Source: Candidatus Nezhaarchaeales archaeon (lineage in GTDB: Archaea > Thermoproteota > Methanomethylicia > Nezhaarchaeales > WYZ-LMO8). From it: 64,000 bases of DNA. Positions 1-64,000 of this stretch are shown here, in pieces. The stretch is from positions 96,001-160,000 of the forward strand of contig JAWAKK010000001.1 of the NCBI GenBank assembly GCA_038887515.1, in the 5' to 3' direction. The notes beneath the pieces were generated by a model, which saw only the letters and a list, made by a program, of their open reading frames with translations, ran no database searches and had not been told where the DNA came from. Position numbers and translations under genes: made by a program. The first letter of the stretch is position 1. Every line of letters starts with the position of its first letter.

Positions 1-501
1 CTGGTATAAGGGATACAAGAGCTCTCGGTGTTCAATTACTACTTTTGCCGTCTCTACGTCCTTAACTAGTGATACAAGTCTTCCCCAGCTACCAACTACA
101 GGTTTTAGGATTGCTGGATAGCCTAATACGTCTAGTGCTTTTAGGGCACCGTCGCGGGTGAAGGCAACAAAGGTTTTTGGTGTCGGAATACCGGCTTTCG
201 TTAACGCTAACGATGTTAAAAGCTTATCGCCACATATAAACGTTGTAGAGAACGGATTTATGACAGGTACCCCAGTATTTTCGATAATTGCAGTCAGGTA
301 TAGGCTCCTGTAATGTCCAACGCACCTCTGAATAACTACATCTCCTTTAAGAACTTCGGGGTTTACATCGCCCTTCGTTATGTCTATGAAGGAGTCCTTT
401 ATGTCTACTAGGCTAACTTCTACTCCTAAATCTTCTCCAGCTCTTTGTAGAGCCTTCTCTTCAGCTCTGATCCTATCGTACGTTATCACTATCTTTACCA
501 A
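1..501 (-). CDS. lysX: RimK-family [LysW]-aminoadipate ligase LysX (runs off the window edge)
   Basis: Manual translation from TTG at 501: MVKIVITYDRIRAEEKAL...RCVGHYR...CGDKLLT...PAILKPVVGSWGRLV; directly follows lysW. Confidence 0.85.
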   Translation of the reverse strand, partial: MVKIVITYDRIRAEEKALQRAGEDLGVEVSLVDIKDSFIDITKGDVNPEVLKGDVVIQRCVGHYRSLYLTAIIENTGVPVINPFSTTFICGDKLLTSLALTKAGIPTPKTFVAFTRDGALKALDVLGYPAILKPVVGSWGRLVSLVKDVETAKVVIEHRELLYPLYQ

Positions 502-505
502 GCTT

Positions 506-676
506 TTACTCTCCCCAATCTTCCTTCACTGTCTCCGCTTGCTTTAACTTAAGCTGCCCATTTTCGAAGTAGACCTCGTATTCTTGTCCGCAATCAGGGC
601 AACTCACTATCTCTCCACTTATTGCATCGTCTGGAACGTTAATTTCACCTTCACAATCTGGACATTTAAGCTTCAT
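506..676 (-). CDS. lysW: Amino-group carrier protein LysW (56 aa, absent from the ORF track)
   Basis: MKLKCPDCEGEINVPDDAISGEIVSCPDCGQEYEV...ETVKEDWGE: two CxxC motifs and the C-terminal EDWGE signature. Confidence 0.97.
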   Translation of the reverse strand: MKLKCPDCEGEINVPDDAISGEIVSCPDCGQEYEVYFENGQLKLKQAETVKEDWGE

Positions 677-745
677 TTAGACCTTAACCCCCATTATAAG
701 CGAAGCATAACTTTAAGCTTTAGGCTTATTAAAATTTCTCCCAGA

Positions 746-1174
746 TTACCATTCCTTCAGGACCATCATGGTATTCGTTGACTTAACCCCTCTTATCTTT
801 CTTAAATAATCAATACATTTGTTTAAATCGCTTATGTTAGATGACGATAGTACCACTACGAGGTCGTATATTCCTGTTACTTCATACACTTTTTCTACCC
901 CCTCAATTTCTTTGACGTTGCTTGAAACCTCAGAAGTATCAGTCGAAGTATCAGCCGTTATGAGGGTTATCGCCTTGACTGCTGCTGGTCGATAGACCTC
1001 GATGGTGAAGCGCTTTATGATACCCATTTTAATCAATTTATCAACCCTCTTCCTTACACCAGCCTCCGATAAGCCCACTTTCTTTGCTATCTCCGTATAG
1101 GGAGTCCTAGAATCCTTAATTAGAATGTCCAATATCGCGCTATCTACGTCATCTAGATAAGACAATATTCGCAC
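746..1174 (-). CDS. lysM: Lrp/AsnC-family regulator LysM (true start may be TTG near 1165)
   Basis: HTH DSRTPYTEIAKKVGLSEAGVRKRV plus RAM domain (YEVTGIYD); position just before lysW. Confidence 0.88.
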   Translation of the reverse strand: MRILSYLDDVDSAILDILIKDSRTPYTEIAKKVGLSEAGVRKRVDKLIKMGIIKRFTIEVYRPAAVKAITLITADTSTDTSEVSSNVKEIEGVEKVYEVTGIYDLVVVLSSSNISDLNKCIDYLRKIRGVKSTNTMMVLKEW

Positions 1175-1180
1175 CCTCTA

Positions 1181-1195
1181 GTGCGATTATCGTAA
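1181..1195. promoter_or_regulatory. Candidate Lrp/LysM-type operator upstream of lysM
   Basis: Imperfect palindrome GTGCGATTATCGTAA; a related GTGCGAATATTGTC lies on the opposite strand at 1161-1174. Confidence 0.3.
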
Positions 1196-1228
1196 TTAAG
1201 AGCCCCTAAAAATCCGCAGACGCTTACG

Positions 1229-2338
1229 TTAAAAAGTTTTACTTTTAATGTGCTCTATCCATAGCAGAGTTCTCGACAGGACGTTTATTGACTTCAGGTA
1301 TTCCTCAATACTTACTCTTTCCCAAGGTGTATGATCTAGACTTGAATCCCCAGGGCCGTAGGCAGCCATCTCTGTTCGATTCCATTTGGACGCCGCTACA
1401 TTAATATCACTTGTCCCAGTCTTGTACACAAAGCCCGGCTTAGTTCCAAGTTCTTCAGAAACTGCTCTACTAAATGCTCTTGCAACAGTAGTAGTCCTAC
1501 TTGAAACATAGGCTTCGACACACTCCCCCCAATCGACTTTCACTTTAATGCTCCTGGTGTTCGCAAAATTACTCGTAGCTTCCATCACAATTTTAATTAC
1601 GTCCTTACATTTGATCGTCGGCGGTATTCTAACATTGAACCTAAAGTTGCACTTCGATGGGACGAGCGTAGATGTTCCGCCACCACTTACTGATGTCAGG
1701 CAGTACGTTAATGAATAGAACTTGCTATCTTCCTTATGGTAAACATTAAAAGCTCTTTTCAGTTCCTCCCATAGAAGCCACGCTTCTTCAATAGAGTTTT
1801 TAAATAGCCACGGGCTAGCAGAATGCCCTCCATCGGTCTCAACAGAGACGTTGAAAGTTATGCTTCCTTTATACCCCAACACTAAGCACGAGACTCCACT
1901 AGGCTCTCCAAATATTGCTATGTCCGGCTCTTCGATCGTATCCATTAAGTGGTACATACCTTTACTCGATCCTTCTTCTTCAACCACGCCTGCTACTATT
2001 ACGTTGAGGTTATTGGCTCCAAGGCTAACATACTTCTTGGCAGCCAATACGAGCGTGGCCAAGGGGCCCTTCGCATCTACAGCACCTCTCCCCCATATTT
2101 CTCCATCTTCAACCTTAATTGGTATGAAGCCAGGGACTGTGTCCATGTGCCCACACAGCAGTATTCTAGGACCCCTACCTTCTACCTCCCCAATAACGTT
2201 CCCCGCAGCGTCTATGTATGCTTTAAAGCCTAAATCCTTCATCTTCGAGTAGAGCAATCTAGCTAGCTCAGCTTCTTGGCCGGTTGGACTGTAAACCCTT
2301 AAAATATCTAGTAAAAAATCCACTTCAAAGCTTGACAT
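1229..2338 (-). CDS. lysK: [LysW]-lysine/ornithine hydrolase (M20 family)
   Basis: GHMDTVPG, GRGAVDAKG, VEEE, GEPS and YGPGDSSLDHTP motifs. Confidence 0.93.
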   Translation of the reverse strand: MSSFEVDFLLDILRVYSPTGQEAELARLLYSKMKDLGFKAYIDAAGNVIGEVEGRGPRILLCGHMDTVPGFIPIKVEDGEIWGRGAVDAKGPLATLVLAAKKYVSLGANNLNVIVAGVVEEEGSSKGMYHLMDTIEEPDIAIFGEPSGVSCLVLGYKGSITFNVSVETDGGHSASPWLFKNSIEEAWLLWEELKRAFNVYHKEDSKFYSLTYCLTSVSGGGTSTLVPSKCNFRFNVRIPPTIKCKDVIKIVMEATSNFANTRSIKVKVDWGECVEAYVSSRTTTVARAFSRAVSEELGTKPGFVYKTGTSDINVAASKWNRTEMAAYGPGDSSLDHTPWERVSIEEYLKSINVLSRTLLWIEHIKSKTF

Positions 2339-3506
2339 TGCTTAACACTCTTTCAAGGGAGTGAACCACTATGTTGACTTCATCCTTTGTTAAACAAAGT
2401 GGAGGCAAGAACCTAATGGTTGTTCTCCCTGAGTAAGGAGCCAAGACTCCTTCATTTATTAGAGAGAGCAGAGACTCTTTGACGTCAATTCTAAGTTCTA
2501 CGGCTTGCATGAACCCCATCCCCCTAACGTCTCTTATGATTTTGAACTTCTCCTTAAGTTCTTTAAGCGTATCAAACATGTACCTACCAGTTAAATTACA
2601 ATTTTCAAGTAATCCGTCCTCAAGTATGGCGTCAAGAGTCGCCGTAGCTGCTGCACACGCTAGTGGGCTACCTCCGAAAGTAGTTGTATGTTCGCCCACT
2701 CTCATCTTAGATGCCACCTCCTCTCTTGCAGCTGTAGCGCCCATCGGGATTCCACTAGCTATACCCTTTGCCATACACATGATGTCCGGCTCTACTCCCC
2801 AATGTTCGCAGGCCCAAAGCTTGCCTGTTCTACCAAAGCCTGTTTGAACTTCGTCAACTATTAATAAGATATTTCTTCTAAGGCATTCTTCTCTTACTTG
2901 AGGTAAGAAATCACTTGGAGGGAGTATCACTCCGCTCTCGCCTTGGATTGGTTCAACGATTACTGCCGCAACATCATCGGTCATAGACTCTTTCAACTTT
3001 TCAATATTGCCGTAGGGAACAAACTTAACAAAACGAGGGAGAGGCTCAAATGGCTCTCTATACTTTTGGTCCCACGTGAGGGTCAAGGCTCCGAGGGTTT
3101 TTCCATGATAGCCTCTCATCATGGATATTATGGTTCTCTTGCCTGTAGCCTTCCAAGCCATCTTTATAGCCGCTTCAACAGCCTCAGCTCCACTATTGCA
3201 TAAGTAGACCCTTGTCAATCCTTTAGGCAAGACTCTAACTAACTTTTCAAGATATTTAGCCCTGACATCATTGTAATATGAACCATGACATGCTATAAGT
3301 ATCTCACATTGTTCCTTTATAGCCTTAACGACCCTTGGATTGCAGTGACCTACGAGCGCAGCGCCATAACCAGCTACACAATCTATATATTCTCTACCGT
3401 TTTCATCCCATACCCTAGCGCCAAGACCTCTGACGATTGTGACTGGGAACTTTTGATACGTGGGGACTAAGTAGGAGTCTTCTAGATGTTTATAATTAAT
3501 TGTCAA
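2325..3506 (-). CDS. lysJ: [LysW]-aminoadipate semialdehyde/glutamate semialdehyde transaminase (class III PLP)
   Basis: NSGAEAVEAA, EPIQGESG, DEVQTGFGRTG and MAKG motifs. Confidence 0.93.
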   Translation of the reverse strand: MTINYKHLEDSYLVPTYQKFPVTIVRGLGARVWDENGREYIDCVAGYGAALVGHCNPRVVKAIKEQCEILIACHGSYYNDVRAKYLEKLVRVLPKGLTRVYLCNSGAEAVEAAIKMAWKATGKRTIISMMRGYHGKTLGALTLTWDQKYREPFEPLPRFVKFVPYGNIEKLKESMTDDVAAVIVEPIQGESGVILPPSDFLPQVREECLRRNILLIVDEVQTGFGRTGKLWACEHWGVEPDIMCMAKGIASGIPMGATAAREEVASKMRVGEHTTTFGGSPLACAAATATLDAILEDGLLENCNLTGRYMFDTLKELKEKFKIIRDVRGMGFMQAVELRIDVKESLLSLINEGVLAPYSGRTTIRFLPPLCLTKDEVNIVVHSLERVLSNVKL

Positions 3507-4317
3507 TGGTAACCACCGTGCCCCTACCCATTAGCGCATTCGTAATGGGCTTTTCTTTAAGCCCCGAAGCAATGATGACTTCTTTAACACCTCCTTCCAA
3601 AGCCTCAATGGCGGCGTAAAGTTTCGTTATCATACCTGCACCTACAAGCTTCAGCGCCGACTTGGCCTTACTTAAGTCCATTTTTTCCACCAGCTTATCG
3701 TTCAATAAGACTCCTTCGACATCTGTTAATAGTATCAAAGCTTCAGCTTTCAGCGCTTTAGCTATGTTGGCTGCAGCCCTATCGCCGTCAACGTTTAGGA
3801 CCTCATATTCGTCTCCGATCGCTACGGGGGCGATTACAGGTGTCAGACCTTTATCCAATAGAACGCTTAAGATTTCAGCGTCAACGCTTACGATTCTCCC
3901 AGTATATCCTCCCTCTATTGCTCTTTTCCTCCCCCTCTCATCTATTATGATAAGCTTCTTCTTGCGTTCAGCTCTAAGCATTCCAACATCTACACCTGAT
4001 ATTCCCACAGCCCTAACGCCTGCCTTAAGAAGAGAAACTACGACCTCTTTGTTTATCTTGCCTGCCATTACCATCATGTAAATTTCAGCGGTCTCTTTAT
4101 CGGTATACCTGCTTCTGAAACCTTCGGGCGACATAATGAAAACCTGTGGCTTTCCGAGCTTTTCGGCTATTGCTGTTACTACATCTCCTCCACCATGAAC
4201 TACCACTACTTTCTCTTTAGTTGAAACTTCAGCTATGTCCTTGGCAAGTCTGTCGAGAACTTCTTTATTAGCTACCAGGTCCCCTCCAAACTTTACTATT
4301 ACGACCAAAGGGACCAC
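3496..4317 (-). CDS. lysZ: [LysW]-aminoadipate/glutamate kinase
   Basis: IVKFGG, VHGGG, SRYTD, NVDGDRAA and GAGMITK motifs. Confidence 0.93.
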   Translation of the reverse strand: MVPLVVIVKFGGDLVANKEVLDRLAKDIAEVSTKEKVVVVHGGGDVVTAIAEKLGKPQVFIMSPEGFRSRYTDKETAEIYMMVMAGKINKEVVVSLLKAGVRAVGISGVDVGMLRAERKKKLIIIDERGRKRAIEGGYTGRIVSVDAEILSVLLDKGLTPVIAPVAIGDEYEVLNVDGDRAAANIAKALKAEALILLTDVEGVLLNDKLVEKMDLSKAKSALKLVGAGMITKLYAAIEALEGGVKEVIIASGLKEKPITNALMGRGTVVTIDN

Positions 4318-5376
4318 CTATATTGGATGGAAACCGCAGAAGTCTAAACCGGTTCTCTCGTCTACTCCTATTAGAATGTTGAAGCATTGAACGGCTTGTC
4401 CAGCTGCTCCCTTCATTAAGTTATCTATTGCTCCTAACGCAACTATACGATTAATGTGCGGATCTATTTCAAAGCCTACGTCACAGAAGTTGGTTCCTAT
4501 GACGACTTTGGGATCTGGGAGTCTGTAGATCCCCTTCTTATCCTTCACTATCCTAATGAATGGCTCCTTGGCGTACATCTCTCTATACATCTTCCATAGA
4601 TCTACAAGCTTCAATTCCCTATTGATATATACGTGACAGGTGGCTAAGATGCCTCGAACTATGTTAACTGCATGGGCTGACATTGCTGCCCTTACAGGTC
4701 TCCTAGCCAACAATGAAAGCTCTTGCTCTATTTCGCCGGTATGCCTATGGCCGACAGGGGCGTAAGGTCTGACAACTCCAAATCTTTCAGCATGCATTGT
4801 AGCTTGCGAAGGACTCGTCCCAGCACCTGAAGACCCTATTTTGACGTCAACTACTATGTGTTCAACGTCTACAGCGTCACTTTTAACCAGAGGGGCCAAT
4901 GCAAGTATTGACGCCGTCGACATACAACCTGGGCACGCTACTATTCTTGTCCTCCTTATTTCCTCTCGATGTAGCTCCGGTAAGCCGTAAACTGCCTCCT
5001 TTAGCAATTCTGGTACTGGGTGCCTCCAATTATACCACTTCTCGTAGAGCTGGGGATCTCTAAACCTAAAGTCGGCACTTAGATCTATTACTTTAATGCC
5101 AGTTTCTACGAGTTGAGCGGTTAACTTGGCTGACTGTTTGTGTGGAACCGCCAAGAATACTACATCGCAGTTCTCTGTTAACCTCTTAAAGTCTGGCGGC
5201 GTAAAAACTAGATCAGTTATCTTTCTCAAATTAGCGTGAACCCTGAAGACGTACTCGCCAGCGTACTTTGTCGACGTTGCAACCGTTACTTCAACGTTCG
5301 GGTGATGAAGAAGTAAGCGGAGTAGCTCTCCGCCTACAAAGCCTGAAGCCCCGACAATACCAACCCTTTTCTTCAT
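4318..5376 (-). CDS. lysY: [LysW]-aminoadipate/glutamate phosphate reductase (ArgC family)
   Basis: GASGFVG, DLSADFR, YGLPELHR, ACPGC and DNLMKGAAGQA motifs. Confidence 0.94.
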   Translation of the reverse strand: MKKRVGIVGASGFVGGELLRLLLHHPNVEVTVATSTKYAGEYVFRVHANLRKITDLVFTPPDFKRLTENCDVVFLAVPHKQSAKLTAQLVETGIKVIDLSADFRFRDPQLYEKWYNWRHPVPELLKEAVYGLPELHREEIRRTRIVACPGCMSTASILALAPLVKSDAVDVEHIVVDVKIGSSGAGTSPSQATMHAERFGVVRPYAPVGHRHTGEIEQELSLLARRPVRAAMSAHAVNIVRGILATCHVYINRELKLVDLWKMYREMYAKEPFIRIVKDKKGIYRLPDPKVVIGTNFCDVGFEIDPHINRIVALGAIDNLMKGAAGQAVQCFNILIGVDERTGLDFCGFHPI

Positions 5377-6218
5377 TTCTTTGCCTCCCTAATCAAGTAA
5401 TCTGCAATTTTACCAGCTATATCTACACCTGTCGCTGAATATGCACCTTTAAATTCAACTGTTGTATTTATTTCGTTAATAAGCAACCCTCTCTTACTCT
5501 CTAAACAATCAACTCCAACTACTTCCCCGTTGATCGCCTTTGCTGCCTTCAAAACTAACTCGCACTGTTCTTCATTTAGGAGACATGCTTCAGCTCTCCC
5601 TCCGAGAGCTATGTTCGTCCTCCACTCTCCTATGGGAGCATAACGATATATCGATGTAATAACTTCGTCACCTATCACTAGCGACCTTATGTCTCTTGAG
5701 GGCTTATCCACATATTCTTGAATATAAAATATATTATGAAGTACCGGTTCTAAGTATTCTCTATGTTCAAATATTGCCTTAGCATGCTCGTAATCTCTTA
5801 GCAAGGCTAACAATCTACCCCAGCTGCCTACCACTGGTTTAACAACCGCTGGCAGACCAATTTCGTTTAGGGCCTGCAATGCTCCTTCTGTGGTAAATGC
5901 AACGACAAATTTAGGTATAGGTATCTTGGCCTTAGCCAATTCAAGCGACGTAAGAAGTTTATCTCCTCCGATCAGCAACGTTCGAAACGAATTGACAACC
6001 CTTACGCCTTCCGCCTCCAAGATGGCTGCCCAATAAAGCCCTCTAAAGTGGCTTAGACACCTGTTTAAAACTATGTCACCAAGATCTCTGACCTTTCCAT
6101 AAACTGCTACCTTGACCTTTGCGTCTACCATTTCAACGTCTATACCTCTACCTCTTAGAGCATCTAGTATTGCCTTCTCCTCCCATCTTAACCTATCATA
6201 GAGCAAGGATATCTTCAA
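5373..6218 (-). CDS. argX: RimK-family glutamate--LysW ligase (ArgX-type)
   Basis: ATP-grasp motifs KPVVGSWGRL and IQEYV; WRTNIALGG and EFKG resemble ArgX-type motifs as recalled; directly after argH. Confidence 0.75.
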   Translation of the reverse strand: MKISLLYDRLRWEEKAILDALRGRGIDVEMVDAKVKVAVYGKVRDLGDIVLNRCLSHFRGLYWAAILEAEGVRVVNSFRTLLIGGDKLLTSLELAKAKIPIPKFVVAFTTEGALQALNEIGLPAVVKPVVGSWGRLLALLRDYEHAKAIFEHREYLEPVLHNIFYIQEYVDKPSRDIRSLVIGDEVITSIYRYAPIGEWRTNIALGGRAEACLLNEEQCELVLKAAKAINGEVVGVDCLESKRGLLINEINTTVEFKGAYSATGVDIAGKIADYLIREAKK

Positions 6219-6219
6219 C

Positions 6220-7686
6220 TCACGACACCTCGAGATTCTTAGCTTCGCTCTCGAGCAAGAGGTCTATGCCCTCAACAATAATCTTCAAGTTGCGTATCTT
6301 GTCTTCATCCTTTAACAGCTTGAGCTTACGGTTATTGATCATATCCCTAACAGAGTCGTGTGAGGGTCCTCCACGAGCTCGGTATTTAGCCACGCACTTT
6401 TCAACGTTCAGAGAATCCTTAATGAGCTTCTCATCTACTTTTATTGGAAAGCCCTCAAGCATTGAAGCTTGCTCAATCATTTGAGGGGTTATTTCGCGGG
6501 GGGACAGACCTCTATTCACAGCATCTTTTACGACTCTGCCTACTATCCTATGAGCTACTCTAAACGGTACATTAAATTGTCTTACAAGCTCGTTTGCAAG
6601 CTCCGTAGCGGTAGAAAAACCGAGCTCGGCGGCTTCATGCATTCTCTTTTCATTGAACTGTAGCCCCTCAACAGCCCCCCTCATGACCCTAAGGGACCTT
6701 AACGTCTCTTCGACGGATAGCCATATCAAAGGTGTAACTTCTTGCAAATCCAAGTTATAGCTCAACGGTAACCTCTTTAGGATACTCAAAGCCGAGAAAA
6801 ACATCCCTACGACTTGAGAAGCCCTTGCCCTAGCCACTTCCGCTACTACGGGGTTCTTCTTTTGCGGCATTATGCTACTGGTTGAAGAATATTTATCCGG
6901 TAATTCTACAAAACCGAACTCCCATGTACTCCACAGCACCAACTCTTCGGCTAACTCGCTTAAGTGTACCATTATCATGGCCGAAGCAAAAGCTATATCA
7001 ATCATAAAGTCTCTGTCGGAGACCGCATCAATTGTGTTTTCTTGTACCCTCGAGAACCCCAAAAGCTTGGCTACATATTCTCTATCTATATTAAAGCTAC
7101 TGCCGGCAAGCGCAGCACTCCCCATCGGGCTTTCGTCGAGCCTTTCGTAAACCTCAAACAACCTATTGATATCTCTATCGAACTTGTCGTGATATGCCAA
7201 AAGGTAATGTGCAAGCGTGACCGGCTGCGCATGTTGAAGATGCGTGTAGCCCGGCATCACAGTATTGACATGCCTCTCGCATTGAATAAGTAATGCCTCC
7301 TTGAACTTTAAAAGCTCATACATCATTTCAATTATAAACCTCTTAGCTGTAATTCTCAAGGCTGTTGCTACTTGATCATTCCTGCTCTTACCTGTATGTA
7401 GTTTTCCGCCTATCTCCACTCCAACTTCTCTAATTACTTCATCTTCAATGCACATGTGTACATCTTCAAGATCCTTCTTTAACTCAAATCCTTGAAGAAG
7501 CTTTTTCAATACTTGGTAAAGCACTTTACCATCAGCTAAATTTATGATTCCTTGTTTGACAAGCATTAATAGATGTGCTATGTTTACCCTTACTACATCT
7601 AAGGCTATTCTATCGTCAAAGAATATTGACGATGTGTATTGAGTTGCTTCATTACTTGGCATTTCGACCCTTGTTCCCCACATCAT
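6220..7686 (-). CDS. argH: Argininosuccinate lyase (ATG at 7686 follows a GAGGTGG SD; ORF track extends to 7716)
   Basis: LHTGKSRNDQ, MPGYTHLQHAQP and SSIMPQKKNP motifs. Confidence 0.96.
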   Translation of the reverse strand: MMWGTRVEMPSNEATQYTSSIFFDDRIALDVVRVNIAHLLMLVKQGIINLADGKVLYQVLKKLLQGFELKKDLEDVHMCIEDEVIREVGVEIGGKLHTGKSRNDQVATALRITAKRFIIEMMYELLKFKEALLIQCERHVNTVMPGYTHLQHAQPVTLAHYLLAYHDKFDRDINRLFEVYERLDESPMGSAALAGSSFNIDREYVAKLLGFSRVQENTIDAVSDRDFMIDIAFASAMIMVHLSELAEELVLWSTWEFGFVELPDKYSSTSSIMPQKKNPVVAEVARARASQVVGMFFSALSILKRLPLSYNLDLQEVTPLIWLSVEETLRSLRVMRGAVEGLQFNEKRMHEAAELGFSTATELANELVRQFNVPFRVAHRIVGRVVKDAVNRGLSPREITPQMIEQASMLEGFPIKVDEKLIKDSLNVEKCVAKYRARGGPSHDSVRDMINNRKLKLLKDEDKIRNLKIIVEGIDLLLESEAKNLEVS

Positions 7687-8875
7687 GCTCACTGCGACCA
7701 CCTCTCGACCTAGCAAGGTATGTTTGCAAACCCCAAAGCTCTATGAAACCCTTAGCAAGTTTCTGATCGAACTTGCTCCATTCCTCATAAGTTGCGAGAT
7801 CAAGCTCGTAGAGGGACTTGATAGACCTTCTACCGACTACAATAACCATGCCCTTGTAAAGCTTTAACTTAACGTCCCCTTCGACTCTCTCTTGGGTCTT
7901 ATCTATAAAGGCTTCAAGACCTTCACGAAGAGGATCGCACCATAAGCCCTCGTATACAAGTCTGCTCCACTTATCATCAACCATCGATTTGAACTCCAAT
8001 TCATGCTTAGTTAAGGTCATTTTTTCAAGATCCTTATGGGCCTCAATTATACAAATTGCAGCAGGTGCCTCGTAGACTTCTCTACTCTTTATGCCAACGA
8101 CACGGTCTTCTATATGGTCTATTCTACCAACACCATGTAGCCCAGCGAACCTATTCAGGGAGATTATTAAGTCCTTTAAATCCATCTTGACGCCATTAAG
8201 CGCAGTGGGCACCCCCCTTTCAAACGTTAAGGTCACGTAAGCGGGCTCGTTAGGAGCTTTAACTGGGTCTATCGTCCATTCAAATGCGTCTTCAGGAGGT
8301 TCCGCATAGGGATCGTCAAGGGGGCCACACTCTATGGATCTCCCCCACAAGTTTTGGTCTATGCTGTAAGGTTTACTTTTTATTGATATAGGGATACCCC
8401 TTTCTCTGGCATACTCAACCTCCTTATCCCTACTTAATTCCCATTCTCGTACTGGGGCTATGATCTTCAAGTGAGGGGCTAATGCTTTAACGGTAACTTC
8501 TATCCTAACTTGATCATTCCCTTTGCCAGTACATCCATGAGCTACCGCATCCGCCTTCTCCTTCAAAGCCACTTCAACAAGTTTTTCGGCAATAAGTGGT
8601 CTAGAGAGAGCGCTATGAAGCGGATACTTACCTTCATAAAGTGCGTTCGCTTTTATTGCTCGTGCAACAAACCTGTTGACGAAATCGTCTATAGCATTTA
8701 TCGAGTAGTGCTTGTATACTCCTAGGTCCTTAGCTTTTTTCTCTATCGCCTTAAGGTCCTCCATCTGTCCAACATCTAGTGTCACAGTTATTACGTCAGC
8801 ATCGTACTTTTCCTGCAACCATTTAATTGCGACTGATGTATCTAACCCTCCTGAATACGCCAATACTACCTTCAT
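7652..8875 (-). CDS. argG: Argininosuccinate synthase
   Basis: LAYSGGLDTS, HGCTGKGNDQ and KSREVYE motifs. Confidence 0.97.
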   Translation of the reverse strand: MKVVLAYSGGLDTSVAIKWLQEKYDADVITVTLDVGQMEDLKAIEKKAKDLGVYKHYSINAIDDFVNRFVARAIKANALYEGKYPLHSALSRPLIAEKLVEVALKEKADAVAHGCTGKGNDQVRIEVTVKALAPHLKIIAPVREWELSRDKEVEYARERGIPISIKSKPYSIDQNLWGRSIECGPLDDPYAEPPEDAFEWTIDPVKAPNEPAYVTLTFERGVPTALNGVKMDLKDLIISLNRFAGLHGVGRIDHIEDRVVGIKSREVYEAPAAICIIEAHKDLEKMTLTKHELEFKSMVDDKWSRLVYEGLWCDPLREGLEAFIDKTQERVEGDVKLKLYKGMVIVVGRRSIKSLYELDLATYEEWSKFDQKLAKGFIELWGLQTYLARSRGGRSEHDVGNKGRNAK

Positions 8876-8919
8876 AACTCTCTACACTCAATCAGAGATA
8901 GAGAGTAGCTTAAAAGATG

Positions 8920-8937
8920 TCTTATATAAACGTTTCT
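8920..8937 (-). promoter_or_regulatory. BRE/TATA promoter of the arg/lys operon
   Basis: Minus strand AAGAAACG-TTTATATAAG about 50 nt upstream of argG. Confidence 0.55.
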
Positions 8938-9049
8938 TTCTTTTAAACTATCCTTATATTTTAAATTAATAAAATTTAGGAATCCTCAAAGGTCTGACTG
9001 AAAATACTTAAGACTAAGCTACCCCAACAACTTTAAATGGCGATCCTAT

Positions 9050-9376
9050 ATGAAGGGATGCCACCTCGTCGTTCTAATAACTTTCCCCTCAAAAGAAGAG
9101 GCTTTCAAAGCATCGAAGAGGCTCGTTGAAGAGGGCCTAGCTGCTTGCGTAAATGTTGTAGAGAATGTTCATTCCTTCTTCATATTCGAAGGCAAATTCG
9201 AGGAATGCAATGAATCTTTGGCAGTAATTAAGACCAAGCTTGACGTCTTGCCAAAGCTTATAGAAGTAGTGCGATCTATCCATTCGTATAGCGTCCCTGA
9301 AATAATCGCTCTACCAATAATTGCCGGTTATGATGATTACTTAAAATGGATTGACGAAAGTTTAGGGTGTAGGTAG
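9050..9376 (+). CDS. cutA: Divalent-cation tolerance protein CutA
   Basis: LAACVN, IKT and HSYSVPEI motifs. Confidence 0.93.
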   Translation: MKGCHLVVLITFPSKEEAFKASKRLVEEGLAACVNVVENVHSFFIFEGKFEECNESLAVIKTKLDVLPKLIEVVRSIHSYSVPEIIALPIIAGYDDYLKWIDESLGCR

Positions 9377-10159
9377 TTGCCGATTAGGGGTCTAATAATA
9401 GACTTGGATGGTTGCGTCTACATAGGAGATAAGCCCATATACGGGGTACAAGAAGCATTGCAAAAACTTAGATCTAAAGGCATAAAGGTACTCTTCTTAA
9501 CAAATAATTCAACTAAGACGCCTCAAGAGTACCTCAGTAAGCTTGAGAGCATGAACATTAAAGCATCCCTTCAGGAAATCTTAACCTCAAGCGTTATAGC
9601 AGCATCATACGTAAAACGTGTTTACGGTCCTTCAAGGGTATATGTGGTGGGCACAAGAGCTTTAGAAGAAGTATTAAAGTTCTACGGCCACGAAGTTGTT
9701 GACGCGGGTTCCGAGGTCGTGATAGCTGGACTCGACTTTAACTTCAACTATCAAAAGCTTTCAAGGGCCTCGAAAGAGATAAGAAGAGGCGCTAGGTTCA
9801 TAGCTACTAATGCTGATGCCACCATACCGATGGAAGAAGACGTTATGCCCGGTGCAGGCCCAATAGTTAAGGCCATAGAGGTTGCGTCCGGAGTAAAACC
9901 GTTAATTGTTGGGAAACCATCGAAAATAGCTATTAAAGAAGCCCTTAGGCTTTTAAAACTTAGGCCGGAGGAGGTTTTGATTGTAGGAGACAGACCGGAA
10001 ACGGATATAAAGATGGGTAAAAAGTTCAATTGTTTGACGGCTTTAGTTTTGACCGGTGTAATTAAGAAAGAAAGTTTAGAAAGTATGCCAAAGTCACTTA
10101 AACCAAACTTAGTCGTTGACAGCTTGAGAGACTTGGTCGACAAAATTGACGATCTCTAA
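9377..10159 (+). CDS. HAD-IIA (NagD-like) phosphatase
   Basis: DLDG, LTNNS, GKP, GDRPETDI and LVLTG motifs. Confidence 0.92.
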   Translation: MPIRGLIIDLDGCVYIGDKPIYGVQEALQKLRSKGIKVLFLTNNSTKTPQEYLSKLESMNIKASLQEILTSSVIAASYVKRVYGPSRVYVVGTRALEEVLKFYGHEVVDAGSEVVIAGLDFNFNYQKLSRASKEIRRGARFIATNADATIPMEEDVMPGAGPIVKAIEVASGVKPLIVGKPSKIAIKEALRLLKLRPEEVLIVGDRPETDIKMGKKFNCLTALVLTGVIKKESLESMPKSLKPNLVVDSLRDLVDKIDDL

Positions 10160-10644
10160 TTGCTTTTTTTAGGTGTACTCACACCGATTTCATAGACATA
10201 TATTTTGTGGTCACACCAATAATCCTTTACGCTCTCGACATGAATTGGTTTCCAGCCAGGTACCTCAAAGTCGTGAGATACTACCCTAGCACCAATCCTT
10301 AATTCTTTTTCAAGTTTAGGCTTTAACTTCTCATTGACGCTCGTCAGTAGGTATAATGTCACAACGCTAGCCTCGCTTATGTCTACTTGGAAAAAGTCAC
10401 CATTAATCACTTTAACCCTCCCCTCGAGACCATCCATTTTAACCTTTTTCAATATCTGCTCATAAAGATCCTTTCTTATTTCAACACCAACGGCCTTAGC
10501 CCCGAACTCCCTTGCCGCCATAACTATTATCCTACCATCACCTGCACCTAAATCGTACACCACATCGTTAGGGCCAACATTAGCTAGCTCAAGCATCCTT
10601 CGAACAACGTGCTCTGGAGTAGATACAAAGGGGACGTCGACCAC
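10156..10644 (-). CDS. Class I SAM-dependent methyltransferase, archaeal protein-lysine methyltransferase (aKMT)-like
   Basis: VPFVSTP, YDLGAGDGRI, TLYLL and RVVSHDF motifs. Confidence 0.85.
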   Translation of the reverse strand: MVDVPFVSTPEHVVRRMLELANVGPNDVVYDLGAGDGRIIVMAAREFGAKAVGVEIRKDLYEQILKKVKMDGLEGRVKVINGDFFQVDISEASVVTLYLLTSVNEKLKPKLEKELRIGARVVSHDFEVPGWKPIHVESVKDYWCDHKIYVYEIGVSTPKKSN

Positions 10645-10799
10645 TCTAACCCCCTTCTTAGGGGAGGGGATCGTGCCTAAATTTATTTTGTTCCGTTTTT
10701 TAAATGGACGCTTTAATGGATCTCAAAGGTGCTGCGATGTTCTTCCAAGTCAATAGAGAAGAAGGGGACAAAGTTAAAAGTGACCACTGTTAATCCTTC

Positions 10800-11228
10800 T
10801 TGAGGGTTGAGAAATTGATGTACCAACCTGACCGTACGCTCCTTAAGAGTCTGGTAGAGTGGGTCGAAAGCCAGAAGAAAGCCCTTGAAGGTGCCAAGGA
10901 GTCACTAAAAGAGCTAGAAGGGGCTGATAGGCTAATGTTGATATTGGCTTCTAGGAATGCTTGTTACCATATAGCTAGGACCATTAGAGGGTTCGACAGC
11001 TGGCTTCAAAACCCCATGGTTATAGGACTTATGCCGCCAGAAATGGTCAAAGAAGTTCAAGAGAAACTCTATGAGATAATGTTCATGTTAATGGAGTTCG
11101 ATATAAAGCACACAAGCGAGTTTGTCGAGCTACTATCGAAACTTATGGATGAAGGAAAGTTGCCAAAAGTACTTTTCGAAAAACCTGAAAGAAAGGAGGA
11201 AGGGCGAAGGCTTCCGTACATGTTCTAG
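10800..11228 (+). CDS. DUF2153-family protein
   Basis: EWVESQK...DRL...HIARTIRGFDSWLQNP...DIKHTS pattern. Confidence 0.75.
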   Translation: MRVEKLMYQPDRTLLKSLVEWVESQKKALEGAKESLKELEGADRLMLILASRNACYHIARTIRGFDSWLQNPMVIGLMPPEMVKEVQEKLYEIMFMLMEFDIKHTSEFVELLSKLMDEGKLPKVLFEKPERKEEGRRLPYMF

Positions 11229-12094
11229 AGATTTTTTATACATTCGCTAAAGGCAAAAACTTGGTCTGAGACTTCAAAGATAGGAAGACCAACAATGATT
11301 GATACGCCATGGTTTACTACCTCCCTAATTTTATTTATGACGTCTTCTTTAGTGCCATAGATGCTAAGTCTTGAAACAGCCTCTTGCAGAACTTCCATGA
11401 GTTTTGGTGGCAGATCTGTTACCTTAAGATTAGAAGGCAGGGCATAACCAAGTTCAACCAGCTTCTTCTTCAACCAACTCCTCCTTAAAACATAGTCTGC
11501 CATCGCTGTCACTACATCCCTTACCGGTTTATCTATAGCGTAGGGTACATAAATAGCGCACTCGAATCCTCGTTTAGAATAATTCTCGATAAAGTCCAGC
11601 TTCTCTCTATCGTATAAAAAGAAAAGAGTTACTTCAGGGTAAGAGCTTACTATATCGCTTAAGCGCTTCTCTATCCCTTCAATCCCTAGAAAAATCTTTG
11701 AAACTCTTCCGTACGACTGATCTAAGACCCTCCTTATGGACTTATAAGATTTTTGAAGAGCTTCGTCGCCTTCAAGGTAAATGCTGTTTCCAGCTACCAC
11801 GCACAATCCAGCGTTTCCAGCTTCTTCAATTACCGGAATGTAAAGCCTCAATAACTGATCTACATCCTTGCGCCTCGTAGCTATGGTTATAAAGGTCTTA
11901 ACGTTAGGAAAAAGTCCAAGTAACTCTTCTAACTCACTTGGAGAAACATCATTTATCCTCCACTCGGAATCTATCACGTGAATTTTTAAACCAGCTTGAG
12001 AAATTAGCTTTGTAGTCTCTAAGGTCTTTGTTATCTGTTCGTTGATGCTGAGACCGAACCTACTCCTTTTAGTCGCTTTCCCCCCCACAAACAT
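11225..12094 (-). CDS. Divergent luciferase-like/Mer-like TIM-barrel protein
   Basis: N-terminal RFGLSIN and C-terminal SIYGTKEDVINKIREVVNHGVSIIVGLPI resemble Mer/LLM termini. Confidence 0.5.
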   Translation of the reverse strand: MFVGGKATKRSRFGLSINEQITKTLETTKLISQAGLKIHVIDSEWRINDVSPSELEELLGLFPNVKTFITIATRRKDVDQLLRLYIPVIEEAGNAGLCVVAGNSIYLEGDEALQKSYKSIRRVLDQSYGRVSKIFLGIEGIEKRLSDIVSSYPEVTLFFLYDREKLDFIENYSKRGFECAIYVPYAIDKPVRDVVTAMADYVLRRSWLKKKLVELGYALPSNLKVTDLPPKLMEVLQEAVSRLSIYGTKEDVINKIREVVNHGVSIIVGLPIFEVSDQVFAFSECIKNL

Positions 12095-12156
12095 TCACAC
12101 AACACCTGAAGTCGAGCTTCTTAGAGACAACTTTAACTCGAAGATTTAAAATTAGT

Positions 12157-13068
12157 TTGGGGGTCGTAAAGTTGAACGTTATGGACTTCTATGTTGTGAG
12201 GGTACCATATAGGTTCTTTGAACTTCAAAATGATATTGATGAAGCTAAGCTAGTGCTACTTGGCTTCCCTTATGATTCAACTTCGAGCTTTAGAGTCGGC
12301 TCTCGCTTTGCCCCTCAATATTTAAGGATATATTCATCGGCCATTGAAGGCTACGTCTGGGAGTTAGGGGTTGAAGTATCCGAAACAAAAATTGCCGATG
12401 TTGGAGACATTATGGTAGTCCACGGAGACACTCTCACAAGCTTAAAGCGGCTTAGTGAAGTTGTCAAGACCTTAAATTCCATGGGAAAGAAGGTAGGTGT
12501 TGTGGGGGGCGAGCATACATTAACCCTAGGCTCAGCACTTAGTTGCAATCCTAAATCGCTTTTGATTTTTGACGCTCACTTAGATTTTAGAGACGAATAC
12601 CCCTACGGACAGAGATTGAGCCACGCTACCTGGCTTAAAAGACTTGTAGAAAGAGAGCCAAAGTATAACGTCATAGTCGTAGGAGTAAGGGCAGTATCAA
12701 AAGAGGAGTTGAAGAGTTTAAGGGGATCGGATTTAAAGTTTTTGACCTTTAGGCAGATACAAAAAGAGGGGTTAAAGACCTTTGAGGACGTTCTAAGCAC
12801 TACTTCAGATCCCTTATATGTTAGCGTCGACGTCGACGTATTAGATCCAGCATATGCACCAGGTGTTTCGACTCCAGAACCTCTTGGCTTAACTCTTCGA
12901 GAGTTACTCGATGGACTTTGGAGCGTGAAAGGTAGGGAGATCATAGGCTTTGACGTTGTAGAGGTTTGTCCTCCATATGACAACGGCTCTACCTGTACCT
13001 CAGCTTGCAAGATATTGATGGATCTATCTATGATGTCGTTAACGAGCTTTAATTTTCCTAACTATTAA
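12157..13068 (+). CDS. speB: Agmatinase (ureohydrolase family)
   Basis: GGEH, DAHLD and SVDVDVLDPAYAPGVSTPEP motifs. Confidence 0.9.
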   Translation: MGVVKLNVMDFYVVRVPYRFFELQNDIDEAKLVLLGFPYDSTSSFRVGSRFAPQYLRIYSSAIEGYVWELGVEVSETKIADVGDIMVVHGDTLTSLKRLSEVVKTLNSMGKKVGVVGGEHTLTLGSALSCNPKSLLIFDAHLDFRDEYPYGQRLSHATWLKRLVEREPKYNVIVVGVRAVSKEELKSLRGSDLKFLTFRQIQKEGLKTFEDVLSTTSDPLYVSVDVDVLDPAYAPGVSTPEPLGLTLRELLDGLWSVKGREIIGFDVVEVCPPYDNGSTCTSACKILMDLSMMSLTSFNFPNY

Positions 13069-13185
13069 AGGTGGTATTTTAAACATGATCCTAGCATCGC
13101 AGTAGGGACACCTAACGCCAAGGCTTTTTATCATCTCTTCTAAGGAGAAGACATTACCACAGCGTATACATTTATACTGTACCAT
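13039..13185 (-). CDS. rpoP: RNA polymerase subunit P (Rpo12), 48 aa, absent from the ORF track
   Basis: MVQYKCIRCGNVFSLEEMIKSLGVRCPYCDARIMFKIPPLIVRKIKAR: YxCxxCG...RCPYC...I.FK...KAR. Confidence 0.92.
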   Translation of the reverse strand: MVQYKCIRCGNVFSLEEMIKSLGVRCPYCDARIMFKIPPLIVRKIKAR

Positions 13186-13288
13186 TATTGACACCATGAG
13201 TCGACGTTTTGTAATCTATCCTCTATGTATAGGATAACCTTTATAAACTCACCTAATCTTCAATCACAGAAGGAGCTGATAGAAGTTA

Positions 13289-13597
13289 ATGAGCGAAACA
13301 TGCCCTGTATGTGGGCTACCGAAAGACCTTTGCGTTTGTGAAGCTATCGATCGCGAGCAACAGATCATAAGGATATACCTTGAGAAACGCAAGTGGGGTA
13401 GGGAAGTCACAATTATAGAAGGCATAGATGAGAGGAGTTGTGACCTTAAGAGCATAGCTGGTAAGCTCAAAACCCTTTGTGCTTGTGGTGGAACAGCGAA
13501 GAACGGGAAAATAGAGCTACAAGGTGATCATAGGCAGAAGGCCAGAGAGACGCTCATAAGCATGGGCTTTCCGCCAGAGAACATAAGCGTTGAATGA
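13289..13597 (+). CDS. sui1: Translation initiation factor aIF-1 (SUI1)
   Basis: [20 protein letters not shown] and IELQGDHR motifs. Confidence 0.95.
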
Positions 13598-13637
13598 TCA
13601 TAACAGCTGTAGGCGTACCATGAGAATTAGGGTACGA

Positions 13638-14165
13638 TTACTTGTGAATGTACTTGTCGTTCTTAACTATTTCTTTTATTCTCTCTACCCCTCCTATCCT
13701 CTTTATAACTTCGGCTACAGCCTTTGGAACATACATTTCCCAACCACCATTCTCTATCATTAGTCTCCGTATGTGTGTAGCATCATATTTATCTCGTTCA
13801 AAGAATGGGATTTCTTTAACTTCAACTCCCGCCTCTACGAAGAGCCTCTTCGTTAAAGGAGAGTTTGTATAAACTCTTGAGAAAGGGGGACAGTATTGTT
13901 TAACTACTTGGACCCACAAGGCGTGCTGTCCTATGTCTGGTATTGGAATAATTATGCACCTATCAGAGAGCCCCTCTTCCTCTAAGGTTGCTAAGATCAT
14001 CTCTACCCTCTCACCTACCGTGAACGGATTATCGAGAGTATGGCTATATTGCGCAGATCCTATTCCAATGATTAGCTTCCTTTCCTGTTGCAGTATCCAC
14101 TTAGTAGCAGCTAAATGACCCAAATGGTATGGCTGAAATCTACCTATGAATAGCGCCATAGACAT
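13638..14165 (-). CDS. nadM: Nicotinamide-nucleotide adenylyltransferase
   Basis: GRFQPYHLGH, GIGSAQYSH and NPFTVGER motifs. Confidence 0.93.
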   Translation of the reverse strand: MSMALFIGRFQPYHLGHLAATKWILQQERKLIIGIGSAQYSHTLDNPFTVGERVEMILATLEEEGLSDRCIIIPIPDIGQHALWVQVVKQYCPPFSRVYTNSPLTKRLFVEAGVEVKEIPFFERDKYDATHIRRLMIENGGWEMYVPKAVAEVIKRIGGVERIKEIVKNDKYIHK

Positions 14166-14258
14166 GCTTCATCACGTAAATGGCCCTATAATTACTAGCT
14201 TTCGTTCATAAATTAATTATGGTAACGTGTTGCATTATTTCAGTACGACAGCTATGTA

Positions 14259-15044
14259 TTAAAGGGGTGGTAGTAAAGCTTCTCCTGGTCTTATGGATTT
14301 AAGCAAGTTGAGAAGCTCTTGCTGACTAATGGCCTTAGATATTGCTAATGGTACACCTTCATTCTTCGCTATTATAACAGCTAATTTGTCTACAGTCTTA
14401 GCTCCGTGGAGTACTATCAGACCCGGCTTCAAACTACCTAAACCGGCTTGCATAGCTTTAAGTGCTACTAGAGGCGACCTTCCAGTACTAACTCTAACGA
14501 ATATTGCTGCTCTCTGGGAGGTTGAACCATAAAGTTTAAGGTAGTCACTTGATGGGACCTCTAAGACCAACTTAATGCTATCTACTACTGTGTAGCCGAG
14601 TAACGGTTTGAACTCTGTATCTTCACCTACTATGAGTTCGGCTTTTATATGTTTACAGAATTCTCCTAAGCTTATGGGTTCTACGAAGTCCCTTATATCA
14701 ATGATAGCTTCTCGTAATGCCTCAGATCCCGTGTATAATCTTCTTAATGGCTCTGTTATCCTTCCTCCTCTTTCATCATCTATCTTAATGAGGGCTGAAA
14801 CTACTTTCCTTACAAACCCTATACCAGGGGACTTCCTTCTCCCACTTTCGTAGTCTGATATAACAGAAGGCGAAACCTTCAAAAAGTGGGCTAACTCGGT
14901 TGTGGAGACCATAAACCTCTGGCGCCAGCTCCTAAGAGCCTGCCCTACGTCGTCTGAGAATATTATTTCGCCTGCTATCCTTACAGCTAGCTCCCGCTGA
15001 CTTGTTGTTAACTCAATTCCAGTCATTGCCGTCATTAAAACCAT
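14259..15044 (-). CDS. Predicted archaeal XRE-HTH transcriptional regulator (COG1709-like)
   Basis: IAGEI, SPSVISDYESGRRKSPG, GYTVVDS and VSTGRSP motifs. Confidence 0.85.
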   Translation of the reverse strand: MVLMTAMTGIELTTSQRELAVRIAGEIIFSDDVGQALRSWRQRFMVSTTELAHFLKVSPSVISDYESGRRKSPGIGFVRKVVSALIKIDDERGGRITEPLRRLYTGSEALREAIIDIRDFVEPISLGEFCKHIKAELIVGEDTEFKPLLGYTVVDSIKLVLEVPSSDYLKLYGSTSQRAAIFVRVSTGRSPLVALKAMQAGLGSLKPGLIVLHGAKTVDKLAVIIAKNEGVPLAISKAISQQELLNLLKSIRPGEALLPPL

Positions 15045-15093
15045 CTACGCAACACGTTTTTAGCTCTTCTCCTCTACGAAAAATTAGAAATTC

Positions 15094-15813
15094 ATGAAGA
15101 AGATCGAAGAAAAAGCGCGGGCCAAAATGAGGGACATCATCGAGACCTATGATGCGATAGCGGAGGGCTTCTCTAACACTCGTCGTTATCCTTGGATTGA
15201 GATAGTCCATCTACTTGGCGAAATATCGAATAAAACACTTTTGGACATTGGATGTGGAAATGGAAGGCACTTAGTAGAACTCGCTAAAGGAGCAAGCATA
15301 GCAGTAGGCATAGACTTGTCAAAGAAGCTAATTAAGATAGCTAAGACTCGAATATCTAGGCTAGGAGTTACGCATAAAGCAATGCTCGTCTTAGGCGACA
15401 TGCTCTTTATGCCCTTTAGACCTGAAAGCTTCGATTCCATCGCATGCATAGCGGTGATGCATCACGTGCCGACCAAAAATTTGAGACAGCTAGCTGTTTC
15501 AGAAATAGCTAGAGTTCTTAGGAGTGGCGGGCTAGCAGTCATATCGGCTTGGTACAGATGGCAGAAGAAATTTGTCTTTGATGTTCTAAAAAGCTTCTTC
15601 ATGAAGCTCGTGGGCGTAGTATTTGAATTTGGGGACACTTACATTTCTTGGAAGTCGAAGGGAAAGATATTCAAAAGGTTCTTCCACATATTTACAATAA
15701 GCGAGATGAAGGACTTAATAAATATCGAGGCCTTCGAATTTAAAGACTTAAAACTAGTTGCCATCGGGAGTAAGAGGTTAATGAACGTTGTAGCAGTAGT
15801 TGCTAAGCGTTAA
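15094..15813 (+). CDS. Class I SAM methyltransferase, Trm9/ALKBH8-like
   Basis: YDAIAEGFSNTRRYPW, DIGCGNGR and IAVMHH...R...EIARVLRSGG. Confidence 0.75.
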   Translation: MKKIEEKARAKMRDIIETYDAIAEGFSNTRRYPWIEIVHLLGEISNKTLLDIGCGNGRHLVELAKGASIAVGIDLSKKLIKIAKTRISRLGVTHKAMLVLGDMLFMPFRPESFDSIACIAVMHHVPTKNLRQLAVSEIARVLRSGGLAVISAWYRWQKKFVFDVLKSFFMKLVGVVFEFGDTYISWKSKGKIFKRFFHIFTISEMKDLINIEAFEFKDLKLVAIGSKRLMNVVAVVAKR

Positions 15814-15845
15814 CGCTAATACTAACTTCTTCGAAATATCACTTT

Positions 15846-16502
15846 GTGAGCAATATGTCTATAACAATAGCTTGGCATGGGCACGCCTGCTTTGAAATTA
15901 AAAACCACGTAACGATAGTGGTAGACCCTCATGATGGTACATCCATTGGGATAAAACCCCCGTCGGCTAAGGCTGACTTAGTCTTGATATCTCATAAACA
16001 CTTCGATCATGCTAATGGCTTAATGTTTGTCAAGAAAAATGGCACCGTAGTAATAGATAAGCCGGGTAATTATGAAGTCAAGGGAGTGAAAGTGGTGGGG
16101 ATACCCACCTATCACGATGAATGTCGAGGAGCTAAACGTGGATTAAATACAGTTTACCTCTTTGAATATGATGAAGTTAGGTTCTGTCATTTAGGCGACT
16201 TGGGGCATGTGTTAAGTGAAGATCAAGCCCGTTTCTTAAGACCAGTAGACGTCCTCATGATTCCTGTCGGAGGAACCTTTACTATAGACGCAAAGCAAGC
16301 TAATGAAATTATGAACTTACTATCACCGAGAATAGCAATACCGATGCACTATAAGACGCCTGGACTAAATCTACCGATAGTTGGCGTTGAAGGTTTTATT
16401 GCTGGAAAGACGAATGTAGAACGCTCACAGTCAAATACATACAGGGTATCTAAAGAGACTCTGCCTAGTAAGTTAAAAATAGTTGTGTTAAGTCCACTGT
16501 AA
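15846..16502 (+). CDS. MBL-fold metallo-hydrolase
   Basis: GHACF, SHKHFDH, HLGDLG, IPVGG and IPMHY motifs. Confidence 0.9.
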   Translation: MSNMSITIAWHGHACFEIKNHVTIVVDPHDGTSIGIKPPSAKADLVLISHKHFDHANGLMFVKKNGTVVIDKPGNYEVKGVKVVGIPTYHDECRGAKRGLNTVYLFEYDEVRFCHLGDLGHVLSEDQARFLRPVDVLMIPVGGTFTIDAKQANEIMNLLSPRIAIPMHYKTPGLNLPIVGVEGFIAGKTNVERSQSNTYRVSKETLPSKLKIVVLSPL

Positions 16503-16643
16503 CCGACTTAAGTCTCTTATGTGATGTGACTCTTAGGGGATCTAGTGCATGGTCTTTGGGCTAACGTGTTTCATAAAGGTTGCCACAAGAATTTCTCGAA
16601 CCTCAATAACCGAAGATGGTTCAGAAGAAGTGCGAGTTGATGC

Positions 16644-16961
16644 ATGTTGTCGACCATAATAATATCGCCTGAATTCGATATAATACTCGATCCTGAAAAT
16701 ATGGTGATAGGTGAAGCTAGAAGCGACTTAGCTTTACTAGACGTTACGCCCATAGACAAGAAGATTGGCGAGCTCAATGACATAATAGATGTACTGTTCT
16801 GGTCTTTCGATCCAAAAGTATCGACTTCAACGACGCCTAGATCCGGGAAAAGGGGGTTGCCGTTAAAGGTTTACTACTTGCCAGACATGATACTAGGCTT
16901 CCTCGTAGGCTTAGCGCTGTTCAGCCTAATAATAGCGATGCACTTTACATTAACTCTATGA
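16644..16961 (+). CDS. mtrB: Tetrahydromethanopterin S-methyltransferase subunit B
   Basis: ISPEFDIILDP...IGE, I..LNDIIDVL..SFDP, C-terminal TM helix GFLVGL; directly before mtrA. Confidence 0.8.
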   Translation: MLSTIIISPEFDIILDPENMVIGEARSDLALLDVTPIDKKIGELNDIIDVLFWSFDPKVSTSTTPRSGKRGLPLKVYYLPDMILGFLVGLALFSLIIAMHFTLTL

Positions 16962-16994
16962 ATGCTAACGCAAAAATATTAAAGAGTGAGGTAA

Positions 16995-17768
16995 ATGTTC
17001 GTGAGAACCCTTCAAAAAATGAAAGTTGAGCTGGCACCAAATTGGCCCGTAGCGGTTGGAGACTACGTAGTTGGAGATCCTAAAGGTTGTGTTGCGATAT
17101 GTACGTTGGGGTCTGAAGGGATATGCTCATTCCTAGTAAAAATGCCGGGAGTCGCAATAGTTGGACCTTGTAAAACTGAGAACGTAGGTTTAGAGAAAAT
17201 AATATTAAACGTAATATCAAATCCAAACATTAGGTTTTTAATAGTATGCGGAATCGAAGTTACAGGCCACTTACCAGGTCTCTCCTTTAAAGCTCTTTAC
17301 GAAAACGGCATAGAGCCGGCAACTAAGAGAATCAAGGAAGCACCTGGAGCAATACCTTATATAGAACACTTGACCGTTGAAGCTGTGGAACGTTTTCAAA
17401 AACAGGTACAATTTATAGACATGATAGGGGTTGAAGACATAAACATAATTAAAGCTAAAGTCGAAGAACTCGTAACACAAGATCCAGGAGCTTACCCTGA
17501 GCCTCCATTTATCGTAGATATCGAGAAAAAAGAGACGAGAGAAACCACTATACCTAAGTTAATTTTGGTTCCATCAATCACACCATCACTGTCAACCCTA
17601 TCGGCATTAATGAGTGACGTAAAGCGTAGAGTGCAATTAATAGAAAGAGAAAGGAAAATTATAACTGCTGTAGAAGTTACAAGAGCTTGGAGTATAGTAG
17701 CGGGGATATTACTTGCCTTCTTGCTCTTTGGTCTACTAGCACTTGTAGTGATTTTAGGAGGAACATAA
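16995..17768 (+). CDS. mtrA: MtrA corrinoid-binding domain fused to an MtrF-like stalk/TM
   Basis: WP..GDY.VGDP, CTLGS, KTENVGLEK, SNPNIRF, EVTGH (Co ligand His), GAIPYIE; C-terminal DVKRRVQLIER...TR...GILLAFLL is MtrF-like. Confidence 0.93.
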   Translation: MFVRTLQKMKVELAPNWPVAVGDYVVGDPKGCVAICTLGSEGICSFLVKMPGVAIVGPCKTENVGLEKIILNVISNPNIRFLIVCGIEVTGHLPGLSFKALYENGIEPATKRIKEAPGAIPYIEHLTVEAVERFQKQVQFIDMIGVEDINIIKAKVEELVTQDPGAYPEPPFIVDIEKKETRETTIPKLILVPSITPSLSTLSALMSDVKRRVQLIERERKIITAVEVTRAWSIVAGILLAFLLFGLLALVVILGGT

Positions 17769-17769
17769 A

Positions 17770-17973
17770 GTGTCTTCCAAAAGAACCAAGGAAGCGTATA
17801 CAGCTGAAATTGCTTACATCGAAGCTAGAATTAACGATATAACGACGAGAATACAAATGATCGGAGAGAAAGGTAGGTTCACCACGGGGTTTTATCGGGG
17901 CTTCTTTAAAGGCTTCATAATTGGATTGATGGTATCGATAGTGTTACTAACATCAATATTGATAGTTATGTGA
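17770..17973 (+). CDS. Small single-TM Mtr stalk subunit (sits at the mtrF position; sequence resembles the MtrA C-terminal anchor)
   Basis: EIAYIEARINDITTRIQMIG...G...KGFIIGL; located between mtrA and mtrG. Confidence 0.7.
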   Translation: MSSKRTKEAYTAEIAYIEARINDITTRIQMIGEKGRFTTGFYRGFFKGFIIGLMVSIVLLTSILIVM

Positions 17974-17988
17974 GAGGCGCAAAGTAAT

Positions 17989-18216
17989 ATGTCGCTCGAT
18001 GAGGAAGAATTTAGAGTACCGACAGTTATAGCTCCACCGGAAATCGTTCAACTACATTCAAAGCTTAATGCAATAAACGAAAAAGTGAACTTCACGCTCA
18101 GCGAAGTAGCTCACAAAGAAGGTCTAAGAATGGGTAGCTATATAGGTTTCCTTTACGGTTTCTTAACAGGCTCTATGATAATGTTAGTACTTAAGTTTGT
18201 ACTTAGGATCCTGTGA
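17989..18216 (+). CDS. mtrG: Mtr subunit G
   Basis: VPTV...KLNAINEKVNFTLSE...G...IGFLYG. Confidence 0.85.
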   Translation: MSLDEEEFRVPTVIAPPEIVQLHSKLNAINEKVNFTLSEVAHKEGLRMGSYIGFLYGFLTGSMIMLVLKFVLRIL

Positions 18217-18257
18217 GGAGCTGAAATTAGCGTTTTATAGACCCAGCGATGAACTAT

Positions 18258-19763
18258 TCATTCCTCGCATTCGTTTCTTGTCGAACTTTCATTACTACGC
18301 TTAACTTTACGCTCCAGTTTTTGAAACTTTGCCCTTAAGCTCAATATACAGCCCATCCCCCTATTACCTCCTAGAGGATTCTGCGGCGTCCCCAAGGAAT
18401 GTAAACACCTAGCCATTACATTAGCCCCCAAGGCTAAGCCGTCTTCAACGAACACGACTCTTCTATTGACGTCGTCGTTAAATACGCCAAGCTCGTCAAC
18501 ATACTTAAGTATTAAGTAAGGCTTTAGACCTGTTATTCCTGCCCTTCCAGTTATACCTATGGTGTAATTATCATTTATTAAACCGTGCGCTATTAAGGTC
18601 TCCAGGACTCTTTTAGCTATAAGAGCTGAAGTATAATCCAGTATCGCTAAGAGCGTCTTGCCTCCATATTGACTGTAGAACTCGTGACCTAGTGACCGCA
18701 ATTTAGGTAAGTAACTTCCATTATCCCCTACATCGCATCCTATCAGTAATACTCCTTGCTCGCACGCTAACTTTGCATTAATGGGTATCATGCCCACGCG
18801 TACTGCACTTGGAAGGACTTTCCTTACGTCTATGTACTTATGCACTTCATAAGCTAATTCCTCGCACTTCTCAGCATCTATGACGTCTTTGGTCTTAATG
18901 TACTCTGAAAACTCTAAAGCTGACGTCGCGACTTCGGTACCTTGAATTAAAGCATCACAAATAGCTCCAGAGAGACCACATATACTGCCTATAGTCTTGG
19001 CGTAAGGAAGTTCATCATTTGTAACCCTTCCTTTAAAGGTAGTCCCAAAATCCATGGATATTATAGGGTTTCTACAATCTACATCAGTCCACTTAGCTCC
19101 AACCTTTATACCGGCAGTCGAAAGCTCAGCTTCCATCTCATTTGCCATTATCTCACCTCCACTCTTGGGAGGTAGGCAGCCAGCAATCGCTCCATCAAAA
19201 AAGACTACATCAAGTTTTGAATATTCTTTTAAATCATCTGGAAGAGAGTTCTTAGATAAAGGTGCTATCATTTTTGACGGACTTATACCAGCTGCCAGAC
19301 AACCCTTGGCTAATGCCCTTATAACCGAGCCGACTTCTTCTGGTGTTCCAAAGCTAGCGCTAATACCTGTTGATTGCACTACAAAATGTAAATCTTTATC
19401 CCTATCTAGTCCAGCTTCCCTAACGCAAGATACGAGGAAATCCCTGATAAACTCGATTACTGCCATTTCGCTTAGCATCTTCCCCCACAAGGTATAGCCT
19501 AGTAAGCGCTCGTTGGGGTGGGGTCTTCTGATGTTTCGTGTTAGTTCGACTGCCCTCCTTACTAGGTAAATTTTTCCAGTTTTTAAATCAGTAGTAGTTA
19601 TGATGCACTTAGTAGTGGTGTTGCCAAGCTCAATTGATGCGACAGTGAAGAGTTGCCCAGTCCCTCTAGTTGTTACTTTCACAGGATCAATGAACATGCC
19701 GCGCGCAATTCTAGGGTTATACTTGCCGATTTTACCCTTTCTCTTTAAAAATTTAAGCCTCAT
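18258..19763 (-). CDS. Methanogenesis marker protein 14 (DUF2114)
   Basis: VASIELGNTTTKCI, ANEMEAEL.TAGIK, SMDFGTT, EDGLALGA.VMARC..SLGTP.NPLGG; follows mtrH. Confidence 0.88.
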   Translation of the reverse strand: MRLKFLKRKGKIGKYNPRIARGMFIDPVKVTTRGTGQLFTVASIELGNTTTKCIITTTDLKTGKIYLVRRAVELTRNIRRPHPNERLLGYTLWGKMLSEMAVIEFIRDFLVSCVREAGLDRDKDLHFVVQSTGISASFGTPEEVGSVIRALAKGCLAAGISPSKMIAPLSKNSLPDDLKEYSKLDVVFFDGAIAGCLPPKSGGEIMANEMEAELSTAGIKVGAKWTDVDCRNPIISMDFGTTFKGRVTNDELPYAKTIGSICGLSGAICDALIQGTEVATSALEFSEYIKTKDVIDAEKCEELAYEVHKYIDVRKVLPSAVRVGMIPINAKLACEQGVLLIGCDVGDNGSYLPKLRSLGHEFYSQYGGKTLLAILDYTSALIAKRVLETLIAHGLINDNYTIGITGRAGITGLKPYLILKYVDELGVFNDDVNRRVVFVEDGLALGANVMARCLHSLGTPQNPLGGNRGMGCILSLRAKFQKLERKVKRSNESSTRNECEE

Positions 19764-19767
19764 AGTT

Positions 19768-20715
19768 TTAGCCTACAAGTCTTCGATATGGATGATCTTC
19801 ACTTATGGGGAGTCCAAGCTCAAGGTGGGTTGTATCCGTCACAATAGCGTCAGCCATGGCTACTACTGGAAAAACGAATTCTGCATTCTCTATGGGTCCA
19901 TAGAGTACGAAGTTGCCACCGATAATTACTTGAAGGATGTTGCTAGCTATATCGCAGAATCTAAATATCTCTCTACCTCGGGGATGCTCTTTCTTAATTC
20001 TCTTAAGCCACGGCCAGGCCGATATAACGTTATGTAAACTGCTCCCTGTCGGGTAACCGAACTTTGACTTAATGACATACGTTGATGCTAGGGCAGCTCC
20101 TGCACCAGCTCCTAAAGTAGTTACTGCGACATCGATCAATGTAGCCTTGACTCCACACTCATTGGCAATATTAAGTAACCCATTTTTAACAACGCCTCCT
20201 CCGCTCGTTAGTATTGTAACCTTACCCCTTATCGAGGGGTCGGCCGGATTAAACGCCAAAATAACGCTATTAGGCATTTTTAGTTCTCTTAGAACATTAA
20301 ACTCTTCTTCAGTTATTGAAACGTTTATTGAGTTATATACGGCTTTATCGATAAGCCCAACCTCTTTGGCATATTTTGCGCCTTCAATCCTAACTCTAGG
20401 TTCTGTAGAATCTATTAGAAATGGAGATGGGGTGACTGATGCTACAAAATCTATGTACTTCTTCATTGCCTCGACGCTTTCGGAGAATATTTGGACCATG
20501 CAAGGGTTACCGGTTATATCGGACATTTCCTCTTGCTTCTTTATTAACGCCTCGGCTTTGTCTTTATCAAAAAGGCCTTTCCTATGGTCACTTACTATTT
20601 TATGTCCTCCATAAAATATTGTTCCAGCTAAGACCGTAGGGTTTTCGCCTGGTTGTCCTCCTATCTTAACTTTCCCTACTTGGTAAACGTACTGCTCTCT
20701 AGCGAATAGATATAT
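19768..20715 (-). CDS. mtrH: Mtr subunit H (methyl-H4MPT:corrinoid methyltransferase); frame extends 63 codons above the ORF-track ATG to a putative ATA start
   Basis: YLFAREQ...KIGGQPGENPTVLAGTIFY...DITGNP...FLIDST...YNSIN...HN..SAW.W...LYGPIENA; SD GGAGGTG 8 nt upstream of the ATA. Confidence 0.92.
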   Translation of the reverse strand: MYLFAREQYVYQVGKVKIGGQPGENPTVLAGTIFYGGHKIVSDHRKGLFDKDKAEALIKKQEEMSDITGNPCMVQIFSESVEAMKKYIDFVASVTPSPFLIDSTEPRVRIEGAKYAKEVGLIDKAVYNSINVSITEEEFNVLRELKMPNSVILAFNPADPSIRGKVTILTSGGGVVKNGLLNIANECGVKATLIDVAVTTLGAGAGAALASTYVIKSKFGYPTGSSLHNVISAWPWLKRIKKEHPRGREIFRFCDIASNILQVIIGGNFVLYGPIENAEFVFPVVAMADAIVTDTTHLELGLPISEDHPYRRLVG

Positions 20716-21100
20716 TGCAATTACACCTCCAACTAGACAACTTCACTTTTAAGATCCAAGTAACTCTTTAAGCTTTACGTGACTTAACAGTAAAGAATGA
20801 TTAGAATAATTGAAAATTAATTTAGAACACTAAGAAGCCACCTTTATCATAGGGGTCCTTCCAGTTAAGAGATTGTAAGGTTGGGAGATGTTATATTTAA
20901 ATTCGAAGTTACACTTCTAACAGATTCAGGTTAAGCGACGTTCCCGTCTAAATCTTGCCGAAGTCATGTAATCAAGGCAACTTTATGGCTTAAACCAAGG
21001 AGCATTGCCTGTCCCTAAATCGCTCTCGCCTTACGTTTATGGTTCCCCCGACAGTCTTATATACCTCTAACGTAAAAAGAATTGAGGGTTTTTACTAAAT

Positions 21101-22228
21101 ATGGTAGATGAGCTTAACGCGGCTCTAGTGCTAGAAGACGGCTCTATTTTCCTTGGAAGAGGGTTTGGCTTCCCAAAGAAAGTGATCGGAGAAGTTGTGT
21201 TCACTACAGGTATGGTGGGCTATCCAGAATCGATAACTGATCCATCGTATCGAGGCCAGATATTATGTTTTACTTATCCTCTAATTGGGAATTATGGAGT
21301 TCCAAACCCCAATATTAGAGATACTTGGGGACTACCATTACATTTTGAATCTGATAAACCTCAAGTACTAGGAATAATAATCCATGAACTATGCAATAGC
21401 CCTAGCCATTGGGCAAGCGTTAAGAGCCTTCACCAATGGTTGTACGAAGAAGGAATACCCGGAATGTATGGTATAGACACTAGAAAGTTAACTAAGAAGC
21501 TGAGAGTTAAGGGAGTGATGATGGGGGCCCTCGAAGTAAGTGAAGGCGAAGTAAACGTCGACAAGCTCTTTTCACTACTTGAAAGGGCACAAAGATATGA
21601 ACGGCTAGACTTAGTGGGCGAAGTCACAATAAAAGAGCCTATAGTTTATGATAATAGAGGGCCAACAGTTGTAGTAATAGATTGCGGCGTAAAATATGGA
21701 ATAATAAGGAACCTGTTGAGGAGAGGTTTGACGGTCGTAAGGTCACCTAGAGACTCTAGTGCCGATGACGTCTTAAAGTTCGAGCCTAAAGGAATTCTAG
21801 TAAGCAATGGTCCTGGGAACCCCGAAATTAATGTTAAAACTATCAACACAATAAGAGACCTCATAGAAGTAGGAATCCCCATGCTAGGGATATGCCTTGG
21901 AAACCAGATGATAGCTCTAGCCCTAGGAGCATCGACATTTAAAATGAAGTTTGGCCATAGAGGACAGAATAAGCCGTCCATAGACATGGAATCTGGAATA
22001 TGTTATGTAACTAGCCAAAACCATGGATTCGCCGTCCGCGAAGACACATTAAAAGAATCGGGCTTATCACTATGGTTCCTCAACGCTGATGACATGACCG
22101 TAGAGGGATTAAAGCATAGGAAAAAACCAGTAATTGCAGTTCAATTTCATCCAGAAGCGTCGCCCGGTCCCTATGATACCGAGTTCGTCTTTGACATGTT
22201 TGTTAACATCATGGGAGTTGAAAGCTGA
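21101..22228 (+). CDS. carA: Carbamoyl-phosphate synthase small subunit
   Basis: GEVVFTTGMVGY, SNGPG, GICLG and QFHPE motifs. Confidence 0.97.
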   Translation: MVDELNAALVLEDGSIFLGRGFGFPKKVIGEVVFTTGMVGYPESITDPSYRGQILCFTYPLIGNYGVPNPNIRDTWGLPLHFESDKPQVLGIIIHELCNSPSHWASVKSLHQWLYEEGIPGMYGIDTRKLTKKLRVKGVMMGALEVSEGEVNVDKLFSLLERAQRYERLDLVGEVTIKEPIVYDNRGPTVVVIDCGVKYGIIRNLLRRGLTVVRSPRDSSADDVLKFEPKGILVSNGPGNPEINVKTINTIRDLIEVGIPMLGICLGNQMIALALGASTFKMKFGHRGQNKPSIDMESGICYVTSQNHGFAVREDTLKESGLSLWFLNADDMTVEGLKHRKKPVIAVQFHPEASPGPYDTEFVFDMFVNIMGVES

Positions 22229-25200
22229 TGAGCAAAGAGACCGTTAAGAAGGTCTTAATACTAGGTTCAGGGGCAATAAAGATAGGTGAAGCAGGGGAAT
22301 TCGATTATAGCGGCTCTCAAGCTCTCAAAGCCGTTAGAGAGGAGGGCATTGAAACCGTCCTCGTGAATCCAAACATAGCCACGATACAAACAGACCCTAA
22401 GTTGGCTGGGAAGGTGTACTTAATCCCCGTCTTGCCGGATTTTGTGGCTGAAGTAATAGAAAAGGAGAGGCCTGACGGCATAATGTTGGGCTTTGGAGGC
22501 CAAACAGCTCTAAACTGTGGAGTTCAGCTGTACAATATGGGTGTATTGCAGAAATATGGAGTTAAAGTTTTGGGGACGTCTGTTGAAAGCATAAAGAAGT
22601 GTTCTGATAGACTCTTATTCAAAGAGACCATCGAGTCAGCCGGATTGCCGATGCCTTGTAGCAAGGCGGCTTATAGCATTGAGGAGGCCGTAGAGGTCGC
22701 AAAGGACATAGGCTACCCGGTGATGGTAAGGGTTGCTTATACTTTAGGTGGCAAAGCTTCCGGAATTGCGAGAAATGAGAAAGAGCTTGTGGAGATAGTT
22801 AGAAGAGGTATCGCTCACAGCTTAATAGGGCAAGTGTTGATTGAAGAGTGCATAGCTACGTGGAAGCAGATAGAGTACGAAGTTATGAGAGACAAGTACG
22901 GAGACAGCGTGACCGTATGTAACATGGAAAACATACTTGGCATGAAGGTTCACACAGGAGACAATATAGTGGTAGCGCCGTCTCAGACGATAACTAATAG
23001 GGAGTATCACATTTTGAGGATCGCCTCTATAAAGGCCGCTGAAACACTCCAGATAATAGGGGAATGTAATGTTCAATTGGCCTTAGACCCCACATCGGAA
23101 AAATTCTACATTATAGAGATGAACCCCCGACTATCTAGGAGTTCGGCGTTGGCATCTAAAGCTACTGGTTATCCTCTTGCCTACATGGCAGCGAAACTTG
23201 CCCTAGGCTATAGGCTTCATGAACTTATAAACAAAGTGACTGGAAAAACTACGGCTTGCTTCGAGCCAGCTTTAGATTACGTAGTTCTGAAGTTCCCGAG
23301 ATGGGACTTCCAGAAGTTCGAAGGGGTCGATAGAAGACTTGGAACACAGATGAAGTCTGTTGGAGAAGTAATGGCGATAGGACGTTGTTTTGAAGAAGCT
23401 CTTCAAAAGGCTATTAGGATGCTTGATATAGGGAAGCCAGGCCTGGTTGCAAGTAGCATAAGTGATCGAAACCTTCTAAGACAAAAACTTATCGAAATGA
23501 CGGACGAAATATTATTTGACGTGGCCGCAGCCCTTAAAGCAGGCATGACGGTAGAGGAAATACATGAATTATCTTCTATAGATCCATGGTTCATAGAGAA
23601 GATAAAGAACATAGTCGATATGGAGGAGAAGTTAAGATCGCTCAGAGGTAAGCAGCTTGATGAACTCATCGACATCATAAGAGAGGCTAAGAGACTAGGC
23701 TTCTCGGACAAACAGATAGCCATGTGCCTTGGTTTAACGGAAGACGATGTCAGGAACTTCAGGTACAAGAAGGGTTTGATCCCCGCAGTCAAGCAGATAG
23801 ATACGCTTGCAGCCGAGTGGCCTGCTCAAACAAACTATCTGTACGTGACTTATGGAGGAGAAGAAGACGACGTAGAATTTAAGAAAGACGTGAAAAAAGT
23901 CATAGTGTTAGGCGCGGGCACATATCGGATTGGTAGTTCTGTCGAATTCGATTGGTGTACCATGAACATGGTGTGGGCCCTTAAGGAAAGGGGATTAGAC
24001 GAGGTTATAGTAATAAATTGCAATCCTGAAACGGTGTCCACCGATTACGACATGAGTGATAAGCTATACTTTGAAGAACTGACCCTCGAAAGAGTGCTCG
24101 ACATATGCTATAAGGAGAACCCGTGGGGAGTAATCACGTGCGTTGGAGGACAAATACCGAACAACTTAGCTCCAAAACTCGAGAAACTCGGCATTAGAAT
24201 ACTCGGCACAGCTGGAGAGGATGTAGATAGAGCTGAGGATAGAGCTAAATTTAGTAAACTCTTAGACGAGCTTGGAATATCACAACCTCCATGGGCTAAG
24301 TTCGCCTCAATAGAAGAGGCCGAAGATTTTGCGCGGCGGGTTGGTTATCCCGTACTCGTTAGACCCTCTTATGTTCTAAGTGGCGCAGCTATGAGAGTTG
24401 CATGGACCCCTGAGCAGCTTAGGGAATTTCTAAGGAAAGCGACGAGCGTAAGCCAAGAACATCCAGTTGTGATAAGCAAGTTCATAGAAGACGCCATAGA
24501 GGTGGAGGTTGACGCCGTATCGGATGGTGAGACGACGGTCATAGGGGCAGTTATAGAGCACGTCGAGCGTGCAGGAGTTCATTCTGGAGATGCGACGATG
24601 GTGATACCACCTCAAAGGTTAAGTTCTAATATAATAAAGACAATAAAGGACTATACGAAACGAATAGCGAAGGCCCTTAAGATTAAGGGACCCTTCAACA
24701 TACAGTTCCTCGTTAAGGAAGGAAACGTCTACGTCATAGAGTGTAACTTGAGAGCTTCAAGGTCTATGCCCTTCACCTCAAAGGTTAAAGCTGTTAACTT
24801 AATGAAACTCGCCTCTTACGCTCTGGTTGGTGAGAAGATACCTTGGAAGGGGGACGAGGAACCTCCACCTTTAGCGGTAGGAGTAAAGGTACCACAATTC
24901 TCTTTCATGCAACTTGAAGGGGCGGACCCGGTATTAGGGGTTGAAATGCAATCAACTGGTGAAGTTGCATGCTTAGGCGAAACGTTTACAGAAGCTTTCT
25001 ACAAAGCTCTTCTCGCTGCTGGTTTTAAGATACCCGTTAGCGGAGGGAACATCCTAATAACCGTCGGTGGCGTAGAACTTAAGAAGAAAATACTCCCATT
25101 AGTCAAGTATTTTAGAGCTCTTGGCTTTAACATCCTCGCCACTGAACACACGGCTGACTTCTTAAGAGAGGAGGGCTTCAATGACGTGAAGGTATTGTAC

Positions 25201-25488
25201 AAGGTTAGAGAAGTTAGCAGAAAACCGAATATAATGGACGCCATACTTAAGAGGGAAATAGACTTAGTCATAAATATACCATCATCGATAACTCTTGATA
25301 AGTACGCCGAGATGTTAAGGGACGAATACATCATAAGGAGAAAATCAGTTGAGCTAGGTATACCAGTTGTGACAACGTTAGAAATGGCATACGCGCTCTT
25401 GAAGGTAGTTACATGGCGTATGCTCGGTAAGCCAACGGTCTACTCGCTTAACGAGTACATGGATAGAGCAGTAATTAAGGTGTGGTAA
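22228..25488 (+). CDS. carB: Carbamoyl-phosphate synthase large subunit
   Basis: GEFDYSG, NPRLSRSSALASKATG, NPETVSTDYD and RPSYVLSG motifs. Confidence 0.97.
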   Translation: MSKETVKKVLILGSGAIKIGEAGEFDYSGSQALKAVREEGIETVLVNPNIATIQTDPKLAGKVYLIPVLPDFVAEVIEKERPDGIMLGFGGQTALNCGVQLYNMGVLQKYGVKVLGTSVESIKKCSDRLLFKETIESAGLPMPCSKAAYSIEEAVEVAKDIGYPVMVRVAYTLGGKASGIARNEKELVEIVRRGIAHSLIGQVLIEECIATWKQIEYEVMRDKYGDSVTVCNMENILGMKVHTGDNIVVAPSQTITNREYHILRIASIKAAETLQIIGECNVQLALDPTSEKFYIIEMNPRLSRSSALASKATGYPLAYMAAKLALGYRLHELINKVTGKTTACFEPALDYVVLKFPRWDFQKFEGVDRRLGTQMKSVGEVMAIGRCFEEALQKAIRMLDIGKPGLVASSISDRNLLRQKLIEMTDEILFDVAAALKAGMTVEEIHELSSIDPWFIEKIKNIVDMEEKLRSLRGKQLDELIDIIREAKRLGFSDKQIAMCLGLTEDDVRNFRYKKGLIPAVKQIDTLAAEWPAQTNYLYVTYGGEEDDVEFKKDVKKVIVLGAGTYRIGSSVEFDWCTMNMVWALKERGLDEVIVINCNPETVSTDYDMSDKLYFEELTLERVLDICYKENPWGVITCVGGQIPNNLAPKLEKLGIRILGTAGEDVDRAEDRAKFSKLLDELGISQPPWAKFASIEEAEDFARRVGYPVLVRPSYVLSGAAMRVAWTPEQLREFLRKATSVSQEHPVVISKFIEDAIEVEVDAVSDGETTVIGAVIEHVERAGVHSGDATMVIPPQRLSSNIIKTIKDYTKRIAKALKIKGPFNIQFLVKEGNVYVIECNLRASRSMPFTSKVKAVNLMKLASYALVGEKIPWKGDEEPPPLAVGVKVPQFSFMQLEGADPVLGVEMQSTGEVACLGETFTEAFYKALLAAGFKIPVSGGNILITVGGVELKKKILPLVKYFRALGFNILATEHTADFLREEGFNDVKVLYKVREVSRKPNIMDAILKREIDLVINIPSSITLDKYAEMLRDEYIIRRKSVELGIPVVTTLEMAYALLKVVTWRMLGKPTVYSLNEYMDRAVIKVW

Positions 25489-25558
25489 ACAGTTCCTCAG
25501 AATTTTTAAATTACCCTAAAATTCTTATCAGTTAAGCTGAGCCTAGGAGAAGGATCCC

Positions 25559-26866
25559 ATGAAATTCCACCTTCAATGCATAGAGTGTGGGGCTGAATAT
25601 TCTCCGTCACAAATCGTCTATTCTTGTCTAAAGTGCGGCGACTTATTAGATGTAGTTTACGACTATTCTGAGCTTACGGGCGTGAATCTTAGAGAGCTTT
25701 GGTCGGAAAGAGCCTTTGGCGTTTGGCGCTATCGCGAGCTTCTTCCAGTATTATCGAATAATCCTGTCACACTTAAGGAAGGTGGTACAAGGCTTCAATT
25801 GTGCGATAGGCTTGGGGAGATGCTTAAACTTCCCAACATTTACGTTAAGAACGAAGGCGATAACCCTACGGGCTCATTTAAGGATAGAGGGATGACCGTA
25901 GGCGTTACAAGGGCAAAGGAGCTGGGGTCAAAAGTTGTCATATGCGCTTCAACTGGAAACACGTCTGCATCTCTTGCGGCATACGCAGCTAAGGCAGGAC
26001 TTCACTGCATAGTTTTAGTACCTTCGGGCAAAGTCGCTTTAGGAAAACTTGCTCAAGCTATAGTCCACGGAGCTCACGTAATCCTAGTGAAGGAAAACTT
26101 TGATTATGCCCTTAGGGTCGTTAGAAAGCTCTGTTCAATATATCCACTTTACCTCCTCAATTCTATAAACCCTTACAGGCTCGAAGGACAGAGAACGCTT
26201 GCCTACGAAGTGTATGAGCAACTTGGATGCAGACCCCCTGATGTAGTTATAGTCCCTGTAGGCAACGCTGGTAACATAAGCGCCATATGGAAGGGATTTA
26301 AAGAGCTTAAGCTACTAGGCTTAACCGACAGCACCCCGAGAATGATTGGAGTTCAAGCAGAAGGAGCGGCACCATTAGCTAAGACCTTAAAAGAAAACAG
26401 TAACGAGCTGATAAGGGTTCCAAACCCGGAGACTGTTGCAACAGCTATAAGGATAGGGGCACCAGTTAACTGGAAAAAAGCTTTAAGGGCCATCAAGGAG
26501 TCAAAGGGTACCATAATTACGGTATCCGATGACGAGATACTGCATGCTCAAAGGCTTCTGGCTTCAAGGGAAGGTATATTTGTTGAACCTGCTAGCGCAG
26601 CATCTATAGCCGGTCTGATTAGCGTAATAAATCAAGGTTTCTTAGATAAAGGAGAGGTTGTGGTATGCGTTGCTACAGGACATGGATTGAAGGACTCCGA
26701 GGTAGTCTTTAAGAGCAACGTTAAGCCTGTAGAACTTCAAAGTGCTGACGAAATAGATAACTTCGTCAAATCGCTCCTGAATAATCATTATCTCTCAAAC
26801 ACCTCTACGCCTACAATTCTAGGCTTGCAGACAGCAATCAAGCATTCAACCCCCTCACACTCATAA
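25559..26866 (+). CDS. thrC: Threonine synthase
   Basis: NPTGSFKDRG, ASTGNTS, PVGNAGN and EPASA motifs. Confidence 0.95.
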   Translation: MKFHLQCIECGAEYSPSQIVYSCLKCGDLLDVVYDYSELTGVNLRELWSERAFGVWRYRELLPVLSNNPVTLKEGGTRLQLCDRLGEMLKLPNIYVKNEGDNPTGSFKDRGMTVGVTRAKELGSKVVICASTGNTSASLAAYAAKAGLHCIVLVPSGKVALGKLAQAIVHGAHVILVKENFDYALRVVRKLCSIYPLYLLNSINPYRLEGQRTLAYEVYEQLGCRPPDVVIVPVGNAGNISAIWKGFKELKLLGLTDSTPRMIGVQAEGAAPLAKTLKENSNELIRVPNPETVATAIRIGAPVNWKKALRAIKESKGTIITVSDDEILHAQRLLASREGIFVEPASAASIAGLISVINQGFLDKGEVVVCVATGHGLKDSEVVFKSNVKPVELQSADEIDNFVKSLLNNHYLSNTSTPTILGLQTAIKHSTPSHS

Positions 26867-27723
26867 GCTCTTTTCATTGCTTTCGCTACGTCCCACGAAT
26901 TGTTTTTTCTCGCATCAGTAACCGCTATAACTGTCGGACCAGCACCGCTAAGAGTTGCCCCTAGAGCCCCCGCTTCAATTGCTGCCTCCTTAGCCTTTAA
27001 GAACCCTGGGTACACTTTTGCTCTTGCCGCCTCAACTATTGTGTCGGAACTGACTGCCCTACCTATGAGCTCAAGATCCCCCTTAAATATCCCTATTATA
27101 AGCATAGAAAAGGAAGCCATAGATTCTACGTGTTCTCGAAGATTTATGTTCTTAGGAAGTACTGCACGCGCCCTTTCGGTAGTTTTCTTCACATTTGTGG
27201 GTATTGCTAAGGCGAATTCTAAGTGAGGAGGCGGTAGAAGCTTTTCGACCCTTAGAGGACTATAGCTTAAGATAGCTACGAATCCTCCAAGTATTGAAGG
27301 TGCTACATTGTCCGCGTGAGCTACACCCGATGATGCGACCTCGCCTAGGGCAGCGACCTCTATAAGATCAAGCGAGCTTAGCCTTAGGTCCAAGGCTTTA
27401 GCTAATGCGGCCGCCGTGGCAGCTGCAGTTGCTGCACTACTTCCTAATCCAACTCCTTGAGGTATACCCTTCCTAATTTTGATGATCGGGCGTCCTTCTA
27501 TGCCTTTCCTCCTCAATAGTTCTTTTGCGACTAAACCGGCGCTATTCCTCTCAGGGTCTACGGGAATTTGAGAAGCCTCCACTCCCTCAACCTCTATTTC
27601 TATGCCACTCCCTTTTCTAACCTCGACTTCAACTTCATCGTAGGCTAGGTCAAGCGCTACTCCGATAACGTCAAATCCTGGCCCTAAATTTGCTGAAGTA
27701 GCAGGAGCCCTTGCAACAATCAT
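26788..27723 (-). CDS. thrB: Homoserine kinase
   Basis: PATSANLGPGFD, GLGSSAA, HADNVAP and SGAGPT motifs. Confidence 0.96.
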   Translation of the reverse strand: MIVARAPATSANLGPGFDVIGVALDLAYDEVEVEVRKGSGIEIEVEGVEASQIPVDPERNSAGLVAKELLRRKGIEGRPIIKIRKGIPQGVGLGSSAATAAATAAALAKALDLRLSSLDLIEVAALGEVASSGVAHADNVAPSILGGFVAILSYSPLRVEKLLPPPHLEFALAIPTNVKKTTERARAVLPKNINLREHVESMASFSMLIIGIFKGDLELIGRAVSSDTIVEAARAKVYPGFLKAKEAAIEAGALGATLSGAGPTVIAVTDARKNNSWDVAKAMKRAYECEGVECLIAVCKPRIVGVEVFER

Positions 27724-28476
27724 TTACTCGACACCCCTCAAGACCCTCTCCACAATTCTCTTAGGGACGCCAAAGACTTCCTTAGCGATCAAAGAGATAA
27801 GTTCATCGGATGGAGCCATGCGTTCTGCCTTGGTTCTTAAGCACATAGACAATTTTAAAGCTTCTTTCTCGTTCCTACTCTTAACCTTTCTCAACGCTAT
27901 CTTCTCAGCTATCCTTAACGCTATGTAAAACTTTATGAACGAGCGAAAACCCCTTTCATATTCTTTAAACTCTTCAGCTAAAGCTTTGTGAATTTTTAGG
28001 AGCTTCTCTTCATCTTCGAAGCCCAAAACAACAGCTGTTAACAATAGTCTCAGGACTCTAAATATAGTATTCTTACTTACATCACCAGCAACTTCTCGAA
28101 TCGCATCTGATGGTTTGGAACCGTTAAGCAATTTTTGAAGAATTTTTTCGCATTTAATCTCAAGCGAAAAAATTTGACTTAAAGTCTGGTGCTCGTCAAT
28201 TTCTATACCTAAGCCATATTTACCCACAATATAAACCATTGCTAATTCCTTATCGTATAGGTTTTTTGACGTCCATCCTCTTATGGGACCTATACCGCGT
28301 TTTCTATAAGCTTCGCTGAGTCTCTCGACTGTCTCGCTTCTGGTAACAATAGAGCCTGCGAGCATTAAGCTTAAAACATCATTACATGCATCTACGTGAA
28401 GCCTGTATGCCCTATTCATCGGCATTTTGCTCGCACCGGCAACATCTACTAGCTTATTAAGCAAAAATACATTCAA
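27724..28476 (-). CDS. DUF2192-family protein (start probably near 28425)
   Basis: Y...GI.PIRG...LYDKELAMVYIVGKYGLG. Confidence 0.75.
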   Translation of the reverse strand: MNVFLLNKLVDVAGASKMPMNRAYRLHVDACNDVLSLMLAGSIVTRSETVERLSEAYRKRGIGPIRGWTSKNLYDKELAMVYIVGKYGLGIEIDEHQTLSQIFSLEIKCEKILQKLLNGSKPSDAIREVAGDVSKNTIFRVLRLLLTAVVLGFEDEEKLLKIHKALAEEFKEYERGFRSFIKFYIALRIAEKIALRKVKSRNEKEALKLSMCLRTKAERMAPSDELISLIAKEVFGVPKRIVERVLRGVE

Positions 28477-28711
28477 AAATAAAAGGGTATAGCAATCTTA
28501 ACTCGAATCAACCTTCATTTTTATCATGTAGGTCTAACATTTAAGGAAGAATACATTATAGTTGTTCCATTTAAAACAATGCTCACGATTTTAGCGTTGC
28601 TTCCTTAACCTTAAGCCAAGACGTAAGTATCAAAAACGGGGGTTAAGAAAAGCTTAGAAGAACCCGGTACGAGTTACTAATGTGTCAAGGTAGTTAAATG
28701 GTGATAGTTCG

Positions 28712-29173
28712 TTGTCAGGGCACGTATATGTCCCATGGAAGCAGGTAAGCAGGTGGACGTGTATCAGGTGTGGTCAATGTTGTCGCGAATTTCTCGTGCC
28801 GCTACTCACCCACGAAGCCTTGAAAATGTACAAATCCTTTGGCCCCATAATAGTCCAAGTCAACGGAAAGATAGCTTTAGCTAAAAAGCCCGACGGCTCT
28901 TGCATCTTCCTAAGTTACGAGAGCGGCGTTGCAAAATGCGAAATATACTTCGAGAGACCAGGGGTTTGTAGGATATATCCATTCTATATAAAGGTGGGCT
29001 CTTCAGGAAGCAACGACGCGTTGTACGCTGACGAGTTGGGCTTTAAGTATGAAGTCTATGTTGATACTAGATGTCCCGGTTCTTATAGAGGACTACTTAT
29101 AGAACCTATTCTCCCTAAAGTCATTGAAACATGGAAGAGATTCTATGGTTGGTGGGTTTTAAGTAGGCGCTAA
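28712..29173 (+). CDS. YkgJ-family CxxCxxCC cysteine-cluster protein
   Basis: CIRCGQCC, CIFL, CEIY..RP.VCRIYPF and CPG motifs. Confidence 0.88.
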   Translation: MSGHVYVPWKQVSRWTCIRCGQCCREFLVPLLTHEALKMYKSFGPIIVQVNGKIALAKKPDGSCIFLSYESGVAKCEIYFERPGVCRIYPFYIKVGSSGSNDALYADELGFKYEVYVDTRCPGSYRGLLIEPILPKVIETWKRFYGWWVLSRR

Positions 29174-29665
29174 ACCTTCATACATGTAGGAGCCTTTATA
29201 CAAATTCTCCGGCTTTGATTCAAGCCTTATAAATACTAATTGCATGATCCTAGCATTCCGCTCAAGGATTATACCGTAAGGATTTTCTACGAGGAGTAAA
29301 CCTTCTCCTCTACCTTCGTAGCCTGGGTCCCATAGAGCACTGATTATCGTAGCACCCATCCTCATAAGGCTGGAGCGGGGAAGGCCTACTGCGACACAGT
29401 CGCTTGGGACCTTTACTACCTCGTTGTACCTGACTTTATAGGCACCTTTTTCTAAGAAAAGTACTCCATGATCGTCAAACTCAAGTCTCTCGATTTCAGG
29501 TAATCTTCTCGAGGAATTTGAGAAACCCAGTACTCCATACCCCTTAAACCTATAAACCTCACTTACTGTAAGATCTATCCCGGCCGGCTGAACTTGAACC
29601 ACTTCGTCCAAGAGATTGTGGATGGCGCCCGACTTTAAAATGTACAGTCCTGGCAACACGGCCAC
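29159..29665 (-). CDS. dut: Trimeric dUTPase (dCTP deaminase/dUTPase family)
   Basis: QPAGIDL, PRSSLMR, WDPGYEG, RIMQL and YKGSY motifs. Confidence 0.8.
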   Translation of the reverse strand: MAVLPGLYILKSGAIHNLLDEVVQVQPAGIDLTVSEVYRFKGYGVLGFSNSSRRLPEIERLEFDDHGVLFLEKGAYKVRYNEVVKVPSDCVAVGLPRSSLMRMGATIISALWDPGYEGRGEGLLLVENPYGIILERNARIMQLVFIRLESKPENLYKGSYMYEGLAPT

Positions 29666-29910
29666 AAAGTTTCACCTCTACATTATTATTACCTTAAAGT
29701 GAACTTCTAATAGTTAAGAACTAAGCGGCGTCTCTCCTAAAAAGAGATATAATTCAGACGCCGACTGAATGCGAAGTAGCCTTTTTCCTAAGGAACGAGG
29801 TTGATATCGCTACTAGATCTGCTAGATGTGCTCAGCTTATGTATGGAGGTACATGTCGTTAGCTATAAAATTACTATAGATTCTATGCTATTATAAGCAA
29901 GGGGGTTTGC

Positions 29911-31047
29911 TTGTCGCAAAAAATTGGAATTGTTTACAGCGATGCGTACTTGAAATATAACTTTGGCAGGGACCATCCATTTAATCCCTATCGCTTTAGG
30001 TTATTTTTCGACTTAATCAAGTATTATGGGCTTCTCGACAGGCTAGAGCACATAGAGCCACGGATGGCATCTGAAAGCGAGCTCGAGCTAGCTCATGATC
30101 GAGATTACATACATAAGGTGAAGAGGTTAAGTGAAGAAGGTCACGGTTTTCTCGATTTCGGAGATACTCCAGCATTTAGGGGGATGTTTGAAGCGTCAAG
30201 CTACCTCGTAGGAGGGACTCTGAGCGCTGTCGATGCTATAATGAGTGGAAGGTGCGATCACGCATTTAACCCTGGAGGAGGCTTCCATCACGCAGCCCGT
30301 AATAGAGGGGCAGGTTTTTGCGTCTTCAATGATATTGCAATAGCAATATTGTACCTTCTCGAGAAGTGGAAAGTCAATAGAGTTATGTTAGTGGACATGG
30401 ATGCCCATCACGGAGATGGAACGCAGTGGATCTTATACTCAGAGCCAAGGGCACTTAAGGTAGATTTTCACGAGTCTGGCATGTACCTCTATCCTGGAAC
30501 AGGCTTCGTAGATGAGATAGGTGAGGGAGAAGGTCGCGGCTTTATGGTTAATGTACCGTTACCCCCTAAGACCCACGACAAAGCATATCTATATGCCTTT
30601 AATGAGATAGTTCCAACGCTAGCTGAGGAGTACAAGCCGGATGTAATAATTCATCAATGCGGAGTAGACGCGCATTTTGAAGATCCACTCGCGCACTTAG
30701 CTCTCACGACAAGTGCTTACGCAGAGTTATCTAAATTGATGCATGAAGTGGCACACAAAGTAGCTAATGGAAGGTACGTAATGGTAGGCGGTGGAGGCTA
30801 CAACGTTGGGACGGTCGCCAGATCATGGACTATAATGATATCTAAGATTTTGGGGGTTGACTTACCAGATACGTTACCCCAAGGGTGGATGGTTGAATTT
30901 AAGAACTTAATGGGCTACGATCCCCCCACATCTCTTTACGATAAATCGAGACCTATTATGAGCGAAGGAGTTTGGAGGTCAATTATGGCCGACGTCGAAA
31001 AAATCGTTAGAGACGTAAAAAAGAGGTTCTCCCACTTTTTTAGATGA
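29911..31047 (+). CDS. Zn-dependent deacetylase (AcuC/HDAC class I-like)
   Basis: HPFNP, GGFHHA, GFCVFND, DMDAHHGDG, YPGTG, CGVDAH and GGGGY motifs. Confidence 0.92.
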   Translation: MSQKIGIVYSDAYLKYNFGRDHPFNPYRFRLFFDLIKYYGLLDRLEHIEPRMASESELELAHDRDYIHKVKRLSEEGHGFLDFGDTPAFRGMFEASSYLVGGTLSAVDAIMSGRCDHAFNPGGGFHHAARNRGAGFCVFNDIAIAILYLLEKWKVNRVMLVDMDAHHGDGTQWILYSEPRALKVDFHESGMYLYPGTGFVDEIGEGEGRGFMVNVPLPPKTHDKAYLYAFNEIVPTLAEEYKPDVIIHQCGVDAHFEDPLAHLALTTSAYAELSKLMHEVAHKVANGRYVMVGGGGYNVGTVARSWTIMISKILGVDLPDTLPQGWMVEFKNLMGYDPPTSLYDKSRPIMSEGVWRSIMADVEKIVRDVKKRFSHFFR

Positions 31048-31053
31048 TAACCA

Positions 31054-32022
31054 TCATTCTATGAGGGGCCCTATGACGGTATGCCCAGCTAGCTTATTTA
31101 CTCTTTCAACCTGTTCGTCAACGTATCTTTGTACTTCAGCTATCTCGTCATCGTTTAAATGTCTAAATCTACCTTGCATCATCAAGTAATCTCTTACCGG
31201 TCTCCTCTTAGGGACTGGGACCGTAACTCTAAAGTTATTCTCTTCAATTTCGTAGAGGATCCACATGCCCGTGAGCACACCTAGCCTTGCGACCTCTATC
31301 GTTTTACTGGGGTCGAATCTCCATCCTGTAGGGCATGGAGCCAAAACATGTATGTACGCTGGCCCCTCTATTTCGGCTGCCTTTTTGACCTTATTTGCGA
31401 AATCTATTGGATGAGATATGCTTGCAACTGCAACATATGGTATTCCATGCGCTGCAACTATTGACGCCATATCCTTCTTGAATTGAAACTTCCCCCTCCA
31501 CTTAGTTCCAACGGGTGTAGTGGTGGTCCAAGCCTTGAAGGGAGTTGTTCCGCTACGTTGAATTCCCGTGTTCATGTAAGCTTCGTTATCCATACATATG
31601 TAGACGAAGTCGTGTCCCCTCTCAAGAGCACCACTTAAGGCTTGAAAGCCTATATCAGCCGTTCCACCGTCGCCAGCTAGAACGACTACATTAATCTCTC
31701 TATCAGCGAACTTCAGCCCTCTTTTCTTCAAAGCCTTTATCCCAACCTCGATACCGCTGGCAACAGCCGCAGCATTCTCAAAAGCTACGTGAATCCAAGG
31801 AACCTTCCAAGCTGTCTCGGGATAAACTGACGTGCTAACTTCTAAACATCCAGTTGGAGTTACAATTATGCAATAGGGGCCAAGAACTTTTGTTACAAGC
31901 CTAGCTATTACGCCTTCGGGGCACCCTTGACATAATCTATGCCCAGCACTGAAATATTCGGTTTTAGGCAGATCTCTTATGCTCTTAAACGTCTTGCTCT
32001 CCATGGTCGACACCTCTGACAC
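31054..32022 (-). CDS. porB: Pyruvate/2-oxoacid:ferredoxin oxidoreductase beta subunit
   Basis: GHRLCQGC, GDGG, DNEAYMNTG and PCPTGW motifs. Confidence 0.92.
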   Translation of the reverse strand: MSEVSTMESKTFKSIRDLPKTEYFSAGHRLCQGCPEGVIARLVTKVLGPYCIIVTPTGCLEVSTSVYPETAWKVPWIHVAFENAAAVASGIEVGIKALKKRGLKFADREINVVVLAGDGGTADIGFQALSGALERGHDFVYICMDNEAYMNTGIQRSGTTPFKAWTTTTPVGTKWRGKFQFKKDMASIVAAHGIPYVAVASISHPIDFANKVKKAAEIEGPAYIHVLAPCPTGWRFDPSKTIEVARLGVLTGMWILYEIEENNFRVTVPVPKRRPVRDYLMMQGRFRHLNDDEIAEVQRYVDEQVERVNKLAGHTVIGPLIE

Positions 32023-33187
32023 CGTAATAAATGCACGGCTTTTCGATATGGCCCTTTTGAAGGGCTTTTCTTGAAATCTTCACCATGTTTATCAGGTCTG
32101 CTACGGTTACGTCCCTCCCGCCTATTCCGGCTATGAAATTGATCATGAAGGGTCTATCTACATCGTTGGCAAAGACCGACGCTACATCAGTAAAGAGGGG
32201 CCCGCCAACAGCACCAAAAGATATTGATCTGTCCACTATAGTGAGTATCTTCGCATTTCTAAGCTTCTCTCTCCATATATTTGCCGGTATAGGCCTATAA
32301 AGTCTAGGTCTAAATAACCCAACCTTTATCCCCATTTCGCGTAGTTTTTCTACAGCTACCCTAGCTGTACTGGCTATAGCGCCTAGGGCTATTAGCAGTA
32401 TGTCAGCATCTTGAGACTCATACTCTTCGTAGATTCCGTAGCTAACACCAAATTTTTTCTCGTAATCTCTATCAACTTCCTCTAGAGCTCTTGGCGTTTT
32501 CTCCAAGGCATCAACAAGCTGGTACTTGAACTCGTAAGTGTAATCTGGTAAGGCCATAATCCCCATGGTTATCGGCTTTTCAGGGTCAAGGATATTTGGC
32601 CTCTCAATTCGGGGTAGAAAACTCAATACATCTTCTCTTCCCCTTACCTCTACAGGCTCGTAGGTATGGCTCAGAACGAAACCATCATAGCACACGCACA
32701 CAGGTACTAAGATGTCACTTCTTTCAGCCAGCTTGTATGCTTGAATTATTGTGTCGTGTGCTTCTTGGGCGGAAGAAACATATATTTGAACCCAACCACA
32801 ATCTCGAGAAGACATCATGTCTTGGTGATCGTTATGAATGTTAAGAGGCATCGAAAGGGTCCTGTTCGCCACGGCCATCACTATTGGTAATCTCATGCTC
32901 GAAGCTATGAAGAGCACTTCATGCATTAGTGCAAGCCCTTGAGATGAAGTAGCTGTGAAGACTCTAGCTCCAACAGCCGAAGCACCTACTACAGCGCTTA
33001 GAGCGGAATGTTCGCTTTCAACATGTATGAACTCTGCTTCAAGCTCTCCTTCAGCTACAAACTCAGAGAGCTTCTCGACAACTGGCGTTTGAGGTGTTAT
33101 CGGATATGCCGCTATGACGTCTACGTCGCAATTTTTAACTGCATAGGCTACGGCATGGTTTGTCGATAAGGCCATTCTCTGGGACAT
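31985..33187 (-). CDS. porA: Pyruvate/2-oxoacid:ferredoxin oxidoreductase alpha subunit
   Basis: AYPITPQT, ESEHSA, TATSSQGL and GGRD motifs. Confidence 0.92.
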   Translation of the reverse strand: MSQRMALSTNHAVAYAVKNCDVDVIAAYPITPQTPVVEKLSEFVAEGELEAEFIHVESEHSALSAVVGASAVGARVFTATSSQGLALMHEVLFIASSMRLPIVMAVANRTLSMPLNIHNDHQDMMSSRDCGWVQIYVSSAQEAHDTIIQAYKLAERSDILVPVCVCYDGFVLSHTYEPVEVRGREDVLSFLPRIERPNILDPEKPITMGIMALPDYTYEFKYQLVDALEKTPRALEEVDRDYEKKFGVSYGIYEEYESQDADILLIALGAIASTARVAVEKLREMGIKVGLFRPRLYRPIPANIWREKLRNAKILTIVDRSISFGAVGGPLFTDVASVFANDVDRPFMINFIAGIGGRDVTVADLINMVKISRKALQKGHIEKPCIYYGVRGVDHGEQDV

Positions 33188-33193
33188 TTCGCC

Positions 33194-33469
33194 TCACCTC
33201 CTCATAACTATCGCTTTCGAAGGACACTCGTTAGAACAGATACCGCAACCCTTACAGTACAAGTAATTAATTTTAGTGAACCCATCATCCTCTAGTTCTA
33301 TCGCCCCCTCGGGGCAGAAAATCCAACACAAATAGCACTTTATACACCTGCTTCTATCTATGACTGGAGTAAACGTTCTCCAACTAGAAGTTAGGTACTT
33401 TAAGGAAGAACCGGGTTCCGTATTGGTGGCACCGATCGGTATTTCATACCACTTTTTTAACGGCGTCAA
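33194..33469 (-). CDS. porD: 2-oxoacid:ferredoxin oxidoreductase delta subunit (2x[4Fe-4S])
   Basis: WR..P...CIKCYLCWIFCPE and YCKGCGICSNECP. Confidence 0.92.
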   Translation of the reverse strand: MTPLKKWYEIPIGATNTEPGSSLKYLTSSWRTFTPVIDRSRCIKCYLCWIFCPEGAIELEDDGFTKINYLYCKGCGICSNECPSKAIVMRR

Positions 33470-33473
33470 GCCC

Positions 33474-34040
33474 TCATAACCCTCCTATAATAGCCTCTTC
33501 AAAAGCTCTAACCATAGCTTTAAAATTCTTAGCTGCCAAAGCCGGAGGGAACCTTTTTTCTAAAACTTTAACCACGTTGTCTAAGCTCACGGTATCGATG
33601 GCCTTGACGACAGCTCCAACCATTGACGTATTGACTATGGGGGCCCCTATGATCTCTATAGCTATTGAAGTTGCATCGACGGTCACGACTTTTCCATTAA
33701 AACCTAACCTCTTGGCCACCTCATAGGGTTTTTGATTAATATTAACTATCAGCATACCGTTAGGTTTAAGGCCTGCCATCACGTCATCCCTTCCCCCTAC
33801 GTTCAATAAGCTTTCGTCAAGCACAACAACGACATCTGGTTCGTATATGAAAGACCTATTGTATATGGGCTTATCATTTATCCTCGTGTAAGCCTGTACT
33901 GGTGCCCCACGTCTCTCAGCGCCGAAGCTAGGAAAGGCTTGGGCCCACTTGCCTTCAATTATAGCCGCCGACGCTATAATCTCGGCGGCTGTGACCGCGC
34001 CTTGCCCCCCTCTTCCATGCCATCTTATCTCAACCGGCAT
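33474..34040 (-). CDS. porG: 2-oxoacid:ferredoxin oxidoreductase gamma subunit
   Basis: HGRGGQGAVT and FGAERRGAPV motifs. Confidence 0.92.
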   Translation of the reverse strand: MPVEIRWHGRGGQGAVTAAEIIASAAIIEGKWAQAFPSFGAERRGAPVQAYTRINDKPIYNRSFIYEPDVVVVLDESLLNVGGRDDVMAGLKPNGMLIVNINQKPYEVAKRLGFNGKVVTVDATSIAIEIIGAPIVNTSMVGAVVKAIDTVSLDNVVKVLEKRFPPALAAKNFKAMVRAFEEAIIGGL

Positions 34041-34158
34041 TTAAGGCCCCACCATACATTATCGATAAAGTGTCGCAGTATTAGTGTGGAAAGGAACATC
34101 ATGGACATTTAAGCTTTTTCTTAAATAAGAGGAATGATAGAAAACAATAATTTTGAAG

Positions 34159-34581
34159 TTACTTCTCTATCTTAATTCGACTTATGAGAAATTCGTTTCC
34201 AGCTATAAATTCGAAATCTGACTCTCCACATTTGGGACATGTTTCCTTAAAAAATGCTCTTAAATTATGATCTAAGTTCGTAGCCACTATTAGATGATCA
34301 ATGTACAGAGCCTTACTATAGACGTTTGACTCCCATTCTTCGCCACATCTATTACACCGAGCCATTGCCTTGACCGTATTTATGTTTAATTTTGCGCCTT
34401 CAACTATCGTTCCTTTGCTTAATACGCTGAAAGCAACCATTAACTGATCAGGGTTTAACAACGTAAGCTCACCAACATCGATATTAACTTCTAAAACCTT
34501 CTTGGCTCCATATCTCGAAGCAACTTCTAGCACAGCTTCGAGGATGTTTGATGCCATTGAAAGTTCGTGCAATGTTATCAC
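34159..34581 (-). CDS. hypA: Hydrogenase nickel chaperone HypA
   Basis: (L)HELSMA N-terminus, CNRC and CPKC motifs. Confidence 0.92.
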   Translation of the reverse strand: MITLHELSMASNILEAVLEVASRYGAKKVLEVNIDVGELTLLNPDQLMVAFSVLSKGTIVEGAKLNINTVKAMARCNRCGEEWESNVYSKALYIDHLIVATNLDHNLRAFFKETCPKCGESDFEFIAGNEFLISRIKIEK

Positions 34582-34663
34582 GCAGACTAGACGAGAAGAT
34601 TTTTAAACTATTGTTGTAGAAACCAAATTACATCGGATAAGCTTTTCGCGAGGTTTAAACGCC

Positions 34664-35332
34664 TTGACATTAGAGAGACCCTCCCCTGAAGCGGCAGTAT
34701 ACAGGTTACTAACCTTGATAAATGATCATAGTAAAAAACTTGGTGAGTCTTTCAAACAGCTTGAAGAAATGACGACATTGTATCTTGCTGGCAAGGCGAA
34801 TAAGAAGATTAAGGAGCTTGCTGATGCTATTAAGAATACTGAAAAGGAAGGTAACAAAATAAAGCTCCAAATCTTCGATTACTTGGCTAGAATTGGAGAG
34901 GCCTTAATGTATAGAGAAGACTGGATGAGATTAATCCTAAATCTTGATTCGATACTTGATTATGTCGATAGTATAGCTTATAGACTTTCGATAGCGGCTT
35001 CAAAGAAATGGCACCCAACGGCCGAAGTTGCTGACGGTATTAAACATCTCTTATCTCTAATCAGCGCGATGATCGATAAAATAAAACTCTCTCTTGGAAC
35101 CCTTCAAGTTAATGCTTTAAGAGTTCTGCAAATTTGCAACGAGTTAGAAGAAATGGAAAGAGAGGTCGACGAGCACCACAGAGAGTTAGGTTCAATCCTC
35201 CTTGAATCAAACGTTTCCACTCCAGCTTTAATGCTATTACATGAGATATGCGAGAGGCTTGAAGACCTAGCTGACATTGCATTGAAGACCGGTGATAGCC
35301 TTAGGCTTCTCGCTATGCATAGAGTTCCTTGA
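34664..35332 (+). CDS. DUF47/PhoU-like protein
   Basis: Two helical repeats: EKEGN...RED...DSILD and EREVD...LEDLAD. Confidence 0.8.
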   Translation: MTLERPSPEAAVYRLLTLINDHSKKLGESFKQLEEMTTLYLAGKANKKIKELADAIKNTEKEGNKIKLQIFDYLARIGEALMYREDWMRLILNLDSILDYVDSIAYRLSIAASKKWHPTAEVADGIKHLLSLISAMIDKIKLSLGTLQVNALRVLQICNELEEMEREVDEHHRELGSILLESNVSTPALMLLHEICERLEDLADIALKTGDSLRLLAMHRVP

Positions 35333-36352
35333 CCCACCCTTCTTAAAGAGTTCAGAGAATACATCTGCTGAGTAAAGAGCTGTAATAGACCCTGTAACGG
35401 CCACTTCAAACCAGACGACGATTATCCTCGTCAATATAGACGCTGAAGAAGCTATAGCCGAGGGGATGCCTAGAGCTACGAACGTCGCGGTCATTGACGT
35501 CTCGACGACTCCTAACATCGCTGGTATCCCAATAGGTATCATGAGGGAGAGACTGTAAATGGGGTATGCTGCGGCGACGAGCGAGTAGGGGACTTCATGT
35601 CCAAGGGACATGAAGACTATGTAGGGTATTGTTATTGCAGCCGCCCACTGGCATATAAAGATTATAAAGGAAAGAAGTACAACGTAGGGTCTTGAAAACA
35701 TGGTATCGACGGCTTGGCAAAACTCGTTAATGTTGTACTTGATTAAGGCGTTTGAATAGTTACCTTTCTTAAACGCTTTCAATATTTTCTCTGAAACCTT
35801 ACGTAGAAATTCTTGAGCACCTTTAGACTTGCTAATGTACCTTATACAGAAGAGCCCACCACCCATAGTTATTAGTGCTAGCACAAGTATTGCTAGGAGC
35901 CCAATGTTGCTAGACTCAATGTTCCAAAAAAGTACAAGACCTACCATGAAGTAGAATATAAAGGCCATTAGATTGACTATTCTATGGACTATAATTGAAG
36001 CAAGAGCCTTATTAACTCCAATGTTCAACTTCTTTTTAGCTAAAGCTAACCTTATAGCCTCACCTGTAACAGTGCCTGTCGGTACCATTACGTCGCCGAA
36101 GAGACTTACCATTGCTACTGCTATACAACCCTTAAGCGGAACGCGTTTTTCAATGTTCTTTAACAGTACGTACCAACCGACGCCGAATAGCAACATAAAG
36201 GCAATGTCTAGAGGGAAGGCGAGAAGCAATAGCCAGAGATTAGCCTTGAGTATTTCAGCAATGATGTTTTCAGGCCCCATAATGAAAAGGTAGGCTACAA
36301 ATATCCAAATTCCTACGATGAGTAGGAGCAGAAACCTCATTGAGCTTTTCAA
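35267..36352 (-). CDS. UPF0104/lysylphosphatidylglycerol-synthase-TM (flippase-like) membrane protein
   Basis: Multiple TM segments; P...GE..R, IP...GVVE and LTR motifs. Confidence 0.8.
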   Translation of the reverse strand: MKSSMRFLLLLIVGIWIFVAYLFIMGPENIIAEILKANLWLLLLAFPLDIAFMLLFGVGWYVLLKNIEKRVPLKGCIAVAMVSLFGDVMVPTGTVTGEAIRLALAKKKLNIGVNKALASIIVHRIVNLMAFIFYFMVGLVLFWNIESSNIGLLAILVLALITMGGGLFCIRYISKSKGAQEFLRKVSEKILKAFKKGNYSNALIKYNINEFCQAVDTMFSRPYVVLLSFIIFICQWAAAITIPYIVFMSLGHEVPYSLVAAAYPIYSLSLMIPIGIPAMLGVVETSMTATFVALGIPSAIASSASILTRIIVVWFEVAVTGSITALYSADVFSELFKKGGSRNSMHSEKPKAITGLQCNVS

Positions 36353-36426
36353 GCCGCTTCAACCCTGATGTTAGTGCTAGCGTTTATTTTTGCGTAAATC
36401 AACTTGATTTTTAGCTCTCTTATAAC

Positions 36427-37002
36427 TTGCTGGGGGGGATCTATGTGGAGGAAGTCAAGGCTCAAGCTCAGCTACTGAATGGAAGAGCTATAGTCTGGGA
36501 TGTTAAGCAGGCCGTTAAGTTGTATAAAGAAGGATTTTACGGGAAATTTGTCGGCGTCCCAAAAACAAAGGATCACGTGCCTGAAAAACCTTTAGAGCTC
36601 TCTTTAATTGAGACTTACTACTTGCTCGAAAAGGGCAGGATAAAAGTTTTCGACGAAAAAGGAAAGGAGCTTTCTCCGCGCGAACTCTATGATTACGCTA
36701 AGAATCGTTACGAAGACTTCGACTACAGGTACAAGGTCTATAAAGACTTAAGGGAAAGGGGGTACGTTGTGAGACCGGGGATGAAGTTCGGTTCCATGTA
36801 CGCTGTCTACAAGTATGGACCCGGTATAGATCACGCACCCTTCTTGGTACATGTTATGCCCATGGAGAGATCTATGGATCCAGTAGAAATAATAAGGGCG
36901 GGAAGGTTATCTCACAGCGTAAAGAAGCGCTTTATAATAGCAAGTATAGATCCAAAGACAGGGAAAGTTGATTATTGCGTTTTTTCCTGGTTTAAACCTT
37001 AA
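36427..37002 (+). CDS. endA: tRNA-intron endonuclease, catalytic subunit
   Basis: VYKDLRERGY...GMKFG...Y...GPGIDHAPF...RLSHSVKK (Tyr/His/Lys triad). Confidence 0.93.
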   Translation: MLGGIYVEEVKAQAQLLNGRAIVWDVKQAVKLYKEGFYGKFVGVPKTKDHVPEKPLELSLIETYYLLEKGRIKVFDEKGKELSPRELYDYAKNRYEDFDYRYKVYKDLRERGYVVRPGMKFGSMYAVYKYGPGIDHAPFLVHVMPMERSMDPVEIIRAGRLSHSVKKRFIIASIDPKTGKVDYCVFSWFKP

Positions 37003-37055
37003 ATTTACAAGTGGTACAAGATTTCAAGGAATGAAATACTTTCGGTGGTGCCTTA

Positions 37056-37478
37056 ATGAGTAAAATAAAAAAGATCTTGGTAGGAGTTGACGGCTCGGCA
37101 ACGTCGTACAGAGCAGTGGAGATGGCATTGGATCTAGCATCATCCTTAAATGCCAAGGTGACGGCTCTACACGTAGTTCCTTTACTATCAGTGGACTACA
37201 TGGCTCTGGGTCTTGGTTCCAACGCGAGTCCTGAAGACATAGATAAAAAGGTATTGCACGAGGTAAGGATTATGGCGTATTCGAAGAACGTTAAAGTCGA
37301 GACTATAATATTGAAAGGAAGACCATCGGAGGTCATAACTTCCGTAGCAGAAGGAGAAAATTATGATTTAATAGTTCTAGGAAATACTGGTGTGGGGGGA
37401 GCTTATAGGAGGATCATGGGAAGCGTTGTTGCTGAAGTAATCAACACAACTAAAAAACCCGTGCTTTTAGTAAAGTAG
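37056..37478 (+). CDS. Universal stress protein
   Basis: ILVGVDGS, DLIVLG...GSV and PVLLVK motifs. Confidence 0.93.
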   Translation: MSKIKKILVGVDGSATSYRAVEMALDLASSLNAKVTALHVVPLLSVDYMALGLGSNASPEDIDKKVLHEVRIMAYSKNVKVETIILKGRPSEVITSVAEGENYDLIVLGNTGVGGAYRRIMGSVVAEVINTTKKPVLLVK

Positions 37479-37529
37479 GCTATAAGTGAAATAGTATGCT
37501 TAATAAATTCTATGTATAGGTTCACTTGA

Positions 37530-38207
37530 TCATGAACTACACCCAATAAACCCTCTTTTTAAAATTCTCTCTAATTCTCTAAGTATCTTCTTGCTGACTT
37601 CTTCGATGCTTCCGATGCCATTTATTACTAGCAACTTTCCTGTTCTCCTATAGTACTCAATTACCGGACTAGTCCTCTCAATATATACTCGGAACCTTTG
37701 TCGAACGACGTCTTCTCTGTCGTCCTCTCTTTGATAAAGATCACCTCCACATGAACTGCATTTAAGATCCTCTTTAGGAGGATTGAATTCAACGTGATAG
37801 ACAGCTCCGCACTGTTTGCATGTGAGTCTTCCACATAATCTTCTTACTATTTCGTCTTCGGGAACATCTAGATATATGGCAGCCGTTAGCTCGGTACCAG
37901 CCTCTTTTAACAATGTGTCAAGCTTTCGGGCCTGCACGACGTTCCTTGGATACCCATCGAGGATAAAGCCCCTCTCAATCTTGCCCTCTTTCAGCCACTT
38001 TTCAACGATCTTAATGACTACACTATCAGGTACGAGTTCGCCCTTCTCCATGTAGCTCTTAGCCAACCTTCCGAGCTCACTTCCACTTGCGACTTCCATT
38101 CTAAGCACGTCACCAGTAGACATAGAAGGCAGGCAGAGAACTTTTGAGAGCACCTTAACTTGAGTTCCTTTTCCAGCGCCGGGTGGTCCTAGAAATACAA
38201 GTCTCAT
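37530..38207 (-). CDS. adk: Adenylate kinase, bacterial (long, Zn-LID) type
   Basis: GPPGAGKGTQ, STGD.LR, LDGYPR, CKQC...CSSC and QREDD motifs. Confidence 0.95.
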   Translation of the reverse strand: MRLVFLGPPGAGKGTQVKVLSKVLCLPSMSTGDVLRMEVASGSELGRLAKSYMEKGELVPDSVVIKIVEKWLKEGKIERGFILDGYPRNVVQARKLDTLLKEAGTELTAAIYLDVPEDEIVRRLCGRLTCKQCGAVYHVEFNPPKEDLKCSSCGGDLYQREDDREDVVRQRFRVYIERTSPVIEYYRRTGKLLVINGIGSIEEVSKKILRELERILKRGFIGCSS

Positions 38208-38272
38208 GCTTAAATTCGTATTTTAAACGAGGTTTTTAATGTTTTCCTTAAAAAATTGAACCTCTATATCAG

Positions 38273-38953
38273 TTATGCCAAAAAGTTGCAATGAGACTTT
38301 CCATCCAATTGTTCTATAAGCTCAATGGCTTCACGAACAAGTTGCTCGCTATATCCCTCATGCCCCGCCACTTTATCTAGGAACCGTCGATACTTAACTG
38401 AAAGTGATCTATCTAACAATTCAAGCAACTCTTCGTCTGTTATGGCTAAGAGCGCTTTCTCTCTAGCTACTTTTAACCGAGCAAAGTTTCGAACGGCATG
38501 ATGAAGACTTCTCAAATGATCTTTCGGGTCTTTAGCCCTCAAGGCATTTACGAGATTCTTAAACCCCCAATACCTAAGCTTCATTATCGTGAGTTCTGTA
38601 ACTTTTGGTCTGCTCTTAAACTTTATTTGTTCAAAAAAACCGTCGTCATAAACAGCTTGACCCTCTAGCCATATCATATGAGCTAGAGGATCGCCATTAA
38701 AGTACATCTCTAAGAATTGACCACTTGTGAGCACTCCTAGTTCAAGGCTACCGTCCACGTCTTTGAAATTCTCTACACTTACATCCTCAAGCCTGTCAAC
38801 TATTAACACGACATCAACATCGCTCGTTCCGGGCTTAAAATGCCCCTTTCTAACAGCTGATCCAAATACTATGACGCTTTTAACCTTAAGATTTTTCTCC
38901 TTAATCTTATCCATCACTTTATTAATGACCTTCTCTGCATCTTGAGAAATCAA
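38273..38953 (-). CDS. Minimal nucleotidyltransferase domain plus C-terminal helical (HEPN-like) domain
   Basis: VFGSAVR...SDVDVVLI (GS-DxD), followed by a helical C-terminal half. Confidence 0.75.
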   Translation of the reverse strand: MISQDAEKVINKVMDKIKEKNLKVKSVIVFGSAVRKGHFKPGTSDVDVVLIVDRLEDVSVENFKDVDGSLELGVLTSGQFLEMYFNGDPLAHMIWLEGQAVYDDGFFEQIKFKSRPKVTELTIMKLRYWGFKNLVNALRAKDPKDHLRSLHHAVRNFARLKVAREKALLAITDEELLELLDRSLSVKYRRFLDKVAGHEGYSEQLVREAIELIEQLDGKSHCNFLA

Positions 38954-39115
38954 TTTCCAACACCGGTAAAACCTATCTTCCCATTAGGAAGTAAATTAAA
39001 CCTTTAGTCGCTCCAAATATGATCGCAGTAGCATGCTAATTATATGCGTTTTTACTTTGCTTAAGCATGAGCGCTATAAAAACGTTTATCGAAAAGAGAT
39101 GTTCTTGTTTAAAAG

Positions 39116-40309
39116 GTGGGGTGTAAGGGAATAGTTGGGACATCATCAAGTAACTGTCTGGATAAAGCCGTGGAACTCCTCAAAAAGTTTTCAGATAGCC
39201 TGCCGCACATAGAAGCCTTATACATGTATGTCAATAAGGGATCGTTCAACATTCAATGTCTAGAAGAATTAGAAGCTAGGTGGCCCTCAATGGGTCTTAA
39301 GGCTTGGAGCGATGTAGAACGTGAAGCATCGAAGTACGAGCCTCAAATACTTGTTGGAGCGCTAAAGCATCAAATAGTAAAAGTTATAGAAGAAAGGTAT
39401 GGTGAACTTCTTTCGAGTGAAGTCTTCAAGAGAACTTCATTACTGAACTATGAGGAGCTTGCAGTAGTTGTAGCTTTTAGTAAGATGTGGGTTCAAGGCT
39501 TTAAGACCACTGATGAGGATGAACTATCAACAGCTCTTGAAGCCTGTCTAGGTATCCCAGGCGTAAAGGCAATTGAAATCTTGTGGAAAGTCGGTCTTGT
39601 TAATAGAGCTCATATACCTACAATCTCGAAATATAAGCCTAGGATTTACGTACCAGGTTACGTTAAACCAGTAATTGAAAAATACTCCCAATACTCTCTT
39701 CCACTTAAAGTAGAGATTAAGGCTTTACTTGAAAAAGCTTTAATTGAAGATCCTTTAAAAGTATGCGTGGCAGTATATGGAGTGGACCAGCTTATCGATG
39801 AATTAGTGCGATTGATGGTCGGTCTTCCTCTAAACTCCATAATGCATAAGTTCAACATCGAAGGCATTATGAGGGTCGGGAGGGTTTGTCCACTAATTGT
39901 TGATGACATTGAAAGGGCCTGGAGGCAGATTTTAGAGGATAAGTTCTCGGAGATCTTAAACCTGCTGTATAGAGCTTTCGAATCTTTAGGTTATACTTAT
40001 AGGACTACCTATGATGAGTCCATGAAACTTCCGGTAACATACGGCTATAGTAACGGCTTGCGGGTAGCGATGATATTAATGCCGGCAATATTACCATTAA
40101 ACCACGTTAGGAGTTTTAGCCCGGATGCAATTAAGGTAGTATTTACATCTAATCTAAATGCCCCACCCCGCGAAGCAATGGACTTTCTCAGACTTTCATC
40201 CATAGTGTACGTAGCAAATAGGGAGGCAACCATATACGGTAAAGAAGGTGTCGACTACTTGATGCAACTTCTCGAAGCAGGTGGCTTTAAAGTTGACGTT
40301 AAAACGTAA
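39116..40309 (+). CDS. Hypothetical protein (397 aa) overlapping rnhB
   Basis: Long open frame with typical composition; no family recognised. Confidence 0.75.
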   Translation: MGCKGIVGTSSSNCLDKAVELLKKFSDSLPHIEALYMYVNKGSFNIQCLEELEARWPSMGLKAWSDVEREASKYEPQILVGALKHQIVKVIEERYGELLSSEVFKRTSLLNYEELAVVVAFSKMWVQGFKTTDEDELSTALEACLGIPGVKAIEILWKVGLVNRAHIPTISKYKPRIYVPGYVKPVIEKYSQYSLPLKVEIKALLEKALIEDPLKVCVAVYGVDQLIDELVRLMVGLPLNSIMHKFNIEGIMRVGRVCPLIVDDIERAWRQILEDKFSEILNLLYRAFESLGYTYRTTYDESMKLPVTYGYSNGLRVAMILMPAILPLNHVRSFSPDAIKVVFTSNLNAPPREAMDFLRLSSIVYVANREATIYGKEGVDYLMQLLEAGGFKVDVKT

Positions 40310-40970
40310 TCGCGCTCTGTATGTAGGACTCGACGAGGCAGGTCGAGGTAGTTGTGTCGGACCACTAGTGGTATCATTAGTAGCAGTGGATGAAGAAAAT
40401 TTAGATAAGCTTACGAAGCTTGGAGTTAAGGATAGTAAGAAACTAACGTCCCGTAGAAGACTTGAGCTTTTTCCAGAAATATTATTGTCTTCTACTTACG
40501 TTGCCGTAAGGACTATCCAACCGCGAGAAATAGACATTTACAATATTAACGCCTTAACCATGAAGGCCATGTGCTCCCTAGTAAAGCCGATAACTAAACG
40601 TTACGCAATTAAGAGAGTTGTTGCGGACTGCGTTAACCCTGCGAGGAGACTCCAAAGGCTCATAAGGGGCTTACTACCTCCAAACGTCGAGGTACTGGTA
40701 GAAGAAGATGCTGACGATAAGTACACAGAATGTATGGCGGCTTCAATAATTGCCAAGGTGGTTAGAGACAACGAACTTCATAAGCTTAAAAACAAGCATG
40801 GAATTAAAGGTAGCGGATACTCCTCCGACCCAGAGACACTAGAGTGGTTAAAAGAGGTGTTGTCTCAAGGAGAGCTACCTATATGCGTTAGGAGATCCTG
40901 GAAGACCGTTAGAAGGCTCTATCCTGGCGTGACTCTCGATCGTTGGTTTGGACAAAACCAATGTGTTTAG
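40281..40970 (+). CDS. rnhB: Ribonuclease HII
   Basis: GLDEAGRG, DSKKL, AASIIAKV.RD, GSGY, RRSW and a PIP-like TLDRWF tail. Confidence 0.95.
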   Translation: MALKLTLKRNRALYVGLDEAGRGSCVGPLVVSLVAVDEENLDKLTKLGVKDSKKLTSRRRLELFPEILLSSTYVAVRTIQPREIDIYNINALTMKAMCSLVKPITKRYAIKRVVADCVNPARRLQRLIRGLLPPNVEVLVEEDADDKYTECMAASIIAKVVRDNELHKLKNKHGIKGSGYSSDPETLEWLKEVLSQGELPICVRRSWKTVRRLYPGVTLDRWFGQNQCV

Positions 40971-41310
40971 AAACTAGCTGTCTAGCTGTCTCTTCTATCT
41001 CCTTTTTAATATCATCACCTACGAACTTATCTTTATAATCTTGTGGTAGCAGATCCCATTCGTTATATAAGTATCGGAGGGGAGAGCTGAACGTCTCAAA
41101 TATCTTTCCCCAAACATACGTTACTCTATCTTTCGGTATTCCACATTCATCCACAAGCTTCTGGGCTACATCCCATGCTAGTTTCGCAATAGCAAAATAG
41201 TAGCCTTTAGCGTATTTTAGGAATGCTTGAAAGTCTGGCGAGTCAACTATTATGGGTTTAGCAGGTCTACTCATATTACAGCCCCCAAGAGACTTAACGC
41301 TGCAGAGCAT
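40909..41310 (-). CDS. Hypothetical protein (start probably ATG 41274)
   Basis: Fills the gap between rnhB and the JAMM gene; purine-rich SD and a TATA-like element upstream. Confidence 0.65.
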   Translation of the reverse strand: MLCSVKSLGGCNMSRPAKPIIVDSPDFQAFLKYAKGYYFAIAKLAWDVAQKLVDECGIPKDRVTYVWGKIFETFSSPLRYLYNEWDLLPQDYKDKFVGDDIKKEIEETARQLVSKHIGFVQTNDRESRQDRAF

Positions 41311-41374
41311 TTATATATAGAGAGCTCTGGGCATTGATGGTAACGTATAACCTAGTGGATCGTGGTGGCCCGTA

Positions 41375-41755
41375 TTGAAGGTTACGGAAGTAACCTTTCC
41401 AAGAGATCTATTTGAAGGGTTAGTTCAGCTGACAAAAGATAATCACCCTCATGAGATTTTTCTCCTCTTGAGAGGAAGGCTCGAGGACTGTAGGGCGCAA
41501 GTCGATGAACTAGTCTTCCCCCTAGGTACAACGTTTGGGTTAAGCTTCTCAAGCTTTCAGCCATATAATCTTCCCCTAGATACATCAATAATTGGTAACG
41601 TACATTCCCATCCATCAGGCATTTCAAAACCATCAATCCAAGATATGCATGCTTTCTACGGGATAGTAATGGTAATATTGGCCTATCCTTACGATTTAGC
41701 ATCATCATCGGCTTACGATAGATCAGGCAAAGCTATAAGGATAAAATTGATTTAG
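41375..41755 (+). CDS. JAMM/MPN+ metalloprotease
   Basis: E...HSHPSGISKPSIQD (E-HxH-x7-S-x2-D). Confidence 0.9.
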   Translation: MKVTEVTFPRDLFEGLVQLTKDNHPHEIFLLLRGRLEDCRAQVDELVFPLGTTFGLSFSSFQPYNLPLDTSIIGNVHSHPSGISKPSIQDMHAFYGIVMVILAYPYDLASSSAYDRSGKAIRIKLI

Positions 41756-41887
41756 TAAACTAAAGGTTTAGTCTTCTCGTCCAATGGTTTATCCAAGCTA
41801 TACTTTAAAGTTCAAGTACGAAGGAGCATAAACTTTTATTTTAATAATTCCAAAACATTTTATCTTTAAAATACTTAAAATACGTGA

Positions 41888-42310
41888 GTGGGCGGCTCTA
41901 TGTCGGGAGGAGTTGTTAGATTTGGAGTCTCCTTACCACCTGACGTAGCAAAGGAATTCGATGAAGTAATAAGTAAAATGGGTTATAAAAATAGGTCAAA
42001 AGCGATACTTGATGCTGTAAAGTCGTTTTTAGCAGAGCTTAAATGGACGACTGGAGGGAGCGAAAAAGTTGTCGGATCGCTCTCTTTCCTCTACGATCAC
42101 GAGGTTAAAGGACTTGAAGACTATCTAACTGATGTGGAGCACGAATTCAGGCATGTTATAACTGCAACGCTCCATATACATGTTGGCGATAAAATATGTC
42201 ATAAAATCATAGCTATAGAAGGGTCTGCGGAGGATATTAAAAAACTCGCCCTCAAGATAGCGTCAAAGAAAGGTGTAGAACAGTTAAAAGTCAATATAGC
42301 TACCCTCTAA
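41888..42310 (+). CDS. nikR: Nickel-responsive regulator NikR
   Basis: RFGVSLP...FD...GY.NRSKAI.D; YDH; H...LHIH...C. Confidence 0.9.
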   Translation: MGGSMSGGVVRFGVSLPPDVAKEFDEVISKMGYKNRSKAILDAVKSFLAELKWTTGGSEKVVGSLSFLYDHEVKGLEDYLTDVEHEFRHVITATLHIHVGDKICHKIIAIEGSAEDIKKLALKIASKKGVEQLKVNIATL

Positions 42311-42780
42311 GTCAAGTTAATTACTCCAAGGGTCCCCATGAAAACCATTAACATTGCTACTAGGGCGCCAACCACTATAGCTATAAAAGCCCTCTTAGGC
42401 TCAAGCCCCAGTGCGTGAGCAAGCAATGACCCCGTCCAAACACCGCTTCCAGGTATTGGAAAGGCCACAAATAACGTTAAGCCTACTAAGGCGTATCTTT
42501 TGATGTATCTCTCTCCCCTCTTCCTTATTTTAAGTATTAAGTTTTCATACGTTGACGCTATAATTCTACGTAATTGTCCGTCTCTTTCTAAAGCCCATCT
42601 TTCCAGGGTAGATAAGCCCCAAAGCAAAAGCGGCACTGGTAATATGTTGCCAATTATTGATATTGCGAGAACCTCGGGGGCCGAAAGTTTTGCGACTAGC
42701 ACACCGTAGGGTATCGACGCTCTAGTTTCGAGCACTGGCAGCAGGGCTAATATGAAGACTTTAAGTTCTTCAGGGACCAT
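42307..42780 (-). CDS. COG2426 small multi-drug export-type membrane protein
   Basis: LP..E.R.SIP.G, GN..PVP and FVAFPIPGSGVWTG motifs. Confidence 0.85.
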   Translation of the reverse strand: MVPEELKVFILALLPVLETRASIPYGVLVAKLSAPEVLAISIIGNILPVPLLLWGLSTLERWALERDGQLRRIIASTYENLILKIRKRGERYIKRYALVGLTLFVAFPIPGSGVWTGSLLAHALGLEPKRAFIAIVVGALVAMLMVFMGTLGVINLT

Positions 42781-43669
42781 CTCTGCAATTTATGTCTACC
42801 AAAGACATAAATCTTATCTAAGGAAGGAGTTTAATATAGAGGGATCAAAATTGTCTTCGACTTCTGTTTATGATATAGCAAGCAAGAAGGTAATAACGGC
42901 TTCACCAAGTGAAAGCCTTGCTGTAGTAAGGGATCTAATGATAAAGCACAACATTAGTAGAATCGTCATAGCTGAAGACTATCGGCCTATAGGTCTCGTA
43001 ACCAAGAAGGACATAGTTAAATTCCTTGCAGTTGACGATACGAACAGGAGCTTAATTGAAATACCTGTATCAGAGGTTATGAGCATGAACCTAGTTCTAG
43101 TGAGACCCGACATTGATGTCAGGACTGCAGCGAACATAATGCTAGACAACAACATAAGCTCTTTGCTTCTTGTTAGCGGTGAACGCATTACGGGAATTGT
43201 AACTAAAACGGATATCTGTCAGTACTACGTTGATCACTGTAGAGGGATTTTTAAGGTAAAAGATTTTATGACTAAGGACGTCGTACATGTTAAGCCTATG
43301 CATTCTCTGTTTAGAGTTATGAACCTCATGATCAAGCACAACATAAGCAGGATAGTAGTTTTAAGCGAGGATCATAAACCAATAGGAGTAGTCACGGTCA
43401 CAGACTTAACATTTTACATGTCAACTCTTAGACCAGTAAAGCATCCAACGTTTGAGGCTATCCCTTCATCCCTAATAATAACTGCCGAAGACGTTATGAC
43501 TAGGGACCCTATAACTATAAAAGAGAATGAAGACTTAATTGTGGCTCCTCAAATAATGCTGGACAAGAAGATAAGCGGGCTACCAGTTGTTGACGAAGAC
43601 GGAAGACTGAGCGGGATAATTACTAAAAGCGACGTAGTTAGAGCAATTGCCTGCTTTAGAGGCTCTTAA
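42752..43669 (+). CDS. Four-CBS-domain protein (start probably TTG 42851)
   Basis: Four repeats of M..hNIS.h.h...GhVT..D. Confidence 0.9.
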   Translation: MKTLSSSGTISAIYVYQRHKSYLRKEFNIEGSKLSSTSVYDIASKKVITASPSESLAVVRDLMIKHNISRIVIAEDYRPIGLVTKKDIVKFLAVDDTNRSLIEIPVSEVMSMNLVLVRPDIDVRTAANIMLDNNISSLLLVSGERITGIVTKTDICQYYVDHCRGIFKVKDFMTKDVVHVKPMHSLFRVMNLMIKHNISRIVVLSEDHKPIGVVTVTDLTFYMSTLRPVKHPTFEAIPSSLIITAEDVMTRDPITIKENEDLIVAPQIMLDKKISGLPVVDEDGRLSGIITKSDVVRAIACFRGS

Positions 43670-43671
43670 TT

Positions 43672-44916
43672 TTAAGTTACGCTTAAGCTCCACAATTCGT
43701 CGGCAAGCATCTTTAGGAAGACGCCTACGTCGGACACAACACCAACGGCATGGGCTGTACCGCGATCTAACAATTTAATTATCGTCGCTGGATTTATGTC
43801 TACACATACGACTTTAACTGTTGCCGGTAGCATGTTCCCTACGGCTATAGAGTGTAAGGTCGAAGCTAACATTAAAACCATGTCTACCCCTTTAAGGTGC
43901 TCTCTATAAGCTCTTTGAGCTTCTACGACGTCTGTTATTACATCAGGTAGAGGACCGTCATCCCTAATAGAACCTGCAAGAACGTAAGGGACACCCTTAA
44001 CTATACACTCATACATAATTCCCTTCTTTAAAATCCCCTTTTCAACCGCAGCTTTAAGTGACCCAGCTTTAATTATCTCGTTTATGGCAGCAAGGTGGTT
44101 TCTATGCCCTTTAGGAGTAGCTACTCCCTCATCAACTTTAATACCGAGACTTGTGCCGAAAAGGGCGTATTCGACGTCATGGACTGCAAGGGCGTTGCCA
44201 GCCAAGAGGACATCTACGTAACCAAGCCTTATGATTCTAGCTAGGGCGGAAGCACCGCCAGTATGAATTACCGCTGGACCTGCAACAACTGCTATCTTAC
44301 CTCCCTTACGCTTTATGGTATGCATATCTCTGGCTATGTGTCTTACAATAGATGTCGAGGGCTTTTCGGGGGAGACCTTACTACTCATGAATTCGAATAT
44401 CTTTAAACTTTCGCGAGGTCTTTCAGGAGGTCTTACCCTAATGCCACTCTCTCCAACAACTATTAGGTCTCCCTTCTTGATTTCCCTCAAAGGGATGCAG
44501 CGAGCTTTCTTAAATTGAGGGTCGACGACTATTACCTTATCCATCATAATGTCTTCGACCGGTATCCACGTCCCTTGATAAAATATCTCAGTAGGATAAT
44601 TAGTCGTCGAATAGAAGTTGTCCGGTGCAACACCATCCATAGGTGCAGGCTTTAGCTCGACATCCCTTGCCTCTACAGGGACTGCGCCAAGCCTATAAAG
44701 CTCCTTAAGTATTTCGTCTAGGTGCTCCTTGCTTTTCCCCTTGACAATAAGCTTAGCCCTACTATATTCATGCTTCCTTTTGCCGACCTTGAACTCAACG
44801 ATCTCGAAGTCCCCTTCAAGCTCCATAATTCTATCGAGTATCCTAGCTAAGATCATAGAGTCTATTAGGTGACCTTCAACTTGGACTTCTTCTACGTATT
44901 CGTTCTCGCGCGTCAT
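43672..44916 (-). CDS. TIGR00300-family protein (LOR/SDH-like; ArgZ/AgrE-type ornithine cyclodeaminase homolog)
   Basis: GHLIDS, FYSTTN, FEFMSS.VS.E, GPAVIHTG, GNALAVHD, LAGSIRDDGPLP and LHSIAVGN motifs. Confidence 0.88.
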   Translation of the reverse strand: MTRENEYVEEVQVEGHLIDSMILARILDRIMELEGDFEIVEFKVGKRKHEYSRAKLIVKGKSKEHLDEILKELYRLGAVPVEARDVELKPAPMDGVAPDNFYSTTNYPTEIFYQGTWIPVEDIMMDKVIVVDPQFKKARCIPLREIKKGDLIVVGESGIRVRPPERPRESLKIFEFMSSKVSPEKPSTSIVRHIARDMHTIKRKGGKIAVVAGPAVIHTGGASALARIIRLGYVDVLLAGNALAVHDVEYALFGTSLGIKVDEGVATPKGHRNHLAAINEIIKAGSLKAAVEKGILKKGIMYECIVKGVPYVLAGSIRDDGPLPDVITDVVEAQRAYREHLKGVDMVLMLASTLHSIAVGNMLPATVKVVCVDINPATIIKLLDRGTAHAVGVVSDVGVFLKMLADELWSLSVT

Positions 44917-45008
44917 GTACTTAACCTCAATTTTATGACTACCTGAATAGCAACCTCTAATCGTATAAAAATTAAAACCAAAAAGATTTATCGTAAAAAT
45001 AGAATTTT

Positions 45009-46133
45009 CTACATTGCTCCGTACTTTTCATTCCATTCTAAGTACTTTTTGATTAAATCCCAACCAACAGAAGGCTTCCTCTTGCTTATTACTTCGAGGA
45101 AATCCTTCATACAAGCCTCTCTTAATTCCCCACGAACTACGCCTTCGCAATCTTCTACAAGCTTAAATTGAACTTCTCTACAAACCTCTTCGATGTCATG
45201 AGCTGTATAGCCTTCAGTTTGCTGCGCCAGAAGCCCAACATCGACATCCTTGGCTAGTTTAAGGCCTTTCGTATAGTGCCTAAAAAGCTCGATCCTAGCC
45301 TTTAGGTCAGGCGGTGGAACATATATCCTCTTCTGGAACCTCCTTAGAAAGGCTTGATCTAGTAACCACGGTTTATTAGTTGCTCCTATAACGTATACGT
45401 AATGTCTCTTTCCTTTGCAGTGAAGCCCATCCATTTCTTTCAGTAATTGGCTCCTCATTCTAGCCTCTCCACCAACTTCATGACTAAAGATTCCTGTTAA
45501 GGCTTCGACTTCGTCTATAAAAATTATTGATGGCTTCTGTCTTGAAGCTTTTTTACGGGCGACTTCGAATGTTTTTGCAACGTTCTTTTCACTTTCTCCT
45601 AACCATTTCGACACTATGAGCGCTGGATCGACGTGAAATAGGTAAGCACCAAGTTCCGAAGCCAATGCTGCAACTATTAGTGTCTTACCACAACCAGGAG
45701 GTCCGAAGAGTAGTATCCCGGTAGGCCACCCTAGAGGTAACATTTCGGGTTCAACTTTAGTAGGAAGCACCACTGCTTTTCTTATCTCTTCTTTCACGTG
45801 GTCTAAACCTATGATGTCACTCCACGATATATTTGGCTCCTCTTTTAGTAACCCTTCACAGCGATCTGCATCTTCAGTTGAGTCTTCGCCAAGGGCTGGG
45901 ATAGATTCGAAAGATAGTCCACTTTGGAGCTGTTTAACCCTTTGCTGATACCTCATCGCCTTCTCTACATAGACTTTATTGAGTGGATAGTTTGGATATA
46001 AGCTAACAAGCTTAAGTAATATCTCAGCAGCTCGCGAGTAATCTTCTATTGCCCTGCTCTTCATGCCCTCCCTTTCGTAGTTCATAGCTCTTTCAGCGTA
46101 CTTAAGAGCAAGTTTTTCAAGTTCGCTGGCCAT
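45009..46133 (-). CDS. cdvC: Vps4-like AAA ATPase CdvC
   Basis: N-terminal MIT domain, LGWPTGILLFGPPGCGKT, FIDEVE, ATNKPW.LD and RRFQKRIY. Confidence 0.93.
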   Translation of the reverse strand: MASELEKLALKYAERAMNYEREGMKSRAIEDYSRAAEILLKLVSLYPNYPLNKVYVEKAMRYQQRVKQLQSGLSFESIPALGEDSTEDADRCEGLLKEEPNISWSDIIGLDHVKEEIRKAVVLPTKVEPEMLPLGWPTGILLFGPPGCGKTLIVAALASELGAYLFHVDPALIVSKWLGESEKNVAKTFEVARKKASRQKPSIIFIDEVEALTGIFSHEVGGEARMRSQLLKEMDGLHCKGKRHYVYVIGATNKPWLLDQAFLRRFQKRIYVPPPDLKARIELFRHYTKGLKLAKDVDVGLLAQQTEGYTAHDIEEVCREVQFKLVEDCEGVVRGELREACMKDFLEVISKRKPSVGWDLIKKYLEWNEKYGAM

Positions 46134-46218
46134 AGCTGATCCTCCTCCATCTATTCCTTAAGTAAACTAAGCGTATGGATTGTAAGGAAGAAAAAATTTC
46201 CTTATTAATTAAAAGACC

Positions 46219-46971
46219 TTAAGCAATCTTTATCTTACCTTGAGACGCTAGCCTTTCTATGGTTCTCCTAATCTCTTCGGGAGAGACCCTTAGATCCGTT
46301 GCACACTTACTTATCACCAGTTCCCCACCCTGTTTTCTTATGTAATCTAATAGTCTTTCTTCAAATGCATCTCCTCCAATTGATGTAGCGGCTGAAGTAA
46401 CAACAGGCAACTTCTCCATGGCTTGCGTCGGTAGTTCAGGCAGTTTTTCTCTTAATCTTTGTTCGGCCACTACTTCAGCTTCACGCAAAACTTTTAATGC
46501 TTCATCGCTAGCCACTACTTCAGCTTCCTTAGGCTCTCCAACGTCTATAAGTATGCTTCCAAGCATTTTGTTAACGTTATCTAGTTCCGAGGCAACCTCC
46601 GGTATTATGTTGGTTAGTTGTCCTCTTAGACCTTGAATTATCTTTATTACAGGGCCTAACTGGACTATGGCATCTCCAAGCTGTTCTATAGTCTCTAGTC
46701 TCAACACTACTTGCTCTATCGCTAAGCTACTTGTCATGACCGTCTTGATTAATTTCCTTAGCTCAGCGAGCTCGTTAGCGTAAAGGATCGCATGGAGGTC
46801 GTCGTTCCAAGCCTTAGCCACTGTGCAGGCGTTGAAAAGCTCCTTATCCCTTTCCTGCAACCTAGCCAGCAACTGTTGAAGTCTTCGGTGCTGGGCGTTG
46901 AGTACCTTAAGCGCTTGATATATCCTCTCCTTAAGGGTTGTCTTTCTTAATTGAGACCATATGCGGCGCAC
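46219..46971 (-). CDS. cdvB: ESCRT-III CdvB (Snf7 core plus C-terminal winged helix)
   Basis: RD.ELF...YANELAELRK...RLET; C-terminal LLDYIRKQGGEL...TIERLASQGKI. Confidence 0.9.
   Translation of the reverse strand: MRRIWSQLRKTTLKERIYQALKVLNAQHRRLQQLLARLQERDKELFNACTVAKAWNDDLHAILYANELAELRKLIKTVMTSSLAIEQVVLRLETIEQLGDAIVQLGPVIKIIQGLRGQLTNIIPEVASELDNVNKMLGSILIDVGEPKEAEVVASDEALKVLREAEVVAEQRLREKLPELPTQAMEKLPVVTSAATSIGGDAFEERLLDYIRKQGGELVISKCATDLRVSPEEIRRTIERLASQGKIKIA
46753..46785. repeat. 33-nt repeat copy 1 (partner at 48069-48101)
   Basis: tttccttagctcagcgagctcgttagcgtaaag; 32/33 identical to copy 2. Confidence 0.9.
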
Positions 46972-47010
46972 CTCGCTATCACCTCTTTCGCTGTCGCTCT
47001 AGTTACGCTG

Positions 47011-47682
47011 TCACTCTTTGATGTGTACAACTAAAGTCTTTGAAGTCTCTTCCTTGCTGGCCTTTGGAAGTGTAGGTGGTGTGGCGAGAAGCTTTTCAAG
47101 ATCGGTTACTGATACTTCTAAGTCCTTCTTTTCGCTTACTATCCTGTTCATACCTGTCTGTATCATGTTCATTATGGAGTTAAAGTACGCTTCATCGATT
47201 TCTCCTATCCTATAAGATATTTTAACGCTGGCTGAAGCCATCTGTAGTACTCTTATTTGCGAGTCAAGCTCTAAGATTCTCGCTTTTATTTTATCAATAA
47301 TCTCGGTTGCTCTACTCTTTAACTCCTTAAGCGTAACGTTGAATTGTGATTGGAAGTGCTCGTAGACCTCTTGAGGTACCTCCTTCTTCTCCAATAGTTC
47401 TTCGAGCGCCATGCTCTTTTTCCATGCCAATTCTAGCTCTTTTATCAGCTTACCAGCTTCAACCTTTAGCTCAGATAACACCTTTATTATGTCATTTTCA
47501 ACGGTCACGTATTCTGTAGAATAACTGTTGTACTCTCCGTCACCACGCTCGAGAACTACTGCCTTCACGTGGCTCAGCGTATCGCTTATGAATGCTGCAA
47601 TTTTACCCACCAGTCTACCATAGGGGTCTTTAACCTGCTTACTTATGTATCGGACGAAATCAGCAACCGTGAATTCAGCCAT
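47011..47682 (-). CDS. cdvA: Cell division protein CdvA
   Basis: N-terminal PRC-like VKDPYGR.VG, coiled coil, SY..GEIDE..F, C-terminal LVVHI; directly upstream of cdvB. Confidence 0.88.
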   Translation of the reverse strand: MAEFTVADFVRYISKQVKDPYGRLVGKIAAFISDTLSHVKAVVLERGDGEYNSYSTEYVTVENDIIKVLSELKVEAGKLIKELELAWKKSMALEELLEKKEVPQEVYEHFQSQFNVTLKELKSRATEIIDKIKARILELDSQIRVLQMASASVKISYRIGEIDEAYFNSIMNMIQTGMNRIVSEKKDLEVSVTDLEKLLATPPTLPKASKEETSKTLVVHIKE

Positions 47683-47693
47683 TATTTAACACC

Positions 47694-48347
47694 TCACTTA
47701 ACTGTATTTTGTTTATCAGGTAATGCAACACCACTCGTTGGAATCTCTGGGAGCTTCTCCTTCATTTTTTGTTCAGCTACTGTCATTGCTTCCTCTAAGA
47801 TCTTCTGAGCCTCCTCCGTAGCTTCAAGTGTTAGTGACTGTCCAGTTATCTGGCCTGCTTCTGCAACTACGCTATTAAGTAGCTCGCTCAGCTCGCTCAG
47901 CTCGTGTTCAGCATCTGGTAACACGCCTGCTAAGCTACTTTTTATACCTCTTACAACTTCTACTGCTGGTGCCATGGCAACTACGAGTTCACCAACTTCC
48001 TTTATCGTTCCAAGCCTCAAGAGCACCTTTTCAAGCGATAGCTTACTGAAGAGAATTATCTTGCTCATTTTCCTTAACTCAGCGAGCTCGTTAGCGTAAA
48101 GAGTCGCTCTATCCATTTCGTGTCGCATGAAAGCTTCAACGACTTTTTCAAATATCTTCTTGTCCCTTTCCATGAGCCTCGTACTTACTTGGTCTAGCTT
48201 ATTCAACTGCACCTTCAGCTTATTCATAGCTAGATCTATCTTGTACTTTAACGGCGTCTCGGGAATTATCAGTGACTTAACCCTCGAGCTTACTGGTTCC
48301 TTTAATTCTCTATCCCATCTCTTAGCGAACCTTTCTAACCTCGACAA
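47694..48347 (-). CDS. ESCRT-III paralog lacking the winged helix (CdvB1/B2-like)
   Basis: RDKKIFEKVVEA...YANELAELRK...EAQKILEEA...KLPEIP; SD GAGGTG. Confidence 0.88.
   Translation of the reverse strand: MSRLERFAKRWDRELKEPVSSRVKSLIIPETPLKYKIDLAMNKLKVQLNKLDQVSTRLMERDKKIFEKVVEAFMRHEMDRATLYANELAELRKMSKIILFSKLSLEKVLLRLGTIKEVGELVVAMAPAVEVVRGIKSSLAGVLPDAEHELSELSELLNSVVAEAGQITGQSLTLEATEEAQKILEEAMTVAEQKMKEKLPEIPTSGVALPDKQNTVK
48069..48101. repeat. 33-nt repeat copy 2
   Basis: tttccttaactcagcgagctcgttagcgtaaag. Confidence 0.9.
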
Positions 48348-48738
48348 ATTATTTTCACCTCATGTTCTCAACGATTCTAGGACAATAAAAGGATATGTTA
48401 AAACAGGGATTGAAAGGTCTGAAAGTAAAAGCATTAGCTCGTTTAAAGTAGTAATCTCATCATGCTAACAAGGCCATGTATTTTGTAGTAGCGTTTCAGC
48501 TGGTTCCTCTTCAGATTTTCAATTAAATATTCCAAGTATTACGAATGATGTTTTTTAATCGTCTCATATTAAGAAGTTGGAGTAAAGAAGAGGTGCAATC
48601 GCTTCAAAACCTTAGTTTGAAGGCGTCAAACGACGCGGGGCTTAATAAAGTTTTCTCTTAAGGGATGTAGTCATCATAGAGGGGTTTATATACTCTTAAC
48701 TAAGATAATACCGTACTGAATGGCTCTCATTGCTCAGT

Positions 48739-49077
48739 TTAGGATACAGCCTTATTATGAAATCTTCTTTCGATGATGTAACCAGCTATGAAGCACCCCG
48801 CTGCTGCTATTAGGCATGTTGCAGCTGGTTGGGGTAGTAGGGATACATCGAATATGGTTGGAAAGGGTATAAACGAGAAGGGCGTGGGTTCAGCCCATGG
48901 TAGGAGACCTATGAAAGAGACTATAGCCGAAAACATAAGCCCTCCAATACCTAAAGTTATTCCTAAGCATCCTAGCTTCTTATTGACTATTAATGCTAAA
49001 ACCCCAAAGAGTATAGACCAAAACACAAAGTTAGCTATAGCGTTGACTACACTAACTTCGGTCAAGGCATCCACCAT
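48739..49077 (-). CDS. Hypothetical membrane protein (about 3 TM)
   Basis: Hydrophobic segments, ATG start, TATA-like TTTTAAAT upstream. Confidence 0.65.
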   Translation of the reverse strand: MVDALTEVSVVNAIANFVFWSILFGVLALIVNKKLGCLGITLGIGGLMFSAIVSFIGLLPWAEPTPFSFIPFPTIFDVSLLPQPAATCLIAAAGCFIAGYIIERRFHNKAVS

Positions 49078-49257
49078 AAACTACTTGACCGAGTAGGTCA
49101 TTTAAAATTAGTTTTTAATAAACTCCTTAAGAGTTGCTGGGAAGCCTTCAGTTCACGCTCATGATCTTTAATCGTCTCCATCAATCTCGGGGACCTCATA
49201 GCTCATTTCCTTAGGTCTCTTTGCTTATGCTGTTAGAAACATTAGAGGAGGAGAAGA

Positions 49258-49410
49258 GCGAAACATTTATTTGAACGTCAATACATTGGTCGATGCAGGT
49301 GCCGGAGTTGAAGAGGGATCAGACCCTCCAAGTACATTAATTCTTCTAATTGCGCTTTCGACATCAGCATCTCGGTTAGCTGTACAAGTTTATTCTTCGC
49401 GAGGCGATTA
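49258..49410 (+). promoter_or_regulatory. ilv operon promoter and long leader with uORFs and a hairpin
   Basis: GCGAAACA-TTTATTT BRE/TATA at about 49258-49272; hairpin GAGGG-atcaga-CCCTC; uORF containing LILLIAL. Confidence 0.4.
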
Positions 49411-51113
49411 TGATGTCAATTAGCGGTGCTGAAGCTATAGTGCGCTCTCTAAAAAGAGAGGGAGTTAAAGTGGTCTTTGGTATACCTGGAGGCTCCGTCT
49501 TACCGCTATACGATGCTCTTTACGACTCTGAGATAAGACATATCCTAGGAAGACATGAACAATGCGTAGCACACATGGCTGACGGCTATGCAAGGGCTAG
49601 TGGTAGACCTGGCGTCTGTATAGCTACCTCCGGTCCGGGTGCTACAAATCTAGTGACGGGCTTGGCAACGGCGTATATGGACAGCTCTCCAGTAGTAGCA
49701 CTAACAGGACAAGTTGCAAGGCACATGATAGGCAGGGATGCTTTTCAAGAAGCCGACATAATAGGAATTGCTACCCCAATAACTAAATACTGCTTTCAAC
49801 TTACATCGGCTAAAGAGATACCGAGGGTTTTCAAAACTGCTTTCACCATAGCCTTAACGAGACGTCCAGGACCCGTACTCATAGACATGCCGGTAGACGT
49901 CCAAAGAGAGCAGGATGAAATCGAGTTTACCGATGAACTAGATACGAGAGGTTACATCCCTAAGCCGCCTCGCATAAATCTTGATAATATCAAGAAAGCT
50001 GCAGAAATCTTGGCAGAATCCGAAAAACCACTTATACTTGCAGGTGGAGGTGTAACGTGGTCGGGGGCTCACGAGGAGCTTTTAACGTTAGCTGAAATGC
50101 TTTCAGCACCGGTCGTAACAAGTCTAATGGGTAAAGGAGCAATACCTGAGGACCATCCCCTGTCCTTAGGCATGATAGGAATGCATGGTAAAGCGTATGC
50201 AAACTATGCAGTAGTCGAATGCGACGTCCTATTGGCTGTCGGAACAAGATTTTCTGATAGAACTACTGGAAGATTTGATGAGTTTGCTAAGGGGGCATAC
50301 AAGATTCACGTGGACATAGATCCTGCGGAGATAAACAAAAATGTTTCAGTCGATCTGCCAATAGTGGGTGACGCTAAGGAGGTTTTAAGGTTATTAATAA
50401 AGGAACTGAAGAAGCAAAGGAGGGCAAAACCGCGTGAGACTTGGCTTAACAGGATAAGAGAGCTAAGAGCTGCCTTCGAGGATGGCGCTGAAGAATCGAA
50501 AAACTCTGAACTCAAACCATCAACCGTCGTTAAATTATTAAGTAAGATATTAGAGCCCGGTAACTCCATTGTTACGACAGGTGTCGGCCAAAACCAGATG
50601 TGGTGTGCTTTACATTACATTGTTAGGACACCAAGATCCTTTATCACATCCGGTGGCCTAGGAACAATGGGATTTGGTTTCCCAGCAGCACTAGGAGCTA
50701 AGGTTGCTTGTCCTGATAAGGTGGTCGTTGACATCGATGGAGATGGAAGCTTTTTAATGACTGAGCAGGATTTGGCGACATCAGTCACTGAAGGCATACC
50801 CGTGACGATAGTTATACTAAACAATAACTCTCTGGGAATGGTCAGGCAATGGCAACACTTGATGTATAGAAGGAGGTTTATAGCTACAAATCTCGGCGAG
50901 GTCCCAGACTTCGTAAAGCTGGCTCAGGCATTTGGAGCTGAAGGAGTTAGGCCAGGCTCACTAGAAGAACTTAAGGAAGCGTTAAGGCAAGCTGTTAAGA
51001 GCGATGTTACAACGGTGATAGACGTACAAATATCGCAGGAAGAGAGGGTATACCCCATGGTTTTTCCAGGCAAGGCCCTCCACGAGGTGTTAATGGGTGA
51101 ACCAAAAAGTTGA
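49410..51113 (+). CDS. ilvB: Acetolactate synthase large subunit
   Basis: FGIPGG, RHEQ, TSGPGATN, GDGSF and GMVRQWQ motifs. Confidence 0.96.
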   Translation: MMSISGAEAIVRSLKREGVKVVFGIPGGSVLPLYDALYDSEIRHILGRHEQCVAHMADGYARASGRPGVCIATSGPGATNLVTGLATAYMDSSPVVALTGQVARHMIGRDAFQEADIIGIATPITKYCFQLTSAKEIPRVFKTAFTIALTRRPGPVLIDMPVDVQREQDEIEFTDELDTRGYIPKPPRINLDNIKKAAEILAESEKPLILAGGGVTWSGAHEELLTLAEMLSAPVVTSLMGKGAIPEDHPLSLGMIGMHGKAYANYAVVECDVLLAVGTRFSDRTTGRFDEFAKGAYKIHVDIDPAEINKNVSVDLPIVGDAKEVLRLLIKELKKQRRAKPRETWLNRIRELRAAFEDGAEESKNSELKPSTVVKLLSKILEPGNSIVTTGVGQNQMWCALHYIVRTPRSFITSGGLGTMGFGFPAALGAKVACPDKVVVDIDGDGSFLMTEQDLATSVTEGIPVTIVILNNNSLGMVRQWQHLMYRRRFIATNLGEVPDFVKLAQAFGAEGVRPGSLEELKEALRQAVKSDVTTVIDVQISQEERVYPMVFPGKALHEVLMGEPKS

Positions 51114-51588
51114 ACCTAGGATCTTAATAACAATAGTTGAAGACAAGCCAGGAGTTCTATACAAGGTTAGTTCAATCATCAGGAGAAAAGGAATAAACAT
51201 AGATGCTATATCTGTCGCTCCAACGGTTGAGGCCGGCATATCGAAGATGACGTTCCTTGTTAAAACCGATGATAAGACTGTGGAGCAACTCATCAAGCAA
51301 ATAGAAAAGGTACCGACAGTAATATCGGTAGGTTCAAGCCTATTGAGAGGAGTATACTCAAGAGAGCTGGCACTTATAAAAGTGAATGCCTTTAAGCCTA
51401 ACGAGAGAGAAGCCATCTATTCCCTCGTAACGAAGTTCAACGCCCGCGTGGTAGAAGAGAGGGCCTTCACCTTGACTATAGAGGTCGTTGAGTCGCCCGA
51501 CTTGGTTAGCGACTTCATAAACGAAGTAAAAGCTATAACCGAGATAGTAGACCTTGCTAGGACAGGTCCAGTCGTGTTATCGAGGTAG
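51097..51588 (+). CDS. ilvH: Acetolactate synthase regulatory subunit
   Basis: ACT domain VEDKPGVL...NID; RELALIKV; ARTG. Confidence 0.9.
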   Translation: MNQKVEPRILITIVEDKPGVLYKVSSIIRRKGINIDAISVAPTVEAGISKMTFLVKTDDKTVEQLIKQIEKVPTVISVGSSLLRGVYSRELALIKVNAFKPNEREAIYSLVTKFNARVVEERAFTLTIEVVESPDLVSDFINEVKAITEIVDLARTGPVVLSR

Positions 51589-51594
51589 GTTCTC

Positions 51595-52584
51595 TTGGCC
51601 AAGATATATAAGGATCAGGAGATAGATGACAGCATTCTGAGAGGGTCAACTATAGCAGTGGTGGGCTATGGAAGTCAAGGAAGGGCTCAAGCGCTAAATC
51701 TCAGAGATAGCGGCTTCACTGTAATTGTAGGGCTTAGGAGAGAGGGCAGTTCTTGGAGACAGGCGTCCTCTGAAGGATTTGAAGTCTACGAGGTTTCCCA
51801 GGCCGTTAAAAGAGGGGACATCATACTCTTCCTTATACCCGATACGGAGCAACCTAAAGTTTACCAAGAACAAATAAAGCCCTTCCTGAGCGAAGGCAAG
51901 AGCTTATGCTTTGCTCATGGTTTTAATATACACTTCGGGGTCATAAAGCCTCCTCGAGAAGTCGACGTATTTATGGTTGCCCCCAAGAGCCCCGGAGCTA
52001 AGGTCAGAGAGATGTATCTTCAGGGTAAGGGGGTTCCGGCGTTAGTAGCAGTTCACAACGATTACTCTGGCAAGGCGCTTCAGAAGGCCTTGGCAATAGC
52101 TAAAGGTATAGGATGTTCTAGAGCCGGGGTCATAGAAACGACTTTCAAAGAAGAAACCGAGACGGACCTCATAGGTGAACAATGTGTGTTGGTGGGGGGA
52201 CTCATGGAATTAATAAAGAAGGGGTTTGAAGTCCTGGTGGAGGAAGGCTACCAACCAGAAGTGGCATACTTCGAAGTATGCAACGAAGCCAAGCTTATAA
52301 TGGACCTCATATACTCTGGAGGCCTCATGCATATGCTAAGAGGAGTAAGCGATACGGCTAAATACGGAGGCTTAACTGTTGGTCCGACGATCATAGATGA
52401 AAAAGTTAAAGAAAAAATGAGGGAAGCAGCTAAACGAGTAAGAAATGGATCCTTCGCAAAGGAGTGGATTGAAGAGTGTGCTTCTGGTAGGAAGCGCCTT
52501 ACAGCGCTAATGAAGACCGTCGAGTCTCATCTAATTGAGAAAGTAGGTAGAGAAATGAGAAAGCTTGCTGGTATCGAGAGCTGA
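51595..52584 (+). CDS. ilvC: Ketol-acid reductoisomerase
   Basis: [28 protein letters not shown] and SDTAKYG motifs. Confidence 0.96.
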
Positions 52585-52590
52585 ATAGTC

Positions 52591-54243
52591 TTGAATCTTA
52601 GGAGTATTGTTATAAAAGATTTTCCAGGTAGAGTACCCCATAGGAGCCTCTTAAAGGCATTAGGTTTAACTGATGATGATTTGAACAAGCCCTTTATAGC
52701 AATCGTTAATAGCTATTCTGAGATCGTTCCAGGCCACGTCCACCTTAGAAGTATAGCTGAAGCCGTAAAGAGCGGTGTACTTAGCGCGGGCGGTCAGCCA
52801 TTTGAAGTTAACACAATAGCAATATGTGATGGCATAGCAATGGGCCATGAAGGAATGAAGTATTCATTGCCATCAAGAGACCTCATAGCAGACTCTATAG
52901 AGCTGGTGGTCGAGGCTCATAGGTTCGACGGCATGGTGCTCATATGCTCTTGCGATAAGGTCGTGCCAGGAGCGTTAATGGCAGCCGCTAGGATAAATAT
53001 ACCATCAATAATTGTAACGGGAGGGCCAATGACTCCTGGAGACTATAGGGGAGGCAAGATAACGCTGACGAAAGTCTTTGAAGCTGTTGGTGAATACGCT
53101 AAGGGTACTATAACTATGGACGACTTAAAAGAGATAGAGGATAATGTGTGTCCCGGGCCCGGATCGTGTAGTGGGATGTTTACGGCTAACACTATGGCTT
53201 GCATAGCCGAGGCTATGGGTATGGCACTGCCAAGGGCCGGCACTGCGCTAGCAGTTACTGCTGAAAGACTTAGAATAGCCAAGAAGTCTGGAGAGCTTAT
53301 AGTTGAAATGGTGAGGAAAGGGCTAAGACCAAGGGGCGTGATGACTTATAAAGCATTCTTGAACGCCATAGCAGTAGATGTAGCGCTAGGAGGCTCCACG
53401 AATACTGCACTACATCTACCAGCTATAGCCCATGAGGCTGGCGTAGAGCTAGAAATAGAAGAATTTGATAAGATGAGCAGGCTAGTACCACAGCTTTGTA
53501 CGATATCCCCTAACGGTCCTCACACGGTTTACGACTTTCACTTAGCAGGCGGGGTCATGGCCTTAATGTCAGAGATAAAGAGCTTCCTTCATTTAGATGC
53601 GCTCACGGTTACTGGCAAGACTATAGGCGAGTTAATCGAAAAAGTGCAGGTCAAAGATAGAAACGTCATAAGGAGCATATCAAACCCGGTTATTAGGGAG
53701 GGAGGTTTGGCGGTCTTAAAGGGTTCCTTGGCCCCTCGAGGCTCAATAGTAAAGGTTGCCGCTGTACCAAAATCTATGCGGTTTTTCAAAGGGGTCGCCA
53801 AGGTCTTTAATTCTGAGGAAGAAGCCGTTGAAGCCATATTGGGCGGGAGAGTTAAGGGCGGGGACGTCGTAGTCATAAGGTATGAGGGCCCTAAGGGAGG
53901 ACCAGGGATGAGGGAGATGTTGATGCCGACCTCGCTGATAGTTGGTATGGGCCTATGGGAAGAGGTCGCACTAGTTACTGATGGTAGGTTCTCGGGTGCA
54001 ACAAGAGGGCTAGCTGTAGGTCACGTATCACCTGAAGCAGCTGAGGGCGGCCCTATAGCTAAGGTGGTCGATGGCGATGTAATAACAATAGACTTACAGA
54101 ACAGAAGAATTGAAGTTGACTTCGTAGTGTCTGAAGAAGAAAGGGCGAAGAAGTTATCCCTACCTAATAGGGTTTTAAAAGGCTACTTAGCAAGATACTC
54201 TCAAAGGGCATTGTCGGCAGATAAAGGAGCCTTAATGACGTAG
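52591..54243 (+). CDS. ilvD: Dihydroxy-acid dehydratase
   Basis: [34 protein letters not shown] and TDGRFSG motifs. Confidence 0.96.
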
Positions 54244-54281
54244 GCTTCTAGTACTTCATTATGTAAGAGATGACCTGAGTC

Positions 54282-54341
54282 GCCTTCGGTCCAGCGTACA
54301 TCGCTCACCATTCGGCGTGGTCGGGACCGCTCATCCCCACA
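54282..54341 (-). ncRNA. Candidate C/D-box methylation-guide sRNA
   Basis: Minus strand GGGAUGA (C) - 15 nt - CCGA (D') - AUGGUGA (C') - 15 nt - CCGA (D); GC-rich island with GAAAACCTTTAAG BRE/TATA about 25 nt upstream. Confidence 0.6.
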
Positions 54342-54439
54342 ACGATATGCTTCGAACCACTCTTAAAGGTTTTCGGCGGACCGATAGAGCTGGATGTTTG
54401 ACAAGACCCTGGCGGTGTGAAGTTAAAGATTTAACGCCT

Positions 54440-55795
54440 TTAGTCTTGCGAGATTGTGGCTAGTACCTCGTTGACTGCTCTATCTATTAGTCTCTGTGCT
54501 TCTCCTAAGTAGTTTTCAGGCTTCATAAGCTCGCTTAGCTCTTCATCGCTTAACAGCTTCTTCACCTTCTCATCTCTTTTCAGCAACTCCAATAAATGTA
54601 TATCCTGAATCATGGACTTCAGTGATAGCTCTCTCAGTAATTTATGGGCGTCTTGCCTACTCATACCTTTCATGGTTAAGGCAATCATGACCGCTTCGCT
54701 CATTATCCTCCCCTTGGTAACTTCAAGGTTTTTCTTCATGTTCTCAGGATATATTCGGAGGCTCTTAAGGACCTTTATAGTTCTTCTCAACATTTCATCT
54801 AGAAGGATGCAAGATTCGGGTATTATGAATCGCTCGTTTGCTGAATTAGTTAAATCTCTTTCATGCCATAGCGGGATGTTTTCTAAAGCTGGTATTACTA
54901 GGCTTCTCATCAGCTTGGCTAGGCTTGACACATTCTCGCAATCTATAGGGTTCTGTTTATGAGGCATTGTTGAGCTTCCGACTTGTTCAGCTTCGAATCC
55001 TTCTGCTAGTTCCATAATCTCAGGTCTTTGAAGATTCCTTATTTCTGTGGCTATTTTGTCTAAGCTTGAAGCTATGATAGCAAATAGGCATATTAGCTCC
55101 GCAAGCCTATCTCTCTGCAATATCTGAGTCGATATGGTTGCGGGCTTTAGATCAAGTATTCTCATAACCTCTTCTTGTACTTCAAGCCCCTTACCCATGA
55201 AGCCAGCCATGGTTCCAACAGCTCCTGACATTTTTCCAACCAAGACCCTATTCTTGGCCTCCCTTAATCTCTCTACGTGTCTCGCGAACTCCGATGCCCA
55301 CACAGCAAACTTAAAGCCTAAGGTTATTGGTAATGCGTGCTGTCCATGGGTTCTTCCAACCATCACCAAATCCTTATATTTAAGCGCTAAATCGCATAGT
55401 AGTGTGCATAAATCTCTAAGTCTCTTGTCTATTATAGCAATGGCCTCTTTAATTTGAAGGGCCGTAGCAGTATCGACAATATCATAGCTTGTAGCCCCGA
55501 CGTGAACGTAACCGCCATATTCGCCACAGGCTTCTGCTAATACTTCGACTACAGCCATAATATCATGTTTTATTTTACTCTCAACTTCTTTGACTCGTTC
55601 AAGCTTTACGTAGTTGACGTTAGCCTTCTGGACTATGACTTCAGCGGCCTCTCTGGGTATTAGACCCAGCTTAGCATTAGCCATAGCTAAGGCAGCTTCG
55701 ACATCAAGCAATTTCTGGAGCCTGTACTCTTCAGTAAATATCTTTCTCATTTCTTCGCTTCCATACCTGCCAGAGTCTATTGGCAAGATGCTCAT
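54440..55795 (-). CDS. purB: Adenylosuccinate lyase
   Basis: H.GATSYDI, GRTHGQHA, GSSTMPHKQNP and HERDL motifs. Confidence 0.96.
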   Translation of the reverse strand: MSILPIDSGRYGSEEMRKIFTEEYRLQKLLDVEAALAMANAKLGLIPREAAEVIVQKANVNYVKLERVKEVESKIKHDIMAVVEVLAEACGEYGGYVHVGATSYDIVDTATALQIKEAIAIIDKRLRDLCTLLCDLALKYKDLVMVGRTHGQHALPITLGFKFAVWASEFARHVERLREAKNRVLVGKMSGAVGTMAGFMGKGLEVQEEVMRILDLKPATISTQILQRDRLAELICLFAIIASSLDKIATEIRNLQRPEIMELAEGFEAEQVGSSTMPHKQNPIDCENVSSLAKLMRSLVIPALENIPLWHERDLTNSANERFIIPESCILLDEMLRRTIKVLKSLRIYPENMKKNLEVTKGRIMSEAVMIALTMKGMSRQDAHKLLRELSLKSMIQDIHLLELLKRDEKVKKLLSDEELSELMKPENYLGEAQRLIDRAVNEVLATISQD

Positions 55796-55953
55796 ACCTT
55801 ACTCACATTACAAAAGAATATGCGCATCCACATAAAACTCATTCTGGCAAATGAGGCTAACTATGTATGATAAAAGGTAACAGATATTAGGTTGTACTTA
55901 TAGCTTCCCACTAAGGTTTAAACCTTCAGTGATAGGGGCGTGCGGGCAACCCT

Positions 55954-56685
55954 ATGAGGTATAAGATTGGAGAACTAATATCGTCTGGAAAGACCAAGCT
56001 TGTATATTCGCTTGAGAATCCTTCACTAATCCTTCTAAAGTTTAAGGATGATGTGACAGCTCTAGATGGAAAGAAGAGAGACTTCATACCCGGTAAAGGA
56101 GCAATAAATGCTGGCATTTCCGCAAGGCTCTTTCAATTACTGAGTGAAAATAAAGTCGATAACCATTATGTTGAGATGTACGATCGAGCATCACTTATAG
56201 TTAAGAAGCTTGACATGATACCCATCGAAGTCGTATGCAGAAACATAGCAACGGGGAGTTTCGTCAAGAGGCTTCCGGTAGTTGAAGGTACGGTCTTGGA
56301 TCCACCGGTAATAGAATTCTTTTTGAAGGATGACGCGAGAGGAGATCCAATGATTAACGACTGGCACATCATTACCTTAAAGCTTGCGTCAAGGAGCGAA
56401 ATTGATGAAATGGCGAAGCTAACGTTAAAGGCTAATGAAGTCTTGAGGGACTTCTTGAAGGGCAAGGGGTTAGTGTTGCTAGACTTCAAGTTAGAGTTCG
56501 GTAGAACGGCAGATGGTAAAATACTCATAGGAGATGAGCTCGATCCCGATTGTATGCGGCTCAGAGATTCTTCGACTGGGAGAATTCTCGATAAGGACCT
56601 CTATAGGAAAGGAGCAAGTTTAGAAGAGGTCAAGGGAGCTTACGAGGAGGTCTACAGGAGGATCGTTGGATCTTGTCCTCCCTAA
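55954..56685 (+). CDS. purC: SAICAR synthetase
   Basis: GKTK, IPIEVVCRN, DFKLEFG and DKDLYR motifs. Confidence 0.95.
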   Translation: MRYKIGELISSGKTKLVYSLENPSLILLKFKDDVTALDGKKRDFIPGKGAINAGISARLFQLLSENKVDNHYVEMYDRASLIVKKLDMIPIEVVCRNIATGSFVKRLPVVEGTVLDPPVIEFFLKDDARGDPMINDWHIITLKLASRSEIDEMAKLTLKANEVLRDFLKGKGLVLLDFKLEFGRTADGKILIGDELDPDCMRLRDSSTGRILDKDLYRKGASLEEVKGAYEEVYRRIVGSCPP

Positions 56686-58100
56686 AGGCGAAGGAGAAGT
56701 GCGGCGTTGTAGGCGTAATGTCTATAGTAGGTAACGAAGTTTCAGAGGTCATATATAAAGCCCTCTACACTCTCCAGCATAGAGGTCAGGAAGCTGCGGG
56801 AATAGCGCTACTTGAAAACCAGGAAATACGGGTTCACAAGGGATTAGGATTGGTAACTGAAGTATTTACTAAGGATGTTTTATCGGGCTTAAAGGGGTCT
56901 ATTGGAATAGGTCATGTCCGATATTCAACGACACCTGGGTTAACAATAGAAGAGTCTCAGCCTTTCGCTGTTAAGAATCCTAAGTTCTCTTTCTCTCTTG
57001 CCTTTAACGGTACGATAACCAATTACCTTGAAATTAGGGATATGCTGGCAAGGCAAGGAATAATTTTCGTCACGAAGACGGACACCGAAGTCCTTGCCAA
57101 GCTTCTAGCTAAGAGCTTAATAGACTCTCGAATGGATTACGTAGAAGCCTTTAAACTTATGGTACCCGAGATTGACGGAGCCTGTGCATTAGTCTTAATG
57201 AACGAGAAAGGAGAACTTTACGCCTATAGGGACCCGCTCGGGTTCAAGCCCCTTTGCATAGGTAGGGTTAATGATCTGGTGGTTGTGGCATCAGAAACCT
57301 GTGTGCTCGATGTGTTAGCTGGATTTAATGGTTGTGAGTATGAACCCGTTAAACCGGGAGAGCTTATAAGGATATGCGAAGGCAGCATAGAGAGGATTCA
57401 AATAACCTCCTCGTATAGAAGAGCTAGATGCATGTTTGAATACGTTTACTTTTCTAGGCCTGACTCAGTTTTTGATGGCATATCGATCTATAAGGCTAGA
57501 GAAAGAATCGGTAGAGAGCTGGCTAAGAGGTTTCCAGCTGAAGGCGATGTAGTTGTTCCAGTCCCAGACTCTGGAAGAACGGCTGCTTTAGGATATTCTA
57601 TGGAGTTGGGGATACCTTTCGCTGAAGGTCTCATGAAAAACAGGTATGTAGGTAGGACCTTCATAATGCCGACTCAGAATCATAGGGACGAAATGGTCTC
57701 CCTCAAGTTAAACGTTGTTAAGGATATCGTTGATGGTAAAAGAATAATCCTAGTTGATGATTCGATAGTCAGAGGCACGACTATGAAGAGAATCGTCAAA
57801 TTATTGAGAAGGGGAGGAGCCAAAGAGGTGCACGTCAGGATTAGTTGTCCACCGATAGTGAGTGCATGCTACATGGGTATAGACTTTCCGACTAGAAGGG
57901 AGTTAATTGCTAGAATGATGAACCTTGAAGAGTTGACGAGATTTATTGAGGCGGATTCTCTTCGTTATAATACTATAGACGGCCTTATTTCAGGTATAGG
58001 CTTCTCTGAAGACGAGCTTTGCCTTGCATGTTTAACTGGAAAGTACCCGTTAACTAAGGATTACAAGTTTGAAGTCCTCGAAGAGCACTTGGGGAGGTAG
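56673..58100 (+). CDS. purF: Amidophosphoribosyltransferase (catalytic; propeptide followed by CG)
   Basis: EKCGVVG, LQHRGQE, GHVRYST, LVDDSIVRGTT, Fe-S Cys residues (CMFEY, CYMG, CLAC). Confidence 0.95.
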   Translation: MSSLKAKEKCGVVGVMSIVGNEVSEVIYKALYTLQHRGQEAAGIALLENQEIRVHKGLGLVTEVFTKDVLSGLKGSIGIGHVRYSTTPGLTIEESQPFAVKNPKFSFSLAFNGTITNYLEIRDMLARQGIIFVTKTDTEVLAKLLAKSLIDSRMDYVEAFKLMVPEIDGACALVLMNEKGELYAYRDPLGFKPLCIGRVNDLVVVASETCVLDVLAGFNGCEYEPVKPGELIRICEGSIERIQITSSYRRARCMFEYVYFSRPDSVFDGISIYKARERIGRELAKRFPAEGDVVVPVPDSGRTAALGYSMELGIPFAEGLMKNRYVGRTFIMPTQNHRDEMVSLKLNVVKDIVDGKRIILVDDSIVRGTTMKRIVKLLRRGGAKEVHVRISCPPIVSACYMGIDFPTRRELIARMMNLEELTRFIEADSLRYNTIDGLISGIGFSEDELCLACLTGKYPLTKDYKFEVLEEHLGR

Positions 58101-58105
58101 ATTTT

Positions 58106-59440
58106 TTGGCTGGGATAGTTGGGATATATGCCTTCGATAGGCTCTGGAAGATGTCTAGGTTTGCGTACTACAGTCTTCTCTCTCTCCAACATAGGGGTCA
58201 AGAGACCGCTGGAATTGTAACATGCCACGAAGAGGGCCTCTTAGAGTATAGAGGGAGGAGCACCGTAGACAGGGTTTTCTCGGAAGAGAAACTTACAGCC
58301 ATGAAAGGTTGGATTTCGATAGGTTGCGTAGACGCAGAAACTAGAAAGGTAGGATCTATACAGCCTGTCATAGTCGATAAACCTGTAAAGATGGCTTTTT
58401 GCATGGATGGTAAAGCGCTTAATTGGTATGAGCTCGTAGCCAGAGAGGGATTAAGTACGGAAAGCGATGTAGATGCGGTAGCGATGCTCTTATCGAAGTA
58501 TGTGGACAGGTACGGTCTTCTCGATGGAGTTATTAGGCTTTTAGAGATGCTTAAAGGAGGATATTGTTTCATAGCATTAACCGATAAGGGCGAGATGATA
58601 GCTGCTAGGAGTCCGAGCGGGCTAAAACCCTTGGTTATAGGTAGCTTCGGCTTTGATTATGGGGTAGTTGCATCAGAAAGTTGTGCAATAGATGTGATAG
58701 GTGCGGACTATAAGGCTGACGTGTTTCCAGGAGAGGTCTACCTTTTCACGCCTTACAGTATTGAGAAGGCTAGGGCTAAGAAGGGCGAGGTCTCATATTG
58801 CTCATTTGAGTACGTATACTTAGCTAGACCAGATTCATACATAAATGATGTAAGCGTCTATGAGACTAGAATGAAGATAGGAGAAGTTCTGGCTGAAGAG
58901 CATCCAGTTGATGGTGATGTGGTCATAGGAGTTCCGGAGACGGCAATACCTTTTGCGATGGCTTACTCGAATAAGACTAAAATACCAATAGCCATGGGCT
59001 TCGTGAGGACTGGACCCCACATCAGAAGCGCTATAAAGCCAACACAATTTGAGAGGCTCGTCGGAGTACAGCTCAAGCTGAACCCTATAAGGACAGCCAT
59101 GAAGGGTAAGAGAGTAGTACTAATTGATGATAGTGTTGTAAGGGGTAACACAACTAAGAACACCGTCTCTCTTATGAGGAATAAACTTGGAGTAAAGGAG
59201 GTTCATGTAAGGATTGGAAGCCCAAAGATACTGTCCCACTGTCCATTCGGCGTTGAGGTTCCGCCAGAGGACGAGTTAATAGCTCGCCACTTAACTGACG
59301 AGGAGGTTGCAGCCGTCGTAGGGGCTGACTCCTTCCATTGGCTTTCATTAGATGGTTTGGTCAAAGCTATAGGACTTCCTAAAGGCGTATTATGTTTGGG
59401 TTGCTTTACGGGTAAGTATCCTCCTTGCTCGTACGTCTAA
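58106..59440 (+). CDS. purF: Second PurF-like protein lacking the N-terminal nucleophile Cys
   Basis: Starts MAGIVG; LQHRGQE; LIDDSVVRGNT; HVRYST replaced by CVDAET. Confidence 0.8.
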   Translation: MAGIVGIYAFDRLWKMSRFAYYSLLSLQHRGQETAGIVTCHEEGLLEYRGRSTVDRVFSEEKLTAMKGWISIGCVDAETRKVGSIQPVIVDKPVKMAFCMDGKALNWYELVAREGLSTESDVDAVAMLLSKYVDRYGLLDGVIRLLEMLKGGYCFIALTDKGEMIAARSPSGLKPLVIGSFGFDYGVVASESCAIDVIGADYKADVFPGEVYLFTPYSIEKARAKKGEVSYCSFEYVYLARPDSYINDVSVYETRMKIGEVLAEEHPVDGDVVIGVPETAIPFAMAYSNKTKIPIAMGFVRTGPHIRSAIKPTQFERLVGVQLKLNPIRTAMKGKRVVLIDDSVVRGNTTKNTVSLMRNKLGVKEVHVRIGSPKILSHCPFGVEVPPEDELIARHLTDEEVAAVVGADSFHWLSLDGLVKAIGLPKGVLCLGCFTGKYPPCSYV

Positions 59441-59455
59441 CTTAGGTGAGACGGA

Positions 59456-60937
59456 ATGGTTAAGGTTCTACTCATAGGTGACGCTTCACGGGAACACGCG
59501 ATAGCAGATGCGTTCGCTAGGAGCAACAATGAGCCAAAAATCTACGCCATAATGTCTAGAAGAAATCCGGGTATAGCCAGGCTTTGTAAGCAAAGTGGGG
59601 GAGATATAGCTATCGGAAACATCGACGACCCTGAATTCGTGGTGGGGGTAGCCAAGAACTTCCATGTAGATTTCACATTCGTAGGTCCTGAAGAACCGCT
59701 GTTTCACGGAGTATCTGATGCATTAGAGGAGGCTGGAATACCGTGTGTTGGAGCTAAAAAGTGCATGGCATTAGTGGAGATGTCTAAGGCCTTCATGAGG
59801 AGGCTCATGTGGAAGTACAAAATTCCAGGAAGGTTAAGGTTTAAGGCCTTCAAGTCGCTTGAAGACGCAGTAGCCTACGTGAACGAGTACGCTGAAAGTG
59901 TAGCAATAAAGCCTGCTAGACAGGCTGGGGGTAAGGGGGTAAAGGTCATAGCAGATCTTCAAGTCTACTTGAGCAAGGAGAAGCGAGAAGTCAAGGCCGA
60001 GCACGTCAAGACAGTTTATGAGAAACACATGTCGGTATACGACGACATAGATGATAAGGTCCTCATAGAAGAGAGGGTCGAAGGTCCTGAGTACACACTT
60101 CAAACGTTTACTGATGGGAGGACGGTGCTACCCTTACCAGCAGTTCAAGACAACAAAAATGCCTACGAAATGGATATAGGACCCGAGACAGGAGGCATGG
60201 GCTCTATAGCTGGGCCTGGGCGGCTATTACCTTTCCTCACCGAAGAGGAGTATAAACAGTCTGTCGAAATAGTACAAGCAGTAGTCAACGCTCTATGGAA
60301 GGAGACTGGTATAAGATATAAAGGAGTGGTATCGGGTCAGATGATGCTCACAGCTCTATGGGGACCAACAATCATAGAGTTTTATAGTCGCTTCGGAGAC
60401 CCTGAAGCATGTAACGTACTGCCGTACATGGAGACCGATATAGTCGAAATCTCGGAAGCAATTATAGATGAGAGGTTAAACACGATTAAGATGAGCTTTC
60501 CAGATGTAGCGACCGTGGTAAAAGCTGTTGCGCCGAAGGGCTACCCAGATCATCGAGACCTAGCAAAGGGACACCCGGTCTTTATAGATGAAGAGGCTAT
60601 TAGAAGGAAGGGGTGCAAAGTCTACTACGGATCTCTAGATGAGAGACCTGATGGAACTATTGTAACTGCAGGATCGAGAATAGCGGAGATAGTTGCTGCT
60701 GCGCCAACAATACCCGAAGCAGGTGAAATAGCTGAAAGTTGCGTGCAGTATGTAAAGCTTTTAGATGGTTGGGGGGTGTTTCACAGGAGTGACATAGGCT
60801 CTGAAGTGCTTCTAAAGAAGAGGATCGAGCAGGCCCAACTCATAAGGGAGATATACCACTATAGATTAGGCAAGGGTCTCATAGGTAGAGCTATAGACTG
60901 GATACCGGGAAAAGGCAAGATAGAATACGAGTTCTAA
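59456..60937 (+). CDS. purD: Phosphoribosylamine--glycine ligase
   Basis: REHA, GPEEPL, GGKGV, GPETGGMGS and RFGDPE motifs. Confidence 0.95.
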   Translation: MVKVLLIGDASREHAIADAFARSNNEPKIYAIMSRRNPGIARLCKQSGGDIAIGNIDDPEFVVGVAKNFHVDFTFVGPEEPLFHGVSDALEEAGIPCVGAKKCMALVEMSKAFMRRLMWKYKIPGRLRFKAFKSLEDAVAYVNEYAESVAIKPARQAGGKGVKVIADLQVYLSKEKREVKAEHVKTVYEKHMSVYDDIDDKVLIEERVEGPEYTLQTFTDGRTVLPLPAVQDNKNAYEMDIGPETGGMGSIAGPGRLLPFLTEEEYKQSVEIVQAVVNALWKETGIRYKGVVSGQMMLTALWGPTIIEFYSRFGDPEACNVLPYMETDIVEISEAIIDERLNTIKMSFPDVATVVKAVAPKGYPDHRDLAKGHPVFIDEEAIRRKGCKVYYGSLDERPDGTIVTAGSRIAEIVAAAPTIPEAGEIAESCVQYVKLLDGWGVFHRSDIGSEVLLKKRIEQAQLIREIYHYRLGKGLIGRAIDWIPGKGKIEYEF

Positions 60938-60990
60938 TGGTCGTTCTTTTTTAATTAATATTCTTAAACTTGTACCAATGCTAGAAATCT

Positions 60991-62397
60991 ATGGTGGTGA
61001 AGCTTCTGCGATTTAGAGAAGAAATAGGAACACCTCTACTTGAAGGGGCAACTAAGATACTGCTCCTAGGTGCTGGAGAGCTAGGTAAGGAGATAGCTAT
61101 AGAGGCCCAGAGACTTGGGGTAGAAGTTGTGACCGTAGATAGATACGACATGCCTCCGGCTAGCCACGTAGCTCATAGGCACTACACGATCAATATGCTT
61201 GACGGCAAGGCGCTGAAGGCAGTGGTAAGGAGAGAGAGACCTGATGCAGTTGTGCCCGAGATAGAAGCGATTAACACTGATGCTCTCCTAGAGCTAGAGG
61301 AAGAAGGCTTCTTCATAGTTCCAAACGCTCGGGCAGTCAAAATAACTATGGATAGAATTCTGTTAAGAAGGCTGGCCGCCGAAGAAGCCGGCGTTCCAAC
61401 ATCTAGATATATGTTCGCTGAAAGCTTAGAGGAAGTAAGAGAATGTTGCGAGAAGATAGGCTATCCTTGTCTAGTGAAAGCTCAGATGAGTAGTGGAGGT
61501 TTAGGCTCAACGGTTGTCGTGGACAGGAGTATGGTTAAACTAGCCTACGAAAGAGCTACGAGAGAGGCCAGAGGTTTTAGTAAGCAAGTAATAGTGGAGG
61601 AACTTGTAAACTTCGATGTCGAGGTTACAGTCTTAACGTTAGCCCACATGGGGCTTGACGGCAACGTTATAGTAACACCTCTAGAACCAATAGGGCACGT
61701 TCGGTCTACTGGTCACTATCACGTAAGCTGGCAACCCCTCTTCGACATAGACCCTGATACTAACCTCTCTAAATCACCTTTTGAGGGTTACGGAGGACCA
61801 ATGCACTTAATGGAGGATCCGCCGGTAAACGGACTTAGGTGGAGGTCTAAGTGGAACGGCAAAAAGGTAGAAGGAGAGAGAGCTAGAGTAATCAACGAGA
61901 TGTTATTTGACACCGCCAAGAAAGTGGTAACTAAACTTCTAGAAAGTAAGGAGGGGTTGAAGGGGTTTGGAGTCTTCGGCTGTGAAATTTTCGTTAAGCT
62001 CGGTGATGATGGGGAGAAGCCTCAGGTGTTCTTTAACGAGGTCTCGCCTAGACCACACGATACCGGTATGGTAACGCTTGTTACGCAAGATCAATCCGAG
62101 ATGGCCTTGCACGTAAGGGCAATCCTCGGTCTCCCGATACCGGAGGTCAAGGTATTGACCTTCGGTGCAAGCCACGTCATACTAGCCAAGGTTGGAAACT
62201 CATGGGCCCCGAGATATGGAGGAGTAAGTGAAGCCTTGAAGGTACCTGGAGTTCAATTAAGGCTCTTTGGTAAGCCGGTAACTTACGTTGATAGGAGAAT
62301 GGGTATAGCTCTCGCCATAGCAAACTCTATAAATGAAGCAAGGTCTAAAGCTATGAGGGCAGCACACATAGTTGAAGGGGCTATCATGTATGGTTAG
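60991..62397 (+). CDS. purT: Formate-dependent GAR transformylase
   Basis: LGAGELGKE, PEIEAI, MSSGG, EVSPRPHDTG and RLFGKP...RRMG motifs. Confidence 0.93.
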   Translation: MVVKLLRFREEIGTPLLEGATKILLLGAGELGKEIAIEAQRLGVEVVTVDRYDMPPASHVAHRHYTINMLDGKALKAVVRRERPDAVVPEIEAINTDALLELEEEGFFIVPNARAVKITMDRILLRRLAAEEAGVPTSRYMFAESLEEVRECCEKIGYPCLVKAQMSSGGLGSTVVVDRSMVKLAYERATREARGFSKQVIVEELVNFDVEVTVLTLAHMGLDGNVIVTPLEPIGHVRSTGHYHVSWQPLFDIDPDTNLSKSPFEGYGGPMHLMEDPPVNGLRWRSKWNGKKVEGERARVINEMLFDTAKKVVTKLLESKEGLKGFGVFGCEIFVKLGDDGEKPQVFFNEVSPRPHDTGMVTLVTQDQSEMALHVRAILGLPIPEVKVLTFGASHVILAKVGNSWAPRYGGVSEALKVPGVQLRLFGKPVTYVDRRMGIALAIANSINEARSKAMRAAHIVEGAIMYG

Positions 62398-62848
62398 GCC
62401 GCTTGTAGCAGTAATTGCAGGAAGCAGATCTGACGAAAAGATAGTTGAAGAGGTTGTCTCCACCTTGAATGAGCTTGGCGTCGAATACGAGGTTCAATAT
62501 CTCTCAGCACACAGGAATCATCCTCAACTTGAAGAATATGTCAAGAAGAGCGAGGCAAAGGTCTTTATAGCAATAGCTGGAATGGCAGCTCACCTCCCCG
62601 GTGTCGTAGCCTCAATAACTAACAAGCCCGTGGTAGGAGTTCCAGTAAGCGGTAAGCTCTTAGGCTTAGACTCGCTTCTATCAATGGTTCAAATGCCTAG
62701 AGGCTTCCCTGTAGCCACCGTTGGCATAGACATGGGGTCTAATGCGGCTGTGCTTGCAGCTGAAATATTAGCATTAAGCGACGAGGAGCTGTCTCAACGA
62801 TTGAAGAAGTGGAAAAAAGAAAAGTTCGGCTGGATTGAGCCCCAATAA
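62372..62848 (+). CDS. purE: AIR carboxylase/N5-CAIR mutase (start probably ATG 62390)
   Basis: GSRSD, SAHR, AGMAAHLPG and SMVQMPRG.PVA motifs. Confidence 0.95.
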   Translation: MKGLSCMVRPLVAVIAGSRSDEKIVEEVVSTLNELGVEYEVQYLSAHRNHPQLEEYVKKSEAKVFIAIAGMAAHLPGVVASITNKPVVGVPVSGKLLGLDSLLSMVQMPRGFPVATVGIDMGSNAAVLAAEILALSDEELSQRLKKWKKEKFGWIEPQ

Positions 62849-63051
62849 GGAGAACCTACGCGTACTGCTCTCAACGTTTAGGATAAAGCTTGTCAGTCGA
62901 ACGGTAAGAGAACTTGACATCGACTTTACAGTGAAGAACGTCTACCATGCTTAATGAAAGTAGATACGCTTGCGTATTAGGGACTCCATTAAGGCTTCAC
63001 AAAAACCATAAAGCTTTGCTAAAACCTGAGCTACGTAGAAGGGGTAGAACT

Positions 63052-64000
63052 ATGTCATGGAGTTATAGTAAGGCTGGCGTCGACTTGGATAGAGTAAAGA
63101 GGGCACATAAGTCAATAAAAGAGATTATAGAAGTAACGTACAATTTTAGACGGGGGCTTTTTGGAAGGGTTATAAGTGGAGCAGGCCACTATGCAGCATT
63201 GATAGACATAGGTGGAGGCAAGGTACTAGCTCTTCATGCTGACGGTGTTGGTACTAAAGTATTGATAGCTCAGTTAATGAACAGGTACGACACTATTGGT
63301 ATAGACTGCGTAGCTATGAATGTAAACGACTTAGTATGCGTTGGGGCGGAGCCAGTAGCCATGGTAGATTATATTGCAATGGAGAGAAGCGATGAAGACA
63401 TGGTGGCTGAAATAATGAGGGGGTTAGTGAGAGGAGCGGAGATGGCTGGTATAGCAATTGTGGGCGGCGAAACTGCGGTAATGCCAGGTGTCATAAAAGG
63501 TGTCGTCGAAGGGAAGGGCTTCGACTTGGCTGGTTTAAGCGTAGGAGTCGTTGACGTGGACAAAATAATTATGGGGGATAAGGTCCAGCTTGGGGACGTA
63601 GTAGTAGGGGTTAGAAGTTCAGGGATACACAGTAACGGCTTGACTCTGGCTAGGAAGGTCTTACTTGAATACGCCGGCTTTACGGTTCACAGCTATGTAG
63701 ATGAACTGCATTGCACCATAGGCGAAGAACTTCTAAAGCCTACGCTCATTTACGTAAAGCCGGTACTCGAAATGTTACAAAAAGGTGTAGAGATCCACGG
63801 AATAGCGCATATAACCGGGGGCTCCTTTACTAAACTCCTAAGAATAGCTCCAAAGGGACTTGGATTTAGGCTCGATAACATGCCTCAACCTCAAGCAGTA
63901 TTTAACTTAATACAGAGACTCGGTAAGATATCTAGTTGGGAGATGTATAGGACTTTCAATATGGGCGTCGGCTTTTGCGTTGTGGTTCCTAGAGATGTGG
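63052..64000 (+). CDS. purM: AIR synthetase (runs off the window end)
   Basis: Manual translation MSWSYSKAGVDL...DGVGTK...GIDCVAMNVNDL...GGETA.MP...SSGIHSNG...HITGG...TFNMG. Confidence 0.95.
   Translation, partial: MSWSYSKAGVDLDRVKRAHKSIKEIIEVTYNFRRGLFGRVISGAGHYAALIDIGGGKVLALHADGVGTKVLIAQLMNRYDTIGIDCVAMNVNDLVCVGAEPVAMVDYIAMERSDEDMVAEIMRGLVRGAEMAGIAIVGGETAVMPGVIKGVVEGKGFDLAGLSVGVVDVDKIIMGDKVQLGDVVVGVRSSGIHSNGLTLARKVLLEYAGFTVHSYVDELHCTIGEELLKPTLIYVKPVLEMLQKGVEIHGIAHITGGSFTKLLRIAPKGLGFRLDNMPQPQAVFNLIQRLGKISSWEMYRTFNMGVGFCVVVPRDV

Follow-up and report, generated by a model that had tools for sequence, protein, structure and literature searches.

The mtr locus described here raises the question of what becomes of Mtr when MtrE, MtrD and MtrC, the membrane globes that are the site of CoM methylation and Na+ pumping, are missing. 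It is encoded in the genome of a Candidatus Nezhaarchaeales archaeon (1.29 Mb, nine contigs, 93.99% complete; G000), of which a window, i.e., a stretch of 64,000 nucleotides, was analyzed. The lineage is Nezhaarchaeota/Methanonezhaarchaeia, family WYZ-LMO8, a hot-spring archaeon that has abandoned methanogenesis. The MtrCDE-less pattern is genuine but it is already known, since section 8 of PMC12700198 (Sci Adv, Dec 2025) states that MtrCDE and MCR are missing in three species clusters of this family, which are regarded there as an "intermediate stage" on the way to loss. The MtrCDE-less Methanonezhaarchaeceae reported there and G000 have the family and the pattern in common, i.e., MCR is lost, MtrCDE is missing and the other Mtr subunits and the Wood-Ljungdahl pathway are kept, and from that text no difference in kind from the G000 Mtr is apparent. 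G000 may itself be among the genomes tabulated (PMC12700198). This section is restricted to presence/absence and covers neither the deletion anatomy, nor a selection analysis, nor marker 14.

Genes and features of the mtr locus

Six genes, all with open frames, are located at positions 16644-20715 of the window, with mtrB, mtrA, mtrF and mtrG on the plus strand and marker 14 and mtrH on the minus strand. Each matches its family profile, which confirms a preliminary description listing mtrB, mtrA, a small stalk ORF, mtrG, marker 14 and mtrH with open frames. The features of the locus and its left flank are:

15846..16502, plus strand: MBL-fold hydrolase (PF13483, E 2e-48), left edge of the deletion
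16503..16643, no strand: mtrEDC-loss junction, 141-nt intergenic, with an A/T-rich TATA-like box at 16569-16579
16644..16961, plus strand: mtrB, 105 aa (PF05440, E 2.9e-11; TIGR04166)
16995..17768, plus strand: mtrA, 257 aa (PF04208, E 4e-66)
17770..17973, plus strand: mtrF, 67 aa, GTG start (PF09472, 23.7 bits, cut-off 22; NF009776; also matches the TIGR01111 C-terminus)
17989..18216, plus strand: mtrG, 75 aa (PF04210, 52 bits; TIGR01149, 52.1 bits, cut-off 50.65; both scores above their cut-offs)
18258..19763, minus strand: methanogenesis marker 14 (DUF2114), 501 aa (TIGR03285, 567 bits)
19768..20715, minus strand: mtrH, about 316 aa (PF02007 positions 1-294, 418.7 bits for the full frame; TIGR01114, 322 bits for the ATG-trimmed form)
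20764..20776, minus strand: AAAGCTTAAAGAG box, some 50 nt before the mtrH start, read from the sequence

MtrB consists of a conserved N-terminal arm, a diverged 30-residue membrane-proximal segment and a membrane helix at the C-terminus, where residues 83-101 form a hydrophobic window with a mean KD of 2.41. MtrA, of which the G000 genome encodes only the copy at this locus, is composed of a cobamide-binding soluble domain, a linker and an MtrF-like C-terminal membrane helix at residues 234-252 (mean KD 3.07). It aligns with 8q3v_A residues 7-237 (E 8e-57), and the cobalt ligand His92 corresponds to H84 of this structure. The residue does not vary, being present in 16 of 16 MtrA sequences of the alignment, i.e., the His ligand is intact as described before. 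MtrF (membrane helix at 49-67; conserved in 8/8 genomes compared) and MtrG (membrane helix at 54-72) are single-helix stalk subunits, while MtrH belongs by family match to the methyl-H4MPT-binding TIM-barrel methyltransferases. The mtrH ORF had been listed with a start at ATG 20526, but its frame extends beyond this codon: the start-codon comparison revealed ATA at 20715 as the homologous start in G000, where relatives have ATG or GTG. This ATA start could reduce MtrH expression. An alternative non-canonical start is ATT at 20721, and a Shine-Dalgarno-like motif, GGAGGTG, is present by the mtrH start at 20724-20730. In full-Mtr relatives a similar box, AAAGCTTAAATAA, precedes mtrE; the AAAGCTTAAAGAG box therefore may be a BRE/TATA element, as judged from the letters. 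Two metatranscriptome data sets from the same study yielded 0 reads for the whole 64-kb stretch and thus do not speak against expression of the mtr genes.

Loss of mtrEDC and of the mcr island

Whether mtrEDC are absent genome-wide, as presumed in the earlier interpretation of the locus, was analyzed on the level of profiles and of sequences. The profiles PF04206 (MtrE), PF04207 (MtrD), PF04211 (MtrC) and PF02249 (McrA) gave no match in the G000 genome but matched in methanogen controls, and tblastn with the three mtrE/D/C ORFs of a congener against the whole genome gave nothing at E<=1e-3. Within the limits set by a genome completeness of 94%, MtrEDC is absent, and so is McrA. The genome-wide absence is reinforced by four further congener assemblies (G001-G004) that share the short gap at this place.

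In the full-Mtr relatives G005, G006 (contig QNVF01000002.1 of WYZ-LMO8, with an mtr locus syntenic with that of G000) and G009, the gene for the MBL hydrolase directly precedes mtrEDC, which occupies 2.72 kb and leads on to mtrB, and in G000-G004 it lies directly upstream of mtrB. The gap between the tblastn hits of MBL and MtrB is 2721-2723 nt in the former, 229-237 nt in G001-G004 and 145 nt in G000. The MBL hydrolase is thus the ancestral upstream neighbor of mtrE and not, as initially supposed, an unrelated gene that replaced mtrEDC. In the junction at 16503-16643 residual similarity to mtrEDC was not found (z -1.2 to 2.8); by its composition, the box at 16569-16579 is a candidate promoter. 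A further loss is visible on contig C3 of G000, where two genes that in G005 flank an mcr island of 21 ORFs are only 342 nt apart. Nineteen of these ORFs have no match in G000 and the other two have paralog matches of 26-30% only; nine ORFs were scanned and six could be named, i.e., McrA, McrC, Mmp3 and markers 5, 7 and 15. Two clean deletions account for this state, one comprising mtrE, mtrD and mtrC and the other an approximately 18 kb island with mcrABG, mcrC and MCR-maturation markers.

The incompleteness of the genome and its division into nine contigs could speak for another explanation, namely that the operon is split or that mtrEDC and mcr reside in the unassembled 6% or on another contig. 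This is extremely improbable, as the place of mtrEDC is contiguous: the window contains no N letters, and instead of an assembly break at about 16.5 kb a junction common to five assemblies was found, which is spanned by a 39,795-letter Logan contig with 0 differences (the run may be the source sample itself). Moreover, the genome searches gave no mtrEDC, the flank genes of the mcr island are adjacent on C3, and MtrB is relaxed exactly where contact with the lost partner is expected, as outlined below.

Selection on the retained genes

Selection was analyzed in the EDC-less clade G001-G004 (six pairs sharing branches, dS 0.7-0.9) with the single pair G005-G006 as full-Mtr reference. In the EDC-less clade omega amounts to 0.15-0.21 for the stalk genes mtrB, mtrA, mtrF and mtrG (bootstrap limits 0.11-0.28), to 0.08-0.11 for mtrH plus marker 14 and to 0.11-0.17 for neighboring control genes, while the values for G005-G006 are 0.062 (0.043-0.088), 0.073 and 0.125, respectively. 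Purifying selection acts on the retained genes. Resolved by domain, omega is 0.076 for the MtrA soluble domain, 0.096 for the MtrB N-arm and 0.16-0.47 for the stalk/membrane parts. Constraint on the stalk is about threefold looser than in the lone full-Mtr pair; the relaxation is confined to the stalk and is sharpest in the 30-residue MtrB segment. In this segment, 28-29/30 residues are identical when full-Mtr genomes from different genera are compared and 18/30 in the comparison with another family, but only 7-11/30 in all five EDC-less genomes (10/30 for G000 vs G005). The MtrH-docking N-arm of MtrB keeps 27-31/40 in the EDC-less genomes (31/40 for G000 vs G005). In the canonical complex, helices of MtrE touch MtrA, MtrB and MtrF, according to the available part of PMC10998594.

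These data bear on the possibility that the six genes are a decaying relic, a transient intermediate toward full Mtr loss that has no function of its own. Such decay would fit the roughly threefold stalk omega, the ATA start of mtrH in G000, the frameshifted marker 14 of the congener G003 (two compensating frameshifts close to a contig end) and the existence of sister families without any Mtr or with MtrA and MtrH only. However, omega of the retained genes is well below 1 (at dS 0.7-1.2) and within the range of neighboring housekeeping genes although every member of the clade is already devoid of EDC, constraint on the MtrA soluble domain and the MtrB N-arm is strong, and the frames recovered from G000-G004 are open except for marker 14 of G003; in G003 and G004 the contigs end before mtrH is reached. 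A relic is therefore unlikely, and the dN/dS values back the preference for retained function that had been based on the open frames and the intact His ligand.

Marker 14

Marker 14 lies downstream of mtrH and is probably co-transcribed with it. The protein is probably a putative ATPase with ASKHA fold, as its Atlas model is ASKHA-like (TM 0.40-0.51), and its dN/dS is 0.075-0.11. It was found in ten of 41 relatives, which are exactly the ten MtrG-positive genomes, and homologs are present in Hecatellales records. In one family (f5), marker 14 is present in 0/12 genomes and McrA in 11/12. Marker 14 tracks the membrane Mtr and not MCR.

Candidate methyl partners

Since MtrCDE is missing, neither CoM methylation nor Na+ pumping would take place, and the retained Mtr would therefore be a non-energy-conserving methyltransferase with another methyl partner. 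This partner might be the core (folate-independent) methionine synthase, with methyl-MtrA as donor and MtrAH kept for methionine. In the accessible text of PMC7857596 (Price et al.), MesA of methanogens is predicted to take methyl groups from MtrA, and a 319-aa Meth_synt_2 protein is encoded in 5/5 congeners searched, with orthologs being 58-70% identical within their family (f1) and 37-39% in family f3, which has no Mtr. However, homologs are found in 37/41 relatives including 4/4 of f3 (MtrA 0/4) and 12/12 of f5; therefore, this protein family works without MtrA elsewhere. The phylogenetic profile of core methionine synthase, the sole methyl-partner candidate profiled, revealed no dependence on MtrA among the 41 relatives. 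Furthermore, with 108-109 bits the protein stays below the NF002119 cut-off of 258 and thus falls outside this methionine-synthase equivalog, and CdhC is present in the genome, hence a corrinoid Fe-S protein is possibly an alternative donor. Overall, methionine synthase as the partner is rather doubtful.

Methyl transfer could also run in the reverse direction, i.e., a substrate-specific methyltransferase would methylate MtrA and MtrH would load H4MPT for oxidation or acetyl-CoA synthesis. Such methyl entry into the Wood-Ljungdahl pathway is the general hypothesis for MtrAH remnants in the part of PMC9635834 available to us. Corrinoid methyl transfer to H4MPT is used elsewhere in the genome by a second cluster (G000:C1:240375-245497) encoding an MtrH-like protein, a RACo-like activase, a corrinoid protein and a URO-D-type methyltransferase. 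Yet this cluster carries its own corrinoid protein and MtrH paralog, so that MtrA is not needed there, and no methyltransferase gene lies within or adjoining the mtr locus. The URO-D-type gene is patchy (6/21 relatives, including the full-Mtr genomes G006 and G009) and thus not restricted to genomes that lack EDC. In canonical Mtr, methyl transfer is downhill when it runs from methyl-H4MPT to MtrA. Taken together, the reverse direction appears quite improbable.

Proposed function and comparison with known systems

Based on the observed gene content, deletions and selection pattern, it is likely that the locus as a whole encodes a selected, working, non-pumping and membrane-anchored methyl-H4MPT:cobamide methyltransferase that remained after loss of mtrEDC and mcr. 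The genome-wide absence of EDC and MCR supports the earlier proposal of a membrane-tethered methyl-H4MPT:corrinoid methyltransferase uncoupled from CoM and Na+. Methyl-H4MPT can still be made via Mer and the Wood-Ljungdahl pathway, and both ACS and the methyl branch of H4MPT have been retained (Mer above cut-off in 5/5 and CdhC in 4/5 genomes searched). MtrH would take the methyl group from methyl-H4MPT and hand it to cob(I)amide on the MtrA soluble domain, if the transfer runs in this direction. The predicted MtrA/B/F/G helical stalk, which would have to assemble without the globes, would tether MtrA to the membrane; the accessible text of PMC10998594 describes the (ABFG)3 stalk as a distinct central unit and places MtrH by AlphaFold2 models on the N-arm of MtrB, which would still act as its docking site. 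Marker 14, as a putative ASKHA-type ATPase travelling with the membrane Mtr, may be retained as an accessory. The methyl-cobamide would go to, or come from, a partner other than MtrCDE/CoM.

Compared with the canonical Mtr(ABCDEFG)3-H of methanogens (PDB 8Q3V; PMC10998594, as far as accessible), G000 keeps MtrA, MtrB, MtrF, MtrG and MtrH, the His ligand, the single-helix anchors and the MtrB N-arm, but it is devoid of the three MtrCDE globes, thus of the cavity that binds CoM and of the path for Na+, and has no MCR to use methyl-CoM. The MtrAH-only remnants in the accessible descriptions of Thorarchaeia (PMC9635834) and Jinzhaarchaeceae (PMC12700198) are, like G000, non-methanogens with both methyl-transfer subunits, whereas G000 additionally has the stalk subunits MtrB, MtrF and MtrG and marker 14. 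The genome G010, which we infer to belong to Jinzhaarchaeceae, encodes an MtrH-like protein (30% identical to G000 MtrH) beside MtrA only, and MtrG and marker 14 are absent. Bathyarchaeia o__B25 keep Mtr genes without MCR as does G000, but there MtrCDE is retained, according to the accessible part of PMC9635834; G042, at a guess a member of Bathyarchaeia, has both MtrG and MtrE. In soluble four-component corrinoid methyltransferase systems of the Mto/Mtg type, one of which is the second cluster on G000:C1, an MtrH-family enzyme shuttles methyl groups between corrinoid protein and pterin, as proposed for the G000 Mtr. Unlike the latter, these systems rely on a soluble protein with a B12-binding domain, together with a RACo-type activase, and have neither the MtrA fold nor a membrane anchor. 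To the pattern reported for the family in section 8 of PMC12700198, the present analysis adds the anatomy of the deletions, the selection data and the finding that marker 14 tracks the membrane Mtr rather than MCR.

Gene content of the mtr locus

The gene set that had been read as a stalk-only Mtr module, i.e., mtrB, mtrA, mtrF, mtrG and mtrH together with methanogenesis marker 14, is borne out by matches to Pfam and NCBIfam families:

16644-16961, + strand, mtrB (Pfam/NCBIfam match; PF05440 over cut-off)
16995-17768, + strand, mtrA (PF04208, E 4e-66)
17770-17973, + strand, mtrF, 67 aa (PF09472 over cut-off)
17989-18216, + strand, mtrG (PF04210 over cut-off)
18258-19763, - strand, methanogenesis marker 14 (DUF2114; TIGR03285, full-length, 566.8 bits vs. 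a cut-off of 274)
19768 to ~20715, - strand, mtrH (TIGR01114, 322 bits vs. a cut-off of 271; PF02007, positions 1-294, full frame)

Residues 13-250 of MtrA align with chain A of 8Q3V, the Mtr structure from M. marburgensis. The histidine ligand of MtrA is intact, as had been stated in the preliminary description: His92 falls on His84 of 8q3v_A, which the available text of PMC10998594 ties to the cobalt, and it is invariant in 16/16 aligned sequences. MtrA, MtrB, MtrF and MtrG each carry a C-terminal hydrophobic 19-residue window, with a mean KD of 1.9-2.9 for MtrB, MtrF and MtrG. A genome-wide search of the window's own genome (G000) found MtrA as single copy and a second, divergent copy of MtrH elsewhere.

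The homologous start of mtrH is ATA in G000, ATG in G005 and G006 (relatives of the same genus with full Mtr), G009 (full Mtr, other genus) and G017 (other family), and GTG in G001 and G002, which belong to the four congeners also lacking mtrEDC (G001-G004). The motif GGAGGTG is located 8 nt upstream of the ATA (region 20713-20730, - strand). As the frame is open well 5' of the first ATG, and the MtrH profile extends over the 63 open codons preceding it, a non-canonical start is likely. A AAAGCTTAAATAA box upstream of mtrE is common to the full-Mtr relatives G005, G006 and G009 (loci L021, L022 and L023), a similar AAAGCTTAAAGAG box is found upstream of mtrH in G000, and an A/T-rich TTTCATAAAGG box upstream of mtrB in G000 (16569-16579); these boxes may represent archaeal promoter elements.

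Loss of mtrEDC and of the mcr island

The assembly of G000 has 1.29 Mb in 9 contigs and is 93.99% complete. Family searches of this genome returned neither MtrC, MtrD and MtrE (PF04211, PF04207, PF04206) nor McrA (PF02249; 0/1 for each family), with control methanogens being matched, and tblastn of the whole genome gave no match to the three G005 ORFs located between the MBL hydrolase gene and mtrB, the first of which is identified as MtrE by HMM and the other two as MtrD and MtrC solely from their order and sequence. The genome-wide absence of the EDC subunits, on which the earlier interpretation depended, is thus found by both types of search at this completeness.

In the full-Mtr genomes G005, G006 and G009, the genes for a SAM-methyltransferase and the MBL hydrolase come first, then mtrE-D-C (2.72 kb) and mtrB-A-F-G; marker 14 and mtrH come next on the opposite strand, and carA last. 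G000 and G001-G004, which are separate assemblies, show the same order but with a short spacer between the MBL hydrolase gene and mtrB, of ~141-145 nt in G000 and 229-237 nt in G001-G004. The preliminary description had regarded the MBL hydrolase as an unrelated gene in the place of mtrEDC. This has to be corrected, because the gene directly precedes mtrE at the same upstream position in all three full-Mtr relatives: mtrE has not been replaced by it but was ancestrally its neighbour. When the spacer halves of G000-G004 were locally aligned to the corresponding 2.7 kb of G005, G006 and G009, no residual mtrEDC sequence was detected (z -1.2 to 2.8 vs. shuffles); only the last ~20-30 nt before mtrB are alike by eye between EDC-less and full-Mtr genomes.

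An assembly break at about 16.5 kb, which the preliminary description had named as refuting its reading, was not found: the window contains no N, a 39,795-letter Logan contig built with a different assembler spans 14200-22300 with 0 differences (its run possibly being the source sample), and the same junction is present in the four congener assemblies. The short spacer between the MBL hydrolase gene and mtrB is a deletion and not an artefact.

The mcr genes show the same anatomy. In G005, an mcr island of ~18 kb (L046:155-19260) holds 21 ORFs between two flanking genes, and 6/9 scanned ORFs could be named (McrA, McrC, Mmp3 and markers 5, 7 and 15). The homologs of the flanking genes are 342 nt apart in G000 (G000:C3:34096-35298), where 19 of the 21 island ORFs have no match and the other two have paralog matches of 26-30% only. 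Both mtrEDC and the mcr island are gone as one clean block each, with their flanking genes adjacent.

The deletion of mtrEDC may have occurred once or twice. In the tree from seven flanking proteins, G000, the pair G005/G006 and the clade G001-G004 form a trichotomy. With 14 locus proteins, the Mtr proteins themselves among them, a single branch (94/96) separates the EDC-less genomes from the others. For the independent markers aEF-2 and RpoA1 (1,623 columns), the EDC-less genomes group together in 24% of bootstrap trees. In G006, the N-terminal half of RpoA1 was matched twice, on different contigs (L060 and L069, i.e., G006:C17 and G006:C69), which suggests mixed strains or a degree of contamination in this assembly.

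On the other side of the locus, G005 carries a gene for an acyl-CoA dehydrogenase (388 aa; L021:14556-15722) between mtrH and carA, with no match in G000. The mtrH-carA spacer of G006 (L022) is as long as that of G005 at ~1.5 kb, and in G000, G001 and G002 it measures only ~350-500 nt.

Distribution among relatives and published state

The window genome is a member of the family WYZ-LMO8 and congeneric with the genome that contains the WYZ-LMO8 contig. Among 41 relatives, MtrA was found in 12, MtrE in 5 and McrA in 15; within the genus, MtrA is present in 7/7 genomes and MtrE and McrA only in G005 and G006. Across the phylum, sampled with 401 genomes, MtrG occurs in 11, and MtrG without MtrE only in G000-G004. 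The families f2, f3 and f5 among the relatives are inferred to be Jinzhaarchaeceae, Muzhaarchaeceae and Methanomethylicaceae, based on matching gene patterns and not on names.

Methanonezhaarchaeceae without MtrCDE and MCR, which keep the other Mtr subunits and in which the Wood-Ljungdahl branches are largely conserved, were already described in December 2025 (available text of PMC12700198). As far as that text goes, G000 agrees with this group on all points, namely family, absences, kept Mtr subunits and Wood-Ljungdahl pathway. No description of the MtrCDE-less state beyond PMC12700198 was found in the literature searched, supplements being outside reach. The pattern itself is therefore already known, and what is added here is the deletion anatomy, the evidence for selection and the phylogenetic profile of marker 14. 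Compared to canonical MtrABCDEFGH, G000 possesses MtrA with its histidine ligand, MtrH and MtrB/F/G but lacks MtrC/D/E with the CoM site and the Na+ path. It differs from a soluble remnant of MtrA and MtrH only, as MtrB, MtrF and MtrG are present and conserved, and from MCR-based methane metabolism of methanogens by the absence of McrA.

Selection on the retained genes

The dN/dS comparison that had been proposed as a check was performed with the simple estimator NG86 and bootstrap limits. Within the EDC-less clade G001-G004 dS is ~0.7-0.9 and unsaturated. Mapping artefacts were left out, which concerned every G005 pair for HTH261 (pN ~0.72; tblastn match extended upstream through a stop) and every G003 pair for marker 14 (pN ~0.46; frameshifts).

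Omega (dN/dS) in the EDC-less clade (G001-G004, 6 pairs with shared branches) and in the single full-Mtr pair at comparable distance (G005-G006); bootstrap limits in brackets
Genes; EDC-less pairs; G005-G006
Stalk, B+A+F+G; 0.15-0.21 (0.11-0.28); 0.062 (0.043-0.088)
Neighbouring control genes; 0.11-0.17; 0.125 (after exclusions SAM_MT + MBL only, 451 codons)
MtrH + marker 14; 0.08-0.11; 0.073

Omega is well under 1 across the retained genes of the EDC-less clade; purifying selection persists and the MtrCDE-less state is therefore not a fleeting intermediate. The relaxation is concentrated in the stalk and above all in one segment of MtrB. By domain, constraint is tight in the soluble domain of MtrA (omega 0.076) and in the N-terminal arm of MtrB (0.096) and looser in the stalk helices and membrane anchors, with values of 0.16-0.47 for these short and noisy segments. 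A membrane-proximal segment of 30 residues in MtrB is identical to G005 at 29/30 positions in G006, 28/30 in G009 and 18/30 in G017 from the other family, and at 7-11/30 in each of the five EDC-less genomes, in which the MtrB N-arm retains 27-31/40 identities to G005. According to the available text of PMC10998594, helices of MtrE touch MtrA, MtrB and MtrF within the membrane, and MtrH sits on the N-arm of MtrB in AlphaFold2 models. Given these contacts, the divergence of the MtrB segment and the conservation of the N-arm, the pattern of constraint fits a loss of the partner MtrE with the interplay of MtrH, MtrA and MtrB being kept.

Methanogenesis marker 14

Marker 14 follows the membrane-bound Mtr and not MCR. 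It is present in 10/41 relatives, which are exactly the ten MtrG-positive genomes, and in 0/31 of the others, including eleven MCR-positive Methanomethylicaceae-like genomes. It was not detected in the 12 genomes of f5 (McrA in 11/12), in G008, which has McrA but no Mtr, or in G010 and G024, whose Mtr is limited to MtrA and MtrH. Adjacency of marker 14 to mtr was not observed in the Methanothermococcus loci examined. Selection is retained on marker 14, with omega 0.075-0.11. In G003, the gene (L037:22-1038, G003:C42) contains two compensating frameshifts ~100 nt apart near the contig end, resulting in three in-frame stops in the main frame; the cause is an error of sequencing or assembly, or else the gene was inactivated recently.

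The ESM Atlas model of the exact protein (pTM 0.84) shows TM scores of 0.40-0.51 to the ASKHA-fold proteins FGGY, PanK-III, Ppx, EutA and DDR, and by features it lies closest to EutA reactivases (score 0.81-0.83), a similarity rated by the method itself as a lead only. The invariant motifs include GNTTTK, DFGTT and GxTGRAG, which we take to resemble the phosphate and adenosine motifs of ASKHA proteins. For marker 14, neither PDB searches by sequence and by profile nor a Pfam search for a further family (E<=10) gave a match, and hhalign to two ASKHA proteins, the RACo-like protein of the genome and marker 15 of G005, gave probabilities of 5% and 1%, respectively. It may be hypothesised that marker 14 maintains the cobamide of MtrA. 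Literature on DUF2114/methanogenesis marker 14 is almost absent, and its link to the membrane-bound Mtr constitutes a testable lead for a barely described protein family.

Metabolic context and candidate partners

Methyl-H4MPT can be made and used, because Mer is over cut-off in 5/5 genomes searched and the ACS subunit CdhC is present in 4/5. ComA (PF02679), acting in CoM biosynthesis, was found in 0/5 genomes with the methanogenic congeners included, hence this result is uninformative.

Outside of the window, G000 encodes a soluble corrinoid methyltransferase cluster (G000:C1:240375-245497, i.e., L043:7375-12497) with an MtrH-like protein of 300 aa, a RACo/RamA-type activase of 637 aa, a B12-binding corrinoid protein of 221 aa and a URO-D-type methyltransferase of 444 aa. 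It is similar to the Mto/Mtg systems and adjoins a B12-type ABC transporter (periplasmic-binding-protein/FecCD pair). As partner specific to the loss of EDC this cluster was rejected, as its URO-D gene is patchy (6/21 relatives), in EDC-less and full-Mtr genomes alike.

A second candidate is a core methionine synthase of 319 aa that is present in G000. MesA of methanogens was predicted to draw methyl groups from MtrA (Price et al., available text of PMC7857596). The protein of G000 scores 108-109 bits vs. the cut-off of 258 for the methionine-synthase equivalog NF002119, an unconfirmed stand-in for MesA. A link of this enzyme to MtrA is possible but unsupported by the phylogenetic profile, homologs being found in 37/41 relatives including all four members of family f3, which is free of Mtr. 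In the ~3% covered of each of two metatranscriptome runs from the same study, 0 reads fell on the entire 8.1-kb stretch, which does not speak for or against expression.

Interpretation and biological meaning

In non-methanogenic Nezhaarchaeota, mtrEDC has been lost cleanly, and this loss is real and shared by several genomes, which confirms the original observation and supports its interpretation as retained function; the remaining mtr genes and marker 14 behave like a functioning unit. Most likely, this unit would pass methyl groups from methyl-H4MPT to the cobamide of MtrA, held on a stalk in the membrane and without pumping. Na+ translocation is expected to be absent without MtrCDE, as inferred from the available text of PMC10998594.

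A more specific reading, which we consider unlikely, is that the MtrCDE-less Mtr(ABFG)3-H, tethered to the membrane, would be a stable, selected enzyme rather than a step in decay, passing methyl groups from methyl-H4MPT via the MtrA cobamide to a non-CoM acceptor, e.g., the core methionine synthase, and that marker 14 would be a dedicated ATP-dependent ASKHA reactivase/loader of the MtrA cobamide. If this were true, marker 14 would be functional in all Mtr-containing methanogens and the lineage would offer a natural Mtr mutant in which the first half-reaction could be dissected.

To our knowledge, energy is conserved in CO2-reducing methanogenesis only at the Mtr step. With the pump and the CoM site removed and the cobamide carrier, loader and stalk kept under selection, these genomes represent a natural dissection of the Mtr complex, and the lineage shows which parts of Mtr have value outside methanogenesis.

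Follow-up and report, generated by a model that had tools for sequence, protein, structure and literature searches.

When methane is made from CO2, energy is, to our knowledge, conserved at the Mtr step alone, and ANME-1 archaea operate this enzyme in reverse. The two structures on which current models and mechanisms of the enzyme are based are both euryarchaeal, and in them the central helix carries the B12 arm. The three-helix bundle at the centre of the stalk is made by the MtrA-type anchor (MtrAc) in these solved complexes (PMC10998594, PMC12774963). Fusions of the corrinoid protein to other stalk subunits have been described as mtrA-2a (MtrA::MtrF), found in Methanococcales and Methanocella arvoryzae, and mtrA-2b (MtrA::MtrG), found in Methanomicrobiales (PMC4632066); the same source confirms a statement of the first-pass annotation of the present DNA, namely that MtrA::F fusions occur beside a normal MtrA in Methanococcales. 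For TACK archaea, ANME-1 and Methanoliparia the operon has been given as EDCB[AF]FGH, with the small ORF behind the fused gene called MtrF and the fused part regarded as a duplicate (Mei et al. 2023, PMC9982363). In the open-access literature, to which our search was confined, the fusion of this clade appears only in that paper, and the small ORF is nowhere called an MtrA anchor. Remnants of the complex reduced to MtrAH have also been published (PMC9635834). A Methanonezhaarchaeia strain, YNP3N, has been brought into culture and expresses Mtr (PMC12700198).

The mtr cluster of a Nezhaarchaeales genome

The window analysed here is a stretch of 64,000 nucleotides from a Candidatus Nezhaarchaeales genome (GCA_038887515.1, contig JAWAKK010000001.1), and all positions refer to it. 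The source organism is described as a hot-spring archaeon. The cluster starts on the plus strand with mtrB (16644..16961; 105 aa), whose product scores 44.1 bits with Pfam MtrB (cut-off 27) and 48.2 bits with TIGR04166, slightly below the cut-off of 50; its upstream neighbour is a gene for an MBL-fold hydrolase, not mtrC. It is followed on the same strand by mtrA (16995..17768; 257 aa), an ORF of 67 aa (17770..17973) and mtrG (17989..18216; 75 aa). The coordinates and quoted sequences in the first-pass annotation proved correct for both mtrA and the 67-aa ORF. The mtrG product is recognized by PF04210 (52 bits, cut-off 27) and TIGR01149 (52.1 bits, cut-off 50.65), and scores 12.4, 2.2 and 46.5 bits on HMMs that we built for MtrA tails, MtrF and MtrG. 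Between mtrG and mtrH, on the strand opposite to the preceding genes, lies the gene for methanogenesis marker 14 (DUF2114; 18258..19763, minus strand; 501 aa; PF09887 580 bits, TIGR03285 566.8 bits). The mtrH gene (19768..20715, minus strand; TIGR01114 321.6 bits, cut-off 271.4) has an open frame across its conserved N-terminus, where ATG, GTG and TTG are absent; the Met with which relatives (e.g. L008) begin corresponds to an ATA at 20715-20713, and GGAGGTG lies 8 nt upstream of this ATA. In the M. mazei structure, MtrH is docked by the N-terminal arm of MtrB (PMC12774963).

MtrB, MtrG and MtrH are all present in the genome according to Pfam and NCBIfam models, as is CdhC. MtrC, MtrD and MtrE gave no match to PF04211, PF04207 or PF04206 in this assembly (93.99% complete, 9 contigs), and McrA (MCR_alpha) was likewise not found in the 94%-complete genome. 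The whole genome holds one MtrA domain, that of the fusion at 16995-17768, in agreement with the earlier claim that here the fusion alone carries the B12 domain.

The tail of MtrA and the free helix

The corrinoid domain of the window MtrA is normal. The cobamide-binding soluble part spans residues 11-183 (17025..17543, plus strand; PF04208 222.3 bits, cut-off 25), and the His of its GH motif, H90, is invariant in 15 of 15 aligned MtrA proteins. The cobalt ligand of M. marburgensis MtrA is His84 (PMC10998594); from the motif, H90 is probably its equivalent. The final ~65 residues are an MtrF-type helix (residues 192-257, 17568..17765, plus strand; PF09472 33.9 bits, cut-off 22) that is not a free-standing protein of ~70 aa, as it shares one ORF with the corrinoid domain. 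Searched against all PDB sequences, the tail (residues 185-257) matched MtrF chains only, among them 8q3v_F over residues 3-66 of 68 (31.1 bits, E 2e-6) and 9qtp_P (22 bits), and no MtrA chain appeared at E<=10. TIGR02507 gave 27.2 bits (cut-off 25), and our A-tail, F and G HMMs gave 6.7, 29.0 and 5.0 bits. The full-length protein scores 239.9 bits with TIGR01111, short of the equivalog cut-off of 249.15, and so does not register as an MtrA with an MtrAc anchor of its own. The MtrF motif quoted in the first-pass annotation, EDIKYRNQLIGRDGRLFAGLIATRISGIAIGFLLA, is present in chain F of PDB 8Q3V. Its proposal that the MtrA C-terminus is of the MtrF type stands, as PDB, Pfam, our own HMMs and hhalign agree on it far above chance.

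The tail has nevertheless diverged. In the alignment to 8q3v_F it carries Arg for Tyr22, Glu for Gly28 and Ser for Gly44; Tyr22 of MtrF is invariant, and Gly28 and Gly44 are conserved kink glycines (PMC10998594). The fused tails of MtrCDE-bearing relatives, compared by eye, keep the Tyr and both Gly, and they score 38-49 on the F HMM as against 29 for the window tail.

The 67-aa ORF starts with GTG one base past the mtrA stop, and a Shine-Dalgarno-like GGAGGA lies 7 nt upstream, inside the end of mtrA. Its dN/dS is 0.12-0.22 in pairs of MtrCDE-less species with unsaturated dS, which together with its own ribosome-binding site and start codon argues that it is a real gene. Readthrough or frameshifting that would join mtrA to the ORF is ruled out by the different frame and by the ORF's own SD and GTG. 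The idea that Connectase acts on the free anchor was also set aside: Connectase requires a PGA(10) motif (PMC7980362), which the start of the free anchor lacks. In two metatranscriptome runs from the same study as the DNA, sampled at ~3% of each, zero reads fell on 16500-20800, a sample of a size that does not amount to a test of expression.

Comparisons with known proteins place this product with the MtrA anchor, at a level well beyond chance. MtrA chains are its best PDB matches (8q3v_A residues 184-233, 31.2 bits, E 1.7e-6; 9qtq_A, 24.2 bits), with MtrF chains weaker at 18.9 and 14.7 bits. Among NCBIfam models, TIGR01111 (mtrA) matches it over model positions 184-235 with 39.4 bits, compared with 28.2 and 18.4 bits for two MtrF models, and our A-tail, F and G HMMs give 54.8, 23.5 and 10.6 bits. 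The MtrA-stalk motif given there for comparison in the first-pass annotation, APETALIEARMRNIQTQVKMIG...VQGIMIGL, is genuine and comes from residues 184-233 of 8Q3V chain A. The MtrAc layers on the three-fold axis of the M. marburgensis complex are formed by Pro185, Ala188, Ala192, Asn196, Thr199 and Met203, and a Phe210 seal has been described in M. mazei (PMC10998594, PMC12774963). At the six layer positions the 67-aa ORF has Ala, Ala, Ala, Asp, Thr and Met, four identical and two conservative, and its Phe37 aligns with the M. mazei Phe210.

The published reading differs. As stated in PMC9982363, MtrA of the EDCB[AF]FGH operon would have lost its anchor and gained a duplicated MtrF by fusion; on this view the small ORF would be an ordinary MtrF and the clade would lack MtrAc. 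Pfam agrees with it, giving the 67-aa ORF 23.7 bits with MtrF (PF09472), slightly above the cut-off of 22, and three database homologues found by a word-index search are labelled PF09472. However, Pfam holds no MtrA-anchor model, since PF04208 (173 positions) stops at the soluble domain, and a Pfam-based label of the small ORF could therefore only be MtrF. For the ORF and its family, the MtrAc score was about twice the MtrF score in every comparison. In hhalign the profile of the small-ORF family scored 102.8 against canonical Ac (E 1e-20) and 51.7 against F, while the profile of the fused tails scored 103.7 against F (E 2e-20) and 41.8 against Ac. Searching 1.84 billion proteins with the small-ORF profile returned 31 matches, 29 of them A-type helices by our own HMMs, seven of which have a Pfam MtrA domain on the N-terminal side of the matched region; the other two were one true MtrF, ranked last, and one unrelated protein.

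The HMMs used for these assignments (A-tail, F, G) were built from positional seeds, and they classify non-seed canonical operons correctly, including those of distant lineages such as L026-31, L041, L047, L048, L055 and L056. The A tails of those distant lineages score 60-75 on the A-tail HMM vs 19-31 on F, and their first small ORFs 39-67 on F vs -0.2 to 18 on A.

Diagnostic residues divide the helices in the same manner. Ala188, Ala192 and Gly205 (M. marburgensis numbering) are common to canonical Ac and the small ORFs, which keep them in 29/32, 29/32 and 30/32 cases. Tyr at the column of T199 occurs in 36/36 canonical F and in 29 of 34 fused tails, and in no Ac or small ORF; the invariant Tyr of MtrF is therefore missing in 32/32 of the proteins that the published formula calls MtrF.

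The separate stalk phylogeny proposed in the first-pass annotation gave a divided answer. In a tree of 108 helices, canonical MtrF and all 22 fused tails, that of the window included, form one clade (100/99) with the small ORFs outside it, so that MtrF groups with the fused tails and not with the ORFs; this part stood. The small ORFs themselves were not decisively placed. In the free maximum-likelihood tree (66 columns) a branch (97/86) sets them together with MtrF, as the published reading would have it, whereas a tree of the same 66 columns constrained to join them with canonical Ac tails was 0.9 log-likelihood units better (p-AU 0.544). With so few columns, the tree does not decide between orthology with Ac and an old sister relationship to MtrF for the small ORF.

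The profiles came out the opposite way from an ORF matching best as MtrF beside a tail that is a normal MtrA anchor. NCBIfam, PDB, our HMMs, hhalign and the search of 1.84 billion proteins all agree on an MtrA-type stalk for the 67-aa ORF, and we regard the published assignment of this subunit as unlikely.

A further alternative is that there is no true orthology between the clades, the anchors of each having arisen or specialised independently, with the A-like and F-like signatures convergent on an inner and an outer place in the stalk. The homology of MtrAc to MtrF is clear (hhalign cross scores 42-52), the helices offer few residues and support along the backbone of the tree is weak, all of which leaves some room for convergence. 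Nevertheless, support is 100/99 for the grouping in which free euryarchaeal MtrF and the fused tails from the other clade come together, and the matches span the full helix length at E ~1e-20, which goes beyond a few contact residues. Convergence on this scale seems very improbable.

If the small ORF is MtrAc and not MtrF, none of the four types of stalk helix has been lost, and the change is confined to where the arm is attached. The earlier suggestion that the four helices are conserved and the corrinoid arm tethered differently is thus supported by profile matches, with the stalk positions taken from homology.

Distribution and the MtrCDE-less remnant

We examined 91 loci and set aside 12 with short anchorless MtrA, three duplicates and one weak locus, leaving 75 distinct anchored MtrA. 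An F tail followed by an A-type ORF was found in 32/75, and in another two the F tail is followed by a small ORF that was missed by the ORF walk yet is visible in the sequence. The textbook combination of A tail and F ORF accounts for 36, A::G copies for three and an A tail followed directly by G for two; mixed operons were not found among the 75. The A::G form was seen in nine loci in all, in six of them behind mtrA-1 and mtrF, as an additional copy (L059, L067, L069, L070, L082, L087), and in three as the only copy captured (L060, L065, L095). All 32 scored distinct operons of Nezhaarchaeales, Hecatellales, Methanomethylicia, ANME-1/Methanophagales and Methanoliparia have the swapped layout, and all 36 scored operons from the remaining euryarchaeal lineages in the sample, mostly Methanobacteriales and Methanomicrobiales, have the textbook one. 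The swapped layout is clade-wide and not peculiar to this genome. The swap could serve as a simple sequence marker for two Mtr lineages, and in marking them it favours the proposal that ANME-1 and Methanoliparia received Mtr by transfer from a TACK lineage.

The absence of MtrC, D, E and McrA from the genome raises the question of whether the mtrB-A-Ac-G/mtrH cluster is a decaying, functionless leftover of the loss of MtrCDE and MCR. The missing Tyr and Gly residues of the F-type tail and the missing canonical start codon of mtrH would fit such decay, as would stalk-gene dN/dS of 0.12-0.54 in MtrCDE-less species, compared with 0.03-0.13 in MtrCDE-bearing ones; dS is saturated in most genome pairs, so that this comparison is one of few pairs, with a single unsaturated MtrCDE-bearing pair. 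Against decay, all five genes (mtrB, A, Ac, G, H) are intact in 5/5 genomes of the genus that lack MtrCDE, dN/dS values are far from reaching 1, with 0.07-0.11 for the corrinoid domain, and the ribosome-binding sites are retained. Moreover, the MtrCDE-less, MCR-less state has been published for this clade, with three species clusters lacking MtrCDE (PMC12700198). A functionless leftover is an unlikely explanation, and the cluster is better read as a remnant complex.

We put at roughly 0.8 the probability that the locus represents an alternative, regular Mtr stalk layout, in which the MtrA corrinoid domain sits on an MtrF-type helix, MtrAc is a separate protein and the stalk serves here as a scaffold. 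The single cobamide-binding domain is joined by a linker of ~25 residues to the MtrF-type helix, MtrAc would be made as a separate 67-aa protein with its start coupled to the end of mtrA, and MtrB and MtrG are normal. By homology with the solved complexes, free MtrAc should still form the central stalk core, and the corrinoid arm would hang from the peripheral F helix instead. At the tip of the stalk, where MtrH is held by MtrB, the N-terminus of that helix would lie in the beta-sheet. This layout would be the standard of an Mtr clade common to Thermoproteota (Nezhaarchaeales, Methanomethylicia, Hecatellales), ANME-1 and Methanoliparia. As the genome has neither MtrCDE nor McrA, the re-tethered arm is expected to work here in a remnant complex and not in a sodium pump; the stalk would most likely be only a membrane scaffold that unites MtrH and the corrinoid arm. 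In this genome it probably only scaffolds methyl transfer between MtrH and MtrA, an exchange with H4MPT that may feed or drain the retained Wood-Ljungdahl pathway.

Comparison with known Mtr systems

On a wider scale, it is likely that two ancient Mtr architectures exist that share the same four stalk helices and differ in how the B12 arm is wired. In Euryarchaeota the arm would be attached to central MtrAc, and in Thermoproteota, ANME-1 and Methanoliparia to peripheral MtrF, beside the MtrB/MtrH docking sheet and MtrE, around a core of domain-less MtrAc. Of the two architectures, the swapped one could even be ancestral. If this reading is true, and with the second copies in Methanococcales (A::F) and Methanomicrobiales (A::G) taken into account, the corrinoid domain would be a movable module on a fixed stalk; the published ANME-1/TACK operon formula would also need correcting. 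Homology models and subunit annotation of the ANME-1 and Thermoproteota enzymes would be wrong in one subunit, the "MtrF" of the clade being really MtrAc and some MtrA going under the name of subunit F. How far the arm reaches, and its geometry with respect to MtrH and MtrE, may differ as well.

Compared with canonical MtrA-H (mtrEDCBAFGH; PDB 8Q3V of M. marburgensis and 9QTQ of M. mazei), the window shares the four single-helix stalk families (A-type, B, F-type and G), the corrinoid domain and MtrH, and the gene order is the same for B, G and the corrinoid domain. It differs in that the F-type helix, not the A-type one, bears the corrinoid domain, the two helices come in the opposite order and the A-type helix is a protein of its own; the genome in addition has no MtrC, D and E. 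The mtrA-2a and mtrA-2b fusions likewise place the corrinoid domain on a non-A stalk helix. They are described as second copies that accompany a normal MtrA-1, so that each protomer has two arms (PMC4632066), whereas in the present genome the fusion alone is a corrinoid protein and the A helix has lost its domain. The genome fits the MtrCDE-less, MCR-less state of the remnants reported for non-methanogenic Methanonezhaarchaeceae (PMC12700198). In the accessible parts of that report and of PMC9635834, the helix that bears the corrinoid domain, our subject here, is not discussed. The closest precedent is the account of Mei et al. 2023 (PMC9982363), which deals with this very clade and fused gene and gives a distribution that matches ours. 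The A-F fusion of this clade was thus already known. The next gene is MtrF in that account and MtrAc-type in our tests, and the new finding is that, by its sequence, the small ORF is MtrAc and not MtrF.

The gene cluster around mtrA

Pfam and NCBIfam both named mtrB (16644-16961, + strand, 105 aa), mtrA (16995-17768, +, 257 aa), mtrG (17989-18216, +, 75 aa), the gene of methanogenesis marker 14 (DUF2114; 18258-19763, -, 501 aa) and mtrH (19768-20526, -; frame open as far as 20745). Between mtrA and mtrG lies a 67-aa ORF (17770-17973, +) that both databases weakly call MtrF. The MtrA domain recognised by Pfam stops at residue 183 of the 257-aa protein; a Pfam MtrF match follows over residues 194-250 (33.9 bits, cut-off 22). 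The GTG start of the 67-aa ORF is one base 3' of the mtrA stop, and GGAGGA lies within the final mtrA codons 5' of the ORF, which by its sequence is the pattern expected of a translationally coupled gene. At MtrA residues ~161-167 (17475-17495) the Connectase recognition motif reads QDPGA, not KDPGA; the free anchor has no PGA start and therefore would not serve as a Connectase ligation substrate. The conserved N-terminal part of mtrH lies in open frame devoid of ATG, GTG or TTG; the Met of relatives lines up with an ATA at 20715-20713, which is preceded by GGAGGTG at a distance of 8 nt. The marker 14 gene, directly upstream of mtrH in window coordinates, is kept despite the loss of MtrCDE and MCR.

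Identity of the two anchor helices

The first-pass annotation had read the MtrA C-terminus as MtrF-type and the 67-aa ORF as the MtrA-type stalk, and profile comparisons confirmed both observations. The 67-aa ORF scored 23.7 bits against Pfam MtrF, barely above the cut-off of 22, and 28.2 and 18.4 bits against the two NCBIfam MtrF models, while its best NCBIfam match was to positions 184-235 of the full-length MtrA model TIGR01111 (39.4 bits, E 4.8e-10). Twenty operons of textbook layout, 14 from Methanobacteriales and 6 from Methanomicrobiales, supplied the seeds of three HMMs. Position alone defined these seeds: the C-terminal 66 residues of MtrA, the first small ORF after it, and either the next small ORF or the A2 tail. 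Canonical lineages outside the seeds were assigned correctly; in the distant ones (e.g. mtrA loci L026-31, L041, L047, L048, L055, L056) A tails scored 60-75 on the A-tail HMM vs 19-31 on F, and first small ORFs 39-67 on F vs -0.2 to 18 on A. On the A-tail, F and G HMMs, respectively, the window MtrA tail scored 6.7, 29.0 and 5.0 bits, the 67-aa ORF 54.8, 23.5 and 10.6, and the 75-aa ORF 12.4, 2.2 and 46.5.

In a search of all PDB sequences, every chain matched by the window MtrA tail was MtrF (8q3v_F residues 3-66, E 2e-6; 9qtp_P) and none was MtrA; the top matches of the 67-aa ORF were MtrA chains (8q3v_A residues 184-233, E 1.7e-6; 9qtq_A), with MtrF chains matched more weakly. Profile-profile comparison at the level of families agreed: small ORFs scored 102.8 against canonical MtrA-type C-terminal anchors (MtrAc) vs 51.7 against canonical MtrF, and fused tails 41.8 vs 103.7. 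Querying 1.84 billion representative proteins with a profile made from 17 small ORFs gave 31 matches, 29 of them A-type by the positional HMMs; in seven of these 29 a Pfam MtrA domain precedes the matched segment, so that they are ordinary MtrA matched in its anchor. The remaining two matches were an unrelated coiled coil and, at the lowest rank, a genuine MtrF. Four short A-type matches (P0142-P0144, P0146; 58-73 aa) start with Met at the helix and may be free anchors of other lineages or truncated gene calls. Two further ones (P0132, P0136) have resolvase-like or Arm-DNA-binding N-terminal parts, perhaps through insertion into mtrA or because the gene call is chimeric.

The maximum-likelihood tree (108 dereplicated helices, 66 columns) placed all 18 free MtrF and all 22 fused tails in one clade (100/99), showing that the fused tail is MtrF, and grouped all MtrG with support 100. 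The stalk phylogeny bore out the first-pass annotation for the tail and was divided on the small ORF: the 17 small ORFs lay outside the F clade and, in the unconstrained tree, next to it (97/86), which would suit an old sister of MtrF, yet constraining them with 16 canonical MtrA anchors raised the likelihood slightly on the same 66 columns (+0.9, p-AU 0.544). Similarity and residue evidence favours MtrAc. At the six positions that pack around the three-fold axis in M. marburgensis MtrAc (Pro185, Ala188, Ala192, Asn196, Thr199, Met203; PMC10998594), the PDB alignment gives Ala, Ala, Ala, Asp, Thr and Met in the 67-aa ORF, and the "seal" residue of M. mazei MtrA, Phe210 (PMC12774963), corresponds in the alignment to Phe37 of the ORF. 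Among 138 distinct helices, Ala188, Ala192 and Gly205 are common to canonical anchors and small ORFs, and the MtrF-motif Tyr occurs in 36/36 free MtrF, 29/34 fused tails and no A-type helix.

Stalk architecture, distribution and loss of MtrCDE

The two solved complexes share a cytoplasmic stalk core of three MtrAc helices, with F, B and G arranged around it; F and B are the helices in contact with MtrE, and the N-termini of MtrB, F and G form a beta-sheet that serves as the docking site of the MtrH dimer (PMC10998594, PMC12774963). By homology, the free 67-aa protein would build the core, and a linker of ~25 residues behind the DPGA motif would tie the corrinoid domain to the outer F helix at its N-terminus, so that the tether point would adjoin the MtrH docking sheet. 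The earlier interpretation of a differently tethered corrinoid arm is supported; with a long linker and all four N-termini converging at the tip of the stalk, the reach of the arm may have changed only modestly.

The survey drew on mtrA loci of genomes related to the source genome, the near ones named Nezhaarchaeales or Nezhaarchaeota, and of 80 named contigs from species-representative genomes; at each locus we traced the small membrane ORFs that follow (91 loci). Leaving out 12 short anchorless paralogues, 3 duplicates and 1 weak case, 75 distinct anchored MtrA remained, with no mixed layouts. An F-type tail with an A-type small ORF was found in 32, comprising all Nezhaarchaeales relatives, Hecatellales, Methanomethylicia, ANME-1/Methanophagales, Methanospirareceae, Methanoliparum and Methanolliviera; in another 2 the small ORF was missed by tracing though visible at the locus. 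The textbook pattern accounted for 36 (Methanobacteriales, Methanomicrobiales, Archaeoglobaceae, JdFR-19 and several euryarchaeal MAGs), and 3 were represented by an A::G second copy only. In the last 2, from Methanobacteriota archaeon 4559-240 MAGs (L071, L077), an A-type-tailed MtrA is followed directly by MtrG, and tracing gave no MtrF-type ORF between them. Of the 120 top-ranking database homologues of the window MtrA, 64 contain both Pfam domains, MtrA and MtrF, and NCBI names a few "subunit F".

MtrE, MtrD, MtrC and MCR alpha were not found in the source genome (1.29 Mb, 94% complete), which retains mtrB-A-Ac-G, mtrH, marker 14 and CdhC; an MBL-fold hydrolase occupies the place that mtrC has in relatives. 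One URO-D family gene and no MttB were found there. Two of the six other genomes of the genus have MtrE and McrA; the remaining four, like the source genome, have neither and still carry mtrB-A-Ac-G, and they match it in the other losses and retentions too. This agrees with the "three species clusters missing MtrCDE" described among MCR-less Methanonezhaarchaeceae (PMC12700198). A Methanomethylicia MAG of the same class (G017; L008 = L020) has MtrE and the swapped layout and gave no match to MCR alpha; it may be another MCR-less genome with full Mtr.

Between MtrCDE-less species pairs with usable dS, dN/dS was 0.07-0.11 for the corrinoid domain, 0.12-0.22 for the small ORF, 0.14-0.30 for MtrG, 0.18-0.39 for MtrB and 0.28-0.54 for the F-type tail, the highest among stalk genes; the single usable MtrCDE-bearing pair gave 0.03-0.13. 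In these few, related genomes the values amount to purifying selection on every part, weakest on the helix expected to contact MtrE. In the PDB alignment the window F-type tail (17568-17765) lacks MtrF Tyr22 and both kink glycines, Gly28 and Gly44, residues also replaced in the degraded tails of other MtrCDE-less species (L011-L013). Tails scored 16.6-29 bits on the F-HMM in MtrCDE-less species vs 38-49 in MtrCDE-bearing relatives, with the exception of one MtrCDE-less genome (G001) at 52. The stalk is probably retained as a membrane scaffold that holds MtrH and the corrinoid arm, which would exchange methyl groups with H4MPT to serve the Wood-Ljungdahl pathway.

Relation to described MtrA variants

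Wang et al. 2015 (PMC4632066) describe second MtrA copies fused to MtrF in Methanococcales, as the first-pass annotation had stated, and in Methanocella arvoryzae, and copies fused to MtrG in Methanomicrobiales, always alongside a normal MtrA. Nine of our Methanomicrobiales loci (L059, L067, L069, L070, L082, L087, L060, L065, L095) show this latter arrangement, a second MtrA domain on a G-type helix (tail G-HMM 95-108 bits). According to the Connectase paper (PMC7980362), the anchor of MtrA variants is of type A, F or G or is absent. Mei et al. 2023 (PMC9982363) give the operon of TACK archaea, ANME-1 and Methanoliparia as EDCB[AF]FGH, reading the fused part as a duplicate of MtrF and the next gene as MtrF. 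With these three papers, the fusion and its distribution are already in print. What appears new is the probable identity of the gene after mtrA as an MtrA anchor, not MtrF, a correction that matters for structure. Pfam has no MtrA-anchor model, so any Pfam-based annotation can only call the small ORF MtrF, the precomputed label of its homologues; our full-text literature search found no paper naming it an MtrA anchor. In sum, the locus shows a variant of a known enzyme that extends across the clade, and the fusion half of this variant is already published.
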